Source of the DNA: a virus
IMG/VR virus record: IMGVR_UViG_3300013126_002744
Coordinates: 4,784 to 68,783 of that record
Direction: 5' to 3' (one strand)
DNA length: 64,000 bases
Both the position numbers and the translations under genes were made by a program. The notes below the pieces were generated by a model. That model saw only the letters and a program-made list of their open reading frames with translations, had not been told where the DNA came from and searched no databases. Shown here piece after piece: positions 1 through 64,000 of this stretch (position 1 is its first letter; each line of letters opens with the position of its first letter).

Positions 1-33
1 AACAGTGTTCAAAGCACTCATTGCGATTTCCAT
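1..33 (-). CDS. 5' end of a gene running off the left edge (MEIAMSALNTV...)
   Basis: ATG at 33 preceded by AGGAG on the minus strand; ATAAATA late-promoter motif at 115-121 (minus). Confidence 0.5.
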   Translation of the reverse strand, partial: MEIAMSALNTV

Positions 34-62
34 AATATCTGCTCCTGTCATAATAGCATTCC

Positions 63-91
63 CTCTATAATTCTCTATAATTCTCTATAAT
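63..91. repeat. 10-bp tandem repeat (CTCTATAATT)x~3
   Basis: ctctataatt ctctataatt ctctataat seen directly. Confidence 0.85.
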
Positions 92-203
92 ATGAATATG
101 TTATTGTATAAGGGTATTTATTTAAAGCGATAGGTCACCCCTCGAAAATGGGTTGTAAATATTTTCACCTTACAACACAACATTTAAACAAGGAGTTAGT
201 GAA

Positions 204-578
204 ATGGCACAAGTATCATACCGTATTGAACAAAGTCGTGAATATCCACACATCGCGTGGATTGATCTACACCAGGATGGCATTCTTCATGAATGTGCAG
301 TTCTAAAGCAAAATGCTGATGGCAATATTCTGTTTTTTGCAGTCAACAACCTGGATGAGATTGACCGCCGCCGTCTGTCAGGTATCCTGATGGATCGTAA
401 CGCAAACAATTTTGAATTATGGGATCTAATGGCACAGAAGACCCTAGGCAATGGTGTTAACGCACTAGCATATTTCCACCAACTAGTCAAGGTCCTTTCA
501 CCATCAGGCAAGATCATGGATCCAAAATCCGGTCAGGTTGGCGGCATTGCTGCACCATCAGGTCAAGCAGTAGCATAA
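204..578 (+). CDS. hypothetical phage protein, 124 aa
   Basis: AAGGAG RBS, GTAAATA upstream, terminator downstream; no family recognised. Confidence 0.8.
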   Translation: MAQVSYRIEQSREYPHIAWIDLHQDGILHECAVLKQNADGNILFFAVNNLDEIDRRRLSGILMDRNANNFELWDLMAQKTLGNGVNALAYFHQLVKVLSPSGKIMDPKSGQVGGIAAPSGQAVA

Positions 579-606
579 TACCAGAAGTTGTAAATCTCCT
601 GATAAT

Positions 607-639
607 AAAAAAGCCGCTTATTCAGCGGCTTTTCTTTTT
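607..639. terminator. bidirectional intrinsic terminator
   Basis: aaaagccgct-tattc-agcggctttt with A/T tails, between convergent genes. Confidence 0.9.
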
Positions 640-645
640 GCTCTT

Positions 646-1866
646 TTAGTATTGGGTTCGTCCAACAGATATTGTTAGCGTATACGTGATTGCTAGTGTG
701 CGGTTCTTTGATTTTAAGATTGGACTGAAAATCAAATGAGTTAGCAGACGTTCACGCTCTGTTGATGGATTTGTTGGAGAGTTTTGGACACCAGCAATGT
801 TACCTGTCACGGGTGTTTCCAATGTTGCACCGAGTGGCGGGTTTAGAATGCCGAGAAGGATGTCTGTTTCTGGACCCGATAAATCAACCGTTGATGCAAC
901 ACCAGTTGTCGCGCTTTCAACGGCTAGGTATCCAAACGTTTGAGCGCCTGCGATGGATGGGAAGTTACCACCAGTGTTATCAGTGATCAACATTTTTGCG
1001 TAACCAGGCAATGCCGAAGTTCCACTACCAGTAAAACCCCAAGCTAGATCACTGGTGTTGATCGCTTCACACAGATCACCATAAAGAATCTGTTTGCCAA
1101 CACCGCTGCCACCAGTTGAGGGTGTGGTGAACGTTAGGGTAATTGAATTACCACCATCAACGGAAATGTTGAATGAATATGTTGTTCCTGGTAATAGTCC
1201 TGTATCATCAATTGATGTCTTGTTTAACACGTTAATGTACTGGTACCCCGAGGTGTCAATCGCTGGGGCGCCTTGAGTGTAAAGACCAATTTCATCAAAG
1301 ATGAAATCAGTTTCTGTGCTCTGTGCTGGTGCCAACGCATCTGTGCCAAACTGGCTACGTGGCTCATCGCCATTGATCGTACAAGTGATAATAACTTCTG
1401 TTTGAAGGCCTAATTCGCGGCTGCGAACGCCTGGGCCTGATACGTGCGGAACGGATACAGGATCTGATGCTGGAAAGGCCCCACCGCCTAGACGCACGCC
1501 TGTGTTCATATCTGCTGAACCAGGATCTGTACCAAGTAGCGTGTTCAGAACTGTTTGACCCTCATCAATGATTTCGGAATATGTCTCACGATAGATGCGG
1601 CTGTCCCAAGTTGCAATATCAGGTGCTTGTCCGTCGTTTGGTGTGCGATATGTAACCGTGCGAGCGGCATCAACAACAGTGCCACCATTGCCAAATGCAA
1701 TGCGGTGAATGAAATAGTTGTGCTCGTTTGCTAGTGCGCGGGCAAAGACGCACGCAAGGTTTTGCGGATGAACAGCGTTTGTTTGATCTAAAAGAACATT
1801 GCCTAAATCATCAACAATTTTGCAGTGTCCTAGTACGTTTACCGATAATTCTTGTTTGAGTGCCAT
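646..1866 (-). CDS. virion structural protein (baseplate or tail-fibre attachment type)
   Basis: IAFGNGG, FDEIGLY and LLTHLIFSPILKS motifs; late promoter at 1891-1897; last gene of the baseplate cluster. Confidence 0.65.
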   Translation of the reverse strand: MALKQELSVNVLGHCKIVDDLGNVLLDQTNAVHPQNLACVFARALANEHNYFIHRIAFGNGGTVVDAARTVTYRTPNDGQAPDIATWDSRIYRETYSEIIDEGQTVLNTLLGTDPGSADMNTGVRLGGGAFPASDPVSVPHVSGPGVRSRELGLQTEVIITCTINGDEPRSQFGTDALAPAQSTETDFIFDEIGLYTQGAPAIDTSGYQYINVLNKTSIDDTGLLPGTTYSFNISVDGGNSITLTFTTPSTGGSGVGKQILYGDLCEAINTSDLAWGFTGSGTSALPGYAKMLITDNTGGNFPSIAGAQTFGYLAVESATTGVASTVDLSGPETDILLGILNPPLGATLETPVTGNIAGVQNSPTNPSTERERLLTHLIFSPILKSKNRTLAITYTLTISVGRTQY

Positions 1867-1900
1867 AGTATTTTCCTGAGTGTGATAATGTATTTATCTA

Positions 1901-2122
1901 CTATTCCATTCGGCGAACAGCTGTTGTTAATGATTTAATAGTATTGTTGAATGCCGCGGGTTCAACACGAGCTCTCCCAAAATCGTATTCCTGAATATGA
2001 TCATCTGACACATTTTCAAAAACAAACGTGCCCTTCATGCCAACCTTTTCTATTTTAGCAATTTCATAACCCATGAGGCGTAAGTATGATGCTAATACTA
2101 TATCACTTGTTCTGTATTCCAT
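1901..2122 (-). CDS. small DUF5659-like protein
   Basis: YRTSDIVLASYLRLMGY...FVFE pattern; GGAG RBS; late promoter at 2149-2155. Confidence 0.6.
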   Translation of the reverse strand: MEYRTSDIVLASYLRLMGYEIAKIEKVGMKGTFVFENVSDDHIQEYDFGRARVEPAAFNNTIKSLTTAVRRME

Positions 2123-2159
2123 ATGTTTCTCCGTTATAACCGCGGTTATATTTATTCCA

Positions 2160-5100
2160 TTACACCGTCTTTCCGTATTTTTTAGTTACCGTTGATGTGC
2201 TTTCATCGATTCCACCAACATCAAAGTATTGTGTGTCAAACCCGGTTGGAATTACACTGTGAATAAATGTGTTTGTGGTCGCTGATGACACAGACATGTT
2301 GCTTGCAAACACTAGATCACCATCAAATCCTGATGTGTCGTGGCTGGGGACATCATACCCAAAGTCACGAATAAATCCTGTGTATGGTTGGTTTTCTTCA
2401 ATTTGTGCTGTTACAAAATCAATATCATCCATTATAAATTCAAACTGGATATATTCATGAATGTTGGTAGCCGCATATAATAGCGATTGTTCCTTGCTTG
2501 GGCAAGAACGCTCTGTTAGAGAGCTCATCACATGAGAATCCAAATCATACGCCATTACACCATCGTAGGTTACGAACGTCGGTGATGTTGCATGCACCCG
2601 CTCATTTACATAAACTCGGGCTCGCGCACTTGATTCGTTTGTTGTGCGGATTATTGTGTATGTTCCATTATTACGCGAGTTAAACGTGTCTCTCACGGTG
2701 ATGTGAGTGCCTGGAACGTATATTTCATCTTGTGTTACTGTCAATATACCTGATCCAAATGTTGTTATGTCGACGTAATCTGTCCAATTGCGCGGTTTTC
2801 TAACTTTGGACAGCGCAAAAATGGATGGGGTATCCATCTCATTCTCAGATACGGTGCTCAGCGGTGGGACAACTGGAATAAAATAGTATTCTGCATCAAA
2901 TACTAGCGGATCAGGTAACCCATCTTTGTTGGCGTCAGACTCGCTTGTTGACACCTTAACCTTTGTGCCCTCAACCCATCGTGGTATGTCTGCTAGGTCT
3001 ATCGAGACAGACAATATACCATCCGGTGACGATAAACGTGATATTTGTTTTGTTACATATACCTCAGTTGTTCCAGCGGTGTGTACGGTGGAAGCGACAG
3101 TATATTTTCCCCACCCCTGTTTGTTGGTGCTCGATGTAACATACACCGTTTCACCAACCTTGATGTCAACTTCACCTGATATTATCCATTTGTTTTCTGT
3201 TGAGTCAAATCCGGTGATAGTATACGGTCTTGAGAATACAAACTGGTTTGCTGACAGAGAGGTAGTGGAGAATGATGCAGATTGGAACTCATTGGTTGTG
3301 TCGACCAAGAATGTATTGCTGACGCCGTATTGTGGATCTGCTGTGTCATCAATCTGTCCAACTGCACTGACAATTTTGAGTTCTTTTGGATTAGCATAAT
3401 CCAATGACCACGAGTAGTTTGTTCGGGTGTAGTTGTGTATCCATTGTGAGCCGTCCCAACGTTGAGATACATTTGTAATCGGATGAACCCAGACCGCACC
3501 TACCGGAACATTGTCCATTTCTGGTTCAAGAAGGCTATAAGTTATCAACGGTGCATAACGCAGTGTTCCTGTGCCAAATGCTTTGTAGCCGGCCGGTTTT
3601 TCTATATACCCATCAGTTGTTGTTGCTGTGGAAGGAATTGTTTCCAATACCGTGAGTATTGTTGTAGGGCCCGCGCCTGGCGTCTCTTCAACACCAACCA
3701 CTGTGTATACACCATTTGCGTCCGTGTATACACCATTTGCGTCCACGTATCCACCAATTTTAATTTTGCCGCCAATTCCGAAGTATCGTGCACGATGTCC
3801 GTTGATTGTCCATGTGGTTGTTGTTTTAGCAATGATATCAAATTGGCTGTGAAACACAGGTTCAACAACTGGTATTATTGTTGTGCGACGGGATGGGTGT
3901 TGGATACGGCCCGATGCTGTTGCAGATGGTGGTATCGTCCCTGATACAACAACTGTGGTCACATACGGTTCAACAGTCGGCGGGATTGAATCTGCTGCAA
4001 CAACATACATTCCATTTGCTGGACCATATTCGTTGTCAGACACAAACAAATGGTCTCCAGCACGGAAGCGTTCAGCATACTGCCCAGCGATTTTCCATTC
4101 ATTTCCTGCAACTCCAACAATCTCGTAAACTGGAATAATGGGACTCTGAAGGATGCCAGATGGTTGGGCCGATTGAGAGATTTCCTGTGATGGTTTTACT
4201 GTGATGATTGTAACATATTGATTTTGCAAATATGTTTGATGTGGTTGAATTTTAACATCTAGCAACCTGCGAAGTTGTCCTGATGCTGTGGTGGCTTGTG
4301 GTATAGTTCCTGCAGCGACTTCAATATCAACCGTGTAATAATTGACATCAACACCATTAACATTAATCGTTTGTACGGACACAGTTGTTACTGATACAAC
4401 TTCATACGTCTTGTTTGATTCATCAAAGTCGTTGTTGGTTACAGATATTGTTTCTCCGATTATTATTTCTGCTGGGTCAAGTGTGGTGATTCTCCATTTG
4501 TTATCATCCGCTTGGACAGTTTCAATATTAAATTCAGGATACAAAGCTCGTTCAGTTGTATCAACAATGTAATACTCATTTGATGTTGGGTTGTTTGTGA
4601 CACTGACGTGACTGCCTGATGGAAGCGTGTTTGTGTGTTGTCCAAGAACAATCCACTGCCCAGGATAAATTACCCAAGCATTGAGCGCATTTTCATCCAG
4701 AACATTTAAATCTCGTTCAATGCGGGATGGTCTGACACCAACTATGTTGAGGTCTGGGGTTTGATCAGGAATTTGATTACCATCAACACTGACACCAGGA
4801 ACATATCCAGGATATGGTTGCTCTTTAACAGTGTATATTCCAGCACCTAGTTCGTTTGGTGATGTGTTGGCTATGATGATCTGCTCGCCAACTTGGAATT
4901 CATCAATGTAATCACCGTCAATAATCCAACTACCACCCGTGCCTGTTACAGCACCAACGATTTTATAATCTGGTGTTACTGTTAGTTGGATTGATGCCGC
5001 TGTTTTATTTGGAACAGTTTGTTGAGCAATTACGTGAACTGCTGTGCGGTATGGATCCGTTGGTTCAACAATTACCGAATTTAATGCATGATCAACAATG

Positions 5101-5435
5101 AATGTTTTTGAAGATGCATCACTATACGTAACAAGGAATCTATCCCCTGCTCTGAATTTTTCTTGATGATGCCCTTGAATATACCAAACCCCACCAGCCC
5201 CGGCGGCAGTAACTTCGTTCACCACCTGATAGTAGCACGACTGAGCACCATGTTGTTGAGTAATATCGGTGTTCCATTTTTCACTGACCTTTACACGAAC
5301 AGTTTCTTTGTAGATGTATTCAATCAACACATCCATAATCTTGCTGTGGTATGGTTTGATGGTGTTAGTGTAACGGACGAGTCCTTCCGCCGCATCAATC
5401 TTGAATAGTGAATTAATTAAGTTAGATTTTGCCAT
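2160..5435 (-). CDS. large virion structural protein with repeated beta modules, 1091 aa
   Basis: Recurring W.I.G...F..G...NG.Y.V modules; IKPYHSKI motif; baseplate operon. Confidence 0.7.
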   Translation of the reverse strand: MAKSNLINSLFKIDAAEGLVRYTNTIKPYHSKIMDVLIEYIYKETVRVKVSEKWNTDITQQHGAQSCYYQVVNEVTAAGAGGVWYIQGHHQEKFRAGDRFLVTYSDASSKTFIVDHALNSVIVEPTDPYRTAVHVIAQQTVPNKTAASIQLTVTPDYKIVGAVTGTGGSWIIDGDYIDEFQVGEQIIIANTSPNELGAGIYTVKEQPYPGYVPGVSVDGNQIPDQTPDLNIVGVRPSRIERDLNVLDENALNAWVIYPGQWIVLGQHTNTLPSGSHVSVTNNPTSNEYYIVDTTERALYPEFNIETVQADDNKWRITTLDPAEIIIGETISVTNNDFDESNKTYEVVSVTTVSVQTINVNGVDVNYYTVDIEVAAGTIPQATTASGQLRRLLDVKIQPHQTYLQNQYVTIITVKPSQEISQSAQPSGILQSPIIPVYEIVGVAGNEWKIAGQYAERFRAGDHLFVSDNEYGPANGMYVVAADSIPPTVEPYVTTVVVSGTIPPSATASGRIQHPSRRTTIIPVVEPVFHSQFDIIAKTTTTWTINGHRARYFGIGGKIKIGGYVDANGVYTDANGVYTVVGVEETPGAGPTTILTVLETIPSTATTTDGYIEKPAGYKAFGTGTLRYAPLITYSLLEPEMDNVPVGAVWVHPITNVSQRWDGSQWIHNYTRTNYSWSLDYANPKELKIVSAVGQIDDTADPQYGVSNTFLVDTTNEFQSASFSTTSLSANQFVFSRPYTITGFDSTENKWIISGEVDIKVGETVYVTSSTNKQGWGKYTVASTVHTAGTTEVYVTKQISRLSSPDGILSVSIDLADIPRWVEGTKVKVSTSESDANKDGLPDPLVFDAEYYFIPVVPPLSTVSENEMDTPSIFALSKVRKPRNWTDYVDITTFGSGILTVTQDEIYVPGTHITVRDTFNSRNNGTYTIIRTTNESSARARVYVNERVHATSPTFVTYDGVMAYDLDSHVMSSLTERSCPSKEQSLLYAATNIHEYIQFEFIMDDIDFVTAQIEENQPYTGFIRDFGYDVPSHDTSGFDGDLVFASNMSVSSATTNTFIHSVIPTGFDTQYFDVGGIDESTSTVTKKYGKTV
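3703..3744. repeat. 21-bp perfect in-frame tandem duplication (DANGVYT x2)
   Basis: gtgtatacaccatttgcgtcc x2. Confidence 0.9.
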
Positions 5436-5441
5436 ATTATT

Positions 5442-8400
5442 TTAGTCATCAAATTGCCCAGCAACATCAAGTATGCGGATGCCATGCAAAGCAAGCCAGG
5501 ATGTTTTCATCAGTCCTTTATATTTAGACTGGGTCACCAACGCATCTGATAGCACATCAAACCAGATACCATTGGTGTGATATGAGTCAAATGTGTTGTA
5601 GATAAAATCGCACATCTCTTTGACTTGTTGCGGATCGCTCCAGAACACATCCTCTGTTGCTGGGAATACTTCGAAGAAATGGTTGATATCAACCGGCTTG
5701 AAGTTATGTGATGGATCTTGTAAGTAGCTCACGATTGTTGCTCGAGCATACTCAGGGTTGACAAAGATCTGGTCTTTACCAAATCCATAGCGAGTGCTTG
5801 TTCCATACGTCATATCATAATGTTCACGCTCGAAAGATGGGACACGCTTGGTGAAGTCATCATACTTACAACCCATCAATGCTTCAGTCATCTTAACCCA
5901 TAAATCTTGAGGGACAGCACCGATTTGTTCACGACGGAACATGAACCACTTCTCATGCTTATTCTTCACATTCATGTAGTTGTGATCCGTTTCCAAGGTA
6001 TCACGCAGCGTTAAGTCACGAGTGAATTCAACCACGTAACGGTCACCTTCATTGATGTATCCTGTGATTTGTGATAGCACTACCTTGCGATAGAATATTG
6101 AAGGCATGTATTGATGGTTGCTGTTGTACGCAATATACATGTCATCATCCCATCCAGTTTTTGCCCACGGTGGAACATCCCACCCCTGCATCCATAAATC
6201 ATCCCGTGGATCTTGAACAATCATGTATGGGGTTGGGTTAGCAGCAAGTTGGGCTGCTATTTCTGACGTTGACAAGCTGCTTCTGTCCGCTGGGTTGCGG
6301 GTTGTTGTGTTTTGGACCCAGAAATAGTAATACAAATATGTGATGTTGTTGTATGTTCGAGTTGTTGTGCTGAACTCATACGTTTCAGTCCATTGCTCGA
6401 GAGTTACACCATCATCAGTTGTGTCTGGATCAAACTGCAGTTGTTCTTCGGTTAATACAGGAATTGGGCGAACAACATCAATGATGTCTTGCTCACGAAT
6501 AATTGTCTGTGTGCCTGTTAAACTTATAGTGTTGTTTGCGAGGATCACATCGGTTAAAACAACGCTTCCGTTAACATATACACTGACGACATCACCAGTT
6601 TCCCAACGCTCATCTGTAACAACCAGTTCTGGCTCTCTGACGTTTGGATTGTCAACAAAGTTGTACTCAAGAGCAGCATACAGACGCTCACGGATTAGTG
6701 GCTTGCGAATCCAGTTATCACTAAACGGTGGAACAATGTGAATCTGAACTGGAACTCCAGTCAGATCAACCACGTTTCCATCCTGATCTACAACAACAAA
6801 CTCATTTGTTTGAATGTCATAGTTGAACACAGTGTATGTAAGTGTAACATCAACGCTATCAGGGAATGTGATGTTAGGATCAATAGCACTCATCATGAAC
6901 ACGCTTCCATCTTCATACGTGTTGTTTGATGTATTCAGTTCAACCAGCCCCGTCGCTGGATTAACAATGGTTATTGTATCAAACTTTCTTGTGCGCTTAA
7001 ACACGGTTTTTCTTGGCGTTCCAGTAACCTTTTCCGATTGTGGGATTGTGATGTCAGATGCTTGTGCGGCAACTGTTACATCCCACTCACTTGGAGCCAC
7101 CAATGACTCAACCCATGTGTATACATCAACAGAGCTCCACTCAGGTCTCTTACCCCACTGGTAGATGCGTTGTTCAATGTCTGGTGTTAGCACATCGTCA
7201 TAATACGGCAAATATTCAAGCGTTGATGTCTGCAACCATGTAGTGCCGACTTGTGGGAATGTCCATGGTGACATTAAGTTGTCAACCTGTGTTAGAGTGC
7301 TGCTGTAATGTGCTGGATCTTCCGGATTCTGCAAATCAACATTGTGAATTGCTTGCGTTGAGTGAATTCCAAACGCTGGATGCCATAGCGGGACATCATC
7401 CAATTTTACGTGTGATTTTGTGTCCAACAGACGTGCTGGGGTGATCTTGTCTTCGCTTGGTTCAATTGTGAAGATGATCAGTTTGTCAGCAAAACCGTAG
7501 TGTGTGACATTACCACTCGTACCAAGCAGTGTTGTGCTGTCGACAAATATGTGCGTTGTCCAGTTTGGTTCCTGCTCTGTTCCATCGTTGACTAATTCCG
7601 ATTTGATTACGGAATACAATCCTGATACCTGATCAGTTGTCAATTTGATCTTATCGCCCGCCAAAAACACGTTTGCATACTGTGCGTCAAACCCCGTTTG
7701 TTCATTGGATGTGACAATCAATTCGTTTCCTTGAATGGACGTAACAGTGTATGTTGTTGCTGCAAACTTAATAATCTCTGAATTCACACGAGAGTAACCA
7801 TTTGCTTGTGCAACTTCATTCATGATTTCTGTACGGTAGTCGATCAGATTTCCTGGTTGGTTCAAACGCTGGCGTAGGATACGAACACCTTCGCAGCGTT
7901 TTGGTAGTTTCATATAACCGGTCATACCAACCATTGACACATCTGGACCGACAACATCAATCCATCCACCATCAATATACTGGCGAGTGTATATCACCGG
8001 AGTTGATGAGTGATTGACGTGAATCCAGTAATCAAGAGTGTTCTCCCCATTCTTTGGATAGTATGTTTCTGTTGGTGTTGTTCCATCAGTCGTTGAATGT
8101 GTAACATATAGACGCGTCATAGTTGAGATAGATGCGTCCAGGAACAACGGTGACTGAATTTCTTCACGTTGTTGTGGGAAGTCCACCCAGCGATTGTTGT
8201 CACGGAATGACACTGTGTCAAATCCACGGCGAACGTCATCAATGATGCTCTTGTCAATATCCGTCGGTGTGGTAAACTTCAAACGGACGTCCGTTTTTGT
8301 ACCATCGTCACCAAACAACTTGATTTGTGGATAAATTTTTGAACGGCTCTCACCAAATTCAGCAATCTTGTATGCCCAGAATTCGTCAACTTTGGCGTCA

Positions 8401-11400
8401 ACAAATTTCTTGCTGTTGATGTATGCTTTTACAGAGTTGATGGAACCTTTTGATTGGATCATGCCACGGTAGAACAAGAATTGTGATTTTGAATTCACAT
8501 TCAATAAGTCGAGATACGACATAACACTGTCATTGGAGAATGCTTCTACTGTTTGATCTGGATTGTAGCCAAGTAAATGACGAGCATATCGTGCTTCTTG
8601 AGTGCCTTCTGTCAGTTCAAATGCATCATAGTACTGACGCATATCTTCGATGCTGCCTTCAAAGTTTCGCTTGAATGCACCATCCGATAGATAATAACCT
8701 CCCAATGTTGGGCGAAGTGTGTAATCCGTCTTTTCAAAATAATCAAGATCAAATCGCTTGATGTATAAACCCAGGAACGGATCATATACAAGATCATCGC
8801 CAACCGTGTAATCATTGAACATGATGATGTGCTCATACCCCTCAACAAAGAAATGGCCACCGCCAATATGCAAATAATTGTATGGATCAACGAACCCAAA
8901 TGGATACAGTTCAACGTCGTTAGGAATGCCTGCGCGCACAGATATGCGCGACATTTTATCTTCACGATATACGGTGATTTTGTCTGCTGTTAACGCTCTG
9001 CCATACTGATCGTACAGTTTCTGGCTGACACGGATGTCCGCGTATGGTCCAGTGATGATATTTGACAACATTCCTTGTGGTGTGCGAATCCATACGTTGT
9101 TTCTGATTGGATTGAGCTCAAAAGACGGGAATGTTTGTTCTCTAGTAAACAACGCAATGTGCATTATACCGCTACCCATTGTTGATAGATCAACAATTGT
9201 AGTTTCATCAACCCTGGTTGACACAGATAATTGGAATACCTGTGGGTCGGATGTTGTAACAAGATAGTACACTGTGTTACCAAACAACGGTTGTGGTAGT
9301 GTGCCTGTTGTTGTTACAGCGAGTTTTGTACCTGATGTCCATGATGGAGCGGCTGTCGTAAACCGCAACGTATTTGCTGTCATATCATTGACGGTAAATT
9401 CATAACGGTCGTTGAGTTGCAGACGGGAGCGTCGGAGTCCATACGCCCAATCAATAAAGCGCTCCATTTCAACTTGCCATGATACCGGACGGCCTGTGTC
9501 TGTATCATATTCAACAAAGTCGTTTGAGTTGTTATAAACAACATTCTTGTCGTTTTGCAGTTGTGTGTAGCCATCGATCATGTTGACGAGTGTCTGCATC
9601 CCAACAATGGTTTCTGGTAGTGTTGCTGTACGGACATCCGCGAGGTTTGGCTCATAGTGAATCCAAAGATCTGTTGATGCACTATTGCCACCAAACACCT
9701 GGAATGATGATTTGATTTTACCGATTGTTATATCACCGATAGGATCACTGGTAATATCAACAGCAATGTTGACTTGCGCGTTGCTTGCTGTCGTCGCAAG
9801 TTTGATACGGCGATCATCAACAACAATCACATAGTATGGTGTTTTATCTGCAATTGGATACGGTAGTGCTGATGTTGCTGACATCACTACAACATCACCA
9901 GTATTCCAATTGTGTGCATAATCTGGAATGTCAATAACCCCGTCACGAATTGACGTTGCAACATTTTCAGCAACTTTAACGCGCGTCATATCATTCACAG
10001 CGTCAAACACAGCATTAACTACCGTATAAACACCATCATTTGTTGATGAATTGGATACAGTTATTGCAACACCCTCCAAGAAGAATGGTGTCTGGTCGTG
10101 TCTGATTTCAAACGTGTTGATGGATGCTGTTACATCATCAATGTCAAATTGGAATGCTGTCAGTACATCCGTGTCACGATCTATCATAAATGGCCATATT
10201 TGAGGACCATAATACTCAATCGTTCGTGACACAGGAGCAAGTGCATCAACAACAATTTTCCATTTAGATTGGTTGTTGTATTGAATAATTGCTGGTGGTA
10301 TCGACAGTATTGTCAATTCAAACCCATCAACCCACTTTTCACTAATAACACCACTGTTTGCTAAGATAACACTATAATCCTTTTCAGTGACATCAAAGTT
10401 CTTGTTGAATATTTGAAGTGTGTTTGTGTCAATGATGCCTGCAGTCTGGTATGACTGTTTTGGCGACCAGTTCGTCCACATTTCACGGAAGCCAACGTTT
10501 GTGTCAAATCCTTTGAACCTGTTGAAGTTGACATACCACTGATTTAATCCGTTTGTTTCATATACCTTATTTTTGTCGTATATGTCGCCATGGAACAGTG
10601 CATTTTTATGACTGTACACCTTTTTACCAATGACATCTACCTGGAGTCCACCAATCGTTACGTAATCTAATCCAAATGTTTGGTATAGGAATTTAGCAGG
10701 TTGCATTAAGAAAGCAACAACCGCTTCATCATAAACATGCTCGCCAGAAATACTCCACTCCCATTCCGCTGGCCCATATTCACCAAATAGATAATCAGCA
10801 TTTGGTGCAACAACCTGTGTTGAGAATACACGATACAGTGAACGCACTGTTGGGTGGATTGGTGCAACATTTGTGTTGTCATAGTATGGTGGTAGCAGAG
10901 TGTCAGGCTGATATCCGCCTGTTATCTCGCTGTCTGATATATTGACAGAAAAATAATTGTATGTTGGTAGCGAAACATTGTCCGCAGTTGGGTTGCCTGT
11001 GCTTACAATGCCATTGGGATATGCACAACCTGCAGGAACAACACCCGTTCTGATATTTTCCCACATGCCAATTTTTGCGGCATGGTTGTAAACCCATCTG
11101 CGAGTTCCTGTGATGTCAGCATAGTACCCATCCCACCATACAGGTTTTTCACCGTATCCTTGCAGTTTCCATGGTTCCAAATGCGGATAGGCAGTACCAT
11201 ACCACAACTCATAGACAGCTTGCCAACAGGAACGGGGTTCATGTGTAATGCCAGCACGTGGTGGTGTGTCTACCATACACTGTGCATAATTCCATGTAAA
11301 AGCGTCCGTTGCATTGTATGTTGTGTTAACGAACGGTGTTCTGATGTTCTTTTTAACAACATATTCGTTAAAACGCTGTTTCATTCGACCATCAAACACT

Positions 11401-14400
11401 TGTTTTAGATCAACTGTTGAGGTTAAAGTACTGAAATCAAACTTCAACAACGGATAAGATGGCGTGGCTTGATATAGTTTTGTTTCGATATCCAGGAATA
11501 ACGAACCCAACAAGTCGACAAGATCAACCCGTTCCCATGACGTTGGTTGTTGAGTTTTTAGTTTGTATAGTGTATGATTACCACCACCAATGTGATACCA
11601 ATACACCGGAAGAATAGAGCCAACCGGTTCTGTAGCGCTGATAACTGCTGATCCTGGAGATGCACTATTGTATTTCTTTATCATTACGCGGTAGATGCGA
11701 TCCTGCTCAGCAAGAGAATAGCTGACAACAGAGCTGTGCCCGTCATGATGACGAATGATAATTGATGTGCCATCCGAGACTATGTGCGGTCTGGTTGCGC
11801 GGGCCAACCCAATAATGGGTAGAGTGGCGATCCAATTAGGCATTCCAACCCCTGTTGTTGCGTCGTATGCTGTTGTGTCACCATACACTTTTGCAACATA
11901 ATCATTTGTCACAAATTCCCTGATGCATCGTTCATTGATGCGTGGTTTCAATTGTTCAACACTGTAGCCTGATAACTCAATCAAGGCATCGACGATGTTT
12001 CCATTGAACAAATCACGCATAGTTACCATGTTTGCTGCATATTGCTCCTGCGCAAATTCGATAACACCAACTGGCGTCATTTCCGTAACATTAACTGCTG
12101 ATATTAATGTGTCAAATGCATCGTTGTGTTCTTTAATTGTTCCACCAACTCCGTAATCATAATCCTTTTGGTTTAGCGTGAATATCCCACCGTTTGTTAA
12201 CCCAGGAATGCGCTCTTGCTGGGACACAATTGACGATAGGTGAGTAATCAGCTGGGAGTACAATATGGTTCTGTGATTTTCATGTTCTGGGTTGTTCTTC
12301 CATTGGGATATCACTTCCCAATCGCCGCGTGAATCTCCCTTTGCAAATTCTGTCGGGGTTGTTCCATCAGTGTAGGTGTATGGAGCTGCGTTCTGTTTTG
12401 CATCAACCCAATCTGGAACATACTCAGGTGTGGTTGCCGATGTTTGCCAGATTGTTTGTAGTGTTGGGTCAGCGTTATTAACTGCAACGTCTTCAATGAC
12501 GTTCCAAACATTATTGATTGCGTCACGTTGATAGAATCCAAGAGTGGTAGGATTGACCCAAACACTCATGTGTTGGCCGCGCAGTTCTGTTGGTTCCGTT
12601 GCGCTGACAACAGGCTCATAAGCAGCCATCCCTGTGAGTGTAACAGACACGATTGACTCAGCCCACGTTTTGCCATCCCATTTTTTAAGTTTTTGAGTCA
12701 GCGGACTATACCAGTGTGCTGGTTCGTTTCCTGTAATGTTGCGGTAAGCGTACATCACACCATTGTTCTCATCCACAAGGAATTGTTCAAATTGGTATTC
12801 TTTTCCGTCTGTTGAAGCAACAATTCTTCGCTGGGTTGAAGAATTTACTGGCTCATCAGGGCTTTCAACAAACCCAAATATAGGTGATGTCCCCACCAAC
12901 TCACCAGTTACAACATCATACATGTTGAATAGTGGGTATTGGTTAATTTTTGATTTTACTTGCTCTGTACGTTGATACTTGGTCAGTGGTTTGTATACAG
13001 GTTGTGCTCCTACCAATACAGCACTTTTAAACTCATTGTTGTCTTCTATCGTTCTGACGGGAATGCCGTACAGTCCCATATCCTTGTATGCGATTGGTGC
13101 AACTTCTATACGCACAACATCATTGATTGTTAGCGGTTTGAAGAACTGAATAGCATATACATAGCTCACCTTTGCATTAACTTGTCCGATGGGGATGTTT
13201 ACATTATCAACGACAGTATAATCAGGTGTTATCGTGGACGGGGTTGTGAGCTCAGTGTAGGTACCATATTGGCGCACTCCATTTAAATATACACGTAGTT
13301 GGTTTTCCCCAGCAATAGCGTAGTACCCAGGGTGTTGTGGTTTAAAGTGGAATCTGTAATCCAAATTAACCTGGGTAATGTTGTTTATGATTGGGATAAA
13401 CTCTTGATACGTGCTAGCAACAGTCACAGAACCTTCTGTTAAGGATATAGATTCAGTAGCTTGTTGGTTACCAATCTTGTAGTACGGATTGAGTTGTTGC
13501 GGAGCAGCAGCTTTCTGTGTGATGTTTTTAACATCAAGCATCCAGTGAACATGATATCCTTTCCATGAATCTCCGATGGATGTGCGGATAGGTTCAATGC
13601 GTGTGTACCGAGGTGCATCCGGATCCGGAGGATTAGTTTCATACTCAAACACACCTGCCTCAACTGGTGCTGGGAAGTCAGTTTCTTCGATCTGAACAAT
13701 CGTTACAAATTGTCCCTGTGTTAAATATTGCGGATCAGTTGGACCGATTTCACGATACCATGACCGCGTTGTTGTGAATATTTCTGATAGACCGTATTTG
13801 TCGACAATGCGGAATTTGTACCCAGCAGTGAATACACTTGTGTAATCAATGTCACGGTTTGCTGAGTTGAATTCTGAGCCAAGATAAATGAACCAAACCC
13901 CATCAATGTTGTTTGCTATGTATGACTTAATTGGTTCCAATTCAAGGCGGGTAGGTGGTGTTGACACTGTGTCAAAAGTCTTGTCGTTCTCTCTTCTGTA
14001 CTTCCATGTGTATGTGACTTCTGTCCACTCATTCATCTCTGTTTGTGAAGAGTACTCTAGAATTGGGACTTGAGCACGGTAAGCCCCAACAAATGTCGTC
14101 AGTTCTGATTTGTGAACCCACTTGTTTTGTGTGGTCCATTGGTTGTGTTCTTGTGGTAGACACCCAATTGATGCATCCCAACGTGCTGTACCGGTTGTTT
14201 CAATAAGAACTTCTGAGAAATTCTGCTGAACAACAATCCACGCAGTGTTTGTTTGGTTTCTCTGTTTTAATTGGTCTGCTGTCAGGTCATACCAAGTATC
14301 GCCCGCGACTGGTTGATCACCGTTGTTGGTAATCCACTCAGCCTCCGTATCGAAACTGATATTTGCCAATAACTCTGTATTCCAGATTGCATCAGTTTGC

Positions 14401-15398
14401 TGGCCATCATCCCATTGTTTGGTGTCCCAACCACCTGTGTCACTCTCACACGTACAATTAACTTCTGCTTGATACACAGCCTGTTGGTCAACCAGCGAAA
14501 TGTGACATGGGAACGATTGTCCTGTGATAACCCATGCTGCTCCATTCCATGTGAATAGTTGAGATAGTGGGGTCGCTGGGTTTGTGCTATACTTGTATAG
14601 CCACTGTCCTGTGTATGCTGCCGGCGGATATGCTGGCTGATTATTAACATCTTCAACTTCAACAACCAAAGCAAGGTTTGGTGTGATGTAAATTACTGTC
14701 TCGTCAGCATCCCCATTATAAACAGACGATAAAGTGGTCCATGTTTTATCTTCAAGATTGACGTTTGTTGTGCCTTTTGTTTTGAACACAAATCCTTCAA
14801 CAAACACATCATCCTGTTTAGAGTTTATCACAAAAGCGTTCTGCTGGAAATCTATGCGTGTGATGTCCATCGTTTCACCGCGGCGAGCAAGAATGCCCTT
14901 GTACGCATTGAGCTTACTTGTTACCTTATTGCATCGGTTTTCAATTGTGAAATGTTGCGGTGGTGTTTGACCAATCTCGGGCTTCCAGTAATAATCCGCA
15001 TAGTTGATCAACATGTCGATGTTAACTGGTGGGATCCAATTAAACCGTTGTGTTGTCGCCCATTGGTCCAGGTTTGGGATGTCAACACCCATTAATTGCA
15101 ATTGTTGTTGGAATCCTTTGAATGTTAGAACATATTCTTCTGTGCCAACACGCGAATACATTACTGGAGCGAGTTGGAATGCCTGACGGTGCGGAGATGG
15201 CTCTTGTAATTGGCGATTTACGAGAGCATTTGGGTTACCTTGTCCAATATATCCAGCAACATGAGTCGTGTCATCCTTTGTTAGGAACTTGTTAAAAGAT
15301 GCCTCCAGCATCGTTTCGTTGACGTCTGAACGATAAACTTCTGGAAGCAGGTCTATTAGATTAGTACGATTCTTGTCGTGATCAGAATTTGAAGCCAC
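5442..15398 (-). CDS. giant baseplate wedge-like protein, 3318 aa
   Basis: GTG start with GAGGGA RBS; LIDLLPEVYRS N-terminus; RGMIQSKGS and YYYFWV motifs; follows gp6. Confidence 0.75.
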   Translation of the reverse strand: MASNSDHDKNRTNLIDLLPEVYRSDVNETMLEASFNKFLTKDDTTHVAGYIGQGNPNALVNRQLQEPSPHRQAFQLAPVMYSRVGTEEYVLTFKGFQQQLQLMGVDIPNLDQWATTQRFNWIPPVNIDMLINYADYYWKPEIGQTPPQHFTIENRCNKVTSKLNAYKGILARRGETMDITRIDFQQNAFVINSKQDDVFVEGFVFKTKGTTNVNLEDKTWTTLSSVYNGDADETVIYITPNLALVVEVEDVNNQPAYPPAAYTGQWLYKYSTNPATPLSQLFTWNGAAWVITGQSFPCHISLVDQQAVYQAEVNCTCESDTGGWDTKQWDDGQQTDAIWNTELLANISFDTEAEWITNNGDQPVAGDTWYDLTADQLKQRNQTNTAWIVVQQNFSEVLIETTGTARWDASIGCLPQEHNQWTTQNKWVHKSELTTFVGAYRAQVPILEYSSQTEMNEWTEVTYTWKYRRENDKTFDTVSTPPTRLELEPIKSYIANNIDGVWFIYLGSEFNSANRDIDYTSVFTAGYKFRIVDKYGLSEIFTTTRSWYREIGPTDPQYLTQGQFVTIVQIEETDFPAPVEAGVFEYETNPPDPDAPRYTRIEPIRTSIGDSWKGYHVHWMLDVKNITQKAAAPQQLNPYYKIGNQQATESISLTEGSVTVASTYQEFIPIINNITQVNLDYRFHFKPQHPGYYAIAGENQLRVYLNGVRQYGTYTELTTPSTITPDYTVVDNVNIPIGQVNAKVSYVYAIQFFKPLTINDVVRIEVAPIAYKDMGLYGIPVRTIEDNNEFKSAVLVGAQPVYKPLTKYQRTEQVKSKINQYPLFNMYDVVTGELVGTSPIFGFVESPDEPVNSSTQRRIVASTDGKEYQFEQFLVDENNGVMYAYRNITGNEPAHWYSPLTQKLKKWDGKTWAESIVSVTLTGMAAYEPVVSATEPTELRGQHMSVWVNPTTLGFYQRDAINNVWNVIEDVAVNNADPTLQTIWQTSATTPEYVPDWVDAKQNAAPYTYTDGTTPTEFAKGDSRGDWEVISQWKNNPEHENHRTILYSQLITHLSSIVSQQERIPGLTNGGIFTLNQKDYDYGVGGTIKEHNDAFDTLISAVNVTEMTPVGVIEFAQEQYAANMVTMRDLFNGNIVDALIELSGYSVEQLKPRINERCIREFVTNDYVAKVYGDTTAYDATTGVGMPNWIATLPIIGLARATRPHIVSDGTSIIIRHHDGHSSVVSYSLAEQDRIYRVMIKKYNSASPGSAVISATEPVGSILPVYWYHIGGGNHTLYKLKTQQPTSWERVDLVDLLGSLFLDIETKLYQATPSYPLLKFDFSTLTSTVDLKQVFDGRMKQRFNEYVVKKNIRTPFVNTTYNATDAFTWNYAQCMVDTPPRAGITHEPRSCWQAVYELWYGTAYPHLEPWKLQGYGEKPVWWDGYYADITGTRRWVYNHAAKIGMWENIRTGVVPAGCAYPNGIVSTGNPTADNVSLPTYNYFSVNISDSEITGGYQPDTLLPPYYDNTNVAPIHPTVRSLYRVFSTQVVAPNADYLFGEYGPAEWEWSISGEHVYDEAVVAFLMQPAKFLYQTFGLDYVTIGGLQVDVIGKKVYSHKNALFHGDIYDKNKVYETNGLNQWYVNFNRFKGFDTNVGFREMWTNWSPKQSYQTAGIIDTNTLQIFNKNFDVTEKDYSVILANSGVISEKWVDGFELTILSIPPAIIQYNNQSKWKIVVDALAPVSRTIEYYGPQIWPFMIDRDTDVLTAFQFDIDDVTASINTFEIRHDQTPFFLEGVAITVSNSSTNDGVYTVVNAVFDAVNDMTRVKVAENVATSIRDGVIDIPDYAHNWNTGDVVVMSATSALPYPIADKTPYYVIVVDDRRIKLATTASNAQVNIAVDITSDPIGDITIGKIKSSFQVFGGNSASTDLWIHYEPNLADVRTATLPETIVGMQTLVNMIDGYTQLQNDKNVVYNNSNDFVEYDTDTGRPVSWQVEMERFIDWAYGLRRSRLQLNDRYEFTVNDMTANTLRFTTAAPSWTSGTKLAVTTTGTLPQPLFGNTVYYLVTTSDPQVFQLSVSTRVDETTIVDLSTMGSGIMHIALFTREQTFPSFELNPIRNNVWIRTPQGMLSNIITGPYADIRVSQKLYDQYGRALTADKITVYREDKMSRISVRAGIPNDVELYPFGFVDPYNYLHIGGGHFFVEGYEHIIMFNDYTVGDDLVYDPFLGLYIKRFDLDYFEKTDYTLRPTLGGYYLSDGAFKRNFEGSIEDMRQYYDAFELTEGTQEARYARHLLGYNPDQTVEAFSNDSVMSYLDLLNVNSKSQFLFYRGMIQSKGSINSVKAYINSKKFVDAKVDEFWAYKIAEFGESRSKIYPQIKLFGDDGTKTDVRLKFTTPTDIDKSIIDDVRRGFDTVSFRDNNRWVDFPQQREEIQSPLFLDASISTMTRLYVTHSTTDGTTPTETYYPKNGENTLDYWIHVNHSSTPVIYTRQYIDGGWIDVVGPDVSMVGMTGYMKLPKRCEGVRILRQRLNQPGNLIDYRTEIMNEVAQANGYSRVNSEIIKFAATTYTVTSIQGNELIVTSNEQTGFDAQYANVFLAGDKIKLTTDQVSGLYSVIKSELVNDGTEQEPNWTTHIFVDSTTLLGTSGNVTHYGFADKLIIFTIEPSEDKITPARLLDTKSHVKLDDVPLWHPAFGIHSTQAIHNVDLQNPEDPAHYSSTLTQVDNLMSPWTFPQVGTTWLQTSTLEYLPYYDDVLTPDIEQRIYQWGKRPEWSSVDVYTWVESLVAPSEWDVTVAAQASDITIPQSEKVTGTPRKTVFKRTRKFDTITIVNPATGLVELNTSNNTYEDGSVFMMSAIDPNITFPDSVDVTLTYTVFNYDIQTNEFVVVDQDGNVVDLTGVPVQIHIVPPFSDNWIRKPLIRERLYAALEYNFVDNPNVREPELVVTDERWETGDVVSVYVNGSVVLTDVILANNTISLTGTQTIIREQDIIDVVRPIPVLTEEQLQFDPDTTDDGVTLEQWTETYEFSTTTRTYNNITYLYYYFWVQNTTTRNPADRSSLSTSEIAAQLAANPTPYMIVQDPRDDLWMQGWDVPPWAKTGWDDDMYIAYNSNHQYMPSIFYRKVVLSQITGYINEGDRYVVEFTRDLTLRDTLETDHNYMNVKNKHEKWFMFRREQIGAVPQDLWVKMTEALMGCKYDDFTKRVPSFEREHYDMTYGTSTRYGFGKDQIFVNPEYARATIVSYLQDPSHNFKPVDINHFFEVFPATEDVFWSDPQQVKEMCDFIYNTFDSYHTNGIWFDVLSDALVTQSKYKGLMKTSWLALHGIRILDVAGQFDD

Positions 15399-15468
15399 AG
15401 GTAATCCCTCACTATGATGTTATAGTAATTATTTATGGCGAGGGACCCCAGAGATTTTACAGGGTATT

Positions 15469-18400
15469 TTATCCATTCAAGCGCAAGTTAGTTGCTGTAA
15501 ATCCTGCAACAATGTCAATGTCTTCAACACCAATGTCAGGATAAATGATTTCATCTTCTCGCGCGACTACCTGCAGTAAATCTCCAAACTGGCTGTTTTG
15601 TAATGTCGGAACAAGCACAACAGAACTGATTTCTGTTGGTAGATCCATATGAATAGCTGATGCCAGTTCTGTGAAATAGAATGTTTCACCAAACTCAAAC
15701 GCTGCAATATCAAAGAAGTTTCTGACTGTTGCAACAATCGCGCTCTTGATTTGATTATCCGTGTATGTGCTGTTAGCACTACGAATAACTTTGAATCGAG
15801 CCTGAAGTGCTGGTGTAGCTTTATCACCAAAGATCAGTTTGATCTTACCTGGATGCAAAACAACAGTATCCGATGCCATTTTATTGTCAAGGAGTTTGCC
15901 GTAGTCGTTACGTAACATCAGAGGTGTGACTTGATCTGGTGGTAACGCCAGTGGGTCTTCCAACCAGCGCTTATAGCTGATGAAATAGCCACGGGTAATA
16001 ATGAATATATCGATGATGTTAGATGGTGATGGATCCACGAGTTGATATCGAGGTGAGAAATGGAACCACGAAAAGTTTAACTTATCACGGCCCAAATGGC
16101 GCTTCCACAATTTTCTGAATTCATATTGTTGTTGAGTGTCATTGTTGAGTAGGTACACTTCCCCTGCATCAATCAAATCATCAAACTTGCGGATTTCGTA
16201 CATGTATGACACGTAATCATCAACATATTCCAGCATATTTTCGATTGTGCTTTCAACAGGCGACCAAACATCACTTATTGATGATCTGTAGAAATACACA
16301 TATTCATTCTCTGTGATAGTCAAGTTGTATTCAACATTTGGTTGCAGATTCACCAATTTGACTGTAGCTGTTGGTTGACCAAATTTTAAATTGGTTCCAT
16401 TCACGTCTGTTTCATACCAACTGACGCCATCAAGATACTGGGTTGTTTGTGTCCACATGCTACCTTCACCCACATCTCTATACTCCCATACCTCGTGTAT
16501 GTTGTTGACAGAGTCATTTACGTAAACCGCCCAATGTTGTTCCGGAACAACCCCGGCGTCCAGCATCGTAATGTATGATACCGTAGGCTGCAACAGTTGG
16601 GCGTTAGGATTGGGTACAGTGATGTGAGATATTACTGTGTGAATTTTGCCTGTTGAGGTGTCAATACATCGATCTCCTGTGACACCAAATGTTGCATTTA
16701 TACCAGCCGTTACCGTCACGCCTGAATCGTACGTCTCAATGTATACTTGTGATGGGTTAACTGGGTCCGCAATCACAGTTGCAACTGTGTATACTTTGCT
16801 GTCCGATGTTTGATAATATCTGTCACCAATCGCCCCAATTGTGCCACCAATCCCTGGTGTTGGTAAGGTTGCTACTATGCCATTCTCAACAACTGGTTGG
16901 AGTGTTAACGGGTTCACGTGTTGAATGGCTGGTTGCCACGTCAAATGTGCGCTATACTGTGTGCCAAATTCGGTTGTTGGTGTGCCATCACTAACAGCAA
17001 ACGTTGGACCATATAATGTAACACCAGTATCCGAATCAATCACAGAAATATCACCCATTCCAGCAATATACTTAACCGGTAGAGTGACAAGTTGCTCATA
17101 CGGTTCTGTTGCAGTTGTATTTGCCGGAATTGTTATGTGCAGTTTGGGGACAATGATGTCAGCAATACCCATATATTTGTCCGCATCCAATACATTTAAG
17201 TAGTCAGGGATATTGTCCTGGTTTTCGTCAATTGATATCACAGATACACGGTGAATGTCGTCTGTTCCAGCTTCAACACCCGACTCAATTATTTCTTGAC
17301 CAAGAATGTTATAATTCCAATTGCGTTGCAGAATTCCGTCTCTGTTGCAATTTGTATTTGCTTGCAAGATGTTGATTGTGTCATCAGATGATCGTAAAGT
17401 GTCGTAATCCATAACGCGATCAGCATTATTGGTGTTCCAGAATGATGTTGTATTAGATTCAAACACAATGCGACGAGCTGCACGAGTTACATTGTATCGT
17501 TGATCTTGCTCTGTCTGTTGACGCACCTTGATGAGTGGATAGTTGATAAAGTTTGTTGGGTATGCATATCCGCTAACAGGTTCTTCAAAAAATGCCCATT
17601 CTGTTGTGTTTGGATTGGTGATAATGCTAGTGAATAATCCTGCATCACCAATCCCTGTTGCCTCTACCACTTGAATCGTTGATGTTGTAGCAAATGCTGA
17701 ATCAATTGATGCTGAGGCACGAATAATGATGTCGCCGTTTGATAGCTCAGCGGTACAATTGTATGCCACCAGTGCAGCGTTAATTACATCCAGCAATTGA
17801 CCAAATGTTTGTGGGAGTTGTGGTAGGATGGTGTTTTGTGTATCTGTTGTGACAAGGACGTCGACTGAAACGCCACTCGGCACTGTGAACCGTGCTCCGT
17901 ATGTCGTGAACACACCATTGTTGTGATATGCAATCGTTTTGTCAACCGAGCTTGCAAAACCATTAAAATTAATAATATGGTATCCACCAAAGTTTAACAC
18001 TTGGTCTATAACCAAGTTTGTTTTTACAGCGTACCACTCATTGTTGAATGTATTAAAATACAAATCAGCTGACCTTAATGATGGTGGCGGTGTTAAGGAT
18101 GTTGTAATTCTAGCTTTTTCTTCTGCTGTGAATACACGACGGATTTCTGTGTATGACACTCCAGCAGACACCAATTGTAAGAATACGTCAGTTGATGCAA
18201 GGAGTGGTTCAATATATGTGGAGATTAACACGTTTGTTTCAACGCTTGGTGTGATTTGTGTCGTATCTTTGTCCTGTATGTAAAGAATGCCATCATCACC
18301 AAACATCTTTACGTTTTCATAAGTATTGGAGCTATCGTGCCATGTGATGTATTTGCTATCACCCGCAAATGTTCTATTAACTGCGCGAAGTTTCAAAATG

Positions 18401-19782
18401 GTTGGATTTTGACGCATGTAGACATTATAGTCTTCACCGTTGACCATTCGGTCCTGTGTATAATACACAGATGGGGCGGTTTGGCGGACATGCTCTGTCG
18501 TTTCGGCAGCCGAAGCATTTTGCAAAGAACCAATCAGTGTGATGGTGAATGTGAATGTTTGGGATTGGTTGTATATGTCCGTGTATGCAAAAGAAATTGG
18601 AATGTCAATGACAGAAGACTGTGGTACTACTATATCTTCATTTAAAGATGTTCGTGCCCAAATGTCAAATGTGCCTTGTGGGATATCAGCAAACTCCCCA
18701 TCGCCAAAAAGAATACGGACGCGATTATCTCCAACAGTCTCAACTTCATATTTGTTGCGTTTTGGGTTGGTGTTGAAAATAACATTCTGTGCATGAGCGA
18801 TGTCAACCTCAACCCATTCGCCATATTTACCTTCGACAGTTTCTCTTCTGTACGGAAGATTTGTTTCTTTAGCAACAATGTCCCCCGTGTCAGGATCAAC
18901 AGCATTGACCCAAACATCAGTATCATTTACGTTAGACAACGGAACTTCAAATATTTGATTTGGTGTGATCCCATCAAATGATGTTGTGAATTTTTGTAAT
19001 GTTCCCTGTTTGGTGAAGCAGAAGAACCCGGTTGTTTCAGATCCATCGCCCAACCCATCAGAGCCATATAACAGAGTGAATTGTGCATTCTGTTGTGGAC
19101 GGCGCTCAGATATGCCTGATACTGTACCCGTGTATGCATCGCCAACAGATTTTGCAACTGGTACTAGTTCCATTCCAACACTTTCACCATACATACTAGC
19201 CGAGTACGACATTATCCCTTGTGTTGTTTGTAGGGGGTATATTTCAAACAGCACATCTTGAATTTGAAATCGATCGGTTGCAACCACTGAACCAAACTCC
19301 TGGCTCAACACACGATTCATTACGAGAATAAATTGGTCTTTCCATGATGTGTTGGTTGAATCATTCCATCTAATTGTGCGACCAGCCAGATTAACACCAT
19401 TTGAATCAATCAGTGTTTCTGTTGTTGATACTGATGTAATCTTTACAAGGCCGCGAGCTGGAAGTGGACGAGATACTTTGTATGATACAAGTTTTGCAAG
19501 TTTAAGAATAGAGTCCCGACGCTGTGCTGTGGATATGAAGTTTTCATGGGCGACAACATCCATGCGATACGCAAGGATTTCAGCAATGTATGCAAAAGAT
19601 TCAACGATCGCAATTAGTTCAGAAGATTCAATGAAGTCATTAAATGTTTCTGGAAAGTATAATTTGAGGTAATCCAGAATACTCTGTTTTACAATGTTGT
19701 AATCAAATGCTGAAAAGTTTATGTTTGCAAATGCTACGTAAACTTTTTCCCAGCTTTCTGCACGAGATACCAATCTGCTCAT
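15469..19782 (-). CDS. gp6: baseplate wedge subunit, gp6-like, with large insertion
   Basis: FDYNIVKQSILDYL, ENFISTAQRRDSILKLAKLVSY, ILFGDGEF and QDRMVNGEDY motifs. Confidence 0.85.
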   Translation of the reverse strand: MSRLVSRAESWEKVYVAFANINFSAFDYNIVKQSILDYLKLYFPETFNDFIESSELIAIVESFAYIAEILAYRMDVVAHENFISTAQRRDSILKLAKLVSYKVSRPLPARGLVKITSVSTTETLIDSNGVNLAGRTIRWNDSTNTSWKDQFILVMNRVLSQEFGSVVATDRFQIQDVLFEIYPLQTTQGIMSYSASMYGESVGMELVPVAKSVGDAYTGTVSGISERRPQQNAQFTLLYGSDGLGDGSETTGFFCFTKQGTLQKFTTSFDGITPNQIFEVPLSNVNDTDVWVNAVDPDTGDIVAKETNLPYRRETVEGKYGEWVEVDIAHAQNVIFNTNPKRNKYEVETVGDNRVRILFGDGEFADIPQGTFDIWARTSLNEDIVVPQSSVIDIPISFAYTDIYNQSQTFTFTITLIGSLQNASAAETTEHVRQTAPSVYYTQDRMVNGEDYNVYMRQNPTILKLRAVNRTFAGDSKYITWHDSSNTYENVKMFGDDGILYIQDKDTTQITPSVETNVLISTYIEPLLASTDVFLQLVSAGVSYTEIRRVFTAEEKARITTSLTPPPSLRSADLYFNTFNNEWYAVKTNLVIDQVLNFGGYHIINFNGFASSVDKTIAYHNNGVFTTYGARFTVPSGVSVDVLVTTDTQNTILPQLPQTFGQLLDVINAALVAYNCTAELSNGDIIIRASASIDSAFATTSTIQVVEATGIGDAGLFTSIITNPNTTEWAFFEEPVSGYAYPTNFINYPLIKVRQQTEQDQRYNVTRAARRIVFESNTTSFWNTNNADRVMDYDTLRSSDDTINILQANTNCNRDGILQRNWNYNILGQEIIESGVEAGTDDIHRVSVISIDENQDNIPDYLNVLDADKYMGIADIIVPKLHITIPANTTATEPYEQLVTLPVKYIAGMGDISVIDSDTGVTLYGPTFAVSDGTPTTEFGTQYSAHLTWQPAIQHVNPLTLQPVVENGIVATLPTPGIGGTIGAIGDRYYQTSDSKVYTVATVIADPVNPSQVYIETYDSGVTVTAGINATFGVTGDRCIDTSTGKIHTVISHITVPNPNAQLLQPTVSYITMLDAGVVPEQHWAVYVNDSVNNIHEVWEYRDVGEGSMWTQTTQYLDGVSWYETDVNGTNLKFGQPTATVKLVNLQPNVEYNLTITENEYVYFYRSSISDVWSPVESTIENMLEYVDDYVSYMYEIRKFDDLIDAGEVYLLNNDTQQQYEFRKLWKRHLGRDKLNFSWFHFSPRYQLVDPSPSNIIDIFIITRGYFISYKRWLEDPLALPPDQVTPLMLRNDYGKLLDNKMASDTVVLHPGKIKLIFGDKATPALQARFKVIRSANSTYTDNQIKSAIVATVRNFFDIAAFEFGETFYFTELASAIHMDLPTEISSVVLVPTLQNSQFGDLLQVVAREDEIIYPDIGVEDIDIVAGFTATNLRLNG

Positions 19783-20159
19783 TATACTTCCTCAAAAACA
19801 ATGTTAAGTGTTAAGTCATCAGTCATGTTCAATTCTTTGTAGAACAAGCGCAAACTGGCGACAATCATGTTGTTATCATAATCAGGCACAACGTTCATTT
19901 GCATCAATTCAACCCGAGGATCAAATCTAACCACTTCAAGTAAGTCTTCTTCGATAACCATTAAAGACATTTCATCAAGCGGTTCAAACGGCATATCAGG
20001 AATACGTGTACCAAACGTTGGCATCATCACGCGTTCACCCTTGCGTGTGTATATGTGATTGAGAAGGTCTAGTTTAACCAGCTCAATGTCCTTAATACCA
20101 AACGTTTTACTGTTTTGGTATTCATGCGAGCTAAATCCCTTATACAATCCAATGGCCAT
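19782..20159 (-). CDS. gp25: baseplate wedge protein, gp25 family
   Basis: DLLNHIYTRKGERVMMPTFGT...DPRV. Confidence 0.9.
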   Translation of the reverse strand: MAIGLYKGFSSHEYQNSKTFGIKDIELVKLDLLNHIYTRKGERVMMPTFGTRIPDMPFEPLDEMSLMVIEEDLLEVVRFDPRVELMQMNVVPDYDNNMIVASLRLFYKELNMTDDLTLNIVFEEV

Positions 20160-20208
20160 CGGTAATCCCTTAAATAGTTATACTATTTATCGTATATACC
20201 CCATTGGA

Positions 20209-21564
20209 TTATCGCCGCCAGTACAACCCTCGTGTGATTTGTCTGCCCCGTTCAACCCGATTGACATTCTTGTCTTCATACTTGTACTCTGGTGTGTGGG
20301 TGTAATCATCTTTGGTCATTACCCGTCCCCATGGCTCATGGTCAGGGACACGGTGCGTCCATTTTGCCTTGGTTGCAGGGGTTGCTGGTGGTCCATTGAA
20401 GTGGATGTTTGGTGATGCTGTTTGCACAAGATCGCCACCAGCCAAAAAGTTCATCTGAGCACCAGATGTTAGGTGCAATGTATCACCGGTTTTAACATGG
20501 AGCTGTTTTTGCGTTTGAATGTGGATGTTGTCGCCAGCATACATGTGAATTTGTTTTTTTGCATGTAGTCGGATGTCTTCATCAGATGTTAAGTTAATTC
20601 CTTGTTTCGCGCGCACATTTACTTTATTGGTTGTGAAAATATCAATGTTGCCATTCTGGTCCATCTCAATCCAATTTTCACCCTTGGCTGTTGCAATGTA
20701 AATTCGCTCATTGGTGTCATCCATGATGATCTGATGACCTGAAGTAGTTCTGAACCGTATGCGGCAGTTTTCCATACGATCGTCCATTGATAACGAGTGG
20801 AATCCAGGTGATGTAAGAGAGTAAACCATGGAGTCTAAACACCGTTCAGTGAGCGTTGTTTTTAGATTTGGAGTTTGTCTATTGGTTTGATATCCTTGCC
20901 TACTCGTCCAGCCGTCACTACTGACGTCCTTATCATCCGGTACTGAGCTCGCAGTGCTATTCAATACAGCCACATCAACTGCTGAAGCTGTGTAATCGGC
21001 AGCGCGGGTTTGCCATTCAAAGTTTGGTTTGCTCTTGTTACCAAACGCCTGCTTTGCATTTGAACTGAGCGGTTCTATTGGTTTTTCGGCGCTGGTGTAC
21101 GGTCCACTTGGAGTAATTGTATTATCTAATGATGGATGGTCATCGTACATGAATCTACCATGCGGTAGTGTGTGAGGAGTGAATTGATCGTATATAGACC
21201 CGATGTATACACGCTGGTTTGGATCGCTATCAATGCACATAATAAGGACTTGAGCCCCAACTTTTGGAACCGCCCACATTCCATATGCCACGCCCCCACG
21301 TGATTCCTCAATTCCAGGCCCCCGGGATCCGACTTGAGTTTGTCCTCCAAACGGCGATGAATACAACGTCCACGGCACGTCCTCCACTGGAGTGTCAAAC
21401 GAGTCTCCCCACCGTGCACAGATTGCTCTCACACGCCCCATTTGTTGAGGATCGTTGGTATCCACCACAATCCCAATGGTTACAGAATCCATTAGATTTT
21501 GTGTTGTTGATGACGCTATTTTTGAATTTAATTCATTTCGTCGTAAAGATGTCAGTTTTGCCAT
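20209..21564 (-). CDS. gp5: baseplate spike, gp5/VgrG-like OB-fold plus beta-helix, no lysozyme domain
   Basis: GIVVDTNDPQQMGRVR, VPKVGAQV, RTTSGHQIIMDD and RVPDHEPW. Confidence 0.8.
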   Translation of the reverse strand: MAKLTSLRRNELNSKIASSTTQNLMDSVTIGIVVDTNDPQQMGRVRAICARWGDSFDTPVEDVPWTLYSSPFGGQTQVGSRGPGIEESRGGVAYGMWAVPKVGAQVLIMCIDSDPNQRVYIGSIYDQFTPHTLPHGRFMYDDHPSLDNTITPSGPYTSAEKPIEPLSSNAKQAFGNKSKPNFEWQTRAADYTASAVDVAVLNSTASSVPDDKDVSSDGWTSRQGYQTNRQTPNLKTTLTERCLDSMVYSLTSPGFHSLSMDDRMENCRIRFRTTSGHQIIMDDTNERIYIATAKGENWIEMDQNGNIDIFTTNKVNVRAKQGINLTSDEDIRLHAKKQIHMYAGDNIHIQTQKQLHVKTGDTLHLTSGAQMNFLAGGDLVQTASPNIHFNGPPATPATKAKWTHRVPDHEPWGRVMTKDDYTHTPEYKYEDKNVNRVERGRQITRGLYWRR

Positions 21565-21579
21565 TTGTTGAGCCTTGTA

Positions 21580-24522
21580 TTATTTGCTATGTCCTCGACC
21601 GTATGATGTTCTGGTTGTTTTTTTCTGATCACTGTCCGGTTTGGAATCTACACTACATGTTTCTGGTTCTTTGTCACCTGTTTGGCCCGGTTTACACATA
21701 CTCTTATTTGAACCAATAACTTCAGCACAAGGTGGTGATTTGTCAGATTGAGGTAGCGGTGTAGATGGCTGTTGCCCAGCTGCTTGAGCAGCAGCCAACT
21801 GCTCTTTTGTTTTTAATCTGCCATGCATACGGCCAGCGATGATGCCACGGAACTCACAAGTTGTCATGTCCATATCTGGATTGTTAGTCTTCTTGCCATT
21901 TTCAATTGTTGTAAACCCATTGAGAGTTGCTATGTTTTTCCAATCATTGTAACCGAGCACATCCTTCATTGGTTGACATCCTTTAGCTGCCATCACTTTT
22001 CTGTACTTTGGATTGCCAAGCATGTGATTCATGTATATTGCTGTTGGTTGTTTGCTTCCAGCTTCTCTTGTCAGTTTAGCAGCAGCGATGGCGTTTTTAA
22101 GTGGATCGATTCTTGGATCCGTTTGACCGCTTCTAACAGGAACGCGTTCGGCACTCAGTCCATTCCATGTTTTATCTACGATTTGAAACAGCCCTGTTGC
22201 CGTGCTGTTTGGATTTTTTGAGTTTGGATCAAACCCGCCCTTGTGTGGTCCTGATTTAATTTTTGCTGACTCTAAAGAAGCCATCATTGCTAGCGTTCCA
22301 GGACTTAATCCTTCTACATTTGCGGCTGTGTAAATTGCTTGCTGAACTTCCGGAGATGATTCAGAAAAACCGTTAACATTTTCTGGGGAGAAGTCCTCAC
22401 CCATTAACAGCTCATCAATCTGTGTGGGCGGCATTACCGGAATGGGTTGGGTTTTTGCACGCTGGGCGGCCTGTGACTTATTAATTTGATCTTGTTTTTG
22501 TTGTGTAGACGGTTGTTGTTGTGTAGACTGTTGGTGCTCACACTTAACTTCATTATCATAACACGATTTAACAGTTGTTGAAAACTCTACACTCTTAGTC
22601 TGCCGTTCTTTTGCATAGTCAAACGTATTGCTAGGCGGCATGCCAATCATGTTGAGATTTTGAATGAATTCGCCATCTTCAAACACGTGTTCAATACCAA
22701 GTATATAATAATAGTTATTAAACCAAAACTGTTTGGCGTACGATTGTTTATAATCCCCACCAAACAACCCTATATCGTCGTTGTTTGAGGGCATCATGAT
22801 GTTTACTCTTGCATACCCAGGAATATATCCCCAATCAAATGTGTGCATTGAAACATTTTGTTTTCCAGCAAGACTTGGGTGTGTTGTCACCGTTGATGTT
22901 TGGAGCAGCTGCAGATTCCCTGTAATTTTCATATTCACGTCTAGCACTTCAAGGGATGAGTGCTTTGTCATGTTATATACACTTCCTGCAGTGTCTGCGT
23001 GGTTATGCGTTGATTGGTTCATTGGTAATTCAAGTTTTGTGCTAAAGAATACAGGCATGTCAACTACTGTATCTCTATTCTTATCAGACTTTAAACGCTG
23101 CTGCATTTCGTGAATAGAGCCTATGTTTGGGATGGTTACGTACGGAGGTAATGGCTCACCTTGTGTTTTTAGTGAATTTGACAATGTTGCAATTTGCAGA
23201 TATGCCAACCCCATGTTTACTTTCATATCAAACTCGAGAATATCAATGTTTTTACCTGTGTACATATAATCAAATTCGATCGTATTCTTGGCTAACAAAT
23301 CAGCGTTACTGGCATCAACCGACAACAGTTGCTTAGGTGCTGGATATGGTACTATTCTATACGTAACAACATATGATGGATTGCTGTTGTCTTTGCTTGG
23401 GTTTAACGTTTCAAGGCTCGTGTGAATTTTATACTGCATTACCGTGTGTTCTGGTAGTACTCTCCCGTCAGCCATGGTATATGGAGCTTCTATACCTTTT
23501 TCTGTAGTGCCGTCAGCTTTCACACGGTTGCTAAGCTGCATCATCATGTGAAGAGCGGATTCAAGACTTACATCCGTTCCTGTTGTATTCTTACTAGCTT
23601 CGCTACACTCACCTTTATCTTTTGTAACTGATGTATTACCGTCAAATGTATATCGAGAATTGGCGTAGTATGGATCCAATTCAATTCTGTATTCAACTTT
23701 TTTCAGGGCAGAAACCAACTGCTCTGGTTTGTAGTTGAGAGCCAACTCTGCTTTGGCTGTTTGTTCAACAACACATCTATACATCTTCTCATAATTACTG
23801 TTCACCTGTTGTTGAAGGTTGTTAACAACTTCTGATAATGTTTTCCCCACTAAATTAGGGCTTTTGACCATCTTATCGTACTGTGGCAGACGTGTTACAC
23901 CATTGGACATTGCAACGAAAGATAATGTATATTGTCCGCCCGCTTCTGTGAAAGTGCCTGTAGCATCAACTACAACAAACATGATTGGTGATATTGTTGG
24001 TATGGTTTCTATTTGATCTTGATCATTAATTCCAACAAAAAAAGTTTTCAATACAAAAGTAACGTGCGCAGCATCTTTTCCGAGAGCTACACAACACTGT
24101 GTTATCGTGTCAAGAAATGTTATGCCTTTGGGTTCGGATATTTCTATCGATCCTTCAACTGCAAGAGATGTGTATCTGTCGTTATTTACCGCACCCGCGG
24201 CGGTATATGTCTGAAACGCAACACGTGTAATTGCAAAGCTAGCATCAGTTGAGCCGTTTATCAATACACAATATTGTTTTAATGGATCGTCTTTACCGTC
24301 TTGGGTTTTTAATGTTTTTGGAGACCATGGTCCAAGATAGTCATTAGCGTATTCAGATGGTGAAGGATGTAACCATGTGTCTACAATATTTCTGTTTTCT
24401 ACGGCGAGAGCTGTAGCCGTTTCAGATGAGTTACATACAGCTAACACATGATAGTAGCTGTATGATTTGAATTTTGCTAGTGGATTCTCATGAATCTCAT
24501 TTCCAACTTTGATCTTTGACAT
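21580..24522 (-). CDS. baseplate hub-like protein with C-terminal lytic transglycosylase (SLT)
   Basis: ENPLAKFKSYSY and YMYTGKNIDIL; SLT motifs ASLES...ATGLFQIVDKTW. Confidence 0.75.
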   Translation of the reverse strand: MSKIKVGNEIHENPLAKFKSYSYYHVLAVCNSSETATALAVENRNIVDTWLHPSPSEYANDYLGPWSPKTLKTQDGKDDPLKQYCVLINGSTDASFAITRVAFQTYTAAGAVNNDRYTSLAVEGSIEISEPKGITFLDTITQCCVALGKDAAHVTFVLKTFFVGINDQDQIETIPTISPIMFVVVDATGTFTEAGGQYTLSFVAMSNGVTRLPQYDKMVKSPNLVGKTLSEVVNNLQQQVNSNYEKMYRCVVEQTAKAELALNYKPEQLVSALKKVEYRIELDPYYANSRYTFDGNTSVTKDKGECSEASKNTTGTDVSLESALHMMMQLSNRVKADGTTEKGIEAPYTMADGRVLPEHTVMQYKIHTSLETLNPSKDNSNPSYVVTYRIVPYPAPKQLLSVDASNADLLAKNTIEFDYMYTGKNIDILEFDMKVNMGLAYLQIATLSNSLKTQGEPLPPYVTIPNIGSIHEMQQRLKSDKNRDTVVDMPVFFSTKLELPMNQSTHNHADTAGSVYNMTKHSSLEVLDVNMKITGNLQLLQTSTVTTHPSLAGKQNVSMHTFDWGYIPGYARVNIMMPSNNDDIGLFGGDYKQSYAKQFWFNNYYYILGIEHVFEDGEFIQNLNMIGMPPSNTFDYAKERQTKSVEFSTTVKSCYDNEVKCEHQQSTQQQPSTQQKQDQINKSQAAQRAKTQPIPVMPPTQIDELLMGEDFSPENVNGFSESSPEVQQAIYTAANVEGLSPGTLAMMASLESAKIKSGPHKGGFDPNSKNPNSTATGLFQIVDKTWNGLSAERVPVRSGQTDPRIDPLKNAIAAAKLTREAGSKQPTAIYMNHMLGNPKYRKVMAAKGCQPMKDVLGYNDWKNIATLNGFTTIENGKKTNNPDMDMTTCEFRGIIAGRMHGRLKTKEQLAAAQAAGQQPSTPLPQSDKSPPCAEVIGSNKSMCKPGQTGDKEPETCSVDSKPDSDQKKTTRTSYGRGHSK

Positions 24523-24525
24523 ATA

Positions 24526-24867
24526 TTATGTTTTTGATATTGCTGAATATCGTGTGTTCAATAATTCCGTCATTACACGTGTTTTTGTAGGGAGAATTAA
24601 TTTTGTCCCTTCAACAAACTCTGTGTTAACGTCTATAATATTGTTATATTGTAATATTAACCATAGTAGCGTTGATTGCCCATACAGGTCATACGCTAAC
24701 AAGTCTGGTCGTTTAGCGTATTTACTTGTTATTGTTATCGACATATCCGATTCTGATGAGGGTAAATTTGCTCGATCCCACCAACCAAGCCTGTTTCCGA
24801 AATCAACAGTGCCCCCACCGTATGAGTATCGACCATTACTTACATTGTTTGATTTTTTGACTGCCAT
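24526..24867 (-). CDS. gp53: baseplate wedge gp53/LysM-like protein
   Basis: RPDLLAYDLYGQSTLLWLILQYN. Confidence 0.8.
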   Translation of the reverse strand: MAVKKSNNVSNGRYSYGGGTVDFGNRLGWWDRANLPSSESDMSITITSKYAKRPDLLAYDLYGQSTLLWLILQYNNIIDVNTEFVEGTKLILPTKTRVMTELLNTRYSAISKT

Positions 24868-24878
24868 GGTTTTTCCTA

Positions 24879-25922
24879 TTAGAATTGAACTAATTGTCCT
24901 TTCTTAAACATGCTCAATGAAAACTGCTCATATCCTTTGGGCGAATGTGTTTCAGCCAATTCAATACGAACTGACATTTTGACAGGAAACGGCTCACCTG
25001 ATGGAGAAGCTGGAATATAATCAACATCATCTGGATAATCAATGCCTAGCGAGGTTATTACTACAGGCAGCTTTTTGAGGTTTATCTGTCCATCAACCAT
25101 CGTCATGCGATCCTCTGATGAATTTCTGTTGTTTGTGTATGCGTACAAATATAACACGTCAGGTGGAGCTCCTAGCATACTCGTGCGATCATCAATTGTT
25201 CCATTATTTGATGCAGCATCCCACCCATTGCTTGTCATATCAGAACGGGTGAACCCATCTGTTCCACTTCTGATACCAAAATACGGCATCGTCCATCCAC
25301 GCAACAATTGCAAGTACTTCATGTTCTGTCCGGCTTGTTCAACATTGCGTGATATCAATTGTGCAGTAAGTGAAAATGTACGTGAGTTTGTTCGTTTGTA
25401 AACTTGAATACTGCCTGGCATATGTACCGGTGTGACTGGGGCGTAATCGACGGTGCGAGATTCCGATAAAACGGGTGATGCCTCAAATATGACGTACTGT
25501 GTTGGAAAATTACGGACGGCGAACAGTCTGACCTTATACCCAAACTTTCCTTGGTCCTCTTCATTTTGAGGCACTTGTGTTGTGAGATTTGCCCCACCTT
25601 GCATGTAATCTTCATTTGGATTACGCACAACAGATGTTGGCATGTTTGTCTGGCTCATGTTTGGTGCTGTCATGCCACTATAATTTGCAGCACTTGTGTC
25701 AACAGACCCATACTGTGCGGTGGTCATAAACGACGGTGCAGCAGGGCCAGTATAATCAGCAGCACTCCCACCAAGCGGATTGACCGATCTGGTTATGTTG
25801 GCGTTGACCGGAGATATAGCACTTAATGCTTGCTTCGATGTTGTGCGAGATGCAGCGGCGCTACTATCCAATATAGAAGGTATTGATGTTGCGGGTGTAG
25901 GTTTAAATTGTTCACCAGCCAT
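24879..25922 (-). CDS. tail tube initiator / tube-fold baseplate protein (gp48-like)
   Basis: GAPPDVLYL, PVVITSLGIDYPDDVDY and PVKMSVRIEL. Confidence 0.65.
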   Translation of the reverse strand: MAGEQFKPTPATSIPSILDSSAAASRTTSKQALSAISPVNANITRSVNPLGGSAADYTGPAAPSFMTTAQYGSVDTSAANYSGMTAPNMSQTNMPTSVVRNPNEDYMQGGANLTTQVPQNEEDQGKFGYKVRLFAVRNFPTQYVIFEASPVLSESRTVDYAPVTPVHMPGSIQVYKRTNSRTFSLTAQLISRNVEQAGQNMKYLQLLRGWTMPYFGIRSGTDGFTRSDMTSNGWDAASNNGTIDDRTSMLGAPPDVLYLYAYTNNRNSSEDRMTMVDGQINLKKLPVVITSLGIDYPDDVDYIPASPSGEPFPVKMSVRIELAETHSPKGYEQFSLSMFKKGQLVQF

Positions 25923-25951
25923 ATGCTTTCCTTAAACACAGTTTGATATGA

Positions 25952-25958
25952 TATTTAT
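25952..25958 (-). promoter_or_regulatory. late promoter ATAAATA for the baseplate operon
   Basis: T4 late-promoter-like motif 30 bp upstream of the first baseplate ATG. Confidence 0.75.
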
Positions 25959-25962
25959 TGCG

Positions 25963-25991
25963 TTGACCTATGTTGCCAAAATGTGTATAAT
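25963..25991 (+). promoter_or_regulatory. sigma70-type promoter for gp55
   Basis: TTGACC-17 bp-TATAAT. Confidence 0.8.
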
Positions 25992-26031
25992 TTATTACTA
26001 ACCCTCGCATAATATAACAATAAGGTTACGT

Positions 26032-26601
26032 ATGACAACAACTAAACCACCAAAGAAAGCCGTATATCTAACAAACAAAGAACTTTTAGCAGAAGTAATC
26101 AACGCCAAATCAAAAGGTGTCATGACCGACAAGCTAGCAGGCATGTTGATGATGTTAACACGCAAATATGCTAAAAAAGGTAATTTTGTCAACTATACTT
26201 ACAACGAGGATATGGTCAGTTATGCGCTGATGATGCTCGTTCGCACATGGAATAGTTTCAACCCCGAGAAGTCAAACAACCCGTTTGCATTCTACACCCA
26301 ATGTATTAAAAACTCCTTTGTCCAATACCTCAATCAAGAAAAACGGCAGCGCAACATCCGTGATGAATTGTTGGTTGCTCAAGGCATGAACCCATCATAT
26401 GGGTTTGGAGATGGCACATCACGTGCTGGGGGTGGTGTGGAAGACGAGGAAGATTTCGAAGCAACACAGAAGGTTGCTCAGGAAATTCTCAAGGGTATTG
26501 ACAAAGTTCCGACAGCAGACCAAGGTGAGGTTATTGATTTGTCTGATGATGGATCAGGTGCTGCAGATTCATCAGGACCAGTAGACGATACCCAAAATTG
26601 A
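26032..26601 (+). CDS. gp55: late-transcription sigma factor
   Basis: YLTNKELLAE, NFVNYTYNEDM and FNPEKSNNPFAFYTQCIKNSF. Confidence 0.9.
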   Translation: MTTTKPPKKAVYLTNKELLAEVINAKSKGVMTDKLAGMLMMLTRKYAKKGNFVNYTYNEDMVSYALMMLVRTWNSFNPEKSNNPFAFYTQCIKNSFVQYLNQEKRQRNIRDELLVAQGMNPSYGFGDGTSRAGGGVEDEEDFEATQKVAQEILKGIDKVPTADQGEVIDLSDDGSGAADSSGPVDDTQN

Positions 26602-26628
26602 CACAAAAACATTTTTATTGTTATAGGG

Positions 26629-27567
26629 TTAAGAATACCTCCATATGAATCCACCAGCTGTCTTGTTACAATGTTTGGATGAACACACTCTGAGTATGTG
26701 AGCGTGTCCAATCCCAGTCACCCGCGACGCTTCAGCAACCGACACGTACTCGTTTACAAAACCACCATCAAGTGTCATTTGCTGAACTTTGCGATTTTTG
26801 TATCGAATATCAACATGGTTGTCTGGATGATAAACATCACCCTCGTATCGCCATGCAAAACCACCACTGTGTTTTACTTTACCCCTGCACGCCCCTGATA
26901 TGGTGCGCACATCAAGTCCAATGCTTGTGGCTGCGTGTGTAACTGACCAATGTATCCGTACAAGTTCACCTGTTGTGGGATTATATTGACACACCCGCTT
27001 GTGATCACGATAATCCAAAACTTTGATGTCCTCGCCTTCGTACGTCCAAAGGAACCCACCAGACGAAACACGCTTTCCTTTGCAACACTGTGTTATGTAT
27101 CCACGGTTTGCTGCAGGCACTAGTTCTGCAGCCCTCTTTGCAGAGGGATATGTTGCTATGAAATCGCCATCTAATGTGTATTGCGATACTGGTAGCCCTT
27201 TGTTTTTTGATAGCTCATGACCCCGCTTCCACGATCTAAGATCATCCGACCATCCTGATACACCATCGCCCCCATCAGTTAGGTTACACAGTATTCCTGT
27301 TGCTAAGTCCAACCTTCCGTGCAGAGCTATAAGTTTACGTTCTGTATGAAGTGCTTCATTTTCTGTTAAATTTACACGAGTTTTTGCATATACAGGTTTT
27401 AGACCCTCCTGTTCCAGTTCTTTAAATTTTTGCTTGAGTAAATGGTTGCATCTATTACTGTTTCTGTTGATCCAATGATCATACATCCGACGGTTTTTGC
27501 CTTTACCAACATACATCGGTTGACCTGTTCTTGGATCTATTATATAATACACATAATAATCATTCAT
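26629..27567 (-). mobile_element. free-standing GIY-YIG homing endonuclease with three NUMOD1-type repeats
   Basis: YYVY...YVGKG..RR..H; three V.Q....G...GGF.W.Y repeats; antisense between gp55 and gp47; late promoter at 27604-27610. Confidence 0.8.
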
Positions 27568-27656
27568 ATATTTACCCTTTGTGTTAGCTTTATTACCTAA
27601 ATGTATTTATGATGCTAACCATATTTGTACCAAAAAAATTAAGGAAATGCGTGTAA

Positions 27657-28700
27657 ATGAGTAAACTTAACCGTGCAATTGCGATGACAGATATACACTG
27701 GGGGGCAAAAAGCAACAGCGAGGTACACAATCAGGATTGTTTGGATTACATAGATTGGTTCTGCACCCAAGCAAAGAAGCACAAAGCAGACCATGTAATT
27801 TTTATGGGTGATTGGTTTGAGAACAGGAATGCTCTTAATGTGTCAACCATGACATACGCATATCAGGGTGCAAAAAAATTAAATGACTTAAACATTCCTG
27901 TGTATTTCATCATCGGTAACCACGATTTATACCATCGTCACACGCGAGAGATTTTTTCAACTTTACCATATAAAGAATTCAGCAATTTTACAATCATTAA
28001 CGAACCAACCATAATTGAAGACGTTGAAGGCAACCCACTAGTGTGTCCCTTTTTGTTTCACAATGAGTATCCTGCTCTTGCTGAATTTTTATCAGCAGCG
28101 TCGTGGTGGGGACATTTTGAATTTAAAGGGTTTATTGTGACTGGATACAGCATTCAGATGCCTACTGGACCTTCACACACCGATTTCCACGGGCCAAAAA
28201 TATTTTCCGGGCACTTTCACAAGAGACAAATTACTGATAATGTTACGTATATCGGAAACGTTTTTCCAACCAATTTCAGTGATGCAGGTGATAATAACAG
28301 AGGGTTAGCGTTGTATGATCACACAGCACAAAAAACCGAATTTATCAATTGGGCTGATTGTCCAAAATACACAAAGGTGAGGCTGACCGACATTCTGGAC
28401 GATACAAAGATCGTTCATGCTAACTCCCGCATCAAGTGTATCATTGATGTACCAATCTCGTATGAAGAGAGCACATTCCTGCGCCAAAAGTTTATTGATG
28501 ATTTCCAACTAAGGGAGTTTTCCATGGAAGAAAGCCAAGACATTGTTGAGGCACTGAAAGATACAGAAATCGATATTGATGCAGAGAGCATCAAGTTGGA
28601 TAGTGTTGATGATTTGGTTGTCCAGATGATCAATAGTATTGACACCCCTCACATTGAGAATGATATGCTCACACAGATTTATCAGCAACTGAAGGTATAA
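27657..28700 (+). CDS. gp47: Mre11/SbcD recombination nuclease
   Basis: TDIHWG, GDWF, GNHD and SGHFH phosphoesterase motifs. Confidence 0.92.
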   Translation: MSKLNRAIAMTDIHWGAKSNSEVHNQDCLDYIDWFCTQAKKHKADHVIFMGDWFENRNALNVSTMTYAYQGAKKLNDLNIPVYFIIGNHDLYHRHTREIFSTLPYKEFSNFTIINEPTIIEDVEGNPLVCPFLFHNEYPALAEFLSAASWWGHFEFKGFIVTGYSIQMPTGPSHTDFHGPKIFSGHFHKRQITDNVTYIGNVFPTNFSDAGDNNRGLALYDHTAQKTEFINWADCPKYTKVRLTDILDDTKIVHANSRIKCIIDVPISYEESTFLRQKFIDDFQLREFSMEESQDIVEALKDTEIDIDAESIKLDSVDDLVVQMINSIDTPHIENDMLTQIYQQLKV

Positions 28701-28702
28701 TA

Positions 28703-30475
28703 ATGGCAACAGTCCGCTTCCACAGCGTATCACTACGCAATTTTCTATCATACGGTAACAACACTACAGTCATTGAACTTGACAACACAGGCACCACACT
28801 AATTGTCGGTGAAGACCTTGACAACACCACCAACGGCCAAGGTGCTAATGGTGTTGGTAAATCGAGCATCATCAACGCTGTTGCGTATGCGATGTATGAT
28901 AAACCAATCTCAAATATTTCCAAAGATAATCTTGTCAATAACATAAACAAGAAGAACATGGAGGTTGCTGTTGATTTTACAGCACCAAATGGCAAGCGCT
29001 ATACAGTCAAACGCACAAGAAAAACAAAGGCTGGGGCGGCTGGCAATGCTGTATTCATTTTTGAGGACGGTAAGGATGTCACACCAGATAGTGTGAGCAA
29101 CGCCAATGAGTTTATTGAAAAGCTGATTGGCATTCCATACGAGCTTTTTGTTCGTATTGTTGTGTTCAGTGCTTCGCATACTCCATTCTTGGACCTGCCG
29201 ACAACGTCTCATTACGCAGCAAACCAGAAGGACATCATTGAAGAGTTGTTTGGTTTGACGATGCTCACCCAGAAGGCCGAGCGGTTGAAGGAGATGATTA
29301 AGGACACAGAGGGTCGGTTATCCACCAATGAGTTGAAAATCAGGGCATTAGAGCAGGAGCGAGAGCGGTTTGAAGCTCAACTTGAGTCCGCTAAAAAGCG
29401 AGTGTTGAACTGGGAGTCTCAGAATGACGAGACCATTGCCGAACTTGAAGCAAAACTCGAATCCGTAGGTGATGTTGATGTTGAAGAGCAGCAACGCATC
29501 CATGCTGAAGTGAAAGAAGCCAAAAAGGAGCTCAATGCTGCCCTTGAACTACAGCGGGAGGTTGAAACCCAAATCAAAGCACTGAAGAAGCAGCAAAAGG
29601 AACTGCTTGCTAATCTTGCTCATTTGAGGGATGATAAGTGTCCGTATTGTTTGCAAGGGTTTAGTGGGGGTGATAAACTGGAAGAAACAGAAAATTTGTT
29701 AATGGAGATCAGCGACAATTTGGGGTCATTAACCACCGAAGCTGAAGCCATAGCCGCTTCCATTTCATCTATTACACACAAACACAACGAGCTCAAAGGC
29801 AGGATTTTATTTACCAATTTAGAAGAACTTTTAACAACAAAGAACCAGAGTACCCAAATCCTGGCAAAGATTGAAGAGCTGAAAGCAGCGACCAATCCAT
29901 ACATTGAACCACTAGATGAGCTGAATGCGATGGCTGTTGATGAGGTGGATTATACTGAGATCAACAAGATCACAAAGGAACTTGAACACCAGAAGTTCCT
30001 GCTCAAGCTGCTGACAAAGAAGGATAGTTTTGTCCGTAAAGCGCTACTGAATAAGAACATTCCGTTCCTGAACCAAAAGTTGGCAGGATATTTGACTACC
30101 CTTGGGCTGCCTCACAAGGTTGAATTTACACATGAAATGACCGCAAGTATCAGTCAATTTGGTCACGAACTTGACTTTGGTAATCTGTCAGCTGGTCAGC
30201 GTGCGCGCGTTAATCTTGCTCTGTCATTAGCGTTTCGTGATGTGCTGCAAAATATGCACACCAAGGTTAATATCTGCATGTTGGATGAAGTACTAGACCA
30301 TGGTTTGGATGGTGTTGGTGTCCAGGCTGCAGTGAAGATGTTGAAGAGAATGGCCCGCGATGAAAAGCTGAGTATGTTTGTGATTACACACCGCGAGGTC
30401 GATACCGCGTTTGATCACACACTAACCATACAACTGTCTAAGGGCTTCTCGTATGTGAAACAAGAGGATAATTGA
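28703..30475 (+). CDS. gp46: Rad50/SbcC recombination ATPase
   Basis: Walker A GANGVGKS, CPYC zinc hook, LSAGQ signature, LDEVLD. Confidence 0.93.
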   Translation: MATVRFHSVSLRNFLSYGNNTTVIELDNTGTTLIVGEDLDNTTNGQGANGVGKSSIINAVAYAMYDKPISNISKDNLVNNINKKNMEVAVDFTAPNGKRYTVKRTRKTKAGAAGNAVFIFEDGKDVTPDSVSNANEFIEKLIGIPYELFVRIVVFSASHTPFLDLPTTSHYAANQKDIIEELFGLTMLTQKAERLKEMIKDTEGRLSTNELKIRALEQERERFEAQLESAKKRVLNWESQNDETIAELEAKLESVGDVDVEEQQRIHAEVKEAKKELNAALELQREVETQIKALKKQQKELLANLAHLRDDKCPYCLQGFSGGDKLEETENLLMEISDNLGSLTTEAEAIAASISSITHKHNELKGRILFTNLEELLTTKNQSTQILAKIEELKAATNPYIEPLDELNAMAVDEVDYTEINKITKELEHQKFLLKLLTKKDSFVRKALLNKNIPFLNQKLAGYLTTLGLPHKVEFTHEMTASISQFGHELDFGNLSAGQRARVNLALSLAFRDVLQNMHTKVNICMLDEVLDHGLDGVGVQAAVKMLKRMARDEKLSMFVITHREVDTAFDHTLTIQLSKGFSYVKQEDN

Positions 30476-30525
30476 TACCCCTTCTCTATCCACCTGTAAA
30501 TACAGGATATTGGATGGAGAGGGTA
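30476..30525 (+). promoter_or_regulatory. RBS-sequestering hairpin with late promoter GTAAATA at its apex
   Basis: TACCC..TCTCTATCCA pairs with TGGATGGAGAGGGTA; inner CCTGT-aaat-ACAGG. Confidence 0.75.
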
Positions 30526-31047
30526 ATGAATTTATTTTTAGGGATTGACCAAAGTTTTACCAGCACTGGAATATGTGTTATTGATGAAGATGGTGTGGTG
30601 AAGCACCACGAAACAATAAACACTAGCGATCAGAACGGGGATATATTTGCAAGAGCAAATGTCATTCTTGAGCGTATTGAGTGCTTAGTTTTAGATCATA
30701 GTCCCAGAATGATTGGGATTGAAGGGCTTGCATTTAGTAAGTTTGGTAATGCAACGCGTGACTTAGCTGGGCTCCAAATGGTGATTGTTGCTGGAATGCG
30801 CAGGAAGAATAACAGGTGGAATGATGATTTAGTTATTGTTTCACCGAACCTTTTGAAAAAGTATGCATCAGGCTCCGGTAGTGCTGATAAGGATAAGATG
30901 TATGAAGCATTACCTGAGGATACAAAGGTAGTTTTTGCAGGTTATAAGAAAACAAAAGGTCGGAGCGATGTAGTTGATGCGTTTTGGCTTAGCAAATTTA
31001 TTTTAGACATATATAAGAAGACACATGAAGCTAACCGACCTGGTTGA
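30526..31047 (+). CDS. ruvC: Holliday junction resolvase, RuvC family
   Basis: LGIDQSFTSTG, IGIEG, LKKYASGSGSADK and DVVDA; true start at 30526. Confidence 0.85.
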   Translation: MNLFLGIDQSFTSTGICVIDEDGVVKHHETINTSDQNGDIFARANVILERIECLVLDHSPRMIGIEGLAFSKFGNATRDLAGLQMVIVAGMRRKNNRWNDDLVIVSPNLLKKYASGSGSADKDKMYEALPEDTKVVFAGYKKTKGRSDVVDAFWLSKFILDIYKKTHEANRPG

Positions 31048-31567
31048 AATGCTAACACCCGGTACTGTCAATATTGATTGGCATGACGATGTAGGTGTGT
31101 TTGTAGTCGGTAATACATCTTTTGATGCTACCGTAAGACCGGCTAGAAAAGATGAAAGTCAGACATTCATTCCATTTTTCAACACAGTGCCAAATGTGGG
31201 CAACATTGATTATGGTGCTACAGGTCCTGATGGGATCAGAACGCAAGACATAACAGGACAGACAGGCAAGCAAACCGCACTTGTTTATTCTGGTGCGGCT
31301 GATGTTGTGAGAGAGTTGATTCAACGATACAATTACGAAATTTTGTTATTGATTGCTAAACAAACATCAAGCCCCACTAATTATGAGGATAGAGTTAACC
31401 ACTACTCACGAATGGCGTATTATGCCGCAAAGAAGTTTGGGATGATGGATATGTGTTTAGCATCACAACCATCATTCACTGTATATGTAATATTTAAACC
31501 AGAACACTTAAACAATTTGACAAAAGTAAAACATCATTTAGAACAACAACACAACCAGACAAATTAG
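31025..31567 (+). CDS. hypothetical protein, possible internal head protein
   Basis: N-terminus MKLTDLVE. Confidence 0.7.
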   Translation: MKLTDLVEMLTPGTVNIDWHDDVGVFVVGNTSFDATVRPARKDESQTFIPFFNTVPNVGNIDYGATGPDGIRTQDITGQTGKQTALVYSGAADVVRELIQRYNYEILLLIAKQTSSPTNYEDRVNHYSRMAYYAAKKFGMMDMCLASQPSFTVYVIFKPEHLNNLTKVKHHLEQQHNQTN

Positions 31568-31606
31568 ATAACCCTAATTTACCAAAAATAATTTTTCAGA
31601 CAATAG

Positions 31607-31845
31607 GGTCAAACAAAGACCATAACTAGAAACGCACACGGACATACCCTAACTGCCGTGAGAGTTGGAACAGCGCTATGCGTTCGAGCCATCAGGATGA
31701 TACCTGTAAAGTTATGCCTAGCTTGGGAGTAAAGCCTCCTTTATTCATTAATTCTCGCGTTTGGTGCGGTCGTATGGCTGATTGCACAGGTACGCTGGGT
31801 GATTGTTACCCTTAAACCTTGTGCCAGCGGGCATAGAGCTGTATA
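31607..31845 (+). ncRNA. candidate structured non-coding element (RNA or origin)
   Basis: Non-coding, GC-richer than flanks, many nested stems with G-U pairs favouring the plus strand; no family recognised. Confidence 0.45.
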
Positions 31846-31860
31846 TTATTATAATAAAAG

Positions 31861-31910
31861 AAAAACGCTATATAATTGCGAGTGAAACGAGCAAATTATA
31901 TAGCGTTTTT
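31861..31910. repeat. 17-bp perfect inverted repeat around GCGAGTGAAACGAGCA (hairpin; may double as terminator)
   Basis: aaaaacgctatataatt / aattatatagcgttttt. Confidence 0.9.
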
Positions 31911-31929
31911 GTGTAGCTATTGTAACAGA

Positions 31930-32157
31930 CTAATAAACCGGATGCATCCGTTTGCTTTCTTGCTCTAACCGCTCAGATATAAACTCACTGATCATCTGTC
32001 GCTCAGCAAATGACATATTCATCATGTCACGATAACTGATAGAGCCTCTCATAAAATAGACCAGTTGAATAATCGATTTTGTCATGGTATTCACATCTCG
32101 TCTAAGATTGTTGAACATGTTAATGATGTCCTGTTGAGAGCCGGTTTTTAGCGTCAT
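31930..32157 (-). CDS. gp51-like baseplate/tail assembly chaperone; possible frameshift extension of gp26
   Basis: LVYFMRGSISYRDMMNMSFAER; ATGA overlap with gp26. Confidence 0.7.
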   Translation of the reverse strand: MTLKTGSQQDIINMFNNLRRDVNTMTKSIIQLVYFMRGSISYRDMMNMSFAERQMISEFISERLEQESKRMHPVY

Positions 32158-32939
32158 GAAAAAAAACTTACAGGGTTTGCACTGAAGGGCATTTCAATTT
32201 CAGCACCACAATCTTTACATACTGCACTGGCTTTAAACTCAACCCCCCAATCAGATACTCTGTCGATCGAATCTGATAATGTTCGCACCCACCCGGCTGG
32301 TAAGGCTCTAACCCACTCATCAATCAACCGTTTGTCTTGAATGCCGTCAACACTCTCAATCATATCAACCAACACCTTAATCATACTATTTTGCATTGAA
32401 GCCAGAGCATCTTCATCTTGCTGACCAAGATTCTGATTCAGCTCTAAAATAGTCTGAAACGTAGTAGGCTTTAATCTAACAGTTTGTCCATTAGCCAAAG
32501 TGTTGGTATACACACTAGTGATGGTGGTTGGATCAATCGATTTGGCTTGCCTTAAAATAGTTTGCAGAGAGGTTTTGTACTCGTGCTCTCTTGCTTCTGC
32601 GCAGTTGTGAGTGAAAGTCAATGTGATATCCGGTCCATATGTGATAACACGCAGACATGTTATCAAATAATCTACGTCTTTCGATAGCAATTCTCTGGGT
32701 TTAACAATTTGAGGAATGCAGCGCTTGAATACCTCATCAACAGCTTTCCCTGATAGCAGCATATCAGGTGTTTTGAATAGTATCTCGTCAAAGGCTGTCA
32801 TCGGATACACATGTACTTCACCATCAGCTACATCATCTGTTAATTCTCCGTTGGTGTAAAATAACCCCTGGGATGGAAGTCTAAATGTTTCACCTGGGAT
32901 TTGAAGTCGTTGTAACAACGGGTTTGAATGATCTGACAT
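32154..32939 (-). CDS. gp26: baseplate hub assembly chaperone, gp26-like
   Basis: LPSQGLFY, VYPMTAFDEI, DVDYLITCLR and CKDC; AGGAG RBS before ATG at 32939. Confidence 0.8.
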   Translation of the reverse strand: MSDHSNPLLQRLQIPGETFRLPSQGLFYTNGELTDDVADGEVHVYPMTAFDEILFKTPDMLLSGKAVDEVFKRCIPQIVKPRELLSKDVDYLITCLRVITYGPDITLTFTHNCAEAREHEYKTSLQTILRQAKSIDPTTITSVYTNTLANGQTVRLKPTTFQTILELNQNLGQQDEDALASMQNSMIKVLVDMIESVDGIQDKRLIDEWVRALPAGWVRTLSDSIDRVSDWGVEFKASAVCKDCGAEIEMPFSANPVSFFS

Positions 32940-33041
32940 GACACTGGTCTCCTTATAATAGCACATCTTATATTATTTACTATTAAAAACAAGGTGGAAC
33001 CCACTATAAATAATGTATACGCACACAAGGGTAAAAACCAA

Positions 33042-35936
33042 ATGGCTAGCATGACAGACGCACAACTCCAACAAATACTATCAGCACTAAACACGATAGT
33101 CAACAGACTCGGCAGCGCAGCTGGGGCCATCGACGGCGTAAAAACAAGCTCGCAACGTATAGTAAGAGACATGGAAATGGCCGGAAGATCGGCAGCCAAT
33201 TTATCTGCCGATCTAAAAAAATTAACATCTGCTAGCGAGGATGAATTCAAAACCAGAAGACAATCGGATCGTGTCATATCCAACTTCAATGATCGAATGT
33301 CCAAGCTATCAAACGTTGTCCCAAACACGTCTAAACATTTGGTTGATCTGGCTGCTGCCGCTCAAGATCAGATAGAGCATTCCAAGAAAATCCAACAACA
33401 AGCGGATAAAGAGATACAGGACAATATAAGCAGACAAAGTGAACTTCGTCATGAAATATCACTCAATGAAACAGCATATCGTGCAGGCACTGTTGCAATA
33501 CAAGCAGCAACAACGTCATTTGATACTGCAAAACAAGCGCATGAAGCCGCAGTTGGCAATTTAGCAGCAGCACAGGATAGAGTGACTGAACTTATGCGTC
33601 AGTCAGAGATTGCACAGGCAGCAGGGAAACAACACCAAGCTCGAACTTTAGCACAAGCTGCACAGACCATAAATGCAACGTTAATGACTCTCAAACAACA
33701 CGTTGACACAACTGCTGTAGCACTAACAACACAACAAAACAACCTGGATAATCTTAACGCAATACATGGCGAGGCTATCAAAAAAGGTGATAGCCTCGCC
33801 AAAGAGCTGAACGACCTCCAAGAAGCTGTTGTTGATACTCGAAAAATATACATCGATGCAGCTGCTCATGAGAAAGATATGGTGAAAGTGCGTGAGGAAA
33901 GCATCCAAAAAGCAGCAAAATCAGCAATGACGGTGTCCAATGCACTCAATATAGCAAAAAATAAACTGATGAGCTGGTCTCAATCGCTAGGAACGGCAGG
34001 AAAAATAGCAGTCGGTGCAGCTGCAACGCTAGCATACCAGGGTCAAAAAGCTGAAATTGCTCGTGGTCTAAACACCAATGCCCCGGGAACAGCGGTGTCA
34101 TACACAGAAATGGCATCGATGGGTATGACGCCAGCTGAGTTTGCAGAGTTGTCGGGCGAATACAGGCATGCTATGCTATCGGCTGGTGGGCTGAGTGACA
34201 GTGTCAATTTGATCAAACAATCGCAAGAAGAGCTAAAGCATGTAATTCCAGATCTCAAGGATCAAACTAAGTTTGCAGCTGATAATCTCAACTTGATGTC
34301 ACGTGTTGGTATTAAACCAAACACTAAAAATATAAGCCTCATGAATGAAGCACTCGCCAAAAATATAAAAATATCTGGTGAGACAGGCGAACAGTTTATG
34401 GGCAACATCCGGGACATTATTGAAGACGAAAGCATGATGACTCGCATGCGAATGGCAAGTTCTGAGGACGAACGTCAATCCATTCTCAAAAACACACAAC
34501 AACGCTATGCCGAACTCAAAGCGATGGGTATGACAACTGAGCAAGCGAAAGCTGCATCCAAAGCTCTCAACAAAATGGCAGCAGAAGGGCCTATGGAACG
34601 TCTTAAAAAGAGTGTTATGTTGACAGCAACAATGGGTGCAATGGGCATGTCAGGGGCGGACCGCATGGGTGAGCTCTATAGAAAAGGCACCCGTCGCAAT
34701 GCTCAAGAAGAACGCGAGTTCCAAAAAGGAATGTCAACACTAAGCAACGAAATGTCGACAGCTGTTGCAGGTTTTGATACCATGGCCTTTGCCACAGAAG
34801 CACTGGGACAAAAAACAGGATTTAATGCAGAAACCCTGGCAGACTTAAACACCAAATTTGCTGAGACAGTGGGTGAAAATATCAAACCGGCTGCAGACAA
34901 AATGGAACTAGCATCAACTGAAATGGTTAATGCTGTACACTTGTTTGAGACTGCAACGAGTCAAATAGCAAACAACCCTTGGGTGCAGCTCGGTATTGGT
35001 GTTGGCGCTTTAACGGCAGCAGTGGCTGCTAATACAATAGCTTCAGGCATAAACACCATTGCATTACTCAAAGGTGGATTATCCAATCTAAAAGACTGGT
35101 TCAAAGGTGGTGGCCCTGGTGGAACTGCTGCAGCAAAGGCCACAGCTAGCCGAGCAGGCATTGCTGCTCAACTTGCTGGCACATCACCAGCATTGGCGAG
35201 GGCAGGGGCGGTAGCATCATCAAACAAACTAGCACTAGCGGGAGCTGGGTTAAAGACAATGGGTCCATTGGCTGCTATTGGTGGAGTGATTAGTGGTGGT
35301 ATGAACTACTTAGAAACCGGCAAAGCTGGAGAAAGCGTTGGTGCTGGACTAGGAGCAACCGCTGGTGGTCTGGGTGGAGCTGCAATTGGTTCTGTTGCTG
35401 GTGGCATTGTTGGTTCACTGGCTGGTCCTGCAGGGACAGTTATTGGTAGCTGGCTTGGTGGCGCAATTGGAGGGTGGTTTGGTGGATCAAAAGGCGAAGA
35501 TTTGGGCAAATCAATAGGTGCATCATTTGATGAAGACAAAACCAAAAAACCCATTGAAGATTCAATGGCAAAAGTTCAATCAGAAACAGCAAAGATAATT
35601 GATGATAAAACCCAGCAAGCAGTAGAAAATGCAAAACTAGCAACCGTAAAAGATGCAATGTCAACAACTGCAACGGACACACAAGAGGGTGGAGCCAGAG
35701 CGGAAACTGAAAAAGCAATTACAGCTCAAACGCTTTCTATTGAACAGCAACTGAGAAAAATGGACGAAGCAAACAATCACCTCAAAGTTGTTGCAGACAA
35801 TGTACCAACTCTGGTGGAAATAGCTAATAAACAACTGCTTGCTATGTCACTAACAGAAAAGGAAAAGGGCGATCCAAACAGAATTGGTCGCATCCGCCGC
35901 GACTCAGGGTTCGGTGCAACATACCAGTATCTATAA
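33042..35936 (+). CDS. tail tape measure protein
   Basis: Long Ala/Gln-rich helical protein with a Gly-zipper segment; TATAAATA at 33005; next to the chaperone genes. Confidence 0.7.
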   Translation: MASMTDAQLQQILSALNTIVNRLGSAAGAIDGVKTSSQRIVRDMEMAGRSAANLSADLKKLTSASEDEFKTRRQSDRVISNFNDRMSKLSNVVPNTSKHLVDLAAAAQDQIEHSKKIQQQADKEIQDNISRQSELRHEISLNETAYRAGTVAIQAATTSFDTAKQAHEAAVGNLAAAQDRVTELMRQSEIAQAAGKQHQARTLAQAAQTINATLMTLKQHVDTTAVALTTQQNNLDNLNAIHGEAIKKGDSLAKELNDLQEAVVDTRKIYIDAAAHEKDMVKVREESIQKAAKSAMTVSNALNIAKNKLMSWSQSLGTAGKIAVGAAATLAYQGQKAEIARGLNTNAPGTAVSYTEMASMGMTPAEFAELSGEYRHAMLSAGGLSDSVNLIKQSQEELKHVIPDLKDQTKFAADNLNLMSRVGIKPNTKNISLMNEALAKNIKISGETGEQFMGNIRDIIEDESMMTRMRMASSEDERQSILKNTQQRYAELKAMGMTTEQAKAASKALNKMAAEGPMERLKKSVMLTATMGAMGMSGADRMGELYRKGTRRNAQEEREFQKGMSTLSNEMSTAVAGFDTMAFATEALGQKTGFNAETLADLNTKFAETVGENIKPAADKMELASTEMVNAVHLFETATSQIANNPWVQLGIGVGALTAAVAANTIASGINTIALLKGGLSNLKDWFKGGGPGGTAAAKATASRAGIAAQLAGTSPALARAGAVASSNKLALAGAGLKTMGPLAAIGGVISGGMNYLETGKAGESVGAGLGATAGGLGGAAIGSVAGGIVGSLAGPAGTVIGSWLGGAIGGWFGGSKGEDLGKSIGASFDEDKTKKPIEDSMAKVQSETAKIIDDKTQQAVENAKLATVKDAMSTTATDTQEGGARAETEKAITAQTLSIEQQLRKMDEANNHLKVVADNVPTLVEIANKQLLAMSLTEKEKGDPNRIGRIRRDSGFGATYQYL

Positions 35937-36007
35937 CTAGTGGGTAAATTATACGCACAGTCGCCCACGATAAATAATAAACACAAACGAGTACTCAGGA
36001 TAATCTA

Positions 36008-37654
36008 ATGGCAAAGTTTTCTAACTATTTCAAGGTTGTTACGCCCAAACCAGGCGTAACAACAATGACCGACAACCAGAATATTGGTGATCAGGGTGTA
36101 TACGCAAATTACACTTGGTACCAACGCCTCATTCAAGGTTCGGCATCTCGTATCACCAGATATCGTGAATATGATTTAATGGACAATGATGTCGAAATTG
36201 CACGGTCACTAGACACTATTGCAGAAGAAATGATTGGGTCAGACCCTAATGAGGATATGCCTTTGGTCCTCAACATCATTTCTGAAAAACAAGAAAACAT
36301 TCCAACAAGCACAGTTATGACCCTTAAATCTGCACTACGGTATTGGAGTGATTTACACGACTGGCAAAACCGATTGTTCAAGATTGCACGAATTACTGTA
36401 AAGTATGGAGACTGCTTTTTTATCCGTCACAAAGAAACACAAAAATGGGAATACACCCACCCAAAGACTGTTGTAGCCGCCATTGTTGATGAGCGAGACA
36501 TGACACGTGTGATGGGGTGGCAAATCCGCAGAGAAGCAAAAACACCAAACTCTCCATACAACGCTCCTGTCGGACAATTTGGATCATACTCAAACGAGCT
36601 CGTTGACACATACTCCGCAGATGAAGTAATCGTATTCTCTCTAAACGATGATATATCAGACACAGCACCATTTGGCGAATCTGTTTTGCGTGCTGTGTAC
36701 CGAGCACAAAAACAAAAAGAATTGCTAGAAGATGCTATTCTAATCTACCGTATACAACGCGCGCCAGAACGTCGTGTATTCTACATTGACGTGGGTAAGA
36801 TGCCTCCACAGCGCGTCAAGTCATACCTTGAAGGCATCAAAAATGAGATCAGACAACGCAAGATCCCTACAGCAGGTGGCGGGGTAGACCAGGTTGATTC
36901 GGTCTACAATCCCCAATCAATGAGTGAAGATTTCTTCTTTGCACAACGTCCTGATGGCCGTGGATCTAAAGTGGAAACACTGCCTGGCGGGCAAGGTCTT
37001 GGCGAGCTTGCTGACCTCGAATACTTCCAGTGGAAGGTTTTCCGTGGCTTGCGTATTCCTTTATCGTACATGCGTGAAGGAACAGATGGATCAACAATCA
37101 ATGACGGTAAGGTTGGTACAGCGTACATTCAAGAATTGCGTTTTGCTATGTACATTAAACGTCTGCAAGGGTTTATTGCGCGTGTAATGGACAAAGAATT
37201 TAAGCGATATCTGCGCAATGTTGGGATCAATGTTGATCCAGCTATCTTCAATGTTTCGCTACCAGAGCCAGAAAATTTTGGTATATATCGTCGTCAGGAA
37301 CTTGACAATAGCCTGCTAACAACATTCCAGAATGCAGCGGGTATTGAGTTTTTATCACCACGCTTTACAATGAAGAAATACCTGCAACTCACCGATGAGG
37401 AAATTCTCACAAATGAGCGCTTGCGTCGTGAAGAATTGGGGCTTGATCCCAATGGTGGCCCTGAAGACCTTCCGCAAATTTATGGACCACCTCCTGAAGA
37501 AGGAATGGGGGGACCAGGCATGGTAGCTGGAATGCCTGGAATGGATCTGGGAATGGGACCAGGCATGGAGAGTGAAGCTGGAATGGGTGGGGCAGAATCT
37601 GAAATGGGTGCTGCTCCAGGAGGCCCCGAAACTGGCGGAGCTCCACCCGTCTAA
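36008..37654 (+). CDS. gp20: portal protein
   Basis: LLEDAILIYRIQRAPERRVFYIDVGKMP and VETLPGG. Confidence 0.95.
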   Translation: MAKFSNYFKVVTPKPGVTTMTDNQNIGDQGVYANYTWYQRLIQGSASRITRYREYDLMDNDVEIARSLDTIAEEMIGSDPNEDMPLVLNIISEKQENIPTSTVMTLKSALRYWSDLHDWQNRLFKIARITVKYGDCFFIRHKETQKWEYTHPKTVVAAIVDERDMTRVMGWQIRREAKTPNSPYNAPVGQFGSYSNELVDTYSADEVIVFSLNDDISDTAPFGESVLRAVYRAQKQKELLEDAILIYRIQRAPERRVFYIDVGKMPPQRVKSYLEGIKNEIRQRKIPTAGGGVDQVDSVYNPQSMSEDFFFAQRPDGRGSKVETLPGGQGLGELADLEYFQWKVFRGLRIPLSYMREGTDGSTINDGKVGTAYIQELRFAMYIKRLQGFIARVMDKEFKRYLRNVGINVDPAIFNVSLPEPENFGIYRRQELDNSLLTTFQNAAGIEFLSPRFTMKKYLQLTDEEILTNERLRREELGLDPNGGPEDLPQIYGPPPEEGMGGPGMVAGMPGMDLGMGPGMESEAGMGGAESEMGAAPGGPETGGAPPV

Positions 37655-37746
37655 AATAAAAACCCCGTGAAGACAAGGGTATATCAATAAATATTAAACA
37701 GGTTTTAACAAACCGGTGAATCTTTTTGCAAAAAGGAGCAATTATT

Positions 37747-37992
37747 ATGACTAAAGAAATGAAGCAGTACCTCGAGACAGTTGTCACATCTATCGTTAAT
37801 GAAGATGCTGATTCTGCTAAAGAAGCATTCCACGAATACCTACGCCTGAAGACACAAGAAGTTTTGGGTGAAGCATCATCATGTTCTGAAGATGAAGAAG
37901 AATGTGACGAAGAATGTGACGAAGATGAAGGTTCTGGATCCGGTGAAGAAGGTTCTGGATCCGGTGAAGAAGACGAGAAGAAAGAAGACTAA
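37747..37992 (+). CDS. small acidic prohead core protein (gp67/68 position)
   Basis: Between portal and protease; very acidic; AAGGAG RBS. Confidence 0.65.
   Translation: MTKEMKQYLETVVTSIVNEDADSAKEAFHEYLRLKTQEVLGEASSCSEDEEECDEECDEDEGSGSGEEGSGSGEEDEKKED
37897..37968. repeat. in-frame tandem repeats, 12 bp x2 (EECD) and 21 bp x2 (EGSGSGE)
   Basis: gaagaatgtgac x2; gaaggttctggatccggtgaa x2. Confidence 0.85.
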
Positions 37993-38019
37993 TACAGTCC
38001 TCTCTTAAAGGAGAATATT

Positions 38020-38655
38020 ATGACAACTCCAATTCTGCTCGTTGAAGAACTAGCCCCTGAACAAGCACACATGATTCAAGAGTCATCAGCCGATGGCAAA
38101 AGCATGTGGTTGAATGGCGTTTGTATGATGGCCGAAAAGCAAAACCGTAACGGTCGTACATATCGTCGTTCTGAGCTTGAAGAAGCTGTTAAGAATGCTC
38201 AACAGCGCATCAAAGAATGCAATGGTATCTTTGGTGAACTTGACCACCCTCAAACACTACAAATCAACTCTGATCGCATCTCTCACGTCATCACAGAAAT
38301 GTGGATGAATGGTAATGATGCATACGGTAAAGCAAAACTAATCAATACACCAATGGGTAACATTGCTCAGGAACTTCTACGTTCTGGTGTTAAGATTGGT
38401 GTATCAAGCCGTGGAGCTGGTAACGTGAATGAGAGTGGTGAAGTTCAAGGCTTTCAGTTTATCACATATGATATTGTGGTAACACCGTCGGCCCCCAATG
38501 CCTATCCAGGTCTAGTTTACGAATCGCTACAGAACAAGCAAGGCCAAAAAATCATGACGTTAGCTGAACAAGTCCGTCACGATCCAGCCGCTCAAAAATA
38601 CTTCAAGAAAGAGATTATGAGATGGCTAAATGAGGGGCTATTTGCTAAGAAATAA
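38020..38655 (+). CDS. gp21: prohead protease
   Basis: NRNGRTY, GELDHP, GVSSRGAG and DIVVTPSAPNA. Confidence 0.93.
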   Translation: MTTPILLVEELAPEQAHMIQESSADGKSMWLNGVCMMAEKQNRNGRTYRRSELEEAVKNAQQRIKECNGIFGELDHPQTLQINSDRISHVITEMWMNGNDAYGKAKLINTPMGNIAQELLRSGVKIGVSSRGAGNVNESGEVQGFQFITYDIVVTPSAPNAYPGLVYESLQNKQGQKIMTLAEQVRHDPAAQKYFKKEIMRWLNEGLFAKK

Positions 38656-38664
38656 AGAAAAATT

Positions 38665-38700
38665 CAAAAAGTGGGGGACATAAAACTCTCCCATTTTTTG
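38665..38700 (+). terminator. probable terminator after gp21
   Basis: aaaaagtggg...cccatttttt. Confidence 0.55.
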
Positions 38701-38796
38701 CGGCTGAACATCTGCGCGTAAGACGTTTTGCTGTTATATCCCGCAGGGGATCATAAATAAATTTACGCGTAGAAACATCAATTTAAGGAGATTAAG

Positions 38797-39741
38797 ATGG
38801 ATGAACTACTAAAGAAACTACTCGAGGCTGAAGTTCTTACAGAAGAAACAAAGTCTGAAATTGAATCTGCTGTCAAAAAGCAGATCGAAGAAACAATAGC
38901 AAATGCTCGTGAAGAAGCCACAGCTCTAGTTACTGCTGAACTAAATGAACAGTGGATTGCTGAGCGCGAAACTCTAATCGAAGCTCTTGATGCTAAGATT
39001 ACAGAAGCTCTAACAGAAGAAGTTGGTGAACTAAAAGCTGACATCGAGCGTTTCCGCGACCTAGAAGCTGAACATGCTGAAAAGCTAGTTGAAGCCAAGG
39101 CTGAAATGGCTGATCAACTAAAGAGCGACCTAGCACAACTAATTGAAAAGCTTGACGCGTTCCTGGAAGTTCGTCTATCTGCCGAGCTCGAAGAACTACG
39201 TGAAGACTTCGATATTGTTAAGAAACAGCAATTCGGTAAGACAGTGTTTGAAGCATTTGTTGCAGAATTTAAAAAGCACTATGCTGGTGATGATTCTGTT
39301 GAATCCAAGCTAAATGAAACAGAACAACGTCTTGACGATGCTCTAACAGCTCTCGAAAATGCTGAGAAGAAGGCAGCTAGACTAGAGCGCACAATGAAGC
39401 TAGAGTCAGTGCTTAAGCCACTATCTGGCCGTTCACGTGAAGTTATGGAAGCAATTCTAAAGAACGTTGAAACAACAATGCTTGAAGAAGCATACAAGAC
39501 ATACGTCGGTCGCGTCCTAAAGGAAACGACAGAAGTAGAAACTTCAGAGAAGGAAGAATCAGTACTAGCTGAAGGTGAAGTAAAGCCTGAAGTATCAGGC
39601 GTAGCAAAGAGCGGTGATGATGCTGCACTAGCAAGCGAGCAGAAGAATCTAACAGAAGCTGAAGCTGCTGCTGAAACAGCAACACCAACAATCACAGAGA
39701 GCGAAAAGCTCCGTTTACGCCGTCTAGCAGGCTTAGTTTAA
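38797..39741 (+). CDS. gp22: prohead scaffold protein
   Basis: Acidic coiled coil between protease and capsid genes; ends RRLAGL. Confidence 0.85.
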   Translation: MDELLKKLLEAEVLTEETKSEIESAVKKQIEETIANAREEATALVTAELNEQWIAERETLIEALDAKITEALTEEVGELKADIERFRDLEAEHAEKLVEAKAEMADQLKSDLAQLIEKLDAFLEVRLSAELEELREDFDIVKKQQFGKTVFEAFVAEFKKHYAGDDSVESKLNETEQRLDDALTALENAEKKAARLERTMKLESVLKPLSGRSREVMEAILKNVETTMLEEAYKTYVGRVLKETTEVETSEKEESVLAEGEVKPEVSGVAKSGDDAALASEQKNLTEAEAAAETATPTITESEKLRLRRLAGLV

Positions 39742-39777
39742 TAAAGCTAGTTAATTTTAATCTAAGGAGATTTACAA

Positions 39778-41229
39778 ATGAATGAAATGTTCGAAAACTG
39801 GTCCGAAGTTAAGGACGCTCTACTCGAAGGCCTAGACAGCCAGAAGAAGCAGATCGTTGGTACACTTCTAGAGAACCAAAAACAACACATCCTAACAGAA
39901 TCAGCAGCTGCTGGCGCTGTTCAAGCTCACGACATCGCAGGCTTCCGCAAGATCCTAATCCCGATGATTCGTCGTATTATTCCAGGTACAATTGCTACTG
40001 AAATCGTTGGTGTTCAGCCAATGCAAGGTCCAGTTGGTCTAGTTTACACGATGCGTTACCGCTACGGTGAAGGCGTCAATGTTCCTGCAGCTGGTACAGC
40101 TGGCAACCCATGGGGTGCAAACCCAGTTGGTAACGATGGTACACTAAACGCTGGTGATGAAATGTTCGGCAACAACCCAGTTCTACGTCAGTTCTACTCT
40201 GGCGCAGCTGGTGCTGCTGTTGGCACACCTGCTGACCAACCAGCCGGTTCTTCTGGCATTGCTAACGCAGCTGCTGCAGAAGCCGGTATTGACGCTGATG
40301 CATCACGTGGTGCATGGCCATCAAGCCTACCAGCATACAACTCCTCACTATACGGTCCATACCCAGGTGCTGGCGTTGATGCAATTGGTAAGCAATACGC
40401 TGGTCGTCTATACGGTGGTTCCGGTTCCTACATTGAAGGTTCAGGTGGCCGTACAGTTAAGCTAGAAGTTATCAGCCAAGCTGTTGAAGCTGGTACACGT
40501 AAGCTACAAGCTGGTTGGACAGTCGAAGCTATGCAGGATCTAAAGTCCCAGCATGGTCTAGATCTAGAAAGCGAGCTAACACAAGTTGTTTCTGCTGAAA
40601 TCGTTCAGGAAATCGATAGCGAAATTCTATCTGACCTAATCGCTCTAGCAGGTACAGTTTCTTCATACGACTACGCTACAGTTGGTGCAGGTCCTGGTTA
40701 TCAGCCAGCCTACCTAGGTGACCGTTTTGCTAACCTAGGCATCACAATCAATGCAGTTGCAAACGAAATCGCACGTAAGACACGTCGCGGTCCAGGTAAC
40801 TTCATCGTTGTGTCCCCAATGGTTGTTTCAATCCTACAATCTGCTGCTAAGTCAGTATTTGCACCAGCAGTTGCAGGTTCCTTCAAGGGTCCAAACAACA
40901 CAATGCTAGTTGGTACACTAAACGGTACAATCAAGGTTTACTCATACCTCTGGAATCAAACACAGGGTGTTAACCTAGGTGGTACTGGTGCTGACACTAT
41001 CCTTGTTGGTTACAAGGGTGGCAACGGTGAAACTGACACTGGTTACTTCTACTGCCCATACATCCCACTGATGTCAAGCGGTGTTGTTATCAACCCAGTA
41101 ACATTCCAGCCAGTCGTCTCCATGATGACACGCTACGGTAAGACAGCATTTACACAGAGCGAAACATCTCTGGGTAATTCTGCCGACTACTACGGAAAGA
41201 TCAACGTAAGCAACTTCACATTTGCTTAA
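39778..41229 (+). CDS. gp23: major capsid protein
   Basis: GVQPMQGPVG, RKLQAGWTVEAMQDL, YCPYIPL and MTRYG. Confidence 0.97.
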   Translation: MNEMFENWSEVKDALLEGLDSQKKQIVGTLLENQKQHILTESAAAGAVQAHDIAGFRKILIPMIRRIIPGTIATEIVGVQPMQGPVGLVYTMRYRYGEGVNVPAAGTAGNPWGANPVGNDGTLNAGDEMFGNNPVLRQFYSGAAGAAVGTPADQPAGSSGIANAAAAEAGIDADASRGAWPSSLPAYNSSLYGPYPGAGVDAIGKQYAGRLYGGSGSYIEGSGGRTVKLEVISQAVEAGTRKLQAGWTVEAMQDLKSQHGLDLESELTQVVSAEIVQEIDSEILSDLIALAGTVSSYDYATVGAGPGYQPAYLGDRFANLGITINAVANEIARKTRRGPGNFIVVSPMVVSILQSAAKSVFAPAVAGSFKGPNNTMLVGTLNGTIKVYSYLWNQTQGVNLGGTGADTILVGYKGGNGETDTGYFYCPYIPLMSSGVVINPVTFQPVVSMMTRYGKTAFTQSETSLGNSADYYGKINVSNFTFA

Positions 41230-41253
41230 TTAGATCTGGCAGTTATGTCAAAT

Positions 41254-41283
41254 AAAGAAACCCGCTTCGGCGGGTTTCTTTTT
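41254..41283 (+). terminator. intrinsic terminator with UUCG loop
   Basis: aaagaaacccgc-ttcg-gcgggtttcttttt. Confidence 0.95.
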
Positions 41284-41338
41284 ATCCCTATATCAGGCGT
41301 ATTCTTGTATAAATAGTATATCGAATGAGGAAAATGTA

Positions 41339-41827
41339 ATGAAACTGATTCAAAAAGTATCTAATAAGACACTAACAGAAGCTCGCCAAGATAAACCCAA
41401 TGAGCTGGATTTTGATTTAGCAATGAAAATCATTAACCGTTGTGTATCGGAATCAAAAACACTAGACTGCTACATGAATATTGCTGTTGTTGATTGCACA
41501 GGACGTCTCAAAGCATTTGCTCGCATGGATGGAGCTTGGTTGGGTTCAATTGAGATTGCGCAATCAAAAGCATTTACAGCAATTGCGTTCAGTGGTGATG
41601 AAGACAAACAAGGACCATTACCAACCGATAAACTTGCTGATATGTCGCAACCAAAAAAGGATTTGTTTGGCATTCAAAACACAAATTCAAATGATGGTGT
41701 AGTGATATTTGGTGGTGGTGTTCCACTATACATTAACGGCAAGCTGGTTGGTGCTGTTGGTGTTAGTGGTTCATCAGTTGAGAATGATATAAAGGTTGCA
41801 CAAGCAGGTGCTTCTATTGTAGAGTAA
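41339..41827 (+). CDS. GlcG/HbpS-family heme-binding protein with N-terminal extension
   Basis: IAVVD..G.L.AF.RMDGA, A.SKAFTA and GGGVPL...LVGAVGVSG...D; TATAAATA at 41308. Confidence 0.88.
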   Translation: MKLIQKVSNKTLTEARQDKPNELDFDLAMKIINRCVSESKTLDCYMNIAVVDCTGRLKAFARMDGAWLGSIEIAQSKAFTAIAFSGDEDKQGPLPTDKLADMSQPKKDLFGIQNTNSNDGVVIFGGGVPLYINGKLVGAVGVSGSSVENDIKVAQAGASIVE

Positions 41828-41831
41828 CAAA

Positions 41832-42164
41832 ATGAAACTGTCATTTAAACAATATTTGGAAAGCAAGGAACAACTTCGCAAAGCTGTCGAGAATGTGCCT
41901 ATCACTATTAACGAATACGAAGTGATCCACTACTGCTCACTCCCTCTCGGTGAATATGAAGAGGATAAGGTGCTAGTTGGACTGAAACCAAAGCAAAAGG
42001 TTGTGGTGGAATGGAAATATGATACGCTTGACGAGCCAACTCCACTAAATATTAAGATACAAGGCGCACAAGACATTGATGAGGGTGAACAGTTCCAGAC
42101 ATTCTGGGCTAGTAACAAACTTCAAAAATGGCTACGCAGACACACGAGGGCATCAAAATGCTAA
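41832..42164 (+). CDS. hypothetical protein, possible internal head protein
   Basis: N-terminus MKLSFKQYLES. Confidence 0.75.
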   Translation: MKLSFKQYLESKEQLRKAVENVPITINEYEVIHYCSLPLGEYEEDKVLVGLKPKQKVVVEWKYDTLDEPTPLNIKIQGAQDIDEGEQFQTFWASNKLQKWLRRHTRASKC

Positions 42165-42757
42165 AACTGATTAAAGAAGCACAAAAGACAAACGAAGATG
42201 TGAGCATTATTGTAGAAAACTGCACAAAATATGGCGTGTCTAAAGACCTATTAGAAAGTCTTGACGGACTAATGACGCAATATGCACGCGACATCAACGG
42301 CGGCCAAATGCGTCAGTTTGATTATGGTAACGTGTCAGAACTAGCAAACATTTTTGCATTTGCAGAGTTGCTTGGAGCGATGGGAAATAAAACAACAGAT
42401 CCTGGTGCAGCCCGCGCTATTATAAACCTGTACAGAAAAGCAAAACCCGGTGTTGAACAGACAATCGTCAATTTGATTTACAAAATTATTGACCATCTGG
42501 ATCCTGGCATCCAACAACAATTCAAACAAAATGCAAATAGTTGGGGCAACATGCTCTCTCACACACTTAGAAGCCCAACCCCGGAAAATATGAAGGAAGT
42601 TGCTAGCGCATTGGTTGGAACTGCAGCTCGTCTAAACACAGCTATGAGACAGTTTGAGCAAAATCACACAGATGTAATTACGAAGCACCGTATTCAACAA
42701 ACTAATGCTATGAAGCCAGCAATGGCTCCACAACAACGCCCGGTACCACGCCGTTAA
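42158..42757 (+). CDS. hypothetical protein, possible internal head protein
   Basis: Probable start MLKLIKEA after GAGGG. Confidence 0.7.
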   Translation: MLKLIKEAQKTNEDVSIIVENCTKYGVSKDLLESLDGLMTQYARDINGGQMRQFDYGNVSELANIFAFAELLGAMGNKTTDPGAARAIINLYRKAKPGVEQTIVNLIYKIIDHLDPGIQQQFKQNANSWGNMLSHTLRSPTPENMKEVASALVGTAARLNTAMRQFEQNHTDVITKHRIQQTNAMKPAMAPQQRPVPRR

Positions 42758-42767
42758 AAACTTTTTG

Positions 42768-42796
42768 TTGACTTTTGGGTGAAAATGTTGTACAGT
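42768..42796 (+). promoter_or_regulatory. sigma70-type early promoter
   Basis: TTGACT-17 bp-TACAGT. Confidence 0.65.
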
Positions 42797-42834
42797 GCAC
42801 CCATCAATCAAAGAACCGCAAAAAGGAAATAGCC

Positions 42835-43044
42835 ATGTTAGCAATGATGACCGCACTGACCGCACCGTGGAGCCTCTACACAGAAGTACGCATCACCGAT
42901 CCTGTGAAGAAGGTGTTGGGTCAGCCGACATCGTATGAACTAATCGCCAAGGGCATCAACGATTGTGTGGACATGAACAAACTCCAACAGGCTAATGACC
43001 GTCTGACCCTTGCACTGCTGCGCATGCAAGCTCGTGATAACTAA
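42835..43044 (+). CDS. hypothetical protein, 69 aa
   Basis: AAGGA RBS, follows the sigma70 promoter. Confidence 0.65.
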   Translation: MLAMMTALTAPWSLYTEVRITDPVKKVLGQPTSYELIAKGINDCVDMNKLQQANDRLTLALLRMQARDN

Positions 43045-43075
43045 AACTCCCTCAACCTCCAAAAAAGGAAAACAT

Positions 43076-43678
43076 ATGCAACTCACCCCAACCATCACTA
43101 ATGGTGTCAAGCTCTTTGTCCAACTGACTGCACTTCGTAGCGATCCCCTTGAGGCAAAATGGGTACGAGATGAAGACGATCTCCGCATCGCACTATCTCA
43201 AATCGCTGATGAGATGAAGTACACCAAGTCCATGCTTGGCAAGAAAATGTACAAGACGCGTGACGCAGAAGGGTTTGACTTTGTGGACGACGTCAAACGA
43301 GCAATCGAAGAAACACTACTCGTTGGTGAAGATGAACGCGACACAAGGTTGATGCGTAAGAAAAATCTCACCATGTACCATCTGGTTCTTGAGCCAGTAA
43401 TTGAGTGGATCGGCACTCTATCTCATGCTGATGCTATTCAGTTTGCACGAGAATACACTGATGCTGTATACGAACATGTTGCAACAGTAAATGTCAACAC
43501 CCACTTTGATGACGCCGTGGTTGCAAAGTCTATTGTGAAGAGTATGGTAAAAGAGCGCGAAGAAGCTCGTAAAGCAACACTGCTTGCTCAACGTAGGGGC
43601 CGACGCAACAAGAAGAAAGAAGATGAGTTGATGAAGGAATTTGCGGAACCGACAGAAGAAGATATCGATTTAGAATAA
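43076..43678 (+). CDS. hypothetical protein, 200 aa
   Basis: AAGGA RBS; basic then acidic C-terminus. Confidence 0.7.
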   Translation: MQLTPTITNGVKLFVQLTALRSDPLEAKWVRDEDDLRIALSQIADEMKYTKSMLGKKMYKTRDAEGFDFVDDVKRAIEETLLVGEDERDTRLMRKKNLTMYHLVLEPVIEWIGTLSHADAIQFAREYTDAVYEHVATVNVNTHFDDAVVAKSIVKSMVKEREEARKATLLAQRRGRRNKKKEDELMKEFAEPTEEDIDLE

Positions 43679-43681
43679 CAC

Positions 43682-43704
43682 AAAGGCCCTTATGGGCCTT
43701 TTTT
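43682..43704. terminator. bidirectional terminator
   Basis: aaaggccc-ttat-gggcctttttt. Confidence 0.85.
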
Positions 43705-44074
43705 ATTGCGGTTGGCGGATCATCTTCCTGCCGCTAAACACAAAACCGTAACGAGAATACCATTTCACTAATGCAGCCTTGTTGGCATCATCAGCAGGTG
43801 CGGGCATTAGCAATAACACCGTTTGTGTTTTGTCTGCTATGTCCACCAGCTGTTGCATGACCTTTGTTCCATTACCAGCTCCTCGCATGTCAGGATAAGT
43901 GTAGATTGTGCTAATGTACACATCGGTTGCTGACAATGGCACCAACTCAACAGAAGTGCCTGGCATTGCGTGGAACGTCCTGTCGTTAGAACTGCCACCC
44001 CAGGCATCAGCAGCTGCATTCATAAAATCAACCGCAGGGGATGGAGCTGTATTTAAAATCTCAAATAGTTTCAT
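43703..44074 (-). CDS. GNAT-family acetyltransferase
   Basis: IYTYPDMRGAGNGT (motif A) and LVKWYSRYGF (motif B); probable start MKLFEIL. Confidence 0.8.
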   Translation of the reverse strand: MKLFEILNTAPSPAVDFMNAAADAWGGSSNDRTFHAMPGTSVELVPLSATDVYISTIYTYPDMRGAGNGTKVMQQLVDIADKTQTVLLLMPAPADDANKAALVKWYSRYGFVFSGRKMIRQPQ

Positions 44075-44147
44075 GGATATATTTATCAACAACAGCATCA
44101 GCAAAGCATATATGACATAAATACTTGACATTGTATGGAGTTGATAG

Positions 44148-47100
44148 ATGACCTCACCGCTAGATATACGCACAGACGCCCCAGGCCTGCTTCGCACAGA
44201 AGCAATGTCCATGTCGATTAAGTTTGATAGAACAGGACCCACAACAGGCCGCATAACGTGGAACATTCCAAGACCAGCAGCAGGGTGTGCTGCAGATGAT
44301 CAGGCATACTGTGGTATCATTGTTACGATTGACGGGACGGCAAACAATTCTACAAAGCTGCCTGTAAACGGCACTGTATACAATTCAGACCCCACCGCTG
44401 ACGGTAACCTTTTTGCTGGTGACACCATTGGATCATCAAAGGTTGTGGGAGCATTCTACCACGATAGAACCACCACTTTCATGGATATTTCTGGATTGAC
44501 AGAGAATGGAGCATACTTTGTATCGGGCTTCCCTGTTGATTGTGAGAACAGATATTATCGTGAAGGCATCCATGCATATTCACTAAACTACCAGCAAGAT
44601 GGCACACAACCGACAAGCGGTACACAGGTTGTCATCCTAAACCCAGCAGCAAGCAGTAATGGTGGAGTAGAACCAACGGATGTTACAGGTCTTGTGTCTG
44701 GCATCACCTACACATTTAAGATTAGACAAGGCCTTGTCCCTAAACCTAATCGACCATTAAGTTCACAAGAGTGTGTACCTACACCGTTCTCGTATACGAT
44801 AACGATTGCGGGCGATCGAGCTCAAACATACCAAGACCTGCTCAACACAATCAACACACAACTTCAGCTAGTTGACAATCCACCTCAAGGTCCAAATCCT
44901 CCAAACGCTGGCGCTTATTATTATGACTCAGTAAACCAGAAACTGTATCTATGGGATGGCACTCAACACACTGAACAACTCGTCATCATCCAAGCAACTG
45001 CACCAAACACGGTTGTTCTTGGAACATACTGGTACGACACTACATCAAATATTTTATCAGTATACGATGGCACAGCGTGGTCAACTGTGAATGTAATATC
45101 ATTTAGCCGGAATCCTGCAAGCCCCAATTGTGAAACCACCTACTGGTTTGATGGAACAAACGGATATACATGGAACGGCAACGCATGGTGTCTGCATAAT
45201 ATTTTCACAGGTCCTGTTGATCCGTCAATGTGGCAACCAGCGCCATGCGGATCATTTTGGTACAATGATGTTGAGTTTGAACTGTGGGCATGGGACGACA
45301 CACAAGAAATGTGGAAATCAACCAATGCAGTTCAACACACGATTGCTCCAAACACAATCCCATCAGGAACACACCATTATGACGTCACGGATCCTGCTGC
45401 ACCGTTGCTGATTATAGACACAAATGGGTCTTTTTGGTTCAACACGACTACAAGTAAACTGAATCATTATGGCATTCAAATCGATCCAATAACATCTAAC
45501 ACATTACCGGGTGAAGCGGTGGGGTGGATTGAAGTTTCAACCGCTCGTATAACAGAAGTTGAGCCAACACTAACAGTCATAGCTGGAACGTTGTGGTACA
45601 ATCCATCAACAATGGTGCTGAAGCAACGCAATGTTGGGAACACAGCATGGACCGCTTTGGATGTAATTGTATATGACACAGACCCAACGCTGGTTGCATA
45701 TTGTTCAAACTGGTGGAACACAGCAAATGATCAAATGTATGTTTGGGATGGGGTCAACAACACATGGAATCAAGTTGCAAACTTCTGGCAACAATCAGAA
45801 GACCCAACAACACCACCTTCATTTGCAGAAAACGACCTGTGGTACGATCCAACAACCGGTAAATTGTATTATTGGCAGAACAATTGTTTCATAGAAACAG
45901 AATATTTGTTGTATCCAACAGATCCACGCACAACAATTCCTAATGGAACCGTGTGGCATGACACAATCAATGACTTGTGGTTTGTAAAAACACCAACGAG
46001 CTGGAACCCAATCGACATCACGTTTTCAAACACAGATCCAACCACCCTGTCTGCCGGAACTTTGTGGATTAACACCAGTGCAAACAGTAGTTTGCAGATG
46101 TGGAATGGGGTTGCATGGGTGGCACTAACATACTCAAATCAACCATTAACACCAACGACAGGAATGCAATGGTTTAACACAACAACAAACAAGCTAATGA
46201 CGTGGAATGGTGCAAATTGGTCGTTTGCTACACCTAAACTACTTGCAGAATTCAACTGTAATGGTAACTTGATTTTTACAGATACATCTGTCGGCAGTCT
46301 GTCATGGACTAGCATTGAAAATGTGGACCTATTCAGCTCGCTGGCGGTTGGATTTAGAATTGACAATCCCAATCCTGGCTCTGATGGTGTTTCATCTGAA
46401 CCGTTATATCAAGAGATTGGTATTGGCACAGACGGCACAAATGACGAGCGTTTACAACTGATGACAGAAATCAGATACGCGCTCGGGTATCCAACTGTGG
46501 ATGTGGAACTGGCACCAGAACAACTAATGCAATGTATTGATTTAGCACTGCAAACACTGCGTGAGCATTCTTCTATCTGTTACACGCGTGGGTTTTTCTT
46601 CCTGAACATTCACAGTGAAACACAAAAATACCTATTGACCAACAAAGTGTCCGGTATGCACAAAATTGTGGATATTAACGGTGTCCACCGTTTGACATCT
46701 GCATTCTTGTCGTCAGCGCACGGTGCTGGTGTATACGGACAAATAGTGCTGCAACATCTGTACAACATGGGAACCTTTGATTTGTTGTCATATCACATCA
46801 TGACAGAATACACAAAAAACCTTGAAATATTGTTTGCAGGTCGCATTACATATACATGGAATGAACAAACTCGAGAATTGTGGCTGCATCACAGATATCC
46901 ATTTGCTGAGCGAATGGTTTTAATTGATGCATCCGTTGAGCGCACAGAGCAGCAGATCATATCAGATCGCATCTGCCGTCCGTGGATTCGCAAATGGGCA
47001 ACAGCAGAAGCACAGATGATGTTGGCTAACACACGTGGCAAATTCTCCACACTACCAGGTGCTGGTGGTGGCGTTACCCTAAATGCTTCAGATCTCCGTC

Positions 47101-47204
47101 AACAAGCGACAACAGACAAGGAACAATGTATGGCAGAAATATTTGACTTTGTTGTGGATAACCCCGAAGAGTGGGGTGTGCAAAGTTCGTTTACCTTCGG
47201 GTAA
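44148..47204 (+). CDS. gp13: neck protein, gp13-like C-terminus with large N-terminal extension
   Basis: IRYALGYPTVDVEL...CIDLAL and RGKFSTLPGAGGGVTLN; Trp-rich repeats upstream. Confidence 0.8.
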   Translation: MTSPLDIRTDAPGLLRTEAMSMSIKFDRTGPTTGRITWNIPRPAAGCAADDQAYCGIIVTIDGTANNSTKLPVNGTVYNSDPTADGNLFAGDTIGSSKVVGAFYHDRTTTFMDISGLTENGAYFVSGFPVDCENRYYREGIHAYSLNYQQDGTQPTSGTQVVILNPAASSNGGVEPTDVTGLVSGITYTFKIRQGLVPKPNRPLSSQECVPTPFSYTITIAGDRAQTYQDLLNTINTQLQLVDNPPQGPNPPNAGAYYYDSVNQKLYLWDGTQHTEQLVIIQATAPNTVVLGTYWYDTTSNILSVYDGTAWSTVNVISFSRNPASPNCETTYWFDGTNGYTWNGNAWCLHNIFTGPVDPSMWQPAPCGSFWYNDVEFELWAWDDTQEMWKSTNAVQHTIAPNTIPSGTHHYDVTDPAAPLLIIDTNGSFWFNTTTSKLNHYGIQIDPITSNTLPGEAVGWIEVSTARITEVEPTLTVIAGTLWYNPSTMVLKQRNVGNTAWTALDVIVYDTDPTLVAYCSNWWNTANDQMYVWDGVNNTWNQVANFWQQSEDPTTPPSFAENDLWYDPTTGKLYYWQNNCFIETEYLLYPTDPRTTIPNGTVWHDTINDLWFVKTPTSWNPIDITFSNTDPTTLSAGTLWINTSANSSLQMWNGVAWVALTYSNQPLTPTTGMQWFNTTTNKLMTWNGANWSFATPKLLAEFNCNGNLIFTDTSVGSLSWTSIENVDLFSSLAVGFRIDNPNPGSDGVSSEPLYQEIGIGTDGTNDERLQLMTEIRYALGYPTVDVELAPEQLMQCIDLALQTLREHSSICYTRGFFFLNIHSETQKYLLTNKVSGMHKIVDINGVHRLTSAFLSSAHGAGVYGQIVLQHLYNMGTFDLLSYHIMTEYTKNLEILFAGRITYTWNEQTRELWLHHRYPFAERMVLIDASVERTEQQIISDRICRPWIRKWATAEAQMMLANTRGKFSTLPGAGGGVTLNASDLRQQATTDKEQCMAEIFDFVVDNPEEWGVQSSFTFG

Positions 47205-47268
47205 CCCTAATACAAAAAAGTTGTGTGAAATCCCCTCTCGTCCATAAATACTATCATAGGAGAATGAT

Positions 47269-48225
47269 ATGGACGAGAAAACACAACACTTCATAAACAG
47301 AGCCGTTGCAAAACATGGGGACAAATATGACTACACCCAAGTTGTATACAAAAACACTCATACAAAAGTAACCATAATATGCAAGGATCATGGAGCATTT
47401 GATATCCGTCCAAATGACCATCTGCGAGGATTTGGTTGCACTGTGTGTTCAGGTAAACGGCCGCCCCTAACACATGATCAAGTCATTCAGCGGATACGAT
47501 CAATCCACGGTGACAAATATGATTGCTCCAACGTGGTGTTCCAGACAATAAACCATGACATAACTCTCATATGTCCAGAGCATGGAGATTTTACAATCAA
47601 ACCAAAATCTATTTTTCTACAACAAGCGGGATGTAACAAGTGTGCATACCACATGAGAGGAAATTCACGACGAAAAAGTATTGATCGGTTTATATCAGAA
47701 GCCACTGCAATACACGGCAGCCGCTACGACTATTCACACATAACTGAATACAAAAACAACAAAACTAATTTGCCTATAATATGTCCCACACACGGTGTAT
47801 TTTTACAAACAGCGACATCACACATAACACAAAAATCAGGGTGCCCTTTGTGTAACACAGGGAATGGCAAAGGTGGATACACACATGCGTTTTTTGATCA
47901 CAACCCTGACAAAAAGTCGCTGCCGGGAGTATTATACGCCGCTTACTTCACAAATGGTAAAGAGCAGTTCATCAAGATTGGCATTACGGCAAAAACAACT
48001 GGACACCGTTTTAATAGAAGTGAATACAAAGGTATGACAATAGAGGTATTACACGAGTGTTATATGCCATTATATGATGCATTCTGTATAGAGCAAGATG
48101 TTATAGCCAAATTAAAAGACCACAGGTTTTATTCCAACACTGCATTTTCAGGTCACACCGAATGCTTTCGTAACACACCTGATGTTATAACCGAAATACA
48201 AAATATCTTCATAAATAAAGACTAA
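47269..48225 (+). mobile_element. free-standing homing endonuclease with three Zn-ribbon repeats and a C-terminal GIY-YIG-like domain
   Basis: Three HG.KYD....IC..HG.F...GC..C repeats; GVLY...FIKIGIT...R and GHTECF. Confidence 0.75.
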
Positions 48226-48252
48226 CATCACAGGAATAATCAGGACCGCCGT

Positions 48253-49800
48253 ATGGCAAACAACAAATGTAATCCACCACCAAACTTCACATACTGCCGT
48301 CCATGGGACATGTCGGCAAGTGGTGACTCATCGTTTATGGATCAGCAAAACCAGGAACAACTGCAAATTGCAGGCGCACAGGTGAATGTGTTTAAACTGC
48401 TTGGTGTGCATGAGCAAACAGATTTGATTGATTTGGCAAAGAATGGCACGCCAATATCTGGCGGAGATGCTCCTAACTATACCTCAACTTATGCATTCCA
48501 AGCAACAAGAACAGAATGGCGATCAAAGCAAACTGGACTAGCAGCCATTCTTGCATCCGCATACATTGGTTACGACTTTGGTATTATCAGAATCACAACA
48601 GGACGCCAACGCTATGGGATTGACGCTGACATCCGCCATATGATCACAACAATCCGCATTAAGCAGAGCAGCAACGCCAATATGCGTGTAACCAAAGCCA
48701 GAGTGGAACGATCCCAGGATGGGACAAAATGGTTCGGTGTAGCAATTGTAAACCTACCGAATAATGACAGTTTAAACACTATACACTTCAAACATTCTGT
48801 GACAAACAGATACTGGAGATTACGGCCGCTAGACTTCACAGGCGGCGAATGTGATAGTTGGGGTGTTCAGGCGTTGGAAATGCACGATTATTCTGCAACA
48901 GATCTGAAGAATATAGAAGACAAAATATTCTTGGAAAATCGTGACAGAGATTATGACAAAGATGCAATACTGCTAAAGGGATTTTATCAGTTGCTGAGCC
49001 CTCAAACAGAACTAACGCGCTTTGGCATTGAAATTCCATCCGCAACATACAACATCAAAGTAAATTTTAATAGCACTGTTGCTTTGTTGGGGCGGCCCTT
49101 GGTCATCGGTGATATCTTGGAGCTACCAAGTGAAACGCAATACACCCCAGATTTGAAACCAGTCAAGCGCTATCTTGAAGTGACAGATGTGACATGGGAT
49201 GCCGACACATACACCCCAGGATGGCAACCACTCATGCAACTAGTTACAGCACAACCTGCCTTGGCTAGCCAAGAAACACAAGACATCTTTGGAAAACTTG
49301 CAAAGAGTATTGACAGTTCAGGTTTATTTGACCAAGATGATGGTAATCACACAAAATGGCAGGATTTTACTGCGGTTAATGAAGAGATATCACAACAGGC
49401 ACTCAATAGTGTTCCTGAGCGAGGCAGTGAAGGATCCAACACCGTTCGTGAATTTACAAATGAAGAAGTTGCACTAGCTCAAGCTGCTGGACATCCGCAC
49501 ATCACCAAATTTGGATTGAACCCCAAAGGATTGTACGTGGAAGATGCCATTCCATCTAACAATGCACCGTACACAGAAGGTCCAGATTATCCACAAACAC
49601 CAGCAGACGGTGACTACCACAGATTGACGTATGTAGGACTGGCACAAAACGTTCCAGCACGGCTATATCGCTGGTCAACCAAAAAAGATCGGTGGGTTTA
49701 CATGGAAACTGATCGTCGTCAACAATATAACAATCAACGTGCTCTACTGGATGAGTACCTGGTAGCACCAGGCAAAGTCGGTGAGGATGATATTAAATAA
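48253..49800 (+). CDS. gp14: neck protein, gp14-like, with discoidin (F5/8)-like insertion
   Basis: FLENRDRDYD, ELTRFG and LGRPLVIGDILELP; position after gp13. Confidence 0.75.
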   Translation: MANNKCNPPPNFTYCRPWDMSASGDSSFMDQQNQEQLQIAGAQVNVFKLLGVHEQTDLIDLAKNGTPISGGDAPNYTSTYAFQATRTEWRSKQTGLAAILASAYIGYDFGIIRITTGRQRYGIDADIRHMITTIRIKQSSNANMRVTKARVERSQDGTKWFGVAIVNLPNNDSLNTIHFKHSVTNRYWRLRPLDFTGGECDSWGVQALEMHDYSATDLKNIEDKIFLENRDRDYDKDAILLKGFYQLLSPQTELTRFGIEIPSATYNIKVNFNSTVALLGRPLVIGDILELPSETQYTPDLKPVKRYLEVTDVTWDADTYTPGWQPLMQLVTAQPALASQETQDIFGKLAKSIDSSGLFDQDDGNHTKWQDFTAVNEEISQQALNSVPERGSEGSNTVREFTNEEVALAQAAGHPHITKFGLNPKGLYVEDAIPSNNAPYTEGPDYPQTPADGDYHRLTYVGLAQNVPARLYRWSTKKDRWVYMETDRRQQYNNQRALLDEYLVAPGKVGEDDIK

Positions 49801-49815
49801 TGAGAAGATAACAAC

Positions 49816-50586
49816 ATGCCTATTCCAAATCAAGCATACTGGTATAACAACCAATTAAAACGTTACATTGTTCAATTTATGGCAATATTCTCTGGACTCC
49901 AAGTAAAGATTGGCAGAAATGAACAGACGGGACAAGACGCACTAATCCCTGTAACAATCCATTATGGGAACCACGATCGTGTGGTTGCATCCCTGATGGC
50001 CGAAAACACACAAAACAAACCAATCAGACTGCCGTTGATGACGGCTTACATGCAAAATCTCGATCTTGCAAGCGATATGTACCACGGCATGGGTGTTGAG
50101 CGCAGGAACTCATACGTGCCTACAGGAGGTCTGTTACCAAATGATGTCGAAGTGGTTCATCAACGTGCACCCATTCCATACAGAATGACAGTACAACTAG
50201 GCATTTACGCCAGCAACACTGATCAGCACTTTCAAATACTGGAACAAATATTAATGCTGTTTGATCCCCAGATGACAGTGCAAACCAGTGATGGACCATT
50301 TGACTGGACACGGTTGACAACAGTCAAACTGACAAGCGTCAGCATCGATCAACAACACCCCATTGGAACAGATCGTAGAATCATTCAAAGCACCCTGATG
50401 TTTGAAATGCCTGTGTACCTCGGCTCGCCTGCAGATGTCCGTAAAGACTTTATCAAGACGATTAACGTGCGTATAGGCACCATCAACAATGCTATTGTCG
50501 AAAGTGGGGATATCGTTGCTGCTTTGGACGATCTTGGAATCGATTATGATGCCTGGGCCGATGGAGCTGATATTGGGTTTCAATAA
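49816..50586 (+). CDS. gp15: tail sheath stabiliser / tail terminator
   Basis: QLKRYIVQF, PIPYRMTVQLGIY and QILEQILMLFDP. Confidence 0.85.
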   Translation: MPIPNQAYWYNNQLKRYIVQFMAIFSGLQVKIGRNEQTGQDALIPVTIHYGNHDRVVASLMAENTQNKPIRLPLMTAYMQNLDLASDMYHGMGVERRNSYVPTGGLLPNDVEVVHQRAPIPYRMTVQLGIYASNTDQHFQILEQILMLFDPQMTVQTSDGPFDWTRLTTVKLTSVSIDQQHPIGTDRRIIQSTLMFEMPVYLGSPADVRKDFIKTINVRIGTINNAIVESGDIVAALDDLGIDYDAWADGADIGFQ

Positions 50587-50638
50587 CCAATCATAAATAT
50601 AAATATAAACATTATTTACTATTTTTAAGGAGCGTCTC

Positions 50639-52231
50639 ATGAGCATTCGATTTTCTACAATTTCCAACTCAGCTACTGTACAACTAGCCACCTCTGTTAA
50701 CCCAGTAGATGAAGGCAGTTCATCAGTTGTCACACTAACAACAACCGGCATTCAGAACGGGCAGGCTATTCCATATACAATCTCCGGGGTCGGTATCACA
50801 TCAGATGATATTGGCGAGGCACTGACAGGTAATTTTGTGGTTCAAAATGGAACAGCAACTAAAACACTGAATATTGCAGCCGATTTAACAACAGAAGGGC
50901 AAGAAACATTAACGCTGTCACTAGGCAGCCAGTTCAATAGCACTAACGTCAGCTTGACTGTTAATGACACAAGTCTAACACCGGTATCTGGTGATATGTA
51001 TTACGATAACGTTGTTGCATTATTACACTTTGAAAACAACGCGTTGGATGTTAAGGGACACTCTTTCCCAGCAACATCAATATCATACAGCACATCATCC
51101 AAATTTGGCACTTATGCAGCCCAATTTGGTGGTAATACTTCTGTCGTAACATCAACACACAATGATTTTATTGTAGGAACCGGTGATTTCACAATTGAAA
51201 TGTGGATTAACACACCAGGATATGCAGGTGACGTTGGTGTGTTTCACCTAGCAGCTTCATCCACTCCAAACAATACTGGTATCGGCATGGCACACGTATC
51301 AGGCAATCAATTAGCAATGGTGTACGGAAACAACTATTACCCAGTAGCATCAACGTCACTGACAGCCAATACATGGCACCATATTGCGGTAGTGCGTACA
51401 TCTGGTACGGTTAAAATGTATCTTGATGGCGTACAAAAATACTCAGCTGCACTAGCAACAAACTTCTCTGCGGAAAATGTGCTGAAAGTTGGTGGTTACT
51501 ACAACAATAGCTATGGTTGGAATGGCAAGATCGACGATTTCCGCTTCACAAAGGGTGTTGCTCGCTACACATCAGCATTTACAATTCCAGCAGCTGCATT
51601 CCCAGACACAAAGAATGAGAACGTTGATCCATTCTTCAACAATGTTGCTCTATTAATGCACATGGACGGAACCAATGGAAGCACGACATTTACAGATTCC
51701 TCATCAACCAACAAAACACTAACATCTAATGGTGCTGGGGCTGTTATCAGCACCGCACAATACAAGTATGGCACTGCTAGTGGATCGTTCAGTGGCAACA
51801 GACTAGCAACAACCCAATTCCTAATTGCAAACACTAATGAAGATTTCACTCTCGAAGCGTGGGTGCGTCCGTCATCTTTCGGGTCATTTAACCAAATCGT
51901 GTATGGTGGCGTTGTTAATAGTCAGTTCTTAATCAGAAGTAACAGATTTGAATGGTACCCACTTGGTATTGTTTCGCCAGCGACAATTACTCTAAGCAAC
52001 TGGCACCACATTGCTATATCAAGAACAAACAACGTGGTTCGTATATTCGTAAATGGGCAGAGTGGTACTCCTGTTACCCAGTCATCGATTGCATACGGAC
52101 AATTCATTGGAGCTGCTGATAATGCAGAAATGTTTTACGGGTATATGGATGATCTCCGCATCACAAAGGGTGTTGGTCGGTATATTGCAAACTTCACTCC
52201 ACCAACACGCGCTTTTGCTGATAATGCTTAA
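50639..52231 (+). CDS. virion protein with Ig/Calx-beta-like domain and two LamG/ConA lectin domains
   Basis: DFTIEMW...WHHIAVVR...G.IDDFRFTKGVARY, present twice. Confidence 0.85.
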   Translation: MSIRFSTISNSATVQLATSVNPVDEGSSSVVTLTTTGIQNGQAIPYTISGVGITSDDIGEALTGNFVVQNGTATKTLNIAADLTTEGQETLTLSLGSQFNSTNVSLTVNDTSLTPVSGDMYYDNVVALLHFENNALDVKGHSFPATSISYSTSSKFGTYAAQFGGNTSVVTSTHNDFIVGTGDFTIEMWINTPGYAGDVGVFHLAASSTPNNTGIGMAHVSGNQLAMVYGNNYYPVASTSLTANTWHHIAVVRTSGTVKMYLDGVQKYSAALATNFSAENVLKVGGYYNNSYGWNGKIDDFRFTKGVARYTSAFTIPAAAFPDTKNENVDPFFNNVALLMHMDGTNGSTTFTDSSSTNKTLTSNGAGAVISTAQYKYGTASGSFSGNRLATTQFLIANTNEDFTLEAWVRPSSFGSFNQIVYGGVVNSQFLIRSNRFEWYPLGIVSPATITLSNWHHIAISRTNNVVRIFVNGQSGTPVTQSSIAYGQFIGAADNAEMFYGYMDDLRITKGVGRYIANFTPPTRAFADNA

Positions 52232-52952
52232 TTGTCTCAAGACGTTTCCTTCTCACATCAACATCATTAGCAGTGCATTTGTTTGAACAGTGAGAAGGAA
52301 AAGTTCCGTCGAACCTCCCGCCCACTCTCATCTTTAAAATGTTGCCACAACCACACAATGGTTGATGACTGACATTATCCAAAAGGCAACGTAAACGGAC
52401 CTTTAAACTAGCGTTATAGCGAAGAAATTTGGTATATTCCAACAATGCTTGAATAAGGTTTGGATTGAACAACAGTCTGTCATTATACCTTGGGCTGATC
52501 CGTTTTGTCTTTGTAATCACCCCATAATTCATCATTGCAAGCAGTAGTGTGTTTCGTGTTAATGGTAGTTGCATTTTCTGAGGTGGAATATTGACAGGTT
52601 GTGTTGATGAACTGCTGTTTGACAACGGTTTAGGCCGCCGAGTTCTTGGTTTGTGTGGACTGTGTCCGATGCCAGCTCCACCTTTTCTCATATTATATCC
52701 ATTCGGCATCATGGTATTGAACACCTCAATGTAGTGTTGTTCCAACCGTTTGGCGTCATAAAGGGTTAATCCTTCCTCAATCACCTCATGTTTAAAACTA
52801 TCCCACCCAAATTTCTGGACTGCAATACTGAACGCTCTCTTCGAAGATTTGCTTATTTTATGCTCTCTGTGGCGTTTTGGTTGGTCCTTGGTAACACCGA
52901 TGTACGACTTACCTTCAGGACTTGTGTGTTTGTATATCAAATAATTTTCCAT
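52194..52952 (-). mobile_element. GIY-YIG homing endonuclease with C-terminal Zn ribbon
   Basis: YLIY...YIG.T...R, E..YI and GYN; CGCG..CSNKC. Confidence 0.8.
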
Positions 52953-53062
52953 AATATTATTTATGATAACAAATTGTACAGGTCCATTTAATATTTCGTG
53001 TGCAGCTGCACCCTTTCATAAATACTCTCACCATACATAACTAACTTTTCAGGAGACATATT

Positions 53063-54811
53063 ATGGCAAGTTTAATTTCCCCAGGTGTATCCGTTACAAT
53101 CACGGATGAATCCTTTTTCATTCCAGCGGCCGCTGTTACGGTACCGTTGATTTTCATTGCAACAGCAGATGAAAAGAAGCAAGCGCCAGCTGGCTCTGGT
53201 ACAGCCGCGGCACAACTAGACGCAGCCGGCACATTTGAGTCTGGTGTTGTCCGCACTGTGACATCACTTAAACAATCCGTTGCACTATACGGTATTCCAA
53301 CATTCTTGGTTGATACAGCAGGCAACCCACAACACGGTGACGTCCGTAATGAATACGGTCTATTTGCACTAAACCAGTTCCTCGGAGTTGGTAACCGCGC
53401 ATACGTTGTTCGTGCAAACGTCAATCTAAACGACAACCAAATTGATATCCGCAACATGTGGGACGTCAAGATGCAAGAAGCATCATACGTTCTTGAGAAC
53501 CTGTGTAATTCGTTCATCAATGAATATAATCTAGCCAATGGTTACACCCCAGCCAACCCATCATACAAGCGCACGGTCAGCAAGACAGAAATGTCGTCGC
53601 TAGTTGCTCAAGCAACATCTGCAGTTTGGGCGATGTTCTCATTCAAGAACATCGATGATGAGTTCTTAAACAACCAATCAGCTGCTCCGTTTGACGTATA
53701 TGCTAATGGATTCAACCAACCATCAACTGGTGTGTATGAAGGGGTTGAATACATTCTAACACAATGGGAGCTGTTGCAATTGGGTTCGGTAGTCAACACA
53801 CAGTGGACGCCAGAAGAAGCTGGTAATACACTGGTTGGTGCTGCTGATCAATTCAAGTACACAATGGAATTTGTTAATGGTACATCACTGGGTGCTAACG
53901 ATGCCGCTCGCCGCGTTGCTGTTGTAACAGCACTACAAGCAGCAATCAATAGCAACACTGACATCCGTTCTGAAACATACGAATACAACTTAATCCTCTG
54001 CCCAGGCTTCCCAGAAGTTGCAGATGAGCTTGTAAATCTGTGTGTTGACATCAATGAAGAAGCGTTTGTTCTATCTGACACACCATTCAACATGGATCCA
54101 GACCAAGTCGTTACATGGGCTGCTACATCCAACCGCCAGACATCACGCAATGTTGCATACTACTACCCACACGGTTATGCATCCAACCTAGATGGTGCTA
54201 ACGTGATGTGTGCAGCATCTGGTGTTGCTCTTCGCACAATCACGTACAGCGATGAAGTGTCTGAACTCTGGTTTGCACCAGCCGGTACACGCCGTGGTAT
54301 GGTATCAGGTGTTACAACAGTTGGATACGTATCTGGCACACTAGGTACAGCAACAACATTCAATGAGGTTGCTCTAAACCAAGGCCAGCGTGACAATCTG
54401 TACAAGTACTTCACAAACATCAACCCAATCGTGTTCTTCCCAGGCCGCGGTTTGATTGTTTGGGGTCAGAAGACTTCTGCACCAGATGCATCAGCACTAG
54501 ACCGCATCAATGTTATGCGTCTAATGATGTACATCAAGCGTCAATTGCGTAAGAATACAATGTCATTTGTGTTCGAACCAAACGACAAGCTAACTCGTGA
54601 CAACCTCAAGGCTGTTGTGGATAGCTTCCTCGGCGATCTGATTGTTAAGCGTGGTCTATATGACTTTGCTACTGTGTGTGATGAATCAAATAACACACCA
54701 GACCGCATTGACCGCAATGAGTTGTATATTGATGTGGCTCTAAAGCCAGTGAAGGCAGCTGAATTCATCTACATCCCAATTCGTGTGGTGAACACGGGTG
54801 CTACAATCTAA
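53063..54811 (+). CDS. gp18: tail sheath protein
   Basis: SPGVSV, WFAPAG..RG, FEPND and CDESNNTP. Confidence 0.95.
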   Translation: MASLISPGVSVTITDESFFIPAAAVTVPLIFIATADEKKQAPAGSGTAAAQLDAAGTFESGVVRTVTSLKQSVALYGIPTFLVDTAGNPQHGDVRNEYGLFALNQFLGVGNRAYVVRANVNLNDNQIDIRNMWDVKMQEASYVLENLCNSFINEYNLANGYTPANPSYKRTVSKTEMSSLVAQATSAVWAMFSFKNIDDEFLNNQSAAPFDVYANGFNQPSTGVYEGVEYILTQWELLQLGSVVNTQWTPEEAGNTLVGAADQFKYTMEFVNGTSLGANDAARRVAVVTALQAAINSNTDIRSETYEYNLILCPGFPEVADELVNLCVDINEEAFVLSDTPFNMDPDQVVTWAATSNRQTSRNVAYYYPHGYASNLDGANVMCAASGVALRTITYSDEVSELWFAPAGTRRGMVSGVTTVGYVSGTLGTATTFNEVALNQGQRDNLYKYFTNINPIVFFPGRGLIVWGQKTSAPDASALDRINVMRLMMYIKRQLRKNTMSFVFEPNDKLTRDNLKAVVDSFLGDLIVKRGLYDFATVCDESNNTPDRIDRNELYIDVALKPVKAAEFIYIPIRVVNTGATI

Positions 54812-54835
54812 TATCAGATTGCAAACACACTAGAC

Positions 54836-54865
54836 AAAGGGGCAGGCAACTGCCCCTTTTCTTTT
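54836..54865 (+). terminator. intrinsic terminator
   Basis: aaaggggcag-gcaa-ctgccccttttctttt. Confidence 0.92.
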
Positions 54866-54948
54866 GCACAAGGCAAAAATTGGTGTAAAATCATATCCGT
54901 TTTATAAATACTTCCGTACACAATTTTCGTTACTAACAGGAGTACAAT

Positions 54949-55533
54949 ATGTCAACAATTAACGATATCGGAATTCCAGGTGTAGGGACAGGTATCCTAC
55001 AACCTAAACAAAACAACAAGTGGAGAATCACCTTCCAGAACATGGGTGCTGGGGCTGACAGTCAGCCAGTATCAATGCAGGCTGTGTCTATCGTCCGCCC
55101 AACAGTATCTTTCAACAAGGTTGAATTGCACCGTTACAACTCTGTATCCTACATCGCTGGTAAGCACAAATGGGATCCTGTTGATCTGGTTATTGAAGAT
55201 GATGTTACAGGTTCAGCATCTGCTATCCTACAACAACAACTTCAAACACAACAATGGTTGATTGGTTCTGAGGGTCAGTGGCTAGCTTCTGCCGGTGAAG
55301 GATCAATTTACAAGTTTGCAACCGTTCTGGACATGATGGACGGTAACGATCAAGTTATTGAAACATGGACACTAGAAGGCTGCTGGCTAGAAAATGTTAA
55401 GTATGGTGACCTAACATATGAAAATGCTGATGCAGTAAAGATCACAATCACAATCAGCTACGACCACGCTCGTCAATTGCTTGGTGGTTATGCACGTGGT
55501 CCAGGCATTGCAACGGGTGGTGCTGGTACTTAA
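54949..55533 (+). CDS. gp19: tail tube protein
   Basis: Follows sheath; RPTVSF, YIAGKHKW and WTLEGCW. Confidence 0.9.
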   Translation: MSTINDIGIPGVGTGILQPKQNNKWRITFQNMGAGADSQPVSMQAVSIVRPTVSFNKVELHRYNSVSYIAGKHKWDPVDLVIEDDVTGSASAILQQQLQTQQWLIGSEGQWLASAGEGSIYKFATVLDMMDGNDQVIETWTLEGCWLENVKYGDLTYENADAVKITITISYDHARQLLGGYARGPGIATGGAGT

Positions 55534-55556
55534 TACGTCCGGTCCTCGAACCAATC

Positions 55557-55588
55557 GAAAAGGCGGCTTTGGTCGCCTTTTCCTTTTT
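55557..55588 (+). terminator. intrinsic terminator abutting late promoter TATAAATA (55588-55595)
   Basis: gaaaaggcggc-tttg-gtcgccttttc. Confidence 0.85.
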
Positions 55589-55619
55589 ATAAATACTATA
55601 AACAACCCCAGGGGATAAC

Positions 55620-57149
55620 ATGGCGGATCCAAGATCTTATATCAGTAAAAAAGTTGGTAAACCTGCAAAGTCGATATCAACATCAAATGCAATTGAAGCG
55701 ATATCTCAGGCCCGCCGCGTGCTCAATGGTAAAAATCCAATTGCATCACGAGTGGGAGCTGGTCTGAAAGCGCTTGTTGCAATATCAAAAGCGATTGGAG
55801 CAGGTGGAAAACTGCCAGTATCAATCGATGATGTCCCTTCCAATGTTAAATGGGTTTTACAACAAGTTGGCATCAACACCCAGGCTATATTCAAAGTTGC
55901 ACAATTCAACAAAGGTGTCGCAGCTGCTGGTGAATCTGCAGCCCAAGCGGTCTTTGGTAAAGTATCATCAGGCACATTCACAACAAATGACATTCCAACA
56001 TATCAACCACCCCTGGAACGGTTGAACACGTTGGACCAATCTGTGTATACGCCAAAACTGCCTCCAATGAGAGAAATCACGGTGTCTCCGTACGCAATGG
56101 ATCTGTTTGCATTTGCACCAAAGTACAAGTTTTTATTTGTCGTCCAGTTTACATTTAATGACCCATACATGCAAGACTCACACTTTCAGAAACAATTTGC
56201 TTTTGTAGTTAAGAAATCCACAAGACCTGGTGTCAAATACAACATGGAAGATGTAAATTACTACAATTTCAGAACCAAAGTTGTAACAAAGGCAGAACTT
56301 GAAGAAATGTCCATGACATTTTATGATGATGGGAAAAACAATGCAAATGCATTTTATACTGCATACACCAGGATCATGAGTCCAATATTAAACTATTCTG
56401 ATCCAAGCCAGGTATTAAATCTTGAAGCACAAGGATTAACTAAAGACCACTTTAACAGCACTATGGACGTGCCTGGAATCATTGGTGCAATGCCTTACAC
56501 AAATCAAAACTCAAGCTCAACTGGCCCGCTGGCAAAATCCAACAAAACAATTATCAACAATATAAGATTGTTTCAAGTGTATGACTATGGACAGAAGGTT
56601 AACATATTCACATTCTATAGTCCAAGATTGACGTCACTAGACCTTGATGACGTTGATATGTCAAACAGCGAAATAAATTTGATGGACATCAAATTTAACT
56701 ACGAGTCGATGTATGTTGACCTAGCCAGAGATATGAAGGAAGTAAATCTAGAAGACTTGACGAACCAAGGGTTGTATCCATTGCGATACAATGGGGATGG
56801 TTCAGCTACGGGCATGGATACAGCAACAATGGGTGAAGGTGTGTTTTCAAACCAACCAATGCCAACCGGTAACATTGGTAGTGTTAATGCTATTGGTGAT
56901 GAGTTTATCCACCCAGACATGGGTGTTGTGAACACAACACCAAAATATGAAGACCTGACACCACCCCAACCAAACTTTGGAACATCTGGTGGATGGGCAC
57001 CAAACATGCCGAGTGGAAACTCGGTTCCTGGAAACCGGGCGATTGACATAGCAAGTGTATCCCCTGATTTTAAACCCATAAGTACTTCACAGGGACAGAA
57101 TTATACGGTAGAGGAATCGCCAACAAGTATGTTTGGAACGAAGGGATAG
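55620..57149 (+). CDS. tube-fold baseplate-tube protein (gp54-like)
   Basis: PKYKFLFVVQF, VNYYNFRTKV and MTFYDD. Confidence 0.6.
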   Translation: MADPRSYISKKVGKPAKSISTSNAIEAISQARRVLNGKNPIASRVGAGLKALVAISKAIGAGGKLPVSIDDVPSNVKWVLQQVGINTQAIFKVAQFNKGVAAAGESAAQAVFGKVSSGTFTTNDIPTYQPPLERLNTLDQSVYTPKLPPMREITVSPYAMDLFAFAPKYKFLFVVQFTFNDPYMQDSHFQKQFAFVVKKSTRPGVKYNMEDVNYYNFRTKVVTKAELEEMSMTFYDDGKNNANAFYTAYTRIMSPILNYSDPSQVLNLEAQGLTKDHFNSTMDVPGIIGAMPYTNQNSSSTGPLAKSNKTIINNIRLFQVYDYGQKVNIFTFYSPRLTSLDLDDVDMSNSEINLMDIKFNYESMYVDLARDMKEVNLEDLTNQGLYPLRYNGDGSATGMDTATMGEGVFSNQPMPTGNIGSVNAIGDEFIHPDMGVVNTTPKYEDLTPPQPNFGTSGGWAPNMPSGNSVPGNRAIDIASVSPDFKPISTSQGQNYTVEESPTSMFGTKG

Positions 57150-57152
57150 CAG

Positions 57153-57590
57153 ATGGCATATAAGTACAAGCAAGGATACTACACACCAAAACACCCAGAA
57201 AAGTACATTGGTGACGTCAACAAAATTATCTACAGGTCGAGCTACGAACTGGAAGTTAATCAGTTTTTTGACAACAATCCTCGTGTACTAAAGTGGGCCA
57301 GTGAAGAGATTGCTATTCCATACTTTAACCCTGTGAAACACAAACTAGCAAATTATTACCCTGATTATTATGTTGAATATGTTACCAGAGATGGGGAAAT
57401 AATCAAAGAGATCGTCGAAGTAAAACCCAAGCAGCAAACGACCAGATCATACTCACGCAACACTAGAACCAAACTATACGAAGATTTGACACTGGCTGTG
57501 AATACAGCCAAGTGGATGGCGGCACAAGAGTGGTGTGAAAAACGCGGACTAAAGTTCCGTGTCATCACGGAACGCAGCATTTTTAAATAG
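57153..57590 (+). CDS. gp4: head completion nuclease (TnsA-like)
   Basis: PEKYIGD, YRSSYE, YYPDY, EVKP and N.AKW.AA. Confidence 0.9.
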   Translation: MAYKYKQGYYTPKHPEKYIGDVNKIIYRSSYELEVNQFFDNNPRVLKWASEEIAIPYFNPVKHKLANYYPDYYVEYVTRDGEIIKEIVEVKPKQQTTRSYSRNTRTKLYEDLTLAVNTAKWMAAQEWCEKRGLKFRVITERSIFK

Positions 57591-57600
57591 TGAGAACATC

Positions 57601-58041
57601 ATGAAAGTCATCAAGAAAGAAAAGATTATTGAACATCCGCTCGAAGAAGAGTTTGACATCGAACCGGGCACTACCATAGCAGAAGTATCCGAAGTCATTC
57701 CATCAGAAGTTATCCAGGTTGCTGGGTATGATGAAAAAGATGATGAGATTGAAGAGAAACTGGAAGAAATCTATGCCGTAGCCATGAGCAATGTGGAACT
57801 AGTGGCAGACGAAATGGATCGCGTCGAAGGCAAATACAAGGCTCGTGTTGGCGAAGTTACAGCAACAATGTTGAGTGTTGCTCTCGGGGCTGTCCGTGAA
57901 AAATCATTACTCAAGCAGCACAAAGATAAACTTGGTGTAACTGCTGCGGCAGCGAGAACGCCAAACACCGTAAATCAAAACTTAATTGTTGCGGACAGAA
58001 ATGAAATTCTCAGGTCGTTGCTCAGTAAAGAGGATAAATAA
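57601..58041 (+). CDS. terminase small subunit (probable)
   Basis: C-terminal TVNQNLIVADRNEIL; upstream of the large terminase. Confidence 0.65.
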   Translation: MKVIKKEKIIEHPLEEEFDIEPGTTIAEVSEVIPSEVIQVAGYDEKDDEIEEKLEEIYAVAMSNVELVADEMDRVEGKYKARVGEVTATMLSVALGAVREKSLLKQHKDKLGVTAAAARTPNTVNQNLIVADRNEILRSLLSKEDK

Positions 58042-58066
58042 AAGACTGTTTGCTTGGACAACAACT

Positions 58067-59581
58067 ATGAAATATTACAAAATTGAACCTGCTAAATCGC
58101 TGAAGGACTACCTGAACGAAAGTGCGTTGTCAATCAATGACTTGTTCAAACCAGCAAATGCTGCTGTTATCCGCGCTGGGTACAGCGATCGTATTGATCC
58201 TCTGATTGCTATGATCAAACAATCAATGGAGACACCCATTACATTATCAAATGGTCAAACAGCATCGTTCAATGATGAAGATAACCAACAAATTCTTCAA
58301 ATCCTGGCATCCAAAGATGCTGACACCATTCGTGCAGCGCTTCAACGCAAAAAGCCGTTCATTGACACACAAGGTGTTCCACACGCAATCACAGATTTTG
58401 AAAAGACGGCTGAGTTTGGTGGAGGTGGTGGAGCTAACGCCGGCGCCGCCCAAACTGCAGTTCAAGAAGTCGGTCAGGCAGTGGTGCTAGGTTTGATGAA
58501 TGTACTCGGGACTAACCACCTCGAATTATCAGACTTGACAGAAGAAAATCTAATGAAAGGTGCGCGCACCGTTCAACCGGATGCTACTGGACAGGTTGGC
58601 GAAATCTTCCAGCTGATCAATTCGGACAAGAAACAATCGTGGGGTGTTACATTCATTGCTAGTGCTAATGCGCTAGCAAAATCAGGTCTCAAACTATCGG
58701 ATAAAGAATTCCACCGCGGTGGTCCATGGGTTGAACATCTCGCAAAGGTGTGGAGTGCTGCTAATAAAGCAAAGCAACCAAAACCATTTGACAATATTAA
58801 CAAATGGTCTCCAGCAGATATCTGGATTGTAAAGCCAGGCATTGAAGCCCCAACTGTGAATTCTCTTGAAGAACTAAACAAATGGTTGTTGGAGCAGTAT
58901 CATGCTGGCACAGTATATGGTGTATCTCTGAAAAAGACATCAGCCAACCCAACAGTTCATGTGTATAATATGGATCCTGTAAAAGAACAAATCAAGGCTG
59001 TGGTAAAGGAATTGATTGTATCTCGACAAAACGGCCTTCAGAATTTGTTCAGTAGCAAAGGATCCCGTATGACATATCAAGCGGAAATGGCACACATCCC
59101 GCTATCAGCATATTATAGACTGTTTGAAGATGGTCGCGAAGAAGTTCAGTACCGTCAGTTCAACTCTGGTGGCAATATTGCTGGGGAGATTGCCGGCAAA
59201 CACGCTGCTCACGGTAAGCTAGGTTTTGGTGGAATGAACAAAATTCTCCGTGAATTGACTGGGTCAAACATCACACCACAAGTTGAAATTATTGCGGCTA
59301 TCAAAAAGGACAAGCGTGCTGTAATTCAACAAATTGTCACAATGGCAGAAGAAACGGTTGGGTCATATCTAAATCCTAAAGATAAAAAGCAATTGTTCAC
59401 AATCGCCAACAACAGCAATGACGATACACTAATTTCCAAATTCCAAGCCGTTCAGTTGCTCAACATTCTGGTGAAAGCAAGATCATCTGACAAAGAAGCG
59501 GCTGATAAGTTTATCACACAAATTCTCCAGTCGGCTGGATCAAGAACACCACTATCAGGTGTATTTGTAAAGGTATCCTAA
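58067..59581 (+). CDS. putative PD-(D/E)xK nuclease-fold protein, possible internal head protein
   Basis: QE...NKWSPADIW...GVSLKK; leader SLKDYLNES; own late promoter at 58034. Confidence 0.55.
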   Translation: MKYYKIEPAKSLKDYLNESALSINDLFKPANAAVIRAGYSDRIDPLIAMIKQSMETPITLSNGQTASFNDEDNQQILQILASKDADTIRAALQRKKPFIDTQGVPHAITDFEKTAEFGGGGGANAGAAQTAVQEVGQAVVLGLMNVLGTNHLELSDLTEENLMKGARTVQPDATGQVGEIFQLINSDKKQSWGVTFIASANALAKSGLKLSDKEFHRGGPWVEHLAKVWSAANKAKQPKPFDNINKWSPADIWIVKPGIEAPTVNSLEELNKWLLEQYHAGTVYGVSLKKTSANPTVHVYNMDPVKEQIKAVVKELIVSRQNGLQNLFSSKGSRMTYQAEMAHIPLSAYYRLFEDGREEVQYRQFNSGGNIAGEIAGKHAAHGKLGFGGMNKILRELTGSNITPQVEIIAAIKKDKRAVIQQIVTMAEETVGSYLNPKDKKQLFTIANNSNDDTLISKFQAVQLLNILVKARSSDKEAADKFITQILQSAGSRTPLSGVFVKVS

Positions 59582-59624
59582 TATTTTTACCATATAAATA
59601 ACCCAAATAAACAAGAGGTTATAC

Positions 59625-61148
59625 ATGGCAAAAAATCCTTATCTGAAAACTGCTAATGAGGTGATGGAATACACCGCAGAGCAGGTATTGGAACTCCGTA
59701 AATGTGCGGATGACCCCGTCTATTTTGCTGAAAAGTATTGTCACATTCAGCACCCTGTAAAAGGCTCTGTTCCTGTAACATTATATGGTTATCAGAAGAA
59801 AATGCTCCAAGCATTCAAAGATAACAGAAACACCATCGTATTATCCGCCCGTCAAACAGGCAAATCCACCATGTCAGTCATATATCTTTTGTGGTATGCT
59901 ATGTTCCATTTTGAGAAAACAATTCTTATCGCATCAAATAAAAACGAAAACGCGATGGAGATGATCTACCGCATGAAGTTTGTTTATGAGCGTCTTCCTC
60001 ATTGGCTGAAACCTGGTCTGGAAGCGGACGGGTATAACAAACACAGCCTTGGTTTTGACAACGGCAGCCGCGTCCATTCTACAGCAACATCAGAAAACTC
60101 TGGTCGCGGTATGTCTATTTCATTATTGTTTCTTGACGAATTTGCGTTTGTGCGAGATACAATTCAACAAGAATTTTGGACATCTATCGCGCCTACACTA
60201 GCAACTGGTGGTGCTTGTATCATCGCATCAACTCCAAATGGTGACGCTAATCTGTATGCTCAACTATGGCGCGGTGCCCAACTTGAATCAAACGGGTTCA
60301 AGGCAATTGAAGTCAAGTGGGATGAGCCGCCAGGCAGAGATGAAGACTTCAAGCAAAAAGAAATGGCAAAGATTGGAGAAATCCGTTGGCGCCAAGAGTA
60401 CGAAAACGAATTCTTGTCTAATGACCCATTGCTGTTTGACACAATCGTCCTCGCCAATATGACAGCGCAAATCCAAACCACCAAACCTGTGGGCACAATT
60501 GGTGATATTGTATTCTATAAACAGCCGCAGGCAAACCAAACATATCTAATAGGTGTTGACCCAGCAACGGGTTCAGGGGATGATTATGCTGCTATACAAG
60601 TATATGATTTCCCTAACCTGGAACAAGTTGCTCAATGGAGGAGTAATACCACATCGTCAGTGATGACATATCACATGCTCAAGAAGGTGCTCACCATATA
60701 CGAAAAGGCTCAGGCTACGGTGTATTTTTCGGTGGAGAACAACGGTGTCGGAGAGGCAATAATAGCGTTGTACGAAGCAGACGAGAACCCACCAGAGTCT
60801 GCTGAGTTTGTTTCTGAGACCGGACAGAAGCGCAGAGGGATGACCACGACAGGTAAAACCAAAATGCAGGCATGCTTGATGATGAAGGAGATGATTGAGC
60901 GAAGTGCAATGAAAGTTAACTCTCCATTGCTGTTGGCAGAGATGAAGATTTACGTTCGTAAAAGCGGATCGTATGCAGCAAAGGTTGGAGGCACCGATGA
61001 CCTGATATCAGGCTCACTGATTGCATTGCGATTGTTAAGTGAGATCAGTTCATATGATCAAGATGCGTATGACAAATTGTACTCGCATGCATACATACCC
61101 CAAGACGAATACGATGATGGGGATTACGGAATGGATTTTGTTTTCTAA
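59625..61148 (+). CDS. gp17: terminase large subunit
   Basis: RQTGKST, LDEFAF, STPNG, GVDPATG, VENN and DDL. Confidence 0.96.
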
Positions 61149-61158
61149 ATAGTATATT

Positions 61159-61798
61159 ATGAAACTAAATGAATTATTTGAGATGACCATGAGGTCTAAA
61201 AATAGACATGGACAAACATCTTCCCAATTTTGATGCATTTGAGCACCTTGTGAACGATACAAAACAATATGTTGGGACAATGCAGTATGGGTATAAAGTG
61301 CACCAATACAAATGGGAAAATACACTTATATTTGTAGCATTTGACGCCACAGGTGAATGGGTCGGATATGTTCAATACGAGGACGTCAACATACCCAATT
61401 ATGGTCAGGTGCTAAACACACTAGCAACAAAGGTTAAAGAAGATAAACGAGGCAATAAGTTTTCCTTGCAACTCCGATTGTTTATATCTTTGCATTTGGG
61501 GAAAGATCAGTTGGTAGGCAATGTAATATCCGTTGCAACAGAAAACCTGTTGCCACATATGCTCAAACACTTTAGCGTGTCTCTTATCAATGCCACAACA
61601 GGTGAGCAGCATGAATATTCTCTGGATAATTTTATGCGATTGTCTGGCATATCACAACCAACAGAATGGCAAATATTATTATCAGGTTCAACCAAACCAT
61701 ACATCAATGAAACCCCACATATGGGGTTTGCAGGACCTGAACACGAAGATAGACACTTATGGACATACGGTGAATTTTTTGAAGACGTGGACGACTGA
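61159..61798 (+). CDS. GNAT-like protein; N-terminal peptide (61159-61233) is out of frame with the body (61208-61798)
   Basis: MKLNELFE... in one frame; body with VKEDKRGNKFS in the +1 frame. Confidence 0.55.
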
Positions 61799-61799
61799 G

Positions 61800-62312
61800 A
61801 TGAAACTAAATGAAATCACACAACAACCAACACTATGGATGCCAATAGGGGCTTCAGGTTCAGGAAAGAGTACTTACCTACGGAAATTACGAGAGGCAAA
61901 TCCAAACATTTTGTCATTCTCCTTTGATGACCTACGACATGAGTGGTACGACAAAGAGGATTATGGTAGAGCGTTTAGATTGTCTACAGAAGACAAAGAC
62001 TTTAACAAGAAAGCGTATGATGTTTTCCGTGAGATGATCAAAACTCGTCAGGACATCTTTGTTGACAACACAAACCTGACAGCAAAGCGTAGAGCGTTCT
62101 ATCTTGAACTAGCAAGAAAGCACGGATACAGAACAATTGCTATTGAAATGCCAGTGCCTGATGTTGAACTGTTGGTCGCTCGTCAAAAAACAAGAGGGGA
62201 TAAAAATGTCAAGGCCGACGCTGTGAGAGACCAGTTCGCCCGCCTGGAGCGACCCACCCCAAAAGAATTTGATGAAATAGTTATCAGTAATCACAACCTC
62301 GAAGATAAATAG
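61800..62312 (+). CDS. P-loop kinase (AAA_33 / polynucleotide-kinase-like)
   Basis: GASGSGKST, DDLR, VDNTNL and lid RQKTR; start MKLNEIT. Confidence 0.85.
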   Translation: MKLNEITQQPTLWMPIGASGSGKSTYLRKLREANPNILSFSFDDLRHEWYDKEDYGRAFRLSTEDKDFNKKAYDVFREMIKTRQDIFVDNTNLTAKRRAFYLELARKHGYRTIAIEMPVPDVELLVARQKTRGDKNVKADAVRDQFARLERPTPKEFDEIVISNHNLEDK

Positions 62313-62338
62313 TATCATATCTTTTTTTGGAGAAAAAC

Positions 62339-64000
62339 ATGTCTATCCGCTTCTCGGTAATTTCAAACGCAGCAACATACTCTTTGTCCCGCTCTACAGC
62401 GGCAACGGACGAAGGCACACAGGCAACAATCACGCTAAATACAACAGGTGTTCAAAACGGCCAAGCGATTCCATACACCATTACAGGTATATCTTCAGCA
62501 GACATTGGCGGTGCTAGTTTGACTGGCCAATTTGACATAGTCAACGGCACAGATGTTACAATCCTAAACATCGCAGCTGACGTAACAACCGAAGGAGAAG
62601 AAGTTCTAACCTTGACTCTCGATGATCCAGGCACATCTGTTTCTGTCACAGTAAATGACACATCAATTCAACCGACATATAACCTATCAACAGGAGTCGG
62701 ATCTGTTGATGAAGGCAGTGTATTCACTGTTACACTAAACACAACAGGCCTGGCTAATGGTGTAACAGTACCATACACAATCACTGGCGTTGCATCTGCA
62801 GACATCAACAATGCAAGCCTAACAGGCAACTTTATTATTAACAATAACACTTCAACCCAGTCATTCACAGTCACATCAGATTTATTGACAGAAGGTGCTG
62901 AAACATTCACATTAACACTTGATAACAGTGCCGCTAGCGTATCCGTAACAATCAACGACACATCTATTGCACAAACAGGCGATCCATACTGGAACCAAGT
63001 TGTATTATTAACGCACTTTGATGGAACAAACGGCTCCACAACCTTCACGGATGTAAAGGGTAAAACATTAAGCCGCTTGGGCACTGTTGCAACCATCAGC
63101 ACAACAAAAAGTAAGTTTGGTGGTGCATCAGCGTACATGGGTGCCGCAAACGGCAATGCAGTTTTGGCCGCGGCAAGTGCAGACTTTTTATTCACAGGCG
63201 ATTTCACGATCGAATGTTGGGTTAACTTCAACACCATCCTAACAGACAGCCAAGCATGGTATGGTATGTTTGGTCTTAACGGAACTGGACGGTTCAGCAT
63301 GGGGTACTATGGGAACAACAACCAGTGGGCGGTGATGTTAAATTCATCAACAATCGAATACGTTGGTGGACCGGTAGCATCAACAGACACATGGTACCAT
63401 GTAGCGTTGGTACGATCAGGCATGGCTACAGGAAATATTAAATTGTACATCAATGGTGAATTCACAGGTACAGCTTTAACTAATACAGGAAACCTTGGCT
63501 TCAATAACCAACAACTGCTAATTGGTGCACGAGATCCTGTTAACTACACCGTGCGTGGATACATTGATGAATTCCGTATGACACGTGCCGCTCGTTACAC
63601 AAGTAACTTCACACCAGCCTCAGCAGCGTTTGGTGAAACCTTGAATGAGCTTGCTGACCCATTTGCAAACAGCACCGTCGCATTATTGCACTTTGACGGT
63701 GATGCAACAGATGTGAAGAATCATACATTCAGCACAACAAGCGTGACTTACGATAGCACCGCTAAGTTTGGTCAAGCGGTTGTATTAAGTGCATCACCGT
63801 CATACAGTATAACAAGCACTAGTGCCGACTACGCATTCGGAACTGGTGATTTTACAATTGAAGGCTGGTTCAGACCAAACAGTGGAACTGGATTCACATA
63901 CGGTCTGTTCCAGGTTGGTCCATCGTTTACACCATCAAATGCAGGCATCGGTCTCGCAATGTGGTCAGGTGGTTTCTACTTCATCAGAGACAACGGATAT
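62339..64000 (+). CDS. second Ig/Calx-beta plus LamG virion protein (runs off the window; absent from the ORF track)
   Basis: MSIRFSVISNAAT..., two Ig-like repeats, DFTIECW/DFTIEGW LamG motifs; GGAG RBS; ATAAATA at 62305. Confidence 0.85.
   Translation, partial: MSIRFSVISNAATYSLSRSTAATDEGTQATITLNTTGVQNGQAIPYTITGISSADIGGASLTGQFDIVNGTDVTILNIAADVTTEGEEVLTLTLDDPGTSVSVTVNDTSIQPTYNLSTGVGSVDEGSVFTVTLNTTGLANGVTVPYTITGVASADINNASLTGNFIINNNTSTQSFTVTSDLLTEGAETFTLTLDNSAASVSVTINDTSIAQTGDPYWNQVVLLTHFDGTNGSTTFTDVKGKTLSRLGTVATISTTKSKFGGASAYMGAANGNAVLAAASADFLFTGDFTIECWVNFNTILTDSQAWYGMFGLNGTGRFSMGYYGNNNQWAVMLNSSTIEYVGGPVASTDTWYHVALVRSGMATGNIKLYINGEFTGTALTNTGNLGFNNQQLLIGARDPVNYTVRGYIDEFRMTRAARYTSNFTPASAAFGETLNELADPFANSTVALLHFDGDATDVKNHTFSTTSVTYDSTAKFGQAVVLSASPSYSITSTSADYAFGTGDFTIEGWFRPNSGTGFTYGLFQVGPSFTPSNAGIGLAMWSGGFYFIRDNGY

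Follow-up and report, generated by a model that had tools for sequence, protein, structure and literature searches.

The DNA analysed here, called the window in the following, is a stretch of 64,000 nucleotides from a 68.8-kb viral contig which CheckV estimates to be ~20% complete. On the plus strand it carries a gene coding for an SMC/SbcC-like ATPase (28703-30475), followed by a gene coding for a RuvC-like resolvase (30472-31047; Pfam PF02075, E 7.2e-06). The latter is the usual upstream neighbour of the RNA described below. In the window a 180-aa ORF (31025-31567, plus strand), for which Pfam gives no family, lies between RuvC and the RNA; this ORF is peculiar to the window and absent at every other RuvC-locus copy. 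On the 3' side follow a 75-aa ORF and gp51, both convergent and located on the minus strand. The gp51 protein, a baseplate-hub protein of the T4 gp51 family (PF12322), is 42% identical to its counterpart in the Ralstonia phage RsoM2USA and 38% identical to those of the Xanthomonas phages XacN1 and Xoo-sp13, all of which are jumbo myoviruses. The RNA is separated from the convergent genes by a bidirectional terminator hairpin (31861-31910, both strands), a 50-nt inverted self-match of 82% identity with an A run before it and a T run after it, and a terminator hairpin is present 3' of every homologue of the RNA. Elsewhere the corresponding gap holds an RNase H gene (L008) or a 174-aa ORF (L013) instead of the RNA. 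A sigma-70-like site at 31565-31592 scores 9 of 12; the region has 7 such sites where 5.3 are expected, and the site was not counted as evidence for a promoter.

The original prediction placed a structured element at 31561-31845 on the plus strand. Comparison with homologues confirms the element and its strand, with narrower limits: the first ~45 nt (31561-31606) lie outside, and the true span of the whole RNA unit is 31607-31836, divided into a 5' core (31607-31743) and a 3' module of type B (31744-31836).

Homologues were collected in five steps from loci anchored by patterns, gp51 or RuvC. Alignment of the gp51 protein gave 28 related viral loci, in 4 of which nhmmer found the element. A pattern of three conserved words gave 13 viral stretches, which by inspection were divided into 10 true and 3 false ones. 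The same pattern gave 106 stretches in metagenomes, and among the 80 listed at least 6 passed the covariance model R1. A second conserved word brought additional viral members, and alignment of the RuvC protein gave 80 RuvC loci, 17 of which carry the element. After removal of duplicates 21 distinct homologous sequences remained, from viral and metagenome contigs. R1 itself matches the window at 31604-31743 with 127.9 bits. When run with its filters off on 11 related loci in a search for more distant members, R1 gave only matches with E of at least 0.96. One match (L013, 5191-5293) lies in the expected gap, yet is unconvincing by eye, and two further candidates (L247 and L245) match by the P5 word alone, probably by chance. 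In the genomes of 185,579 bacterial and archaeal species the pattern gave 79 stretches, none of which passed R1.

The case for a conserved fold is carried by covariation. In the hairpins P0 to P3, with 22 pairs, standard pairs are formed in 94.9% of 412 cells over the 21 sequences, counted in alignments which were fitted to the structure of the model and are biased towards that structure. Covariation, which the original prediction had named as a test, is seen in nearly all of this set: 21 of the 22 pairs show changes of both partners, 136 cells being affected. In 500 column shuffles not one of these measures was equalled, and pairing falls to 30-42% in a control where the partners are slid by 1-3 columns. 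The compensated stems are visible in the raw sequences, too, and RNAalifold independently recovers P0, P1 and P2. The P0-P3 cells contain 9 G:U against 2 A.C, from which it follows that the folded strand is the plus strand; this agrees with the earlier suggestion that G-U pairs favour a plus-strand RNA.

The folding energy of the single sequence, also proposed as a test, contributes little. For 31561-31845 the z score is -1.96 on the plus strand, where 6 of 200 shuffles are equally good, and -0.94 on the minus strand; for 31607-31836 the values are -1.61 and -0.64. The fold is better than that of shuffled sequence only marginally, and it is the covariation which carries the case. A related contig from run X4 (a single contig with a depth of ~4) differs from the window by 5 substitutions and 3 indels, located at 31591, 31622-23 and 31747-56. 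None of them falls within helices, which is weak evidence that the fold may be under constraint. Since the hairpins are kept by matching mutations in 21 related sequences, we consider it very probable that the element is a real non-coding RNA with a conserved structure.

The core begins with the P0 hairpin (31607-31621), in which GGTC pairs with GACC around the loop AAACAAA; all 4 pairs are changed on both sides among the members and 97.6% of the cells are paired. It is followed by a single strand, J0/1 (31622-31634), which ends in TAGAAACG and is nearly invariant (alignment A10). A recurrent promoter word was considered for TAGAAACG and dropped, as there is a single occurrence in the window. 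The P1 hairpin (31635-31662) has a stem of 7 positions, the second of which is a conserved mismatch, and in addition a bulge, an extension of 2 bp and TACCCT in the loop; 7 of its 8 modelled pairs are changed on both sides and 95.1% of the cells are paired. The next junction, J1/2 (31663-31673), contains GGAACAG and is also nearly invariant in A10, being missing only in L258 and L252. P2 (31674-31682, CGC/GCG) is short in the window and at least 6 bp long in most members, with 6 of 6 modelled pairs changed on both sides and 96.9% of the cells paired. J2/3 (31683-31692) has the conserved CGAGCC (A10) and leads to P3 (31693-31706, CAGG/CCTG), where 4 of 4 pairs are changed on both sides and 88.1% of the cells are paired. 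The core is completed in the region 31707-31743 by a helix TAAAG/CTTTA (31707-11 with 31739-43) which encloses the P5 hairpin. Its AAAG/CTTT part is conserved, 79.7% of the cells being paired, and shows no changes on both sides. P5 has a closing stem of 2 bp (31721-22 with 31734-35) and a loop which holds TTGGGAGT; its closing pair covaries (GC 7, AU 4 and CG 3 of 15). All of these elements are on the plus strand.

The nucleotides which hardly vary are thus found in the single strands of the core (TAGAAACG, GGAACAG, CGAGCC and AAAGT) and in its conserved loops (AAACAAA, TACCCT and TTGGGAGT). The minimal members L252 and L258 are without P2 and P3, and L007 and L012 are without P3. As P2 and P3 are dispensed with in some members, the indispensable core consists of P0, P1 and P5 together with the loops. 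It may be added that CCC in the P1 loop and GGG in the P5 loop, both nearly invariant, are a candidate contact.

For the part downstream of the 5' core there are three alternatives, the 3' modules of types A, B and C. Thirteen sequences clearly belong to type A (L010, L035, L037, L157, L018, L081, L061, L007, L248, L282, L305, L293 and L252), in which a covarying hairpin, P6, precedes a conserved stretch with a G-run at its end; L012 is a divergent form which we place in type A tentatively. Type B is represented by 5 sequences (those of the window, L251, L087, L099 and L243), and the U-rich type C by 2 (L058 and L258). In the window P6 can be read from the sequence at 31755-31769 (TCGC/GCGG, plus strand). 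A hairpin is present at this position in all 13 type-A members, with 3 different stems and one compensated pair. The long hairpin GCACAGGT/ACCTTGTGC at 31784-31825 (plus strand), with the inner GGGTGA/TTACCC, belongs to the minimum-free-energy fold of the window and is a lineage-specific insertion of type B; it is largely retained in the nearest relative, L251, and no counterpart could be aligned in L087, L099 and L243. Finally, a closing helix is predicted between TTATGCCT (31712-19) and GGGCATAG (31829-36), a run of 8 bp on the plus strand which is the best one between J3/5 and the 3' module. L251 keeps 5 of the pairs via C:G/U:G exchanges. Type A has AGTTGA with TCAGCT as the counterpart, and in type C both sides differ between L058 and L258. 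The closing helix probably folds the 3' module back onto the core, whereas the structure of the rest of the 3' module is proposed tentatively.

Several of these helices had been drawn in the original prediction. Its CACGG(a)CA/TGCCGTG is P1, with strong covariation, its CAGG/CCTG is P3, which covaries as well, and its CGCG/TGCG is the form which P6 takes in the window, with a hairpin at the same place in the 13 type-A relatives. The long-range stem TATGCC/GGCATA likewise holds: it extends to the closing helix just described and has type-specific counterparts in other members. Other pairings in it did not survive the comparison. The pseudoknot CTAAC/GTTGG exists in the window only and has no support from homologues; GAAC/GTTC, AGCCAT/ATGGCT and the alternative CAGCGCTATG/CATAGAGCTG are particular to the window or its nearest relative; and the long hairpin is part of the variable insertion shared by these two. 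P0 and P2 were not in the earlier list of pairings. Two pairings considered for the type-A module were rejected as well. GGAACA/TTCC fails as L252 retains TTCC without having GGAACAG, and a local hairpin CTGCG/TGCGG would contain A.C in 5 of 13 sequences; a helix CGYG/YGYG enclosing the latter pairs in 50 of 52 cells, with changes that are wobble only.

The RNA is found in different genomic contexts, and its orientation always matches that of the flanking transcription unit. Seventeen of the 21 distinct copies are adjacent to RuvC, all on the RuvC strand. Of the 16 copies besides that of the window, 9 have the RuvC stop codon within P0 or J0/1 (offset +2 to +21), and in the remaining 7 it is 10-87 nt upstream of P0. 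A promoter of its own would thus rarely find room, and the simplest assumption is that the RNA is transcribed together with RuvC. Each RuvC-locus copy leads into the terminator hairpin and then into convergent genes, so at these loci there is no downstream gene to regulate.

The 4 distinct copies away from RuvC each have a same-strand ORF downstream. The jumbo contigs G002 and G008 have two copies each. Their second copy (L157/L246; 114 bits) is located among genes for dephospho-CoA kinase, a cytidylyltransferase-like protein, a 91-aa ORF and NMN-adenylyltransferase/Nudix, more precisely between CoaD-ORF91 and NadM, with NadM-Nudix downstream. The L058 copy is upstream of a row of CoaE, cytidylyltransferase (CoaD) and NadM-like genes. 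The L248 copy is ahead of small unknown ORFs; a 91-aa ORF at L248 was considered as MazG-like, for which Pfam gives no support. The L037 copy is on a 35.4-kb contig, 95% complete by CheckV, which carries genes of its own for terminase, scaffold, major head and adaptor proteins; a 299-aa ORF follows the RNA on the same strand. This ORF was considered as a partner protein and rejected, since it has no relative in five jumbo contigs.

The small phage is informative for the limits of the RNA. The sole stretch which it has in common with the jumbo phages is L037 4561-4780, 220 nt which are 83% identical over 223 columns, and this stretch begins at P0 and stops exactly where the 3' module stops, leaving the terminator out. 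Homology between unrelated phages which is restricted to the RNA, from P0 through the 3' G-rich motif, sets the outer boundaries of the unit and shows that it moves as a cassette. At the sensitivity of R1 the RNA is absent from 63 of 80 RuvC loci, from 24 of 28 gp51 loci, some of these being incomplete, and from the complete 315-kb relative G001; given its absence from many relatives the RNA is dispensable. The carriers are uncultured jumbo myoviruses related to RsoM2USA and XacN1 and one unrelated 35-kb phage.

With respect to known RNAs, none of the 4227 models of Rfam 15 matches at the gathering threshold in the window, in 10 homologue loci or in 18 related loci. At E up to 10 the region 31400-32100 gives 9 weak matches, all far below threshold, and none on the plus strand of the core. 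ARAGORN finds 0 tRNA or tmRNA genes in the window and 0 in 11 homologue loci, as had been anticipated from the sequence. A blastn search of 50,697 phage records with the window element and with the L035 copy found nothing, or 27-nt chance matches inside tail genes; with R1 there is no copy in the cultured relatives RsoM2USA and Xoo-sp13, and only noise in XacN1 (E > 0.5). The earlier suggestion of a new phage ncRNA is upheld by the lack of Rfam matches, the compensatory structure and the lack of blastn matches in cultured phages. In phage RNA-motif surveys and in the literature on structured RNAs of jumbo phages we found no named description of this RNA, and its sequence words led only to primers and similar. 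A survey of IMG/VR lists 8495 unnamed structured-RNA candidates of 29-151 nt (Fremin et al., 2023; PMC10690425). It uses the same data source and the same kind of evidence as the present analysis, its main text has 0 mentions of RuvC and 0 of jumbo phages, and a fragment of the RNA may be among its candidates. Within the phage-borne structured non-coding RNAs we take the RNA to be a new family, absent from Rfam 15.

How could such an RNA work? At its usual locus the RNA directly adjoins the RuvC stop codon or includes it, which makes it most likely that SbcC, RuvC and the RNA share one transcript, with the RNA at its 3' end. The reading which we favour, and to which we give about an even chance, is that of a portable structured non-coding RNA which forms the tail of this transcript and is an autonomous folded RNA rather than a cis element. 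Transcription would run on from SbcC and RuvC through the RNA and end at the bidirectional terminator; the RNA may then be released from the mRNA and act in trans. The compact fold would present its invariant loops and junctions to a partner, which could be a protein, an RNA or a small ligand. Control of a downstream gene would not be part of the mechanism.

The same arrangement might also be explained by a portable module acting in cis, either a self-cleaving ribozyme or a processing or stability element, which would act on whichever transcript carries it, for instance by severing the RuvC mRNA from its 3' tail or by shielding its 3' end. The RNA lies within operon transcripts of differing contexts (after RuvC, between CoaD-ORF91 and NadM, before CoaE), the upstream stop codon is overlapped in 9 of the 16 RuvC-locus copies, and the RNA is a discrete mobile cassette. 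Overlap with the stop codon and portability fit such a module and an autonomous RNA equally well. Moreover, the conserved nucleotides are concentrated at the junctions, and P2 and P3 vary or are missing; conserved junctions combined with variable peripheral helices are typical of small ribozymes. Against a ribozyme we count that no ribozyme model of Rfam 15 matches across the core even at E up to 10, and that most small self-cleaving ribozymes are smaller than this core. A stability element would need no invariant loops. Altogether we regard a cis-acting module as the strongest competitor of an autonomous RNA, though as rather unlikely.

The division into a conserved core and three 3' modules, always with a terminator hairpin after them, also recalls a riboswitch or an antitermination-type regulator, with the 5' core as a sensor and the variable 3' module plus terminator as the expression platform. 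Some copies lie near nucleotide-cofactor genes, and the same-strand ORF downstream of 4 of the 4 non-RuvC copies would suit a regulator. A riboswitch is placed 5' of the same-strand gene which it controls, whereas all 17 RuvC-locus copies lead into a bidirectional terminator and convergent genes, and most copies have no gene downstream. At L157 the closest terminator-like hairpin is ~95 nt past the RNA and does not overlap it, and no riboswitch model of any known class matches. A regulator of this kind therefore seems improbable to us.

The original prediction had also suggested a replication primer RNA. Like the T4 ori transcripts and RNA II of ColE1, such a primer or origin RNA would stay hybridized to the DNA and start its synthesis, here in the neighbourhood of the recombination genes. 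The likeness consists in a structured transcript, here a predicted one, close to replication or recombination genes, namely SbcC and RuvC, and in L008 an RNase H gene fills the same gap. A primer would be expected at a single locus per replicon, at the origin; the RNA, however, has two copies at unrelated places in G002 and in G008, occurs in an unrelated small phage and is missing in many relatives. The compensatory changes keep intramolecular hairpins, which a primer hybridized to DNA does not need, and neither an origin-like feature nor an AT-rich unwinding element or repeats were noticed in the window sequence. The suggestion of a primer finds no support in these contexts and is very unlikely to be right.

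Compensatory changes would preserve hairpins in DNA equally well, and one may ask whether the element is a signal at the DNA level, with extruded hairpins serving recombination, packaging or gene shuffling. The gap does look like a hot spot for insertions (the 180-aa ORF in the window, RNase H in L008 and the 174-aa ORF in L013). But 9 G:U against 2 A.C points to pairing on one strand only, the stems measure only 3 to 7 bp and alternate with long single strands that are conserved, as is typical of folded RNA and poorly suited to cruciforms, and the orientation tracks the flanking transcription unit. We find a DNA signal highly improbable.

In the 16 distinct lineages in which RuvC is the gene immediately upstream, the distance between its stop codon and the start of the RNA is ~90 nt at most. 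A cofactor or guide RNA of the adjacent RuvC-fold nuclease might therefore be imagined, comparable to the omega RNAs of TnpB and IscB, an idea which we can hardly credit: the neighbour is a resolvase of the PF02075 family with ~160-260 aa between stops, not a ~400-aa RNA-guided split-RuvC nuclease, and has no TnpB/IscB architecture; 4 copies are away from RuvC, 63 of 80 RuvC loci are without the RNA, and neither a variable guide-like segment nor transposon ends are seen. That the element codes for a small protein, or is a functionless structure arisen by chance, has next to no probability. The conservation statistics speak against chance, and while the window has a 45-aa ORF (31678-31815) and a frame K-V/L-D/T-x-L-G recurs where the DNA is conserved, the longest plus-strand ORFs of the 21 members range from 2 to 47 aa (at most 8 aa in 5 of 21) and are not conserved, the stems vary in a compensatory manner, and the helix-length indels between members are not multiples of three.

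To our knowledge jumbo phages have many genes of unknown purpose, and very few non-coding RNAs have been described in them. For the present RNA the comparative support is unusually clear: it has covarying helices, invariant junctions, sharp boundaries and three 3' modules, and it has been duplicated and transferred. RNAs with features of this kind usually have a definite biochemical task. A new class would be gained if the RNA turned out to be catalytic, to bind a ligand or to serve as a decoy of a host factor, and even as nothing more than a stabiliser of a 3' UTR it would count among the rare mobile ones. We may speculate further, with low confidence, that portable RNAs of this family form a functional class of their own, being self-cleaving ribozymes or else sensors of adenylylated cofactors such as NAD+, ADP-ribose or dephospho-CoA. 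Phages would pass the RNA on as a cassette of ~220 nt whose 3' output modules can be swapped, and jumbo phages would insert it at the tail of their recombination operon and in their NAD/CoA salvage cluster. In any case the data supply a ready covariance model.

Compared with known systems, the RNA has some further likenesses. The small self-cleaving ribozymes (hammerhead, twister, twister-sister, pistol, hatchet and HDV-like) share with it the occurrence as a portable cassette in intergenic regions of phages and the combination of conserved junction nucleotides with variable peripheral helices; none of their models matches, and the only 'Hatchet' hit, with 14.2 bits against a gathering threshold of 51, lies on the terminator and not on the core. 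GOLLD and ROOL are orphan phage-associated structured RNAs of several hundred nt. Like them the present RNA is phage-borne, has an elaborate conserved structure and is tied to no single neighbour gene; unlike them it is ~140-235 nt long, has no tRNA genes nearby and does not match their covariance models. In its position it resembles the sRNAs of the CpxQ/SroC type, which are bacterial, derived from 3' UTRs and built of a short seed and a terminator. Like these it would form the final section of an operon mRNA, lies next to the stop codon or overlaps it and shares the terminator of the operon; it lies between stop codon and terminator on the same strand, with an offset from stop codon to P0 of -87 to +21 nt in the 16 RuvC-locus copies besides that of the window. 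It differs from them in occurring outside 3' UTRs as well, with two copies per genome, and in being a multi-helix RNA with invariant junctions rather than a short seed and a terminator.

The gap between the RuvC gene and gp51, in which the structured RNA lies in the window, is a hot spot for gene insertion, as follows from L013, a related locus without the RNA, where the gap is occupied by an ORF of 174 aa (L013 5325-5849, - strand) with no Pfam match. The window carries an extra gene of its own between RuvC and the RNA, an ORF of 180 aa (31025-31567, + strand) which shares 23 nt with the 3' end of RuvC. It belongs to no Pfam family and the single viral relative found is a weak one (38% over 35 residues). 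This ORF looks like a recent insertion, because none of the other RNA-bearing loci has an ORF at that position.

On the other side of the RNA an ORF of 75 aa (window 31930-32157, - strand) is found directly downstream of gp51. According to tblastn it is kept as the neighbour of gp51 in nearly all related loci, and it is probably an unrecognised partner in the baseplate module; no Pfam family was found for it.

In L008, another relative without the RNA, a gene for RNase H (PF00075, E 1.9e-34) lies in the gap after RuvC, together with a G+C-rich stretch of approximately 400 nt (L008 5457-5852, - strand of the locus). The stretch has no credible ORF and matches neither the covariance model of the RNA (R1) nor Rfam; the words AAACAAA and GGAACAG are both present in it. 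It may be a different RNA or a much diverged one. The RNA-bearing 35-kb phage L037 has no ORF of at least 100 aa across the approximately 2.8 kb around the RNA (L037 4128-6900), a stretch adjoined by packaging genes and giving neither a tRNA nor an Rfam match.

One jumbo phage has two copies of the RNA, and some distance 3' of each there is a G+C-rich hairpin followed by an identical 15-nt word, TCTCTCTATGATGCC (L035 ~8540-8600 and L157 ~1290-1335, both - strand). The word may be a phage-specific signal, a terminator or a promoter. The copies on two contigs from one sample series (L248 718-960 and L293 1986-2228), one behind RuvC and the other elsewhere, have identical 3' modules, near-identical hairpins P3-P5 and different P0-P1, and this pair may be a third example of one phage with two copies of the RNA.
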